NCBI GenBank assembly: GCA_964270895.1 | Contig: OZ185436.1 | Reading direction: 5' to 3' (one strand) | Source: Podarcis filfolensis | Taxonomy: Eukaryota | Length of the DNA: 64,000 nucleotides | Made by a program: the position numbers and the translations under genes | Shown: piece by piece, positions 1-64,000 of the stretch | Layout of the letters: each line of letters begins with the position of its first letter | Numbering within the stretch: position 1 is the first letter of the stretch | The notes under the pieces: generated by a model | Told to the model about the DNA's origin: nothing | The model's database searches: none | What the model saw: the letters and a program-made list of their open reading frames with translations, nothing else

Positions 1-1179
1 CCAATAGTTTAAAGTTATTTGAATATCAAAAGGAATTGTTCACTTTTTTAATAAAGTTACCAGAAAGTCCATGACAGTGTTTCATAGCACCATCCTACGC
101 ATGCCTACTCAGATGTAAGCCCCATTGAATTCAGAGAGATTTACTCTCACATTAGTGTGCACAGGGTTGCACATTGCAAATTGTAAATGTGCAGGTCATC
201 ATTGGGATTTGATTGCTTAGTTAATCATCCTGTTAAAATTAAAATTTATTCTTTTTGTCTCTGTTCTTCCTGAGTCTTCAGATTGGGGCAGGCTAGGAAT
301 TTACATGAAACAGACTGGCAATAAAATGTAGTGTGGTGGTATTAAGGATGCCAGCAAGCCATGCTCTCTTTGGGGAAACTCTATTCCATGTCCCTCCCTC
401 CCAAATTTCAGTCTTCCCCTGCCTAGCAGACAAGTCAGCATTCTATGTCCTGTCCTCATTGGGCTGTTTGGGGAAGATTTCCCCATTGTTTTGTGTGGTT
501 TTTCTCTGTACCTGTACGAGCCCTGCTGCTACCACCTCCTTGTGTGTAGATGATGCCATTTTGACTAAAGGGTATACACTAGGGCATGGAGTTTATTATT
601 GGTGTGTGAAGGATAAAAATTAGAGCTCATGCTGTTGATGTATTTGTAAGTTGACGTCACTATTGTGTGTGAAATGCTTGCCCTGTGAACTGATTTAATC
701 TTAAGTATTAGCTTCCATTTCCTTTTGCCCATTATAAAATTTCTGAAGCGGCATAAGCTTTGGCTTCCTTTTCCTTTTCTGATCTCAAGCCTGAGAGAGT
801 TTGAATCCTGAATTTTGAAATTCTAGCTGGTTCAACTAAAGTACATTGGTTACCATTCACTGTGTTCTTGTTCTTTGTAGCCGGAGTGGAACACTCTTTT
901 AATATGTAGTTGTTCTTTTAAGCAAACAGAAGTCTGTAGTGACACCTAGTGTCCAAAATAAATTGTGAATTGCAAATTCATTTTGTATCTTAATGCTTTT
1001 GTATCTTAAGTCATACTCTTGAGTAGATCCATTAGTTTCAATGGGCTTAAGTTAGTCATTACTGACTTTTAAAGTATTATCATTCCCAATGTGGAGATGG
1101 AAACAAGAACTGATTTTACAGTGATGGCGGCTCCCAAAACAAGGAAGACAAACATCTAAAAGTTTACTTCTGTTTACAG

Positions 1180-1244
1180 GTTGCAAGGTGGAATCTATAT
1201 TTCTGAATGTTGAAGCTGTAAATACGCACAGAGACAAACCACAG
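1180..1244 (+). CDS. PFKFB4: PFKFB4 penultimate coding exon, (G)[21 protein letters not shown]
   Basis: Acceptor tctgtttacag| and donor CAG|gtaggt; 65 nt, starts in phase 1 and ends in phase 0. The translation matches my recollection of the PFKFB4 C-terminus ([22 protein letters not shown]). Earlier exons lie upstream of the window. Confidence 0.95.
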
Positions 1245-1496
1245 GTAGGTGTCTTCTGCTGTCACAAATGTGAATTTGGAACTCTGCAGGAGGAATGGTG
1301 GTGGTGATGGAGACTGGTTTAAAGCTGAATAACTGGGAAAAAGAAAAAAAGAAAGAAAAGCAGGGAGAGAATTAAGCACTCTCTCCTGCCCCAGTTTTCC
1401 ATTCCTAAAGGATATTGTGGGAATATTGTAGGTACCTGTACTTTAATATCTAGCTTCACCTTTGGAGTAGAGGTTTGTACACAACCAAGTGTGTAA

Positions 1497-1562
1497 GTGT
1501 GTGTGTGTGTATTATATTATTATATTATATTATATTATATTATATTATATTATATTATATTA
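1497..1562. repeat. Compound microsatellite (TG)n followed by (ATATT)n
   Basis: Read directly from the sequence. Confidence 0.95.
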
Positions 1563-2614
1563 GTGACAAAGTATGCTGCTATTCTCTCATATTTAATGCC
1601 CTGCAGGCATGTTACCACAACCTTTGTTGCAGCCCCTTCTTCATTTTCCTACCCTTTTTCTTGCATTATGCCTTATTTAGGCCACCCGGACTATTTTCAC
1701 ACATTATTGAAGCAGCTTCGTTAGTGCCAGATACCCAAATTGTGTGGGTGCTTCTCCATGGCTAGCTGCCTGTGTGGGTGTGAAGCAGAGCTCGGACCAA
1801 TTTTCTTCGTACTTTTGTTTTGTTTGATTTTGACTTTACGCTTTGCTCTTCATTTTAGAAGGAAGCCTCCCACTGAATTCTCTGGCATGCTGAAAGTTGG
1901 GATGACTGTACTTATTAAGAGGCTACTAGCTGCGTGGGGAGGTGTCTACATGATTTGCCAATCAAGAGAGCCATGTATCCCCCCCCCACCTCCCGTCTCT
2001 CATGTATGCACTAGGCCTGGGTGATGAATCAGTACATTGGCCAGGACTGTTTTGAGGGCCAGAGCGCGATGGTGCCTTCATCTTGGTGATATATCGCTGG
2101 TGAACCCCTTGCCGCTCCTGAGTCAGGAGAACAGTAATGTGCTGGTCATGCCTGTTGATGTTATTGGATTCAAGTATGACAAAATGGTGCATATTTATAG
2201 CCCAAGTTATGAGGTCAAACAAAACTATAACCTGTGCAGGATAAATGGCCTGCTCAAATACGAAGTCGGGCCTCTTATATCTTGTTGCTCTTACATGTGT
2301 GGTGAACATTAGAATAAAAATCAAGGGCTATGTATAATGCATTGCAAGATATATTTATGTAGACTGAACCAATGGGAATTATTCTGCAAGTTTTTTAATA
2401 AGTCCCTTGAGAAACAATAACCAAAGTGAGCTAGTATAGTGTCATTGGTTTGAATGGCCTGGGGTGATGATAAGATTGGAAGCTCCCAAACATGTCATTA
2501 TTTCTACTAGAGAATTAGCACACAAATGCCTAATTATACACAATGAAAAATAGAGGAAGATGTGCTATGTTTGCTCCTTTGTGATGCTAGAAAATGACCA
2601 GATCTTCATTATAT

Positions 2615-2860
2615 GCAGGACTTGACATCTTTCCGCAGGGCCTGCAAGACAGAGCTGTTCACCAGGCCTTTGGTCAGGGCGCAGCCTGACTCCCTCCTTT
2701 GGCAATCTTTACAAAACTTTAGTTTATGGTTGCCATCAATTTTGATTTTAATTAATTTTTATAATGTTTTTATAATGTTGCACTATTTTAGTGTTGTTAG
2801 CCGCCCTGAGCCCGGCTTCGGCTGGGGAGGGCGGGATATAAATAAAATTTATTATTATTA
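2615..2860 (+). mobile_element. L2-clade LINE, 5'-truncated 3' end
   Basis: Remnant of the ORF2 C-terminus (QDLTSFRRACKTELF), then the tail gccgccctgagccc...gggcgggatataaataaa and (TTA)n. Confidence 0.75.
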
Positions 2861-4926
2861 TATACCTATTTTTTGTGATGTCATCACCTTCTGCACATGG
2901 TCTCTGACTTATTGGCATCACTTGAGGAGAAATGAAATAGAACAAGAGGTCATGTGCAGTGGCGCACACCACAGTCATTTAATTTGAGCATTTTTAAAAA
3001 TGAAGCTTGCAGTGGATTTTGGAACTTCAGATAAATGCTCTGCAAAACAAAGGGAATTGTTTTATTCTCTGACAACTCATCATCTTCATGCCTGCTTTAC
3101 TTGCGTTTCATGGAATCTTCTCTCCTTCATGACAACATTATGACACTCTCTAACTGCACAGTGCTTTCATAATACAGCGTATGTCATCTGAGTGAATTTG
3201 GCAGCTAATTATACGACTCCACTTCGGGGAAATAACAGTGCCTCAATTGTGACAGTCTGTAGCCTTGTATTCAGGTGATGCTATGGTGAGCAGTGATGCA
3301 GAGCAGACAGCAAGCTGTTCAATGAAAGCCCTAAAAACTGCCACGATTAGGAATTGTGCTGCAGTTGTGTTGCCACCCAGTTGTTTGCTTAACTCAAGAC
3401 AGTATTTTCGTAGCGTTAAGTCGCTCTGTTGGATCTGAATGCTGTGTGTTTTTAGCAGCTTTAACAGTGTTGCCTTACTCTTTTGATCAAGGAGTGTTTC
3501 GCAAATGACTCATCCATGGCCACTTGGCTGGTAGGCAGCTGTTAACGGTTTCTATTTAAACTGGGTGTGAATAAAAAGGTGAGAGAGAAGCTTTTCTGGA
3601 CATGCTGAAGCGTTTAAGAAACACTCATTCTGTAAAATGTGCAAGTCCTTGAAAGGCAACCATGTGTTCATTTGTTTGTTTGTTTGGGTTGGTTGATGCA
3701 GCGGCACAATGCCAGCATTCAGTTCTGATCTGGCTTCATGGTGCATAATCGTGTGAAACTGCAGGAAGAACAGAACCTGGATGAAAACATTAGAATATAT
3801 TTTGGAGATTTAGGATTGGTTTCTGTCAGCTGCTCAGTTTCTCATAGGTTTGGGTAGCAGGGTCTCTGGCTCATCGTAAATGAACATCTTTTGGTTACTG
3901 TAGGTATCCTCTTGACAGTGATAAGATTGTCCACTAGGATTGAGCAGTAACTCTATTTTTAGTGATGTTTCATGGGAGATTTTTTACCATGTTCTTGCCA
4001 TCATATTCTTGATTATGGCAAAATGATACTGGATATCAAATGAATCAAAACGGCCACTAAGACATTTTCCCAAGGCTGCTCACAATTTTAGCCAGCCTTG
4101 GCTGCCAAATTCCTGTTTTACAATGTTTGGATACTGGAAGTAAGTAGGTATTGTAAGCTGCACAGTTTTGGGTAGCAGGTTTAACGATGTTTTGTCACAA
4201 TAAGAATACAAGCTGGCCATATACCCTCATTTCTCCCTCTCCACTTCCTGCTTCTCAGCCATGTTTGTTGTTTTTCTGTTTTGCATTAATCAGGACTGCT
4301 ATGGCTAGCACAGGTAGTGTTATCCCAAAGGGAAACTTTTCCTTCTTCTTCTTTATCCACAATTGAAGAGTTCCCAAGTTCCCAGGGTGGGTTCAGGCAC
4401 TGCTAGCATAAGCCTAAAGCAAGGGAGATTGACATGTTCTTGGACTACAAGTTGCATCATCTCTGACCCGTCCCTGGCTGTCCTGGCTGGGGCTGATGGG
4501 ATTTGGAGTCCAACAGCCTCTGGAGGGCAGTGCATTGATAACACCTGCCTTAAAGTTTCTGAGAAGACAACGGATAGTGTTCTGCTCTTCCGTTGTTTGT
4601 TCTGAACCCATTTGTTCGGAGGTTTCTAGTACCTAAGTTCACAGCATTTTGTGCTCCTGATATATAAATGCTGCTGCTGCTGCAGTTGCACTGGCACAAC
4701 CATGATGCAGTGCTAGCATAGACCCATGATGCTTCAGCAGTGAATTGACCTTAGAGTTCTGTCTTCAGCTGTCTTTAGCTGTTCCTGCTGTGCTGATAAA
4801 CTTCAGAACGTGAAGGCACAACTTGTGACATTTCAGAAGTCGGAAAGGGGCCAATGAAAGGAAATGGTTTCCAGGGCTGAAGGGGAGGAAGAGGATGCGA
4901 GGCTCTAAGGCCCATTAGAGCGTCTT

Positions 4927-5170
4927 ATAAGAACATCAGAAGAGCTTTCTGGATCAGGACAATGGCTCATCTCCTCTAGTATCCTGTTCTCACAGTGGCT
5001 GACCAGATGCCCGCGGGAGACCAGCAAGCAGGATTCAATCACTCTTCCCCTCCCGTGCTTTCCAACAACTGTCATTCAGAAGCTTTGCTGCTTCCAGTTG
5101 TGGAGGCAGAGAATAGCCATCATGGCTAGCCACCATCAATAGGCCTCTCCTCTGTGAAGTTGTCCAAACT
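4927..5170 (-). mobile_element. CR1-like LINE 3' UTR remnant
   Basis: ataagaacatcagaagagc...ctggatcagg...catcctgttctcacagtggc resembles the reverse complement of reptilian CR1 3' ends. Confidence 0.6.
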
Positions 5171-5446
5171 TGTCCTTCCTCACAATGAGCAGAAGCATTA
5201 TAATAATTTATAATAATTTATTATTTATACCCCGCCCATCTGGCTGAGTTTTTTTTTAAAAAAAGCTCATGTACTTATTCTGAGTAACTTAAAGAAGAGA
5301 GCAGTCTCTTAATGATTGCAGGATTTGATCTAATTTTGTGCCAGATACTAAGTTATTGGTAAGTTCTCCATATAATTTGAGGGCTGTAGTTATAGCTTCA
5401 TGACTGAAAGACATGGAAATGTATGCTATCCTAGACAGTAGGAACT

Positions 5447-5612
5447 CTGTATTTTCCGCCCATAAGACGCCCCCATGTATAAGATGGCCCCAATTTTGGG
5501 GGACTCAGATTTAAGAAAATGGGGGGGAGATGTATCTGTGTATAAGACACCCCCTAATATTTGACATTATTTTAAAGGGAAAAAACCTAGTCTTATACAT
5601 GGAAAAATACAG
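5447..5612. mobile_element. Non-autonomous Tc1/mariner (Tc2-like) MITE
   Basis: TIRs ctgtattttcc...ataagac and gtcttat...ggaaaaatacag, with TA on the right flank. Confidence 0.7.
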
Positions 5613-5678
5613 TAATATACAGGGGCTAATGTCACAATATGACTAAAACGATTCCAGTAGAACCTATGCACCAGGACG

Positions 5679-5850
5679 CATAGGAATGTAGGAAGCTGTG
5701 TCATACTGACTCGGCCATTGGTCCATCTAGTTCAGTATTGTCTGTATTCAGTGAGTGACTCTCTCCATGTTTTCAGATAGGAGCTTTTTCTCCAGCTCTG
5801 CTTGCAGATGTCAAGAGATGCTCCACCACTGAGCTATGGTCCTTCTCCTG
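5679..5850 (-). mobile_element. Degenerate tRNA-derived SINE with CR1-like tail (related copies near 9652-9830 and 39990-40146)
   Basis: Reverse complement of a catagctcagtgg head and a ...agcttcctacattcctatg tail; similar blocks recur in the window. Confidence 0.55.
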
Positions 5851-6237
5851 GTACCCAACCCCCTCCCAATTGTTCACTTTTATTTAATGGTATCTGGCTG
5901 ATAAGACTTGCTTTTTGCAGTATGAATGTGCTTTGCATAATGTAATGAATCCCAAGCTTTTAAATATAGTTATATAGTTGAGATACTCTAAACATAAGCA
6001 GTTTCTTTGTGTGTGTTTTGAGGAGAGCTGCCAGCACTTAGCCTGTGGTCCACAGAATTATTAAATGCAGTCTATAAAGAAGGCAATTCCCCTGTCTCTG
6101 TTTTTTAAAAAGCTTTATTGCTCTAGATAAGTGACTATATTTGTTAATTTAACAAGCTCGGCTGTTTACTTGTGAAGAAAACTGACCGGCCATGTTGCAT
6201 GATAAACATTTTCCTCTGTATTTTTATTATTACACAG

Positions 6238-6297
6238 AATGTAGACATTTCAAGACCTCCCGAGGAAGCCCTTGTAACTGTCCCTGCTCACCAGTGA
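6238..6297 (+). CDS. PFKFB4: PFKFB4 canonical last coding exon, NVDISRPPEEALVTVPAHQ*
   Basis: Acceptor tttttattattacacag|AAT, phase 0, TGA at 6295-6297. The peptide matches the human PFKFB4 C-terminus as I recall it. Confidence 0.95.
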   Translation, partial: NVDISRPPEEALVTVPAHQ

Positions 6298-8802
6298 AGC
6301 CCGTGTCCTGATCAGCTATGAAACGTGTGGTGCTTCTTTTCATCATATTATATTAAAATTATTTCAATCGTTCCAATCACTTTGGAATCATCCACAGATA
6401 ATATCCGTTTTTGTGTAGCTCGTGGCTTTTAGAAATCAGCAGACAATCAAATCTTACTCTCCCCTACCTCCTGGGTTGGAACTAATTGGCTGAGCCACCT
6501 GATTACTGGCTTCTCTGATATAACACTTGATCAATTGGTGATTGCTAATTTTGAACCTGATGTTTTATGTCCATTACAGCTTGATCAAACACTCAAACCC
6601 TGTTGGGAGATAATATGGGGCAGTTGTCTATTAATGAGTATTTTTATTTTCTCTTGAGTGATTGGATTGTTTTACATAGAGGAGCAAAATTAATAGTCTT
6701 TCTACAGTTAGTTCCACAGCTAGTGAATAGTATCGGCAATGTAGATAGTCTGCTAATTCATAGAGCCATAGAATTCTATGGCTGTTTAATAGTAGCTTGT
6801 AGGAAATAGTGTTCTTGCCCCTGACTTTGTGGAAGATGTATTTCTGTGATTTCAAAAAAAGGTCTGCAAAATTTATTATGGGATTAATTGATCATTTAAA
6901 GTTCAATTTGTACTTCTAATTACTTTTGACAGCTAATTTTTAAAAGCTAATTTAAAAATGTTAGTTTTTTTTTAAAAAAACCTGCAGGTGGTGTTAAGAC
7001 TCTTTTAAACACCCATTTAAAAGAGGCCTTTTCTCTTTTCGTTCACATGAGAAGGAATGCCTCTTCTTAGAAGTTGCCTGCTATAACTAAACTAAACATT
7101 TTATAAGAAAAAAAAGAAAAATGCTTCTTGCTTCAGGACTCTTTTATTCTATTCAGATTCAGTTTCTGGAAATGGCATGAATTTTAGTTAACAGATTCAG
7201 TCAGTCAACTAAGGTGTTTTTAAGAGGGTGGCAGCCCTAATTTATAATTTATATGAAGAGGACTCATAGTCGTAATGTCTTAATTTGTTTTCTTTCTAAA
7301 GTAGAAACATAGAAATATATTTCTTCTACGGTTTGGCAAACGGAGGCAAACTGCTATTGCTTACTCCCGTGAAGTTACTAGACATTACTAATACCAGGGT
7401 AAACATGCATTTGGAACACTTCTGGATAGAACCACTGTCAATATGGTGTAAAGAAATGGCACTTGTGGAAAGGAATAATGCACAACTACTCCTTTCCCTG
7501 TTGCTTCTCCATTCTAGGCTGTAGATGGTGCAAAGTTGGGCTGCTGAGGGGTGTGGCCTGGGGAGAGAGGGTATGTTGCTGAGGAGGAGCCTGAGGAGAG
7601 TCCTGAGACCCAGACAGAGAAGCCCCCAGGCATGAAGTTCCCAACCCCTGACATAAATTTACCTCCTTGGAGATTCAAAAGCAGCTTCGGGGGGGCGGGG
7701 TCTGAGAAGAAATCATTCTAGTGCACACAATGGCATTTGTGCCTCAAGGTGATGCTCTAAAATTCCAAAAGGAAAAAGGTGGAGCTTCCCCATATGTCGA
7801 GGTGGGCCAGTAAACTGCAGTGCTTAAAAAATAAATAAATCATTTCATACTTCCTGCCAGCCAAACAATTCCCAGGGTGATTCACAAAACCAAACCAAAG
7901 CAGTGTAGCTGCTGCTAACTTACATACTCTAAATTCTAAGCGTCTTGTAAACAAGTTTGGTAGATTAGAAAAAAGGTTGTCACTTGAATCCTGCATTGCC
8001 ACATATAAACAAAACTCTTACAGGGGCCAGAGATGTTCCCAGGAATAGCCTCTCTCCCAGCAGAGGCACTTGCTTTGTTCAACCGCTTTTCACTAGACTA
8101 ACTTCATGTTGGGGGTTGGGGCTGGAGAATCAGCTTCGGTGGTGCTGATGGTTACATTGCTTAGATCAGGAGTGGCTAACCCATCAGCTAAGAGGTTTGA
8201 TGGCTTCTTATTTGAAACGTTTTTGGCAATTTCTCTCCTCTCCCCGCTTCAGCAGAACAAAGAAAACCAATGTCATCAGCATTACAGTGAATAAATAAAA
8301 TGAATTTGTGGGAATTTTGAGTGGGGGAAGTGGGACTTTGAGGGAAAACAATCAGCTAAAAGTATATAAAAGAAAATACAAATAGAATGAATTGGGGAAG
8401 GAAAGAAATGGGTTGACTTTAGATGGAAAGATAATAAAAGGGATTAATTTCCTTCTTTGGCCTTCGCCCACTTTACCATGCCACCCCTGGCTTAAATCTA
8501 GGAGTTTTAGTTTTGTAAGACTGATATCACAATTATGGTGATATCTCGTGGCAAAGTAAGGGAAAGGAGCACATACCCTTGTGAATCTCTAGGAGGTCTT
8601 CCATTTGAGAACTGAAAGAAAAGATCCTAGATACTGGATTTTTTGTTCTTCAGGACTTGTTAAGATTTCTGTATCTATGTATATCTTGGATTCCATTAAG
8701 ATGTTTAACTGATGTCAATCTCAAAGGCCAGATGCAAGACCTGTAACACCCTACAGTGCTTTAATTAGGGATCTCATGTCTTTCCTGGATAATAGTCAAG
8801 GT

Positions 8803-9106
8803 CAGGCATAGGCAAACTCGGCTCTTCAGATGTTTGGGGACTACAATTCCCATCATCCCTGACCACTGGTCCTGTTAGCTAGGGATGATGGGAGTTGTAG
8901 TTCCAAAACAGCTGGAGGGCCGAGTTTGGGGATGCCTGACCCTAGAAGATGGGAGACACTGAACTTTGGCCTGCCTAAGTGGGTGATATCACTCACTCCA
9001 TTTTGTTTTCTTTAACTTAATGGCACCAGCAGGTGGGTGGAAAGATGTTAGGATCATGGGAGTTGTAGTACCAAAACATCTGGAGGGCCGAGTTTGCCTA
9101 TGCCTG
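8803..9106. mobile_element. Composite hAT-type MITE with perfect 20-bp TIRs and an 8-bp TSD
   Basis: TIR CAGGCATAGGCAAACTCGGC at 8803-8822 and its reverse complement at 9087-9106; TSD GTCAAGGT at 8795-8802 and 9107-9114. Confidence 0.9.
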
Positions 9107-10111
9107 GTCAAGGTAATACAGGGAAGAGAGGCTCTGGAAGATCAGGCTATGTAGTATGAAACCCTAGCAGCTTAAATCAAGAGCCCTTTTGATAAGAATG
9201 TGTGTTCTCACCTCACATTTTGTGTTTGAAGAGTACGGATACTACCAACGTCTTCATTCTAAGAGATTTAGTTCATTCTTGTTAACTGAAACCTATATAT
9301 TTCACTTAAGGGTAGAATAACAGCTCATTTTTTTTTGTGGTCTCCGAGAAGGAGAATAGCAACAACTGTTATACTGCTAGTGGCTAGCAGGCCTTGCTGA
9401 AAACACAGGTGTCATATGAATGTCGTCATCTTACTTCTTTGATCTCTGTTCTGCACCAGGTAGTCAGTTTGTAGAAGTTGATGTGTAGATAAATAGAAAA
9501 CGTATTAGCAGCAACTGGAGCAGGTATAATCATTGGGTACATGTCTGTCTGGCTCATTGACAGGACAAAATGTTCATATTGTGCGGAAGAGTTGAGTATC
9601 GGATGCAGTTGGACAGGACAAACTTTGAAAACTCCAATAGGAGTTTGAAAATGTGTAAGGAATGTTGGAAGCTGCTGAATATTAGATCAGGCTGTTGGTC
9701 CATGTAAGCCCAGTATTGCAGTAGCTCTCTAAGGTCACAGTCAGAGGTATTTTGTATTGCCCATTAGCTGAGATCTTAGGGATTGAACTTGGGATCTTCT
9801 GCATACAATGCATGGGATCTACCTTGTCCAATAGCCCTGATCTGGTAACACAAAGCCTATATATAAATGGCTTTTTTTGGCCCGAGCAAAAACTATGTAG
9901 GGCGGTTTAACTTGACCTCAAGGATCAGGTAGCAACTTGCATCCAATGGCTGCTGCTAGAATGACTGTAGTCTAGGATAGACTGAGCTTCTAGGATAGAG
10001 ATTTGCAATTGGCAGCCTTTGAGTCCCTGAAGGGTAATTTCTGGTTGTTCAGACATTCTACTTGTGTGTAAAAACAACTTGCAAGAGGGGAGAAGTGTAT
10101 TAAGCTTCACC

Positions 10112-10247
10112 CACTGTTTTCCTCAACACTTGAGTCACCAAGATGTTGCTGGGCTACAACTCCCATCATCCCTGACCACTGGTCCTGCTAGCTAAGGATG
10201 ATGGGAGTTGTAGTCCAACATCTGGAAACCTAAGGTTGAGAAAACTG
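10112..10247. mobile_element. hAT-type palindromic MITE with the same core as the 8803 element
   Basis: Core ctacaactcccatcatccctgaccactggtcc...gatgatgggagttgtag; ends ...ttcctcaac and gttgagaaaactg. Confidence 0.75.
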
Positions 10248-11206
10248 ATCTAACATGTACAACCTCTTGTATCTGTGGAGGCTTCCTTAAGCAATTTCAA
10301 ACCTTTATCTTCCTGGGTCCTTAATCATGCTGGAAGCCTCCATGACTGTAGGAGGTTGTTTTCTTCAGATGTTTAACATCCCAACTTATGGAGGGTGATG
10401 GAGCCGGAGCTTAGCAATTTGCCTCTGCTTGCTTGTTGTTTTCACATGTCACTGGAATGCCTGAAGACTAGTATGTTGAGTGTTCAATGTGTCATGACAT
10501 ATCTTATCTGTGATGAGAGGTGGTAGTATTACGTAGCTTGTTGCCTAATAAAGTTATTGGTTTAAAGGGAAGGAAGAGTATTGTGTATAGGCATTGTAGC
10601 TGGGTTCAAACTTGTGACTCTCAAGGATCTCTCCCTCCTGGACTTGTGCATGTGTCATTGCATTGACTGTGATAATGAAAACACTTCATTTGGGTTGTCC
10701 AATCAGCTAGCAGCATGTGCTTATGTTGGTAGTTCCCAGTGAACACTGGAAAAAACCAGACTTATACCTAGGGCTACATGAGGGGCCCAGAGGTCTAAGA
10801 CCAAACATTCAAAGTGCAACTAAACCCACATTGGGATCTCTTTGAGTTTCTGATAAGCTGGTGTTTAGAACAATGGAACTGAAGACTGATGCATATTGAG
10901 AAATGTATTCCGGAATGATGGAACTTGTTACAACGCTTGAATATATAGAGGAACCAGATAAGACAAAATATTGTGATTTTATCCAACCCAACTCTATGCA
11001 TATTTTCTGGGAAGCGAGGCTTCACTGATGTTGGTGGGTCTTATGCTAAAGTAAATGTGCATAGGATTACAGCCTTAATTTCACCATATTTCCATGAACT
11101 AGCAAAGGAAAGCCTATAGGTAGTGAGAAGTGTTCAGGAATTGGCCAAAGTGCAAGCATTGTGTTTGAGTGAAGTATATAAAGCTTGCTGTCTTTTCTCT
11201 TTTCAG

Positions 11207-11266
11207 AATGTATGCGTTAGCCGCTCTCGAGAAGAAGCTTTGAGGACTGTACCTAATCATTTGTAG
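11207..11266 (+). CDS. PFKFB4: Putative alternative (duplicated) PFKFB4 last exon, NVCVSRSREEALRTVPNHL*
   Basis: Acceptor gtcttttctcttttcag|AAT, phase 0, 19 codons plus TAG (11264-11266). 12/19 aa identical to the 6238 exon with no indels. Confidence 0.75.
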   Translation, partial: NVCVSRSREEALRTVPNHL

Positions 11267-13490
11267 CACCTTTGACCTCCCCTTGCCAGCACCGTCCCAA
11301 ACTGCTGAAGCAGTGCTAAGGAAACCACTCAGGGACCTGAGAATGAAGGCAGCCTTCAAGGAAACCAAGCAACACAGAAATGCATGCACTCCTCCTCTTC
11401 TCGAAGACGGCGTTTCAACTGCCTGGGTCTGGCACAAGGCAAAGTTGGCATTAAAGGTTGAAATGGACCAAGTATTTGTGGAACAGAGAATGAAATTGCT
11501 TTTAAATTAATATATGTTGTCTTTATCCTGTTGTTCTTCGACTGTGGATGTTAAAAGTGTGAAATGCTGGTGTCTCTCTTAATGCTGTATCTTAACTTTC
11601 TTCTGCAATACTTTCCTAAGCCTTTCTTGCTGTGATTTCCTGTTTTATTCCTATATTATATATAAAATCTTTACTGAACATAGAACAGGTGTTTCTTCAA
11701 CTGAGGATTCTTCCAACTATTTATTTTAGTATACAACAAAAGGTACCACCAGTCTCCTTGTGAGATATATTAATCCAGTTAATATATCAATTTTAGCAAC
11801 AAGCAGTGTTGCCCACTTCAAGTCATTGCTTTGCAGTGAAACATTTGATTTCCTTTCTTTTTTTTTGGTAGCTGCACTAATTTCTAGGTAATTTTACTAA
11901 AGGCTCCACTTGATGCTTCACATCATTTAATGGAAAGCCAGAATAGGTAATATTTTCCCAGATGCATTCCATCTATCTTGTTGAAATGTTCCAGAACTCC
12001 TGGGTTATTATTATTATTTGAATAGTGTGTGAATAGTTTCCTTTCCACATCATGCATACGGCAAACCTATTTTGTCTGCTTATTAAAAACCACATATTTT
12101 ACTTAACTGTTTTACCTGGTCCTCCCCGCCTTTTTACACCCCCTCAAACTCCAAACCCCAAGCAGAGAAGCCTATGAAAAGGGAGGATTTTTAATTGACA
12201 CTAATGTAAACATTGCTCCAAGTGGAGCAGATAATAATAACAACAATAAAACAATTAGCATGGTGCATGGTGGTTACCAGAGGTGAATGGCAATAACAGT
12301 GCAGGGAAGGTATAAGACAAATTACTAGAGAAACCAAATTATTATGAAGCGCTCCTGAGTTATTGGCATTAATGCAAGCTTGTTCTTACCCATCTTCTTG
12401 AACCAAAGTCACAGATGAAGTATTACCTGTTTGGGGTTTTTGTTTTTATTATGTATTGGTGATATTTAAGTTAAAATGCATTGGATGGGTAAGATGAAAG
12501 CGATCCTTTATTGCATATCTTCTACTTTATTGATGAGAACAGGATTTGCACATTCATAAATGGAAACAATCTTCCGTCCCCCCAAAAAGAGGACTCAGGA
12601 TTCTTTCTTTCTGTGAACCTTAAGCAGCCACATCTTTGCCTCGGTGCATTCCTTGAGTGGAGCTCAAGAGCCTAGTGAAGAATGGGGCCCTCTAGGATTT
12701 TCAAGTATTTATATGCAAAGAGGGATACTATGCTGTAAGTGAACTTCTGAAATTGGATCAGTCCTGCTTTAGGGTCACTACCCAACAGGGATATGCTCCA
12801 GATATATCCTGTTGCAATGAATGGGAGGCGTGTGAAAGAAATTCCTGTTAGTGATAAAACTTCATGCATGTTAGGCCAGTTGTGTTTGTTGTACTAAGCC
12901 AATATATAGTGTAAATAATCTGTCCCTGTGATACAAATCAGCAAGCAGCAGATTAGGTGCCTGTTTGTTCTTGAACCGAAGAAAGCTTTGTCCCGTGTGA
13001 TTTGAATGCTTTTTTGCCTTGCTGTCTGTGTTGGTACCTCATCAAACCTTGCCATGCTGTTAATGTTAAGAGTTCTCTGCTATGTAAGCTTTGCCAAGTG
13101 GAGACTCGTTTATGTGGCTGGGTGCTATAATGTAACATACTGCCGTGTTCTTCATTTCTTTAATAAGGTAGCTTAGCAATATATTCAGCATTCTGGAGAT
13201 AAGCCATAAAGCCAACCTTATTTCAGAAACATAAAAAGGACTATGTTAAACTATCAAACACTTCAAAAGCGCTTTAGCTGTATGCCATCCTTTAAGATAA
13301 TATGCCTTGACATCATAATGTATTTATTCAGGTAGATCACTACTTACTGGAGTAGATGAAAAGGGAGAGCTCTGCTGTTGGCCCACAGTACAGTGTCAGC
13401 TGGAGAAGGGGATTTTGGGTAATGGCTTAAATCACAGATGAATCGTGTCAACAGCCCAGCCCTAACTTCTCTAGATGTGAGCCACAAGTA

Positions 13491-13547
<57 letters not shown>
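13491..13547. repeat. (ATT)n microsatellite
   Basis: Read directly from the sequence. Confidence 0.95.
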
Positions 13548-13548
<1 letters not shown>

Positions 13549-16500
13549 GCTACTTAGTGGGCTTGAGTTCACCCCTGAAAAGTTGAGGATTCATGAGCAG
13601 AAAATTGTGCAGGTATAACTTTAGATTTTAAGTGGTAAATGTGGTTCCTATAAGAAAATATTCTCCTCTGAGTTAGCTAAGCCTGCAAGTTAGCTTTCAT
13701 TGGTGGGTGTAGCATTTTCTTCTAGCCTTTTGTTAACCAGAAGTATTTGCTTTCTCCCCCTCCCCCCAACCTTCATATTTCTCAATGTGCTGTAAAACTG
13801 TGGCTAAATATTTTATGTATAGTAGATATTTTTATAGGCTACATCTAAATATACTGTGATAACAGTAGTTTCTATTTACAAGATTGTATAACTGAAAAAA
13901 ATCGTTGTGTGCAAGAATAAATTATAATTGTATGTTGATACTTGAAAATGAAAATACTTGGAATCTCTGGATTCTAATTTAACTTAAGATGTGATCCTAA
14001 TTCCACAATTTGGAAATGAGCCCCTTTGAAATGAGCTTGCTTGCTTCAAAGTAAATGAGTTTAAAACTGATATGTTAGATGGTTGGTGTGCCACCAGCTT
14101 CATCTGGGTTTCTAGCGATCAACTAATCCAGAAGACCTCCTGTATTTGTTGATCCACAGGACTGCTTCATCCTCAGCTTTTGAAAGTGTGAAGAGTGTTT
14201 CTAAAAATATGGATCTGACAGGTACATTTATCAGAGAGTTGCCATTACTAGCAATTTCCTTTTAAGTGTACACTTGAATGAAAGCCAGTGGCTTTGCTTA
14301 TGTGAAATGCCTCTCAGTAGGTTCTAGAAATGGAAAAGGTTATGAAAATTATTTCCTTTTGTCATAACATGTATCGTAGACCCAAATGATTTTGAGTGAG
14401 ACTAATTCGGATGTGACTGTTAACTCACCTAGTTCTAAGGATATATTTGGCCTTCAATTTAATCTTACGTGAGATTTATACCAAGCTAATAAACATTGTT
14501 TTAAGTTGTGAGGGATGCTAATTGACTTTTCTCTCTCCTGGATTATTATTATTATTATTTTTTGACACTTCAGGTATGTGCAAACGTGTCCAGCTCAAGT
14601 GCAACGATGTTCAAACTGAAATCTGTCAATTGGGTCAAGCATATATTTCAAGTGCTATTGATGAATATTGAGTCATTTCCAGGTTTTTATATTCTACAAG
14701 AACAGGCCAGGAACTGTGAGGTTTGCTGGAGTTAGTGCTAGATGAACTGTCACTGGATGAACTGTCAATGTTTGGTTTTAAGCAGCACTGCTGTATTTAC
14801 ATATGTTTTTTAAAGTGTTGCTGGCACTTTGAGACTAGCAGAAACAGGTGACTGCTTCTTTTAAACACCTACTCCTCCTTCAACCATAATTTATTTACCC
14901 CCTGCCATTACTCTTAAAACGACTCTTCTTTTAGGCTGCCATTGCCAGTGTTTAAATAGCACTGTCGTTGTTCCGGGTTGTTTCCTGAAAATGCTGGATT
15001 AATTTGGATCAAAGAGAATCAGAACTTTATCTTTCTACAATTTTCAGCTATCTTTCTACATTTTTTTACATCAAAGAGTGCCATTTATTTAATGTAGTGA
15101 TGCAAGTGTAGCACTGTATCCTGGCATGTCCATTTTATAGGGCATAGAACCCACATGGTTCGTAGCCGCTGGGACAAAAAGAAAGAATTAGGACAATCAC
15201 AAACTCTGTTGTCTTCATGACTGCTGTATGATAATTCTATGAACACGCATCCCTCTCTTTTCTTAATACATTGTACCAGTCTTTGTACATTGTCTTAATG
15301 TATGCCTTTTAAAAATGCCTGTGACTAGGGTAGAGCCCACTAATAATTAGAGCCGACAACAGCAGTACAGTCCCCTCTATGTAGCAAATCTTCTATAACT
15401 CTCTTCACTTTCCCAGCTGCCATCACTCTTTCCTCGGCCATCCCTTCTTTTCCATCTTTTCCATCTTCCTCTGTGTTTGCATCATTCCTTTTAAACCGAA
15501 TTGTTTTCACTCCATAGAGAATAACCACTTAACAGATTTTAACCAGCTGGTTCCACAAAGTCAGGGTTCACAAGATGCTGAGATGATGGATTCCTTTCAT
15601 TTTTGTTTAGGATGGAGATAATTGCGGTTAGGGAGTAATCTGTTAATTGTGCCTCACAAGTTGGAGGCTTTAAATGCTTAAAGCAGACTGAACTCCACCC
15701 TGCTCAGTATTTAAGCCTCTCCTATTTTATCTTAGTCTGAGTCTTTGTTATTGACAAAATCTAAAAACATGGAAAATGGTGTGATGGATCCTTTTTTCAC
15801 CCTATTCCAAACTTATTTTTGAAGGGTTGTTTTGTTCTTAACAAAACAACAGATAGAAAATGACCCTTCCTGCTAGTCAGATGATCCTGGGATCAATTCT
15901 GCCCTGCTCACTCTATCTTGTGTAGTCTGCATTAACCACAGGAAGGATCTGTCTAGAAGTGTTCTATTTTCCCTGAAAGTTACCAGGCATCTAACACTAC
16001 CAATTCTTGAATGTTTGTTTGTGTGCCTGATGTTGATGATGTGTAATGGGTGAGGACACTGAGTTGGCAAGTACAAGCCATGCTTTGGTGATGTGGCACA
16101 AATTCATTTAAAGAATTTTAACTAATATAATTTAATGTAATTAAGGTATGTCAGTAGCTGGATTACACTATGTGCCCAAGACCCAGTAAAGGGTTGGCTC
16201 TCATGTTCCCCACTTCCCATTCTCCTGTGTGGCCAGCTTTCAGTTTCAAAGAATGTTGATGTGTCAAACAAACCAATTTCAAACCATGGGTTATGAAGTT
16301 GTCTTGTTTAACCAGGTAGTTTTGTAGACATCACCAGCTGCTGTCTTGTAATTCATAGTATTGTTGTATTTCTTTTTTTAGCTGATCAAGGAATTTTCAC
16401 TTTCCTTTACCATGCTATGATGTTTGGAAATAAGCTGACAAAGTAGTGCAGGAATGGGGAACCTTAGGCCTGGGTGGGAGGCAAAACTATCCCTGGACTT

Positions 16501-18762
16501 TCTAGTCCAGACCTCCTACTGGCCCTTCTTTGCACATGCTGTGTTTTTGTCTGATTAGACTGTGTTATTGTAGCCTAATGCCTCTTGATTGTCTGCATGA
16601 AGAATAGAAAGTGTGTGCGTCTCTATGTGTAGAAACTAGCCTGATTTACAAAAGTTAAATTGAGTTGCCTCTCTGCCCCTTAGAAACACTCGCATGCACC
16701 CCCAAGAAGGGTGTGTGGCCCTTGAGCTGAAAAAGATTTCTGATGGCAGTATAAATAAAGAAATAGTTTAAATGTTACAGAAGACAGTTGGCAATTTTCT
16801 GTAATGCTTCTGTAATGTTAGTCAGTGTTAATCAGATGGAGGGAAATCAATTATGGAATAAATAATGAATCTAACATTCCATAGGAAATACCTTAGTTTT
16901 ACTTTTACTTGTAGCTCTAGGAAGTGGCCTAATATGTCCAGAGGTACATTCTGAATTTATGGAGGATTTATAAATTGCTGTTACGAAGGAAGTTGCCTGA
17001 GGAGAATTCAGTTTATATCAGGCCAGTGTTGAGCCCAGAGTCATTTTTAAACTTCCTAATTTCATGAAATATCTGGATAATCACCCAGAGTCCAACTGGC
17101 AAATCTTGTGTAGACTACCACGACAGACCTATATTTAATTTAGTATTACCTCAGTGTTTAAAAAGTAGTTTACAAATGCATAGTGGTATGTGTAGCTGTG
17201 GAAACTTGTGCTTTTGCCTATAAAAACAAACTCCTAGGAAGTATTGTACTGCCTGACTCTTTAGCCAAAGTGTCTGCTGTTGATGCCTAGAGAATAAATA
17301 TTTTTAGTAACCTATGAAACCTGGCACATGGGAAAGATACATCTTGCAGCAAGCTGGACTTAACAAATCATGTGACTTTCAACAAGAGTAAGGCTAGATT
17401 TGTAGCTATCAAAACAAAGAGTTTCCACAGTAGGGATATTTCAAGTTGCAAGTGGTGCACTTCTGCCTTGAAGCATCACCCAACTTTCAAGAAGCAAAAA
17501 TATTAAAGCTAAAGATTCTGTGTATCTTAAAAAGAATCATGAATGTTTAAAAATGCTGTCATGTGTCCCTGAGAGAGCATCCCAGGGGACCATAGCCTTT
17601 TTAATGGATACCAGAGCTCTAATGTTGGTGCCTCCAAAGCCTAGGGCTGAACCAATGCCAGAACACTGTTGGCATTAGAGCTAAAAAGGGAGTGTTGCTC
17701 TGGCATCAACACCCTGAGGATTAATTCCAAGGGACATCCATTTTAGGCCTCAGGGGAAGCCATTGCAGGGAAGGCAATATTTATGGTAGTGGAGTGGGGG
17801 AAGTAGGAATACTTGGTAGCTAGGGCCCCTGCAGGCTAGCAAGAATATCCTCAAAGTCAGTGGTGGCTTGTGCTTAAAAGAGCCTGCTTTGTGGGTTAGT
17901 GTCCAGGTCATTCGCTTTCAGAGGGTAAAATAGGAAGGGCAGCGTTTCAGATAACAGATGTATTTTTATTTAGCCTTCTAAGTTTTTCAACAATCCATAA
18001 TCAATACATCGGTTTGACAGCATTCCTTCCCTGTTACCCCACATCCCACCCACCCCACAGTTTCAACATGCTGTACATGTTGTAGGGTGTTTCTGCCTAG
18101 CCTAAAAATCTGTTATCTGGATCAAGATACAAGGTAGCAATGATTAGTTATCACATACTGTGTATTTAAATACTCCTACGGGAACTAGCCTTCATCTTCT
18201 CAAACGTGCTGAGGCTTGACTAGACCTATATTGGCTGGCAACGAGGCCAAAGTTAGACCCAAACCACACAGGTCTTTAACGGCAGGTTCTTTGAAATGAG
18301 ACCTGCCCACCATCCTTCATTAAAGGTGTGTTGCCCGGTCTCATGCATGCCCAACTGCATTCTACCTCACTGTGTGCCCAATACAGATTGATACCTGGAA
18401 AAATAAATGACAAGATGGCACCTCCTCCCCCACTTACACAACCAAGTTGAGAGTTCTATTTGTCTTCCAACACTGAGGACAGGACAGCATCCTCAAAGGG
18501 GGCGGGGGACTAAATGGCACACATACACGCAGCTTTGTTCTCTAGCACTTCACTTCCTCACTCACTGAGTTGCAGATAGGGGGCCTGTGGTAGCTGTAGT
18601 CTAATAAGGAAAGGCCCACATGTTTTTAAATTAAAAAAAGACTACTTTCACTGTCTTTTAGATGGGGCTTCATCCATGAACAGCAAAGCAAGAACAACTT
18701 AAAAGGCTGTAAACCTGCTGGATTGAGGGCCTGAGAAGCACCATAATCAATTGATGCCACTT

Positions 18763-18858
18763 TTTATTAATTAAAAATAGCAATATTTGAAGCTCAGAAT
18801 CAACTCAAATTATTTAGTTTGATGGACGTTAAAAACTGCCTAGCCATTTCACTTTATT
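18763..18858 (-). terminator. Candidate PRKCD polyadenylation signals (AATAAA on the - strand at 18858-18853 and 18768-18763)
   Basis: Canonical hexamers about 340 and 430 nt downstream of the stop codon. Which one is used cannot be told from sequence alone. Confidence 0.45.
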
Positions 18859-19195
18859 TGAAGGGTAGTACCCTTTGATAACCTCTTTCACCTCTTGAGC
18901 AAAATATACAGCATATACATAATTCCCCCCCCAAACGGATAACTACATTCAAGTAACCACGTACACAATTTACATTTTCCCTACTGCAGAGGAAGTCATT
19001 TAAATATGATTCACAAGGATACTTAAACTCAGCCATGCACAATGAAGCTACCGCCAGAATGAGCACAATTAGTCGCTATTGAGTGTTGTTCGGAATGAAA
19101 GGAAAGAGACGACGGTATCCTTTGATCACATTTCACATGGAGTGCTCGAAAACTTCCATTACAGCAGTACCTGAAAGTTCCTCTGTGCTGATAAA

Positions 19196-45630
<26,435 letters not shown>

Positions 45631-48326
45631 TTCTCATAGCACAATTGTAAACCTACACAGGGGGAAAAAACAGACAAAAAAGTTAAGGCTAGAGTTAAAA
45701 ATTGGGCTGTGTGGAGAACATAAGATGAAGAAAGGACTCAGTAAACCTTGCTTGAAATCAACTCCTGGTGTGTTCTGATACCCATCTGCTGAGTTGACTA
45801 AATTTATAGGAAAAAGATTAGATGCTTCTTTCTTTCCAGTAAAATTATAATAAATCCAATTCAGAATAAATCTGAATCCAGACATTCTAGTTCACATACA
45901 GCTTTTTAAAACCAAAAACCAAAATGCATCATGTTATTGTGTGCATATTGTCTCAGATCCTAAGAACTAAGTGTCTTGCTCTTCTCATGGAACAGAGGTT
46001 TTCACACTTTCTGTACCCCCAAAACCAGATCTATAAGGTCTGAGGACCCTGGGAAATGGTGTGAGATATGGCATAAGAGAGGCTGCAGATGGCCGGAAGA
46101 TTTGAAAACTGCAGGAGCCCCTTCCTTGGATGTGCAGAAGTGCTTTTCTGATCACAATGCACGCTTTTTGGAACCAAACCACATATCTTTGGCTAGTGGC
46201 CATAATTAACCTTTCTAGCTGACACATCATATATAAATCTTTTCATTTTTCTTATCCTGCTGTTGGAAACTTATTGTTCTAGATCACTGTCCATCCTGAT
46301 AAGACACTTAAGCCGCACCAGTATTTAGCTAATGACAAATTTATTAACAGAAAGCAAACATGTGTTTGGCTCCCTGCAGTTCTGTCATTGTGTTTAAGGC
46401 TGACACAAGCGCCAAAAACAAGTCATCAGTAGAATGTTTCATTCTTCTCTGGACTAAATGAGGGCACAAACGTTGTTCATTTGTTTGCTTCATCTTACTT
46501 TAAATAAATCACTACCCCTACTTTGTCTAGACAGCTTGGTATCAAGATTTTAATGTTATAAGTCTTCTCATTCAAAATACTAATATCTCACCTAATCCCC
46601 AAATTGAAATCAAGGTGTCTTACATAAAAGCATATCACAGAATAAATAAATACAGTATAAAATTATAAGCAAATCATGCATACTTAAATATAAACATTAA
46701 AGTTAAAATGCTTCCAATTTGATATATTAGCTATACATCTTTTAAAGCAGCACTAGATGACAAATATTTCAGACCTAAGAGAAAACTCTGCTTTAGAAAG
46801 CCTGTGGTCCAATATTACTATAAAAGAAAAACAAAATCTGTAATGAAAGATAAACTAAAAAGAAGTCTGTTAGATGTTTACAAATAGACATGAGGTCATC
46901 CTTACATTTTCTAACATATCACAAGACATTCAGTCTGCACATTCTCGGTACAAGCTACAAGCGCTACAGCCAGAAACTATGATCTAAACCTCAAAATATG
47001 TGAAGCTTGATTGAATCATCATTCATGTGCATGGGAAACCTTTCACACAGATAAACTTCTGTGATCTATTTGCCTGCATAATTAAGAAGTCCAGTATTTC
47101 ACTTGTGAAATATGCATAAAGTACAAAAGCATCTGGTTTTAGTACTTTCCCCTGCCACCTAGTAGTTTCAGTCTTTAAAAAAACCCCGCAAAACTACTCC
47201 AACCCACAAATCAGATCAGGTTCTATCCTGTCTTTCTTTCCCCAATTTGCTTGCTTAAATCATTCGGAATTATTTGTACCTCATTTCCTACTGTCCGCTT
47301 GTTCTCTCAATTACATGTGTGTTATTATAAAAATATTTTCAGATCTGATGTGTATTTTGGCATGAGATTGTAGGGCAAACACACATCTTGGTTTCCTCAA
47401 TTAAAAGACAAAAACCAATTCACAATCGTAATCCCCATTATATTTATACAGTATATCTATATATATATTTAATTTCTCCATTGCTTTTAGCAACACTCTT
47501 CACCTGTCCTGCATTAGCAACCACACAAATATAACCTTTCCTACTTCCTTACACTGAAGTCAATCTTAATCACAGAGCAATTCTGTTCCACAGGTAGATT
47601 TCCACATGAGATCTGCAAAAAACTCGCTTGTCAGTGGCTCATCCTGGCAAATCAGTAGGTGGCGCTCTTTCCACTGTATCAGTAAGTGATCTCCAGAAAC
47701 CATACTACAACACGAATTGTTGCAAAGTGTCCCTTCTGTCTTAAATTGGCTTAAAACCATTTTTTTAAATGAACAGCACACTCTTGCAGACTATTTTGTC
47801 AGTGCAAAGAAGGGTTTCATTTGCTATTATTAAAAATGTTGTATTTTAATGTTGTATTTTAACATAACCATAAATAACTGGTGTATAATTTCAAATAAGC
47901 ACCACTTATTATGTTATAACCTAAACTGAGGAATACACCCTGATTACTATAAGCAAAGCCCAACCATAAGATACACAATGATGCCACAAATTCCTTGCCA
48001 CCATTTGCCACCTCACACAATGGCCGGTGTGAATAAATGAAGAAGGTGCAGCCTTCAATTCTTCCAGTCTTTTAATTTTTTTTTAATGTTTTTATTAAAG
48101 ATTTTCTTGGGTTATTCTTCCAGTCTTTATTATTCAGACCACCACCACCCCATCCACTGGTCATTCCAGTCATTGGCACAGGTATGCCACCTTCCAGATT
48201 CTTCCAGTTCCACTTTGCAGAAAGTTCCTCTTTCTTTTTGTTTCACTCCAGACTATGTTATTAATGGAGCAGATTTCAAAGCAAAATGGAAGTAAGAAGA
48301 ACATGCATTTTGCAGTAATAACATAA

Positions 48327-48476
48327 CCCTGGATAGCTCAGTTGGTTGGAGCGTGGTGCTGATAACGCCAAGGTTGCAGGTTTGATCCCTGTATGGGACA
48401 GCTGCATATTCCTGCATTACAGGGGGCTTGGACTAGATGATCCTCAGGGTCCCTTCCATCCAGCTCTATGATTCTA
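48327..48476 (+). mobile_element. SINE with a tRNA-Ile-derived head (anticodon GAT) and a CR1-like tail
   Basis: tagctcagttggttggagcgtggtgctGATaacgccaaggttgcaggtttgatccc resembles vertebrate tRNA-Ile but has an unpaired acceptor stem; followed by ggactagatgatcctcagggtcccttcca...tatgattct. Confidence 0.8.
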
Positions 48477-49387
48477 ACCTTTGCCAGAGGCCTATTATCC
48501 CTTGCTGCCATGAATTAAGACAGTATCAGTGATGGGCAGTGCTTTTTCTGGGGGCGCTCAAGGGTAAAAGTATGGCACTTGTTTCATGGTGAGTACTGAC
48601 ACCTTTTCTTTCTAGAAGAACAGCACTGGGGATGGGGAGGGCCAGAAACAAAGCCAGGAAAAGGCCTTTCTCATTGGCAGCTCATCTTTCAGAGGCACTT
48701 CTTGGTATTGCCAGTACATCTCCTAGCTGTGTATTTGACTATGTGAGTTTAGCTCCCCCCGCCCCAATTATTTCTATTTATCCCAAACATATATATGAAA
48801 GACACAGTTTCTAGAGTATGAATCAGATCCTTTTAAACAGTTCAAACTGAAGGTTTTTTTCTGAATCATATTCTCTAAACAGTTATAAATCTTAAATTAA
48901 TATAGTATATATATTCCTGAACTGACATGCTCAGATAATATGCTTTGCTTGCTACTGAGTAGGGAATGGACTATTATAAACCCTTTCATTCCAAGGTACA
49001 TATCCTTCTTTGCTCTTACAGCAGGCTATAAAACTGAAGATGAATGAAATATTATTTTAAAGAGGAAGAGATTGTAATGTGGATCAAATGCTTTTTATTT
49101 TTGCTGTGGTGAGCATTTCCCTAGTAAACTAATGTTCATCATTGCCAACATGATTATTCGACTACCATTTAGGGGGAGAAGTCAGCATTTCCCATCTAGT
49201 CCTTGAGCTGATATTTGCATAAGTGTTTGTGTACCGTAAAAAGATACACCCATTGCAAGCAAGTGGTGCTTAGCAAGGATCCTAAAATACATTTAACAGC
49301 CAACATGCTTTCCACAAATTTTATTCAAGATGTCATTGACTGTTAAGAACAGGAAAAGAAGAATTCAGGTTTGATAGTTTCCAAGTG

Positions 49388-49646
49388 CCGTATTTTTCGC
49401 TCTATAAGACGCACCAGACCATAAGATGCACCTAGTTTTTGGAGGAGGAAAACAAGAAAAAAAATATTCTGAATCTCAGCAGCCAGAACAGCAAGAGGGA
49501 TCGCTGCGCAGCGAAAGCAGCAATCCCTCTTGCTGTTCTGGCTTCTGGGATAGCTGCGAAGCCTGCATTCGCTCCATAAGACGCACACACATTCCCCCTT
49601 ACTTTTTAGGCGGGAAAAAGTGAGTCTTATAGAGCAAGAAATATGG
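49388..49646. mobile_element. Tc2-like (Tc1/mariner) MITE
   Basis: TIRs ccgtatttttcgctctataagac and gtcttatagagcaagaaatatgg|ta. Confidence 0.8.
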
Positions 49647-49769
49647 TACTTGGTGACTCGCTGGCCTGGTTCACACATAAGCATGATTCAGTGTGCACAA
49701 ATGTGCACCAAAAATGAAGATCACACCTGCTGCATTATTTCCCCAGTCCTGTTGATGCTGGGCTCAGTA

Positions 49770-50018
49770 CAGTGGTACCTCTAGTTATGGACTCGATCCA
49801 TTCTAGGGTGCTGTTTGCACCCCAAAAAGTCTGCAACTAGAGTGCCACTTCTGCACACACGCACAGCATGATAGAGTGCTTCTGCACATGCACGAGACGC
49901 GCAGAGCACTTCTGTGCATGCACGCGTGGCGAAACCTGGAAGTATACACTTCCGGGTTTGCCGCATTCGTATCCTGAAAAAACACAACTGGAGACTGACG
50001 TAACAAGAGGTACAGCTG
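49770..50018. mobile_element. TA-flanked Tigger-like MITE with internal tandem subrepeats
   Basis: ta|cagtggtacctct ... agaggtacagctg|ta; about 3 copies of an internal cttctgcacatgc-like unit. Confidence 0.8.
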
Positions 50019-50931
50019 TAATACATCTGAACCTAGGCTGTGGTTGTTCTTGTCCAGTCAAATCTCAAGCTGTAAGCAATATTTGTTTTCTGTAGCTGCA
50101 GCAGCAGCAGATGAGGAGCACAGCAGATGCAAACTTCACCTTGGGAACCCACATTTACTCATTTATGCTGTTCCATGTTTGAGCATTGTGCATGAACTGG
50201 ACCAATGTCTCTTTATTGGCTCCCATGTTTAAAACAAAGTACTGCTAGACTGACAAAAGCTGAGCGGAAACTGTTTGCTTTCCTATATTTCAGAGGTCTC
50301 TACAGCAGCTCTCATAGCACTCCGAGGAACATAACAGCTGCTAACAAAACAATGTTTACTGGAATGAAACATAGTGCTTTATCTGTTAAAAAAAACAAAA
50401 CAAAAACAAAATGTTAAGATATTCTGTTTGTGACAGCTTTAAGGTGGGAGAAGGATAAGCTACTTACAAAATGTAGAAACAATATTTCAGTAATCTATGA
50501 GAAATAAAAGTAAAGATTTAGTCACAATATTGCAGTGTATTATGGAAAATATATTGGCCTGGTTCACAAATCACATTAAATGGCCATTAAAAATAAGCTA
50601 TGCTTTAATGAGAAGCAGCAGCACATAGTACACCTGGGGCAGGGGGGAAGCTCAGAGACCAAGGGCGGCAGCTGCAGTTGCCCAGAGGACTCCAAAGGAG
50701 AGGGGAGAACGGAGGAGGCTGAGGGAATACTTCACAAGGGATGGTGTTCAAAAAAGGGTGAGAGGCTGCCAGCTCTGCAGGCAAGGGGTGACCTAACTGG
50801 GCTCCTGAGTCCCACAGGGGTGCTGCAGAAAGAATGTAGTTGGTCAAGGGAGCCGTGGACCCAAAAAGGTTGAAAACCTCTCAGTCAAAAAATAAATATG
50901 AATTTATGCTATAAAAAAACTTAAGGAACTA

Positions 50932-51148
50932 CAGTGGCACCTCGGGTTACAGATGCTTCAAGTTTACAGACTCTGCTAACCCAGAGTAGTACCTCAGGTT
51001 AAGAACTTTGCTTCAGGATGAGAACAGAAATTGCACGGCGCAGCAGCGGGAGGCCCCATTAGCTAAGGTAGTACCTCAGGTTAAAAACAGTTTCAGGTTA
51101 ATAACAGACCTCAGGAACAAATTAAGTTCTTAACCCGAGGTACCACTG
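50932..51148. mobile_element. TA-flanked Tigger-like MITE
   Basis: ta|cagtggcacctcgggtta ... taacccgaggtaccactg|ta. Confidence 0.88.
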
Positions 51149-54100
51149 TATGCTGGAACCTTCTTATCTGGCCAAAAGACCCCCAGAAGCCACTCTATAC
51201 ACATGCATAAAGCTTGGAAGGTACAGACATCAGTTTTCAAAGTGAGAATCTCTTGCAACTCTCAAGCCAAAAATGGATTTGAAAGTGCTACCAAGGCCCA
51301 AGTTTGACCTCCCTGCTACCTTGTCAGGCAATCTCTCCCAGTTGCCCATCCCCAACCCTGTCTACAAAAATAAGAAAAAGAAAAAAGCAAGCTCTTACTG
51401 AGACTAGACGTTTTGTTTTATATATAAACAGTCATTTATATACTTGCTGGTTACATAAAATATGTATTTAAATAAAATATGTATTTCCATTTCACAAGTT
51501 AGCCACTTATACCTCTGGATCAATATTTATATATCTTCTTTTCCTGTTTATTTGTTTTTCTCCTGTATCAGTGTAACCTATGTTTTTAACAATATACAGG
51601 TAGTTAAAAGGTTGCTATTTGCTATAGATGCTTTTGTGTAAATGAGATAATAAACATACTAGAACCACAACTGATTATGCAAAGCTTTGGTGTCTGGAAA
51701 GGGTTGGGATTAAAAGATCAGTAGCAGGCTTTGATTAGCAAATTATACTGTAATCAGTGTTTGAAACTTCTAGGTGCATTTTGCGAGAGGGAATTTCATT
51801 AGTGTGAGCAGTTTCTGAGCTCAGGGCGCAGTACTGCACCTAAGATTTCAAATTAAAACTGCAGAGTGGAAGAAAAGGAGGACCTTTGTTCTGCCTCCCC
51901 ACTTGCAGCTACTCTCTGAAGACTGGAGAAAGAGTATTAGGGGGGTGGACAGGGGAAGGACTAGAAGTGCGTCTAGACATTCCGTTGTGCCCATAACCTA
52001 GGTTTAAGGTGCCATTTAGCTCATTAGCTTTCATGTCTCAATTTGCAACACTGGTTGTGATGTACAAATCTTGTTCCCCCAGCATTTGTTTTAAAAGGCG
52101 GAATAAAATGCACTTAAAAAAGCATATTTAGCTCCTTTTTAGAAGAGTATTCTGAATTGAGTGATACAAGTAAATAATTTGTTGTGTAAAAAAAAACATA
52201 ACTAGGGACATTGTTGCAAACTGGAATGTTAATAATCTCACAATTTGTTCTACCAGGAGGGCAACAACAGTGACATTTTGTTCTCTATTCTGAAGACAAG
52301 TGAAATTGTTTTTTCCTTGGCAAATTAATCACCCAGCTTTGTCATATTAAAACTGCAACCTTACATTAAAAACAACAACCTTCCTCTAACAGTGTGAGTA
52401 GAAATACAATTTTATTCCTATTCTTTATACCAAGGTTATATCCATTTTTTCCAGCACTGCCTGACAGGTTTCCCCTCTCAGTATGCTACACACTTGAAAA
52501 CTGCATAGCCACACAATGTAAAATTTATTGGCTAGTTCAAAAAAGATGAAATGTAGCTGGGTGCGTGCTAGGAAATCAGGGCACACCCAACATTGAAACG
52601 ACTGTAAATTCAGTACCTTCAAATCAACAGAACTAAGCAGAAGGACCAGTTCTTCATGTTGTTTTTATGGATTCCTACCCTTGGTGAATAATAGTGGGTT
52701 CAAAACATGCAGAAATAGCATGTGGGTAGGTTTCCCCCCTAGATTTGTCCTTAGCACGGGGCTGCTGAGGCAATACAACACATCTAGAGAGTTATGCAGT
52801 TAATTCAGTTGAATTGTATGGTTTGTTTTGGCATTTTTCTGTTTGCAGTGTGTAAATCCATAGTGACAAATGTAACATTTGTAAGCTTCTTTACATAATA
52901 TTTGTGTTTTAGCTCATATTATTTGAACTCCAATTAACATTAAACCATTTATTCGTTAACCAGCTTGATCTTCCCTACAAATATAATCAATGTGATTCAT
53001 GTAACAGTTTTGCAACATCAAGAATTGATCTGTTACTTCATGACAACTGTTCTCACTAAAACATGAATCAAAACTAAAATTCCACTTGCAGCAATATACA
53101 CAATGAACTAATGTTTCATGGGCAAGTGTCAAACTTACAGTAATTTTGACTGGAAATATGGAAAAAAGGTTTTCGGGCATATGTCCTGTGACCAATGTAA
53201 CAACAACAATTTTATTATTTATATGCCACCAAACTGACTGGTTTGCCCCAGACACTCTGGGTGGCTTCCAGCAAAATATAAAAACACAATAAATAACAAG
53301 AACAGAACAGCTTATTTGATGAGAAAAATTATTCTCCATTCCTACATGTCCCAAGTGGTCATTTAAAAGAATGTACTTCATCTATTTATGAATCCCTCTT
53401 TCCTCTCATTAAAGTACTTCAACTCCCAAGATGTGTAAAACAACTTAAAGATTCTTTATGTTAAGAATAATGAATGCTTGTAGAAAGTGTTAGTGGTTTT
53501 GCTTTTTCCTTTTGCATAGGCAGCCTTTAGCCTTCTACCATTTACAGTTATGCTCCACGGTACTTTCCGTCTGAATGCCAACTTCCTTCACAAGTCTAAC
53601 TTCAATAATTAACATAATTGAAATAATGGATTAACTACAGGGATTCTGCTGCACCAATAGTTCACAAATGTTAAGGAGTCCCAAACAGCTAATGGAGCAA
53701 TTTCCATTTATATTTTGCTTTCCAACATCCTCCTCCCCGCTCTCAAAGACCAAATGGAAATTTCACAGACCAAAGAGTTGGATGTAGCTCTTTTCAGATA
53801 AATTGTTTTGAACAATCCATAAACAGTCCATTTCCATTATAACATGACTTTTTAATAAAATACAAAATCTACAGTGGAAAAGTTACTAGTTTCCAGGGGA
53901 TTATGCTCAACAGAAAGAAAATGTAAGTGTGAATAATGAGCATCTGGACCATATACACGTAATTTAGTGCATGGATGGGGGAGGGAGTAAATGTAGAAAT
54001 AAACCAATTCTTTATCAATTTTTGGGATCAAGCTAGATCATTTTTCTCCCAGCTGTACACCAAAAAACTGTGAAAGCAAACCAAAGAGTATAAAGTGCCT

Positions 54101-54869
54101 TAATTCAAGGATTAAATCTATTACTCTCCACCTGAATCTCTATTTTAGCTTCCTCTCATAGGCAAATTTTCTTTTGAACAAGCACAGATGTTGCCCAGAA
54201 CAAAGAAATGATTACAGTTCCTGTTCAGAGGGTTTATAATCAATCAGAAAAAAGAAAAATAAGGTAAGATACTTGGATGTAAGCAAACTATTTAAGATTT
54301 GTGAACTTGTCATAATGACTGCAGAGTAATCCATTGATATACTGTAAACCGATTTTTATTTCTTTTTATAGCGGAAATTCAAGAATTAATTATTTGACAA
54401 AACAATTCTGGAACATGTATGAGAAACCAGAATGAGATAAGCTCATTTCAGAGCTAAATTAGATATATTATTTGTCTGAATGCAGTCAGGATGTGTGTTA
54501 CATAAACAGAAGGCCAAGGGAAGTCTCAGCAGCCCTGGAACAGTGGGGTCTATAGAGGGGGGAGTTTAAGTATCACTCTGCCAGGTACGGGGGGGGGGGG
54601 GAAACTAATATTTGAAGTTACCATTTTGATTTCAATGAAAGTGTCCAATGGGAGTTTCTCTTAGAAGTCACGTAGGAAGATAAAAACACAAGTGATCCCT
54701 CCTGTATTAGAATAAAGACCCATCCAAGTCCAGCATCAAAATTCTCAACTAGATGTCATTGGGAAGGCCAATAGCAGGACATGAATGCAACAACAATCTT
54801 TTTCCCTTCAGGGACTGGTATTCTGAAGAATGTCATCACTAATCCTGGAGGTTGCATAATTCTCAAGAT

Positions 54870-55233
54870 TAAAGGTAAAGGTACCCCTGCCCGTACAGGC
54901 CAGTCGTGTCCGACTCTAGGGTTGTGCGCCCATCTCACTTAAGAGGCCGGGGGCCAGCACTGTCCAGAGACACTTCCGGGTCAGGTGGCCAGCGTGACGA
55001 AGCTGCTCTGGCGAGCCAGCACCAGCGCAGCACACAGAAACGCCGTTTACCTTCCCGCTATAAAGCGGTACCTATTTATCTACTTGCACTTAAGAGTGCT
55101 TTCGAACTGCTAGGTGGGCAGGAGCTGGGACCGAACGACGGGAGCTCACCCGGCCGCGGGGATTCGAACCGCCGACCATGCGATTGGCAAGCCCTAGGCG
55201 CTGAGGTTTTACCCACAGCGCCACCCGCGTCCC
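54870..55233 (-). mobile_element. Full-length Sauria SINE of a second subfamily
   Basis: Reverse complement of the gggacgcgggtggcgctgtggg head at 55233 and (taaagg)n tail at 54870; near-perfect 15-bp TSD taattctca(a/t)gatta at 54857-54871 and 55237-55251; many intact CpGs. Confidence 0.9.
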
Positions 55234-57859
55234 CGCTAATTCTCATGATTAGTAGTCATCAATAGCCTTATCTTCCATGAATTCGTCTAATTTTACTTTT
55301 AAGCTAAGTTGGTGGCCATCATCCCATCTTGTGGCACTGACTTCACCAGTGCAACTACATAAGAGAATGAAGGAGTACCTTTTCCCTCACGTTTGTTGTG
55401 AATCTCCCATCTTCCCTGAATTACTCTGGGTTCTAGTAACCCTACCCACTCTGTCCACGTTGTGTGTAATTTTATGCATCTCTATCATCTCCCCACTTAA
55501 GTGTGTGTGTGTGTGTGTGTTTCTAATCTGAAAAACCACAAACATTGTAACCTTTCATTACAGGGAGTTGCTCCTGATCATTTTAAGTTTCCTTTTTCTG
55601 TGCCTTTTTCAGCTCCACGGTATCCGTTTTGACAAAAATGACAAAAGCTTTAGACAGCATGCCAAGTGTGGCCAGGTCGTAGGCATTATAATATTAGCAG
55701 CTTCGTTTCTGATCTCTTCCTGAACAATACCTAACATGGAATTTACCTTCTTCACAGCATCTGCACACATGCTTCTGAGACAACTACCTCAAATTTTAAT
55801 CTCCTATCTAAACCTTTACTTCAAGAACTGCATGGTTACATTTCCCCCATGTTATTGGTGACGACATGCACAATGACAACAGACTCCTGCTCCCCAGCAC
55901 TACCAGAACATGTTGAGATGGTCAGAGTTGTGTCAGGGAGTCGAAGAGTTACATTTCTCTTCCCCATCCTCCACAGTGGCAAGGCTGCTCAGGCTTTCTC
56001 TTGGCTTATATTTACATAACACAAAAGACAAGCACATGTAGTTTGACCCTCAGTAATAAGATATTCCCCCCCCCCCCGCACATATCTTCAGATATTTTCT
56101 AGCTCCTTCCCTACATGCCCTCTCCAAAAAGCAAAAAGATAAATATATCTATAAGTGCCTGCTACTAAAAGAACGGCATCGTATTTAGCAGCATGCCTGA
56201 GGATGTAGTTTTAATGCTAGCTTTCTAGTTTCTATTCTCTATGTTGAGTTTCTAATTGATGGTAATCAGCGATCTCCTCCCACTCACATAGCTGGTTGGG
56301 TTGAAGACTGTAGCTGCTTCCCAGCAAGACTGCAGCATTGACATGAGAGTTCAGATGGATGTAAACACTCATTCATATCACCCCCGTGATCAGAAATTCA
56401 CACTGTCCCTTTATTGCACACTCTCACTTTAGAGTACAAACACTTTGTTTGCTAGCTGCCATAACCATGTTTGCTGTGACATGCATTCCATGCAGATCAA
56501 ATCACACTATTTCTCCTCCCTCAGAATTGCAGGGGGGAGGGGAACATGGTTTGCACCCGGCCAACCATCCAGAGATGACCTTGGAACTAACTGCAAAATG
56601 ACTGGTTTTGTTTTGATGGGAAGGACTCGGGTTGGGACTGGTTTTATCCAGTGCAGCCTCTGCGGTGGGGTCTTGACCAGTACCCACCCACCTACCCTTG
56701 ACCCAGTGAGGGATTTTTTTCCCTGGTTTCCAAGTTTGGTTGCAGCCACAGAGGAATTTTTCCTCCCCTGGAGTTCCTGATTACTTTTGGATTTTACAGG
56801 TCTTCTGCCTAAGTCACACTGGGCTTGGGAAGTTTGGCAATTGTCCAGGCTCCCACCTTTTCCCCATTTTGGCAGATACAGTGCTGGGTTAGGTGAATTG
56901 GTGTGAAGGGAAAAATGGTGAACACCTTGAGGCACCTTCTAGGAGATGAAAGTAACACATCTGTTTTGCATGCAGAAGGTCCCAGGTGCGGGAGATTTGC
57001 AGTCAAACCTAACAATCCACATTTCCTAGTTAGTATATGAAGGAGTTAAGGACCACAGAGTTCTAATTGCTACAGTTGGCTAATTTAGTTCACACTCTCT
57101 CCTCTCCTGAAAGGAAGTAAATAAGGCCTGTTTCCTGTCATCCACCCCACTCTTCACACTGCAAATAATGGAGTGCCATCTTGCTGAATTTCAACTAAGA
57201 TTATTTTTGCCTGCATTATTTTATTGCTGCTGTATAGTGAAAATGCATATCTGAGACCTATAAACTAAGTAAATCATTTTAAAGCTTGCCCAAAAAACCA
57301 AGGATTATGTATTATGATCCTCTGACTTATAGGAGCCCACATCCTCTGACTTATAGGAACCACTTCACACAGGAGCAATACCTATTTGCAGATCCTTCAG
57401 AGTTTTTCTAATAAATTTGTTGCCAATTAAAAATCCCAGACCTGAGTTTTCTCTCTCATTTGTAGGACTATGGGTGCAACTCTCATGCTCTACTTGCATA
57501 GAATCGCCAGAATCTCATAGGTGTCCAAGTCTAGAATGGATCTTCCTTGTCTGCAGCATTTCTATAATTTAGTTTCTTTCCATCATTTCTTTTTTTAAAT
57601 CTATGCATTAGCTGGCAACTCATCATACTTCTTTTACTAGAGAGGAATAGTATTCAGGCCATTTTCCCGCACTGCTGATTGTGAGCAGCATTTCCATTTG
57701 AATCAGTGGCTTGCTATGAATCAACCCCCAGCCAGTCCAATTATCCCACAATCCAACCTCTCATCTCAAACCTCCTTTATCCTCAATGGATAAAATACAC
57801 AGAAGTTAAAATCCATTTCCCCCATACATTCTGGGGCAGGGGGAAAGTATGATGCCATT

Positions 57860-57862
<3 letters not shown>

Positions 57863-57904
<42 letters not shown>
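57863..57904. repeat. (CA)n microsatellite
   Basis: Read directly from the sequence. Confidence 0.95.
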
Positions 57905-57907
<3 letters not shown>

Positions 57908-60900
57908 TCACTTCGCAGGATTACATTCTTTCATAGTTCCAGAGGCTTCCTAAAGATGTATGTCTCTCACTGCTCCACAACTAATCCAGGGACTGATAAC
58001 AACACTGTGAGAAAGCCAAGAAATCTTTTGGCAGTTTTACAAGGAAATTGTTGATGGGACAGAAATTCTGCCCACATTAAGTGTTTGTTTCTTAAAAACC
58101 TATATTGATTCCTAGTTCAAAGAAAAAAATCAGGGCATCATTTGGCTGGTACCATTGAGTGGCTACCTGTCTAGTCATGGGTATCATTCTTAGGGTCCTG
58201 AACTAAGAACAGCCTGCTGGTGCATTTGACTGTAAACTCTGTTTCAAAGTTGAGGAACAGATGGATACACAATTTCTTCTGTCTGAGGACAGCTTAGAAG
58301 TAATTGAGTATGATGCCCTAGCATGTCAATCAATGGCTGGTAACACCTTTCAACTTTTCTTTTTCTTTGTTTATTGCACTCTGTCCTAGAACTAATAAGC
58401 TTGCACATACTTCTCCAACACCAAATTCAGAGGGTGCCAGGAACAATATGGAATAAACTTTAATACCCATATAAACAGCCTATTAAATTCAGTTTATATT
58501 TGTAGAAAAGAATCATTCTACTGATCATCAGAGTGTTACTCAGATAGTCACTTTTATTTTGGCAGTTGCATTACAGCTCTGTACAATATCCAGCTGAGCC
58601 TTTTCCTATAATTATCAAGTGCATTAGGCTTCATCTCCTCTAAACATGTAGCCATGAAAAGAAGTGGCAGTCAGTTATTATTTCAGTGGCTTTCAATGAA
58701 ATGACTGCCTTCAGCTTGCACAATGATTTTGAACAACACTGACTGGGCTGGGATTTGAGCATGCATCTCCCAGGCCAAAAGGAAAATGCTCTTATCTTCC
58801 AGACATGAATAAAGCAGGCATTAGTTCGTGGCAACTTCTAATTATTTGTTGATCATGTGGTTTAGGCTCTGGTCCTCAACAAACTCTACTAGAAATAACT
58901 AGTAGGGTTTCATTTCTAAGCAATGAACTTATGACCAGGATGTTAGCAGCTATTATCGTGCTTAACCTCACAAATACGTACCAATTATTTGTGGTGAAAT
59001 TTAACATAAAAGAACTATAGATATTCCTTCCAGTAGTACTCTACTGGTGTCAAGGATTAAAAGAAACAAAGGGCACCAAAGTGAAAAGTATTTCCAATTT
59101 TTTAAAAGAAGCCTTAGTTTGAAATTATGATCTCAGCACAGCATGCCTTGTCCTAGACATTATGTAGTGGCATTTTGTTTTAGGATTCAAGCTCCTCTAC
59201 AGCATCAGGATCAATATAATATTGTTAAAGGTAAGAACACATGAGTTTCACAAGGCACTCTTGAAACTGAGAAGACATTTCATAGAGAACACTGAACACA
59301 ACCCACATACTCTGTTCTGCATGCTATGGCTCTGTTAAAGAAGTGAAAATAATAAACATAAGAACTGGTGTGTCCAAGGGATATGGATTTGTGCCACTTT
59401 GAGGCAACGTTGAATCACAAATACATTTTCATCTTCATGGGAAGAAATTAATGGAAGACAGGAAACTCAAACTAGGACTTGAAATAAGAAAAAACCCAAA
59501 GCTATGTGCCTAGCATGTGCCACCCACACCTGTGCTTATTAATTTGCCCACACCTCAGTGGTGTTTGGAACAACCAGGAAGCATATTTGCAGCTTCCAGC
59601 TGTGATGAGTCCTGTCATGCAATATGTTCAGGCCTATCTTTTTGAGTTGCCAGCTTTATTAAGTCAGCAACAGGGATTCAGCCTACATACAATTATCACA
59701 TTCCATCACAATGGCCACCTGGAGACCCCAGAAACTATCTTAAGCTTCCAGTAAGAGGGTCACATTTTATATGTATTTAAGCTTGATTGCTGACAACTAA
59801 ACTGACCAAAAAAAATTTCAGATGCTGAAGTACTGCCCAAATAATGTCTTATGGTAGAAGACAGAACTGTGTGAATAACGCTATCCACCCTGTGCAGCTG
59901 GTCTGCTGCTCTCAGGTCTGGTTTGCCTTTAGTATATGGAATGGGAGAGAGGTGTAATTTTGTCCTTTGCCCCTGGCACCAAAATAACTTGGACCCAGCC
60001 CTGCACATAAAATAGAATATACTTTCCAACAACTCTGGCAGACTCCATTGAGAAGATGCTAGGAGGTGGTGGAACAAACCAATGTAATTCCATAATAGGT
60101 GTCTCGCAAGCAATGCCTTCCCCATCTCTCCACTGCCCATTTCTCAAAACACCCCCCCACTCCCAGCTCTCATTCCTTTCCCCCTTGCATTTCTTCTGGT
60201 AGAGAACTGCAGCCCTGAGTGACACAGTTTCCTAATGTTTCTTATTAGCAGCAAGAAGCCATTGCTTAACAATGGCTCTGCTTGCCCAGAATTCCCTCTC
60301 ATCTTTCTTCACATTCCAGGAAGGAGCATTTTGGAAAGCAGCTGTTGCATAAATGATAAGAGGGAGAAAACATGAAAACATACCCATCCTTTCTTACTCA
60401 TTCATCTGCACTCCCACCCTCTCACAAGCAGTGTGGAGAGAAAAGAGGAAGAGGGGAGTGCTGGGGGAGGGGGGAGCATCTGCATCAGTTATCTCGTTCC
60501 CATTCTTAATTACCATTGCCTGAAATGGCAGTTTCAAAGAAGCAAAAAAATAAGAAGAAAAGGGGGGATGTGGTTTGGCTGCTTAGGGGCCAGGCAGTCC
60601 CTTGAAAGGAGCTAAGCTGGCTCACAAAATGCCACTTACCACCTCTAACTATCAAAAAGGTGGGGAGGTGGAACTGTCAATCATCTGATGTCAGATGACC
60701 AACTTTTACCTTTGTGGTAAACACTGTGGGCTCAAACCCCAACAATTGGGCACTGGCAATCAGCTGGTTGTTGGGGCATCAAAGCACTGCACACAAAGCT
60801 CACTTGCAAAGAGCAGTACATAGGATTTTGGAGTTGTCAACAATCAGGAGATCAGTGGTGCCTGCAAACCCCTTATTGGTCCAGCCACTAGTTTACTCAA

Positions 60901-61129
60901 CACACGCCTGACGTCGCATGAGATACTATGTGATATCAGGTGCATGACAGGTAGGTGTGGCTTGGTCCAAATGGCTTAACAGGCCAAATGAAGAGGCTTG
61001 GAAAACCTAATTAGGCCCCCAGTCTGGAGGTTCCTCAGCACTGCACTCCAGAATCTTGTTCCAGTATGCTGGGTATAATAAGCAATAACAGCTCTAAGGC
61101 CAATAGTGAATTTCCCAGTGTGCTGTAAT

Positions 61130-61320
61130 GCATAAAGTGCTGGACTAGGACTTGGGAGACTGGAGTTCAAAACCCCACTTGGTGATCCAGCACACCTGGT
61201 GACCTTGGGCCAGTCACTGCCTCTCAACCTAAACTACCTCACAGGGTTGTTGTGTGGATAAAAGGGGGAGAGGGGGAATTGAGCTCCTTAGAGGAAAGGT
61301 GGGATATAAATGTAATACAG
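61130..61320 (+). mobile_element. tRNA-derived SINE with a CORE/MIR-like body and an L2-like tail
   Basis: gtgctggactaggacttgggagactggagttcaaaaccc...gtgaccttgggccagtcactg...cctcacagggttgttgtg...gggatataaatg. Confidence 0.6.
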
Positions 61321-61446
61321 TATTAATAAAGTCACATAAGTCACTGATAAGAGAGAATAGCAAATGCTCACGTGTGTTGATGGACGTTTATCATACCTAC
61401 CACAGCCGGCAACTGAATAAATAAAGTGCTGTCACAAAAACTAGTA

Positions 61447-61696
61447 CCGTCGTACCTTGGTTTTCAAACAGCTTAGTTCTCGAAGGTTTTGGCTCCTGAA
61501 CGCTGCAAACCCGAAAGTGACTGTTCCAGTATGCGAACTATTTTTGGAAGCCAAAACTCCGACGGGGCTTCCGCGGCTTCCAATTGGCTGCAGGAACTTC
61601 CTGCAGCCAATTGGAAGCTGCACTTTGGTTTCTGAACATTTTGGAAGTCGAACGGACTTCTGGAATAAATTCCGTTCGACTTTCAAGGTACAAATG
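61447..61696. mobile_element. TA-flanked Tigger-like MITE with a central perfect hairpin
   Basis: ta|ccgtcgtaccttg ... caaggtacaaatg|ta; internal 21-bp arms at 61576-61596 and 61598-61618. Confidence 0.8.
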
Positions 61697-64000
61697 TACA
61701 GATATGTACAATAAGGAGCTGTGTCATGGCTACATGCAAAACTTATCCCCAGATGTTTGCTGGAAGACTAAGAACTACTGTTAATTCATCACTGAAACTG
61801 CTTTCATTTAACCATTTGCACCCACCCTTACTGTGTGTCTCTGCCACCACCCTATTCTAGGGTGTATCAACATTTAAATGCTTTAAAACTTAAGATCTTA
61901 AAAGAACCCAGTAAACCAGAGAGATGTCTGCTTTGTGGCTTAAGGAGTTTATATCAATACAGTCTGATCCTCAGCAGGATAAAAATGGGCTTAAAGGCAT
62001 TTATTTCCATAGACTTAGACTGTGATCCTCTGCATGCTTATCTCGTAGTAAGACCCACTGAGCTCAATAGGACCTGCTTCTTCATGGACATTGTTTAGAT
62101 TGCACTGTGCATCCCACTTAAATCTGCATATGGCTGGGCTGAGGTAACGCTTAAAGAAAAAGATTATAAATATGATCAGTGTCTTTGGATTTTAAAAAAA
62201 TCTATTTGATCTATATGATCAGTGTCTATATGAAAATCTATATGATCAGTGTCTTTGGATTTTAAAAAAATCTATATCATGCATGCTTAATATAGAGAGC
62301 AGCTAGTTATACTGTAATAGAAAGCAATCAAGTTGTTTCATCCCAAATAACAGTAGCCAAGACTACTGTATATGCTGTCCACGCTATAGACATGAGAGAA
62401 TACTTGAATGTTGGAATCTCATTTATTTGACCAGTGTTAATAACTCAAAATTAATGAACTACATATCTGCATTATATATTAACTATTTGGGCACAAGAAT
62501 ATCCCTGTTAGCATTCATTCATGAGCCATTCATGAGCCATTTGAATACACACATTCATGCAGAAAACAAAATTGCTTCTCTCCCCCCTGCTCCATCCAAA
62601 ATAAAGATGTCTCAGGTTAAGTAAGCCCCACTGAATACAGTGGAACTTACATAGTTTATACTGCCACACTTACATAGTTTATACTGTCACACTATAGCAA
62701 CCAAAGCTAGGAGCCTTTAATATATTTTGTTAGAGAAAAATCTCATTCTCAAATTTCATGGGTTTTTTTAGGCCTGACTCCTAAATTTGCCTACACTTAG
62801 GGCTTGATCCTGCCTCATACAGGCAGGATTCCCTCAGAACAATACAAAACTCCCTTTTTGCCTGCCTTGGCTGCACATACATAATATCACACAAGGTAAT
62901 GACAGAAAACAGGCACACTGCTCTAATGCGCATAGCCTGATGCTACGTGGATGTGAGAATAATTGTATTATGCCCTACGTAGATCCTTACATTTATAGAC
63001 CCTCCCCACGCCATGTCCTTCCAGTGAGCAACACTAGATTACTTCTCTATTCATTCGAAAGTGCTACTGTCTCAGAAGTACCGGTAATTCTTATATCTGT
63101 AGTCAAATACAGGGGGTGGGGGGTGAAATTGCACTAGTTCAATCCACAGTATTCTACTTACATCACCCATTAGCAGCAGACGTAAACTCAACAAAACTGT
63201 TTTACAAAACATTTAAAGGACATTCTGAGTTGTTGTTTTTTTAAGGCTTGTAAATTTGATTTTTTTAAAAATGTGTCCAATGGTAAATGAATTTCCAGAT
63301 TATTAAACAAGACTCTAGAAAGCATGAGTAATGAAACTGGAATGTTGCATTCCAAACAAACATAGAATAGCCTTGCATGTCCCCGAAACCTGTGTTTTAA
63401 GGAAACTGTGGTTTTGCATATTTGCAGCAATAAGTTATTAAGGAATAAGTTCCACTTCAAGTAATAACTCCCACTGCAATAAGGCCCACTGAATACATGC
63501 ACAGGACTTGTGCTTTTATGTACTAGCAGCAGCTAAGGTGGTTGTTTTTCCTTAAAACTACTGTTTGCCATTAGTAATGCTTTGTTTATAGATAAAATGC
63601 TAAGATACAGAAAATAGGTTATTTGTTTATTTTTGGAAGTACTAGAAAATGAAAACAAGGCTAGCTACAGCCCTCTACCACAATGGGCCCTCTTTCCATT
63701 TGGCCTGTTAGATATTCCAGGAACACCATTGTGTAGATGGCACACATTTTTATTTTTATTTTAAATCAAGAATGGTATTATTTGCTAGAAAGGATAGGAG
63801 CAGGTACAGCTTGCCTCTGCAGCAATAGGGCAATAACTACTAGCTATATGAACAGGAGGAACACAAGCAACCATCAGTGACAGAGGTCACTGCTTCATGG
63901 GTAAATTGATTAGAACGAGGGAAACTCAACCATGGCATTCAGTGGTGAAGTTGGACCAGCCACATGGTTAGCCTCCCCCCAGATTTTTTTTGTGAGGAGA

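Follow-up and report, generated by a model that had tools for sequence, protein, structure and literature searches.

We put the probability at roughly 90% that PFKFB4 in this lacertid ends in a tandem-duplicated last coding exon, with two alternative terminal exons served by one donor and one tail per protein. The second PFKFB4 last exon is real and already annotated, and the exon pair is old and not new, because frogs, turtles, birds, snakes and lizards share it and because it is found in public gene models. The window (the whole stretch of 64,000 nt analysed, from Podarcis filfolensis) begins inside PFKFB4 and holds only the last two coding exons of the gene, the final one in a proximal (tail 1) and a distal (tail 2) version (Table 1).

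Membership in PFKFB4 was indicated by the end of a bisphosphatase domain followed by a short tail of the PFKFB1/4 type (NV...R....AL.TVP.H.). The 40-residue spliced peptide corresponded to residues 430-468 of rat testis PFK-2/FBPase-2 (1BIF; phmmer against the PDB, E 6e-14). The window was ~95% identical to Podarcis muralis, whose penultimate exon (L003:65902-65964) and PFKFB4 tail 1 were identical to those of the window. When the read-through ORF at 1182-1304 was used as a protein query, mostly intron-retention models and zinc-finger noise were recovered, and the full-length query P0016 was obtained from this search. Downstream of PFKFB4, the window contains a convergent PRKCD, the neighbourhood of non-mammalian tetrapods; in hummingbird, frog and Podarcis, PFKFB4 is followed by a PKC gene of 685-686 aa in tail-to-tail orientation, whereas PFKFB4 of the bat Pteropus alecto is flanked by UCN2/COL7A1 upstream and SHISA5 downstream.

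Table 1. Features of the PFKFB4 3' region in the window and positions of the corresponding exons in other species.
Feature	Position	Strand	Remarks
Penultimate PFKFB4 coding exon	1180..1244	+	ends ...THRDKPQ; shared donor CAG|GTAGGT after 1244
Sauropsid-conserved block round tail 1	6163..6387	+	~75 nt of intron, exon, ~90 nt of 3' UTR; ATTAAA at 6352
Tail 1, proximal terminal coding exon	6238..6297	+	NVDISRPPEEALVTVPAHQ, stop TGA; behind ...ttattacacag
Tail 2, distal terminal coding exon, paralogue of tail 1	11207..11266	+	NVCVSRSREEALRTVPNHL, stop TAG; behind ...cttttctcttttcag
Start of tail 2 3' UTR	11267..11640	+	islands conserved in snake, turtle, bird
PRKCD last coding exon, convergent neighbour	19196..19315	-	ORF; far limit of PFKFB4 3' region
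Calypte anna L001, penultimate/tail 1/tail 2	50330/53370/58012		
Pelodytes ibericus (frog) L002, penultimate/tail 1/tail 2	29388/32911/33229		
Podarcis muralis L003, penultimate/tail 1/tail 2	65902/71273/77135		
Crotalus tigris L004, penultimate/tail 1/tail 2	79896/85470/88506		
Chelydra serpentina L005, penultimate/tail 1/tail 2	45404/49283/56204		

Translation of the window placed an AG acceptor in front of both tail exons and both junctions in phase 0, because the penultimate exon ends at 1244 with CAG|GTAGGT. The 3' end thus comprises two homologous terminal exons that agree in phase, share one upstream donor and have separate acceptors and stops. When the entire window was scanned in six frames with tail 1, tail 2 was the sole real second match (12/19 residues identical, BLOSUM62 score 51), compared with a best match of 8/19 and a score of 34 in 20 shuffles. 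Translation, acceptors and scan therefore bear out the proposal of the first-pass annotation that two last exons of equal length and phase 0 match at 12 of their 19 residues. Its codon comparison was also reproduced, with seven of the shared residues (S5, R6, E9, A11, L12, V15 and H18) encoded by different codons and the stops differing (TGA/TAG). At the DNA level, 34 of the 60 nucleotides are identical, with a pS of 0.68 and a pN of 0.34 (Nei-Gojobori). The flanks were likewise dissimilar, as had been stated, with no similarity detected by blastn between the 600 nt flanks of the two exons. The penultimate exon occurs only once in the window; the duplication therefore took in the last exon only.

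A penultimate exon followed by tail 1 and then by tail 2 on the same strand was recovered in Podarcis, Crotalus, Chelydra, Calypte and Pelodytes, and every tail 2 orthologue was intact in the window and the five tetrapod loci (AG acceptor, pyrimidine tract, 19 codons and stop). The tail 2 peptide of the window is also encoded in P. muralis (L003:77135-77191) and is identical at 17/19 residues to the bird/turtle tail NVGVDRSREEALRTVPNHL. Orthologous tail 1 exons were located in L001-L007, and tail 1 was present in 55 fetched proteins. The frog forms an exception, in that its tail 1 has lost the stop and its annotated C-terminus is tail 2. In Pteropus alecto, only tail 1 was found, and the 10 kb separating PFKFB4 from SHISA5 lacked a tail 2 exon; the suggestion that mammals lack tail 2 accordingly holds for this bat locus, the single mammalian locus compared. 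Catfish pfkfb4b (one locus examined) carries tail 1 only. Taken from the exon order in these loci, the pair predates the amphibian-amniote split. An apparent confinement of tail 2 to birds and turtles in the first full-length searches was discarded, since the squamate isoforms sat inside the 90% cluster of P0100.

Between orthologous tail 2 exons, synonymous and non-synonymous differences amounted to 10.0 and 3.0 (window versus Chelydra), 13.0 and 3.0 (window versus Calypte) and 8.0 and 0 (Chelydra versus Calypte) across ~14 synonymous sites and ~43 non-synonymous ones. With only 19 codons per exon, dN/dS was estimated from few sites, and several synonymous distances are saturated. Judged by these substitutions, tail 2 is under strong purifying selection, and in the orthologues both copies have been kept by selection, frog tail 1 excepted. 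The first-pass annotation had postulated an old tandem duplication maintained by selection on the protein, against which frameshifts or lost acceptors in the orthologues would have spoken; the shared exon order, the intact acceptors, lengths and stops, and the mainly synonymous tail 2 changes all agree with it. That tail 2 is instead a decaying, unused relic of the exon duplication would fit the low DNA identity of the two copies and their dissimilar flanks within the window, but it is extremely improbable in view of the acceptor, exact length and stop retained in 6/6 tetrapod loci from frog to amniote, the overwhelmingly synonymous differences between orthologues and the conserved islands in the 3' UTR downstream of tail 2.

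Public gene models with the penultimate exon joined directly to tail 2 were found in squamates, birds, turtles and a frog, in support of the alternative-last-exon reading; these isoforms are mostly computational predictions. The final tail of Ahaetulla prasina X3 (XP_058030118.1, P0246) is identical to tail 2 of the window, and Crotalus tigris X2 (XP_039204140.1), Anolis sagrei X1 (XP_060621878.2) and Sphaerodactylus X2 also end in tail 2. The same applies to Calypte anna X1 (XP_030314161.1, P0098), which represents a cluster of 388 members, most of the sampled ones ending in tail 2, and to Chelonia mydas X6/X9 and Pelodytes ibericus KAM8931063.1. A tail 2 C-terminus was further seen in ducks and geese (P0102/P0103/P0109), turtles (P0125/P0126/P0132), snakes, gecko and anole (P0243, P0246, P0248, P0249) and frog (P0244). 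Tail 2 terminates many bird isoforms, often isoform X1, and models of one and the same species carry both tails in Anolis sagrei (X1/X2), Crotalus tigris (X1/X2), Chelonia and many birds. The tail 2 stop is also the exact end point of the recorded PFKFB4 gene ranges in Podarcis, Crotalus, Calypte and Pelodytes. The question of whether the exon was already annotated in sauropsids, left undecided at first, can thus be answered, since predicted isoforms of squamates, birds and turtles include it.

The predicted nature of most supporting entries (XP_ and pipeline models) would be expected if tail 2 were rarely or never spliced in this lizard, with models propagated by homology and the conservation serving, for example, an RNA element in a long 3' UTR. 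A transcript-derived fragment bearing the junction was not found either, although the hits obtained with the 40-residue peptide spliced to tail 2 were limited to four genomic ORFs reading through the penultimate exon, and this search was uninformative owing to its length window. We consider this explanation very unlikely, as the substitutions are codon-periodic, with synonymous far exceeding non-synonymous changes and stop and frame kept, which is unexpected of a non-coding element; moreover, RefSeq models, Ensembl-derived UniProt entries and GenBank submitter annotations give the same junction, and in the frog the annotated C-terminus is tail 2, next to a tail 1 without a stop. The distal exon might alternatively be part of a separate transcription unit situated between the PFKFB4 and PRKCD genes, given that it lies 5 kb past the canonical stop, a position that would count as intergenic by mammalian standards. 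There is hardly any chance of this, because the window contains no other PFKFB-like exon, the distal exon is in phase with the PFKFB4 donor, PRKCD follows as the next gene on the opposite strand with its end at 19196, and annotated full-length PFKFB4 proteins bear tail 2.

Both tails retain the PFKFB1/4-type invariants N1, V2, R6, A11, L12, T14, V15, P16 and usually H18. Tail 2 is distinguished by conserved residues at four positions: Ser7 within R-S-x-[E/D]-[E/D] (Pro/Leu/Met/Asp in tail 1), Arg/Lys/Gln at position 13 (Val/Leu/Ile/Phe), Asn/Thr at position 17 (Ala/Glu) and Leu at position 19 (Gln). Tail 2 starts with NVGVDRSR in birds and turtles and with NVDVDRSS in frog, position 3 being Cys in squamates, Gly in birds/turtles and Asp in frog. 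The additional Cys and the SRSR motif ascribed to the distal tail are therefore peculiar to squamates and not a hallmark of tail 2, since birds, turtles and frog differ. Tail 1 was taken as the ancestral PFKFB4 tail because its A17 and Q19 also occur in fish PFKFB4 tails. A derivation of tail 2 from another PFKFB paralogue was considered and not adopted; some fish PFKFB1-like tails score close, and 19 residues cannot resolve the matter. An AlphaFold2 model of P0246 (40-sequence alignment) was poor, with a mean pLDDT of 57 and the tail mostly below 50.

The tail 2 isoforms of sauropsids and frog resemble the window in gene, exon position after tail 1 and 19-codon length, share its core RS-x-[ED][ED]AL-x-TVPNHL and show no substantial difference, the window copy being the orthologue in another lacertid. 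Tail 1 represents the canonical C-terminus of PFKFB4, which mammals also have and which fish have in a tail-1-type form; the common mammalian tail (testis isoenzyme, rat 1BIF; NVDISRP[SP]EEALVTVPAHQ) is identical to tail 1 of the window, in a comparison confined to this common tail, while PMC4178209 also mentions C-terminal variants in rat. In PFK-2/FBPase-2 isoenzymes, both activities are modulated by regions at the two protein termini, and C-terminal splice variation via exon 15 and later exons occurs in PFKFB2 and PFKFB3 (PMC4178209). As in the window, a constant catalytic core is combined there with alternative 3' exons that alter the C-terminal regulatory end, whereas the two options in the window are paralogous copies of one short exon with equal length. 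For mammalian PFKFB4, a 2013 review records no post-translational modification (PMC4178209).

A second, equally constrained tail is present in non-mammalian tetrapods, where many annotated isoforms of birds and turtles terminate in it; studies of chicken, Xenopus and reptile PFKFB4 should therefore ask which isoform is measured or expressed. PFKFB4 sets fructose-2,6-bisphosphate levels, and the isoform question touches work on this enzyme in development, hypoxia, cold or fasting physiology. To our knowledge, PFKFB4 has been studied almost only in mammals, with a single canonical C-terminus there. A literature search found no paper describing the PFKFB4 tail 1/tail 2 exon pair.

The two terminal exons most probably stem from tandem duplication of the last coding exon, and splicing from the single donor after 1244 would reach either the proximal acceptor (6238) or the distal one (11207). 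One mRNA, and hence one protein, would contain one tail or the other, because each terminal exon has its own stop and 3' UTR. The choice may be regulated through the conserved block at the proximal exon, and the distal tail may alter regulation of the bisphosphatase end, possibly because its invariant Ser, which sits in an acidic R-S-x-E/D-E/D context, is phosphorylated. As a whole, a regulated tail switch older than the divergence of amphibians and amniotes and later lost, at least in placental mammals, with a Ser in tail 2 that would render PFKFB4 phospho-regulatable in frogs, reptiles and birds and with the 225-nt block as cis-switch, is a tentative proposal that we hold to be rather unlikely and for which the literature search found no published description. 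Identity of the tail 1 block to snake, turtle and bird was 0.67-0.92 (25-nt bins, -75 to +150) and fell to ~0.3-0.4 beyond it, and the tail 1 flanks were unconserved in the bat alignment; the block is a candidate control region for use of the proximal exon and poly(A) site choice. Hexamers marking candidate poly(A) sites were present downstream of both tail exons, those after tail 2 being ATTAAA at 11450 and 12082 and AATAAA at 12245.

The 3' end of PFKFB4 in the window comprises one penultimate coding exon and two terminal exons, which are located on the same strand, each immediately preceded by a pyrimidine tract and AG acceptor. Since both are served by one donor and carry their own stops, the two C-termini that they encode (tail 1, proximal; tail 2, distal) are mutually exclusive by construction. 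The spliced 40-residue peptide was matched by phmmer, run against PDB sequences, to the C-terminal end of PFK-2/FBPase-2 from rat testis (1BIF, residues 430-468; E 6e-14). Within the 64-kb window, the penultimate exon was found just once, and the duplication involved the last exon only.

Features located in the window and their coordinates
Feature	Position	Strand	Remarks
PFKFB4 penultimate coding exon	1180-1244	+	full-codon end before CAG/GTAGGT
Conserved block around tail 1, ~225 nt	6163-6387		-75 to +150 from exon start
PFKFB4 proximal last exon (tail 1)	6238-6297	+	19 codons; NVDISRPPEEALVTVPAHQ, stop TGA
Shorter unaligned stretch	9854-10047		see text
PFKFB4 distal last exon (tail 2)	11207-11266	+	19 codons; NVCVSRSREEALRTVPNHL, stop TAG
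PRKCD C-terminal coding exon	19196-19315	-	convergent with PFKFB4
Interspersed repeat, ~365 nt, further match	32489-32842		81%
Separate 345-nt match	44817-45160		L003:41194-41537 (88%)
Interspersed repeat, ~365 nt	54870-55233		L003:75600-75963 and 18794-19158 (93% and 90%)

The existence of two alternative PFKFB4 last exons, as proposed in the first-pass annotation, was confirmed by sequence, phase and comparison with shuffled controls. When all 64 kb were scanned in six frames with tail 1 as the query, tail 2 was the sole real second match (12/19 residues identical, BLOSUM62 score 51); the best match in the shuffled window (20 shuffles) reached 8/19 residues and a score of 34. The exons are identical at 34 of 60 nucleotides. 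A recount agreed that seven of the 12 residues common to both tails are encoded by different codons, and the reported differences in stop codons (TGA vs TAG) and flanking DNA also held, with no similarity between the 600-nt flanks of the two exons. Based on the divergence between the copies in the window (pS 0.68, pN 0.34), the duplication of the last exon is old.

Public gene models were retrieved by a region-restricted protein search with full-length PFKFB4 (P0016, residues 300-395) as the query, which returned many vertebrate PFKFB proteins. The PFKFB4 C-termini among them fell into two classes. Tail 1 is present in mammals, birds, turtles, an alligator and squamates, and fish have a tail-1-type form. 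The second class, NVGVDRSREEALRTVPNHL, shares 17/19 residues with tail 2 of the window and terminates isoform X1 of Calypte anna (P0098), which represents a cluster of 388 proteins, most of the sampled ones ending in tail 2. It also terminates proteins from duck and goose (P0102, P0103, P0109) as well as P0125, P0126 and P0132, which come from Chelonia mydas (X6 and X9) and Chrysemys. In another search, in which only the 40 C-terminal residues of P0098 were scored, no further cluster representatives with a tail of this class emerged. Squamate tail-2 isoforms were contained in the 90% cluster of Podarcis P0100 and were found by listing its members: Ahaetulla prasina X3 (XP_058030118.1; NVCVSRSREEALRTVPNHL, identical to tail 2 of the window), Crotalus tigris X2 (XP_039204140.1; NVCVSRSREEALRTVPNNL), Sphaerodactylus X2 (NVCITRSREEALKTVPNHL) and Anolis sagrei X1 (XP_060621878.2; NVCVNRSRDEALRTVPNHL). 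Tail 1 terminates Anolis sagrei X2, so that models of both tails exist within the same species. Most of the isoforms cited are computational models. No transcript-derived fragment was matched by a short-peptide search. Given that the models exist and that no paper describing the exon pair was found in the literature, the pair seems to be annotated but undescribed. Public gene models of many species already contain the distal last exon, among them a snake model whose tail is identical, and the nearest sequenced relative has the exon as well.

In all five loci compared by tblastn (Calypte anna, Pelodytes ibericus, Podarcis muralis, Crotalus tigris and Chelydra serpentina), the penultimate exon is followed by tail 1 and then tail 2 on the coding strand, with a distance between the tails of 318 nt (frog) up to ~7 kb (turtle). 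The recorded gene ranges of Podarcis, Crotalus, Calypte and Pelodytes stop exactly at the tail-2 stop. All tail-2 orthologues comprise 19 codons, preceded by a pyrimidine tract and AG acceptor and closed by a TAG or TAA stop; none displayed a frameshift, a lost acceptor or a dN/dS near 1, the signs named in the first-pass annotation as speaking against the exon. Nei-Gojobori counts, which in such short exons are based on few sites (~14 synonymous, ~43 non-synonymous), gave 10.0 synonymous and 3.0 non-synonymous differences between the window and Chelydra, 13.0 and 3.0 between the window and Calypte, and 8.0 and 0 between Chelydra and Calypte. Such counts are the signature of an exon that is translated and subject to purifying selection. 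Behind tail 2, the 3' UTR contains islands conserved across lizard, snake, turtle and bird. Together, the comparisons support the view that the alternative last exon at the distal position is real, old and functional.

The proximal exon is embedded in a block (the exon with 75 nt of intron before it and 90 nt of 3' UTR after it) that is mostly 70-90% identical among lizard, snake, turtle and bird, whereas conservation around tail 2 ends at the exon borders. The flanks of tail 1 are not conserved in the bat, a species without a choice of tails. Between window and turtle, pS amounted to 0.21 for tail 1, compared with 0.71 for tail 2 and 0.46 for the penultimate exon. The identity of the block and the low synonymous divergence of tail 1 suggest a nucleotide-level constraint beyond coding. 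The block may harbour elements that decide on the use or skipping of the proximal exon together with its poly(A) site. The tails may modulate the C-terminal regulatory part of the enzyme. The quality of the AlphaFold model was insufficient for use. In PFK-2/FBPase-2 isoenzymes, the N- and C-terminal ends contain the parts by which kinase and bisphosphatase activity is modulated, and no post-translational modification of PFKFB4 was on record as of 2013 (PMC4178209).

In an alignment of 40 proteins, N, V, R6, A11, L12, T14, V15, P16 and mostly H18 were common to both tails and invariant in PFKFB1/4-type tails. Consistent differences were found at position 7 (invariant Ser in tail 2 vs Pro/Leu/Met/Asp in tail 1), position 13 (Arg/Lys/Gln vs Val/Leu/Ile/Phe), position 17 (Asn/Thr vs Ala/Glu) and position 19 (Leu vs Gln). 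The invariant Ser of tail 2 lies in an R-S-x-[E/D]-[E/D] context, which we take to fit a putative casein-kinase-2-type site. The Cys and SRSR motif previously ascribed to tail 2 are present in squamates, but both (the Cys at position 3) are confined to this group. Some PFKFB1 tails of cyprinids and a loach (P0214, P0220, P0215) end in ..EEALRTVPEHL or ..EEALRTVPDHL, with R13 and L19 as in tail 2, reflecting either convergence or a hint of the ancestral tail, 19 residues being too few to decide. Predicted PFKFB4 variants from Ammospiza and Passer (P0266, P0274) and Malaclemys (P0275) have other sequences after the penultimate exon, with the passerine C-terminus reading ..DKPEPKLERKTSSQETAGQPGEGN; in certain lineages, the choices at the 3' end of PFKFB4 may exceed two.

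The annotated protein of the frog Pelodytes ibericus ends in tail 2 (KAM8931063.1; NVDVDRSSEDALQTVPNHL), and the tail pair is older than the amphibian-amniote split. The two tail exons of this species lie within L002:32911-33288. Its tail-1 copy has lost the stop and continues for 15 further codons, NVDISRPSEAALVTVPDPHG being followed by 14 additional residues until a stop is reached. Catfish pfkfb4b has one tail, of the tail-1 type, with no second copy in the DNA examined downstream. Pteropus alecto has tail 1 only, no tail 2 being present over the 10 kb as far as SHISA5; its PFKFB4 is flanked by UCN2/COL7A1 upstream and SHISA5 downstream. The downstream neighbour of PFKFB4 in frog, bird and lizard is PRKCD, in a tail-to-tail arrangement. 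Judging from this one mammal, a rearrangement beside the 3' end of PFKFB4 may have accompanied the mammalian loss of tail 2.

The window and the Podarcis muralis locus (L003) are 94-96% identical across the 21 kb that they have in common, and the window therefore derives from a different lacertid. One copy of the ~365-nt interspersed repeat is located between the two tail exons of Podarcis muralis, where the window has the shorter unaligned stretch; the DNA between these exons differs between the species.
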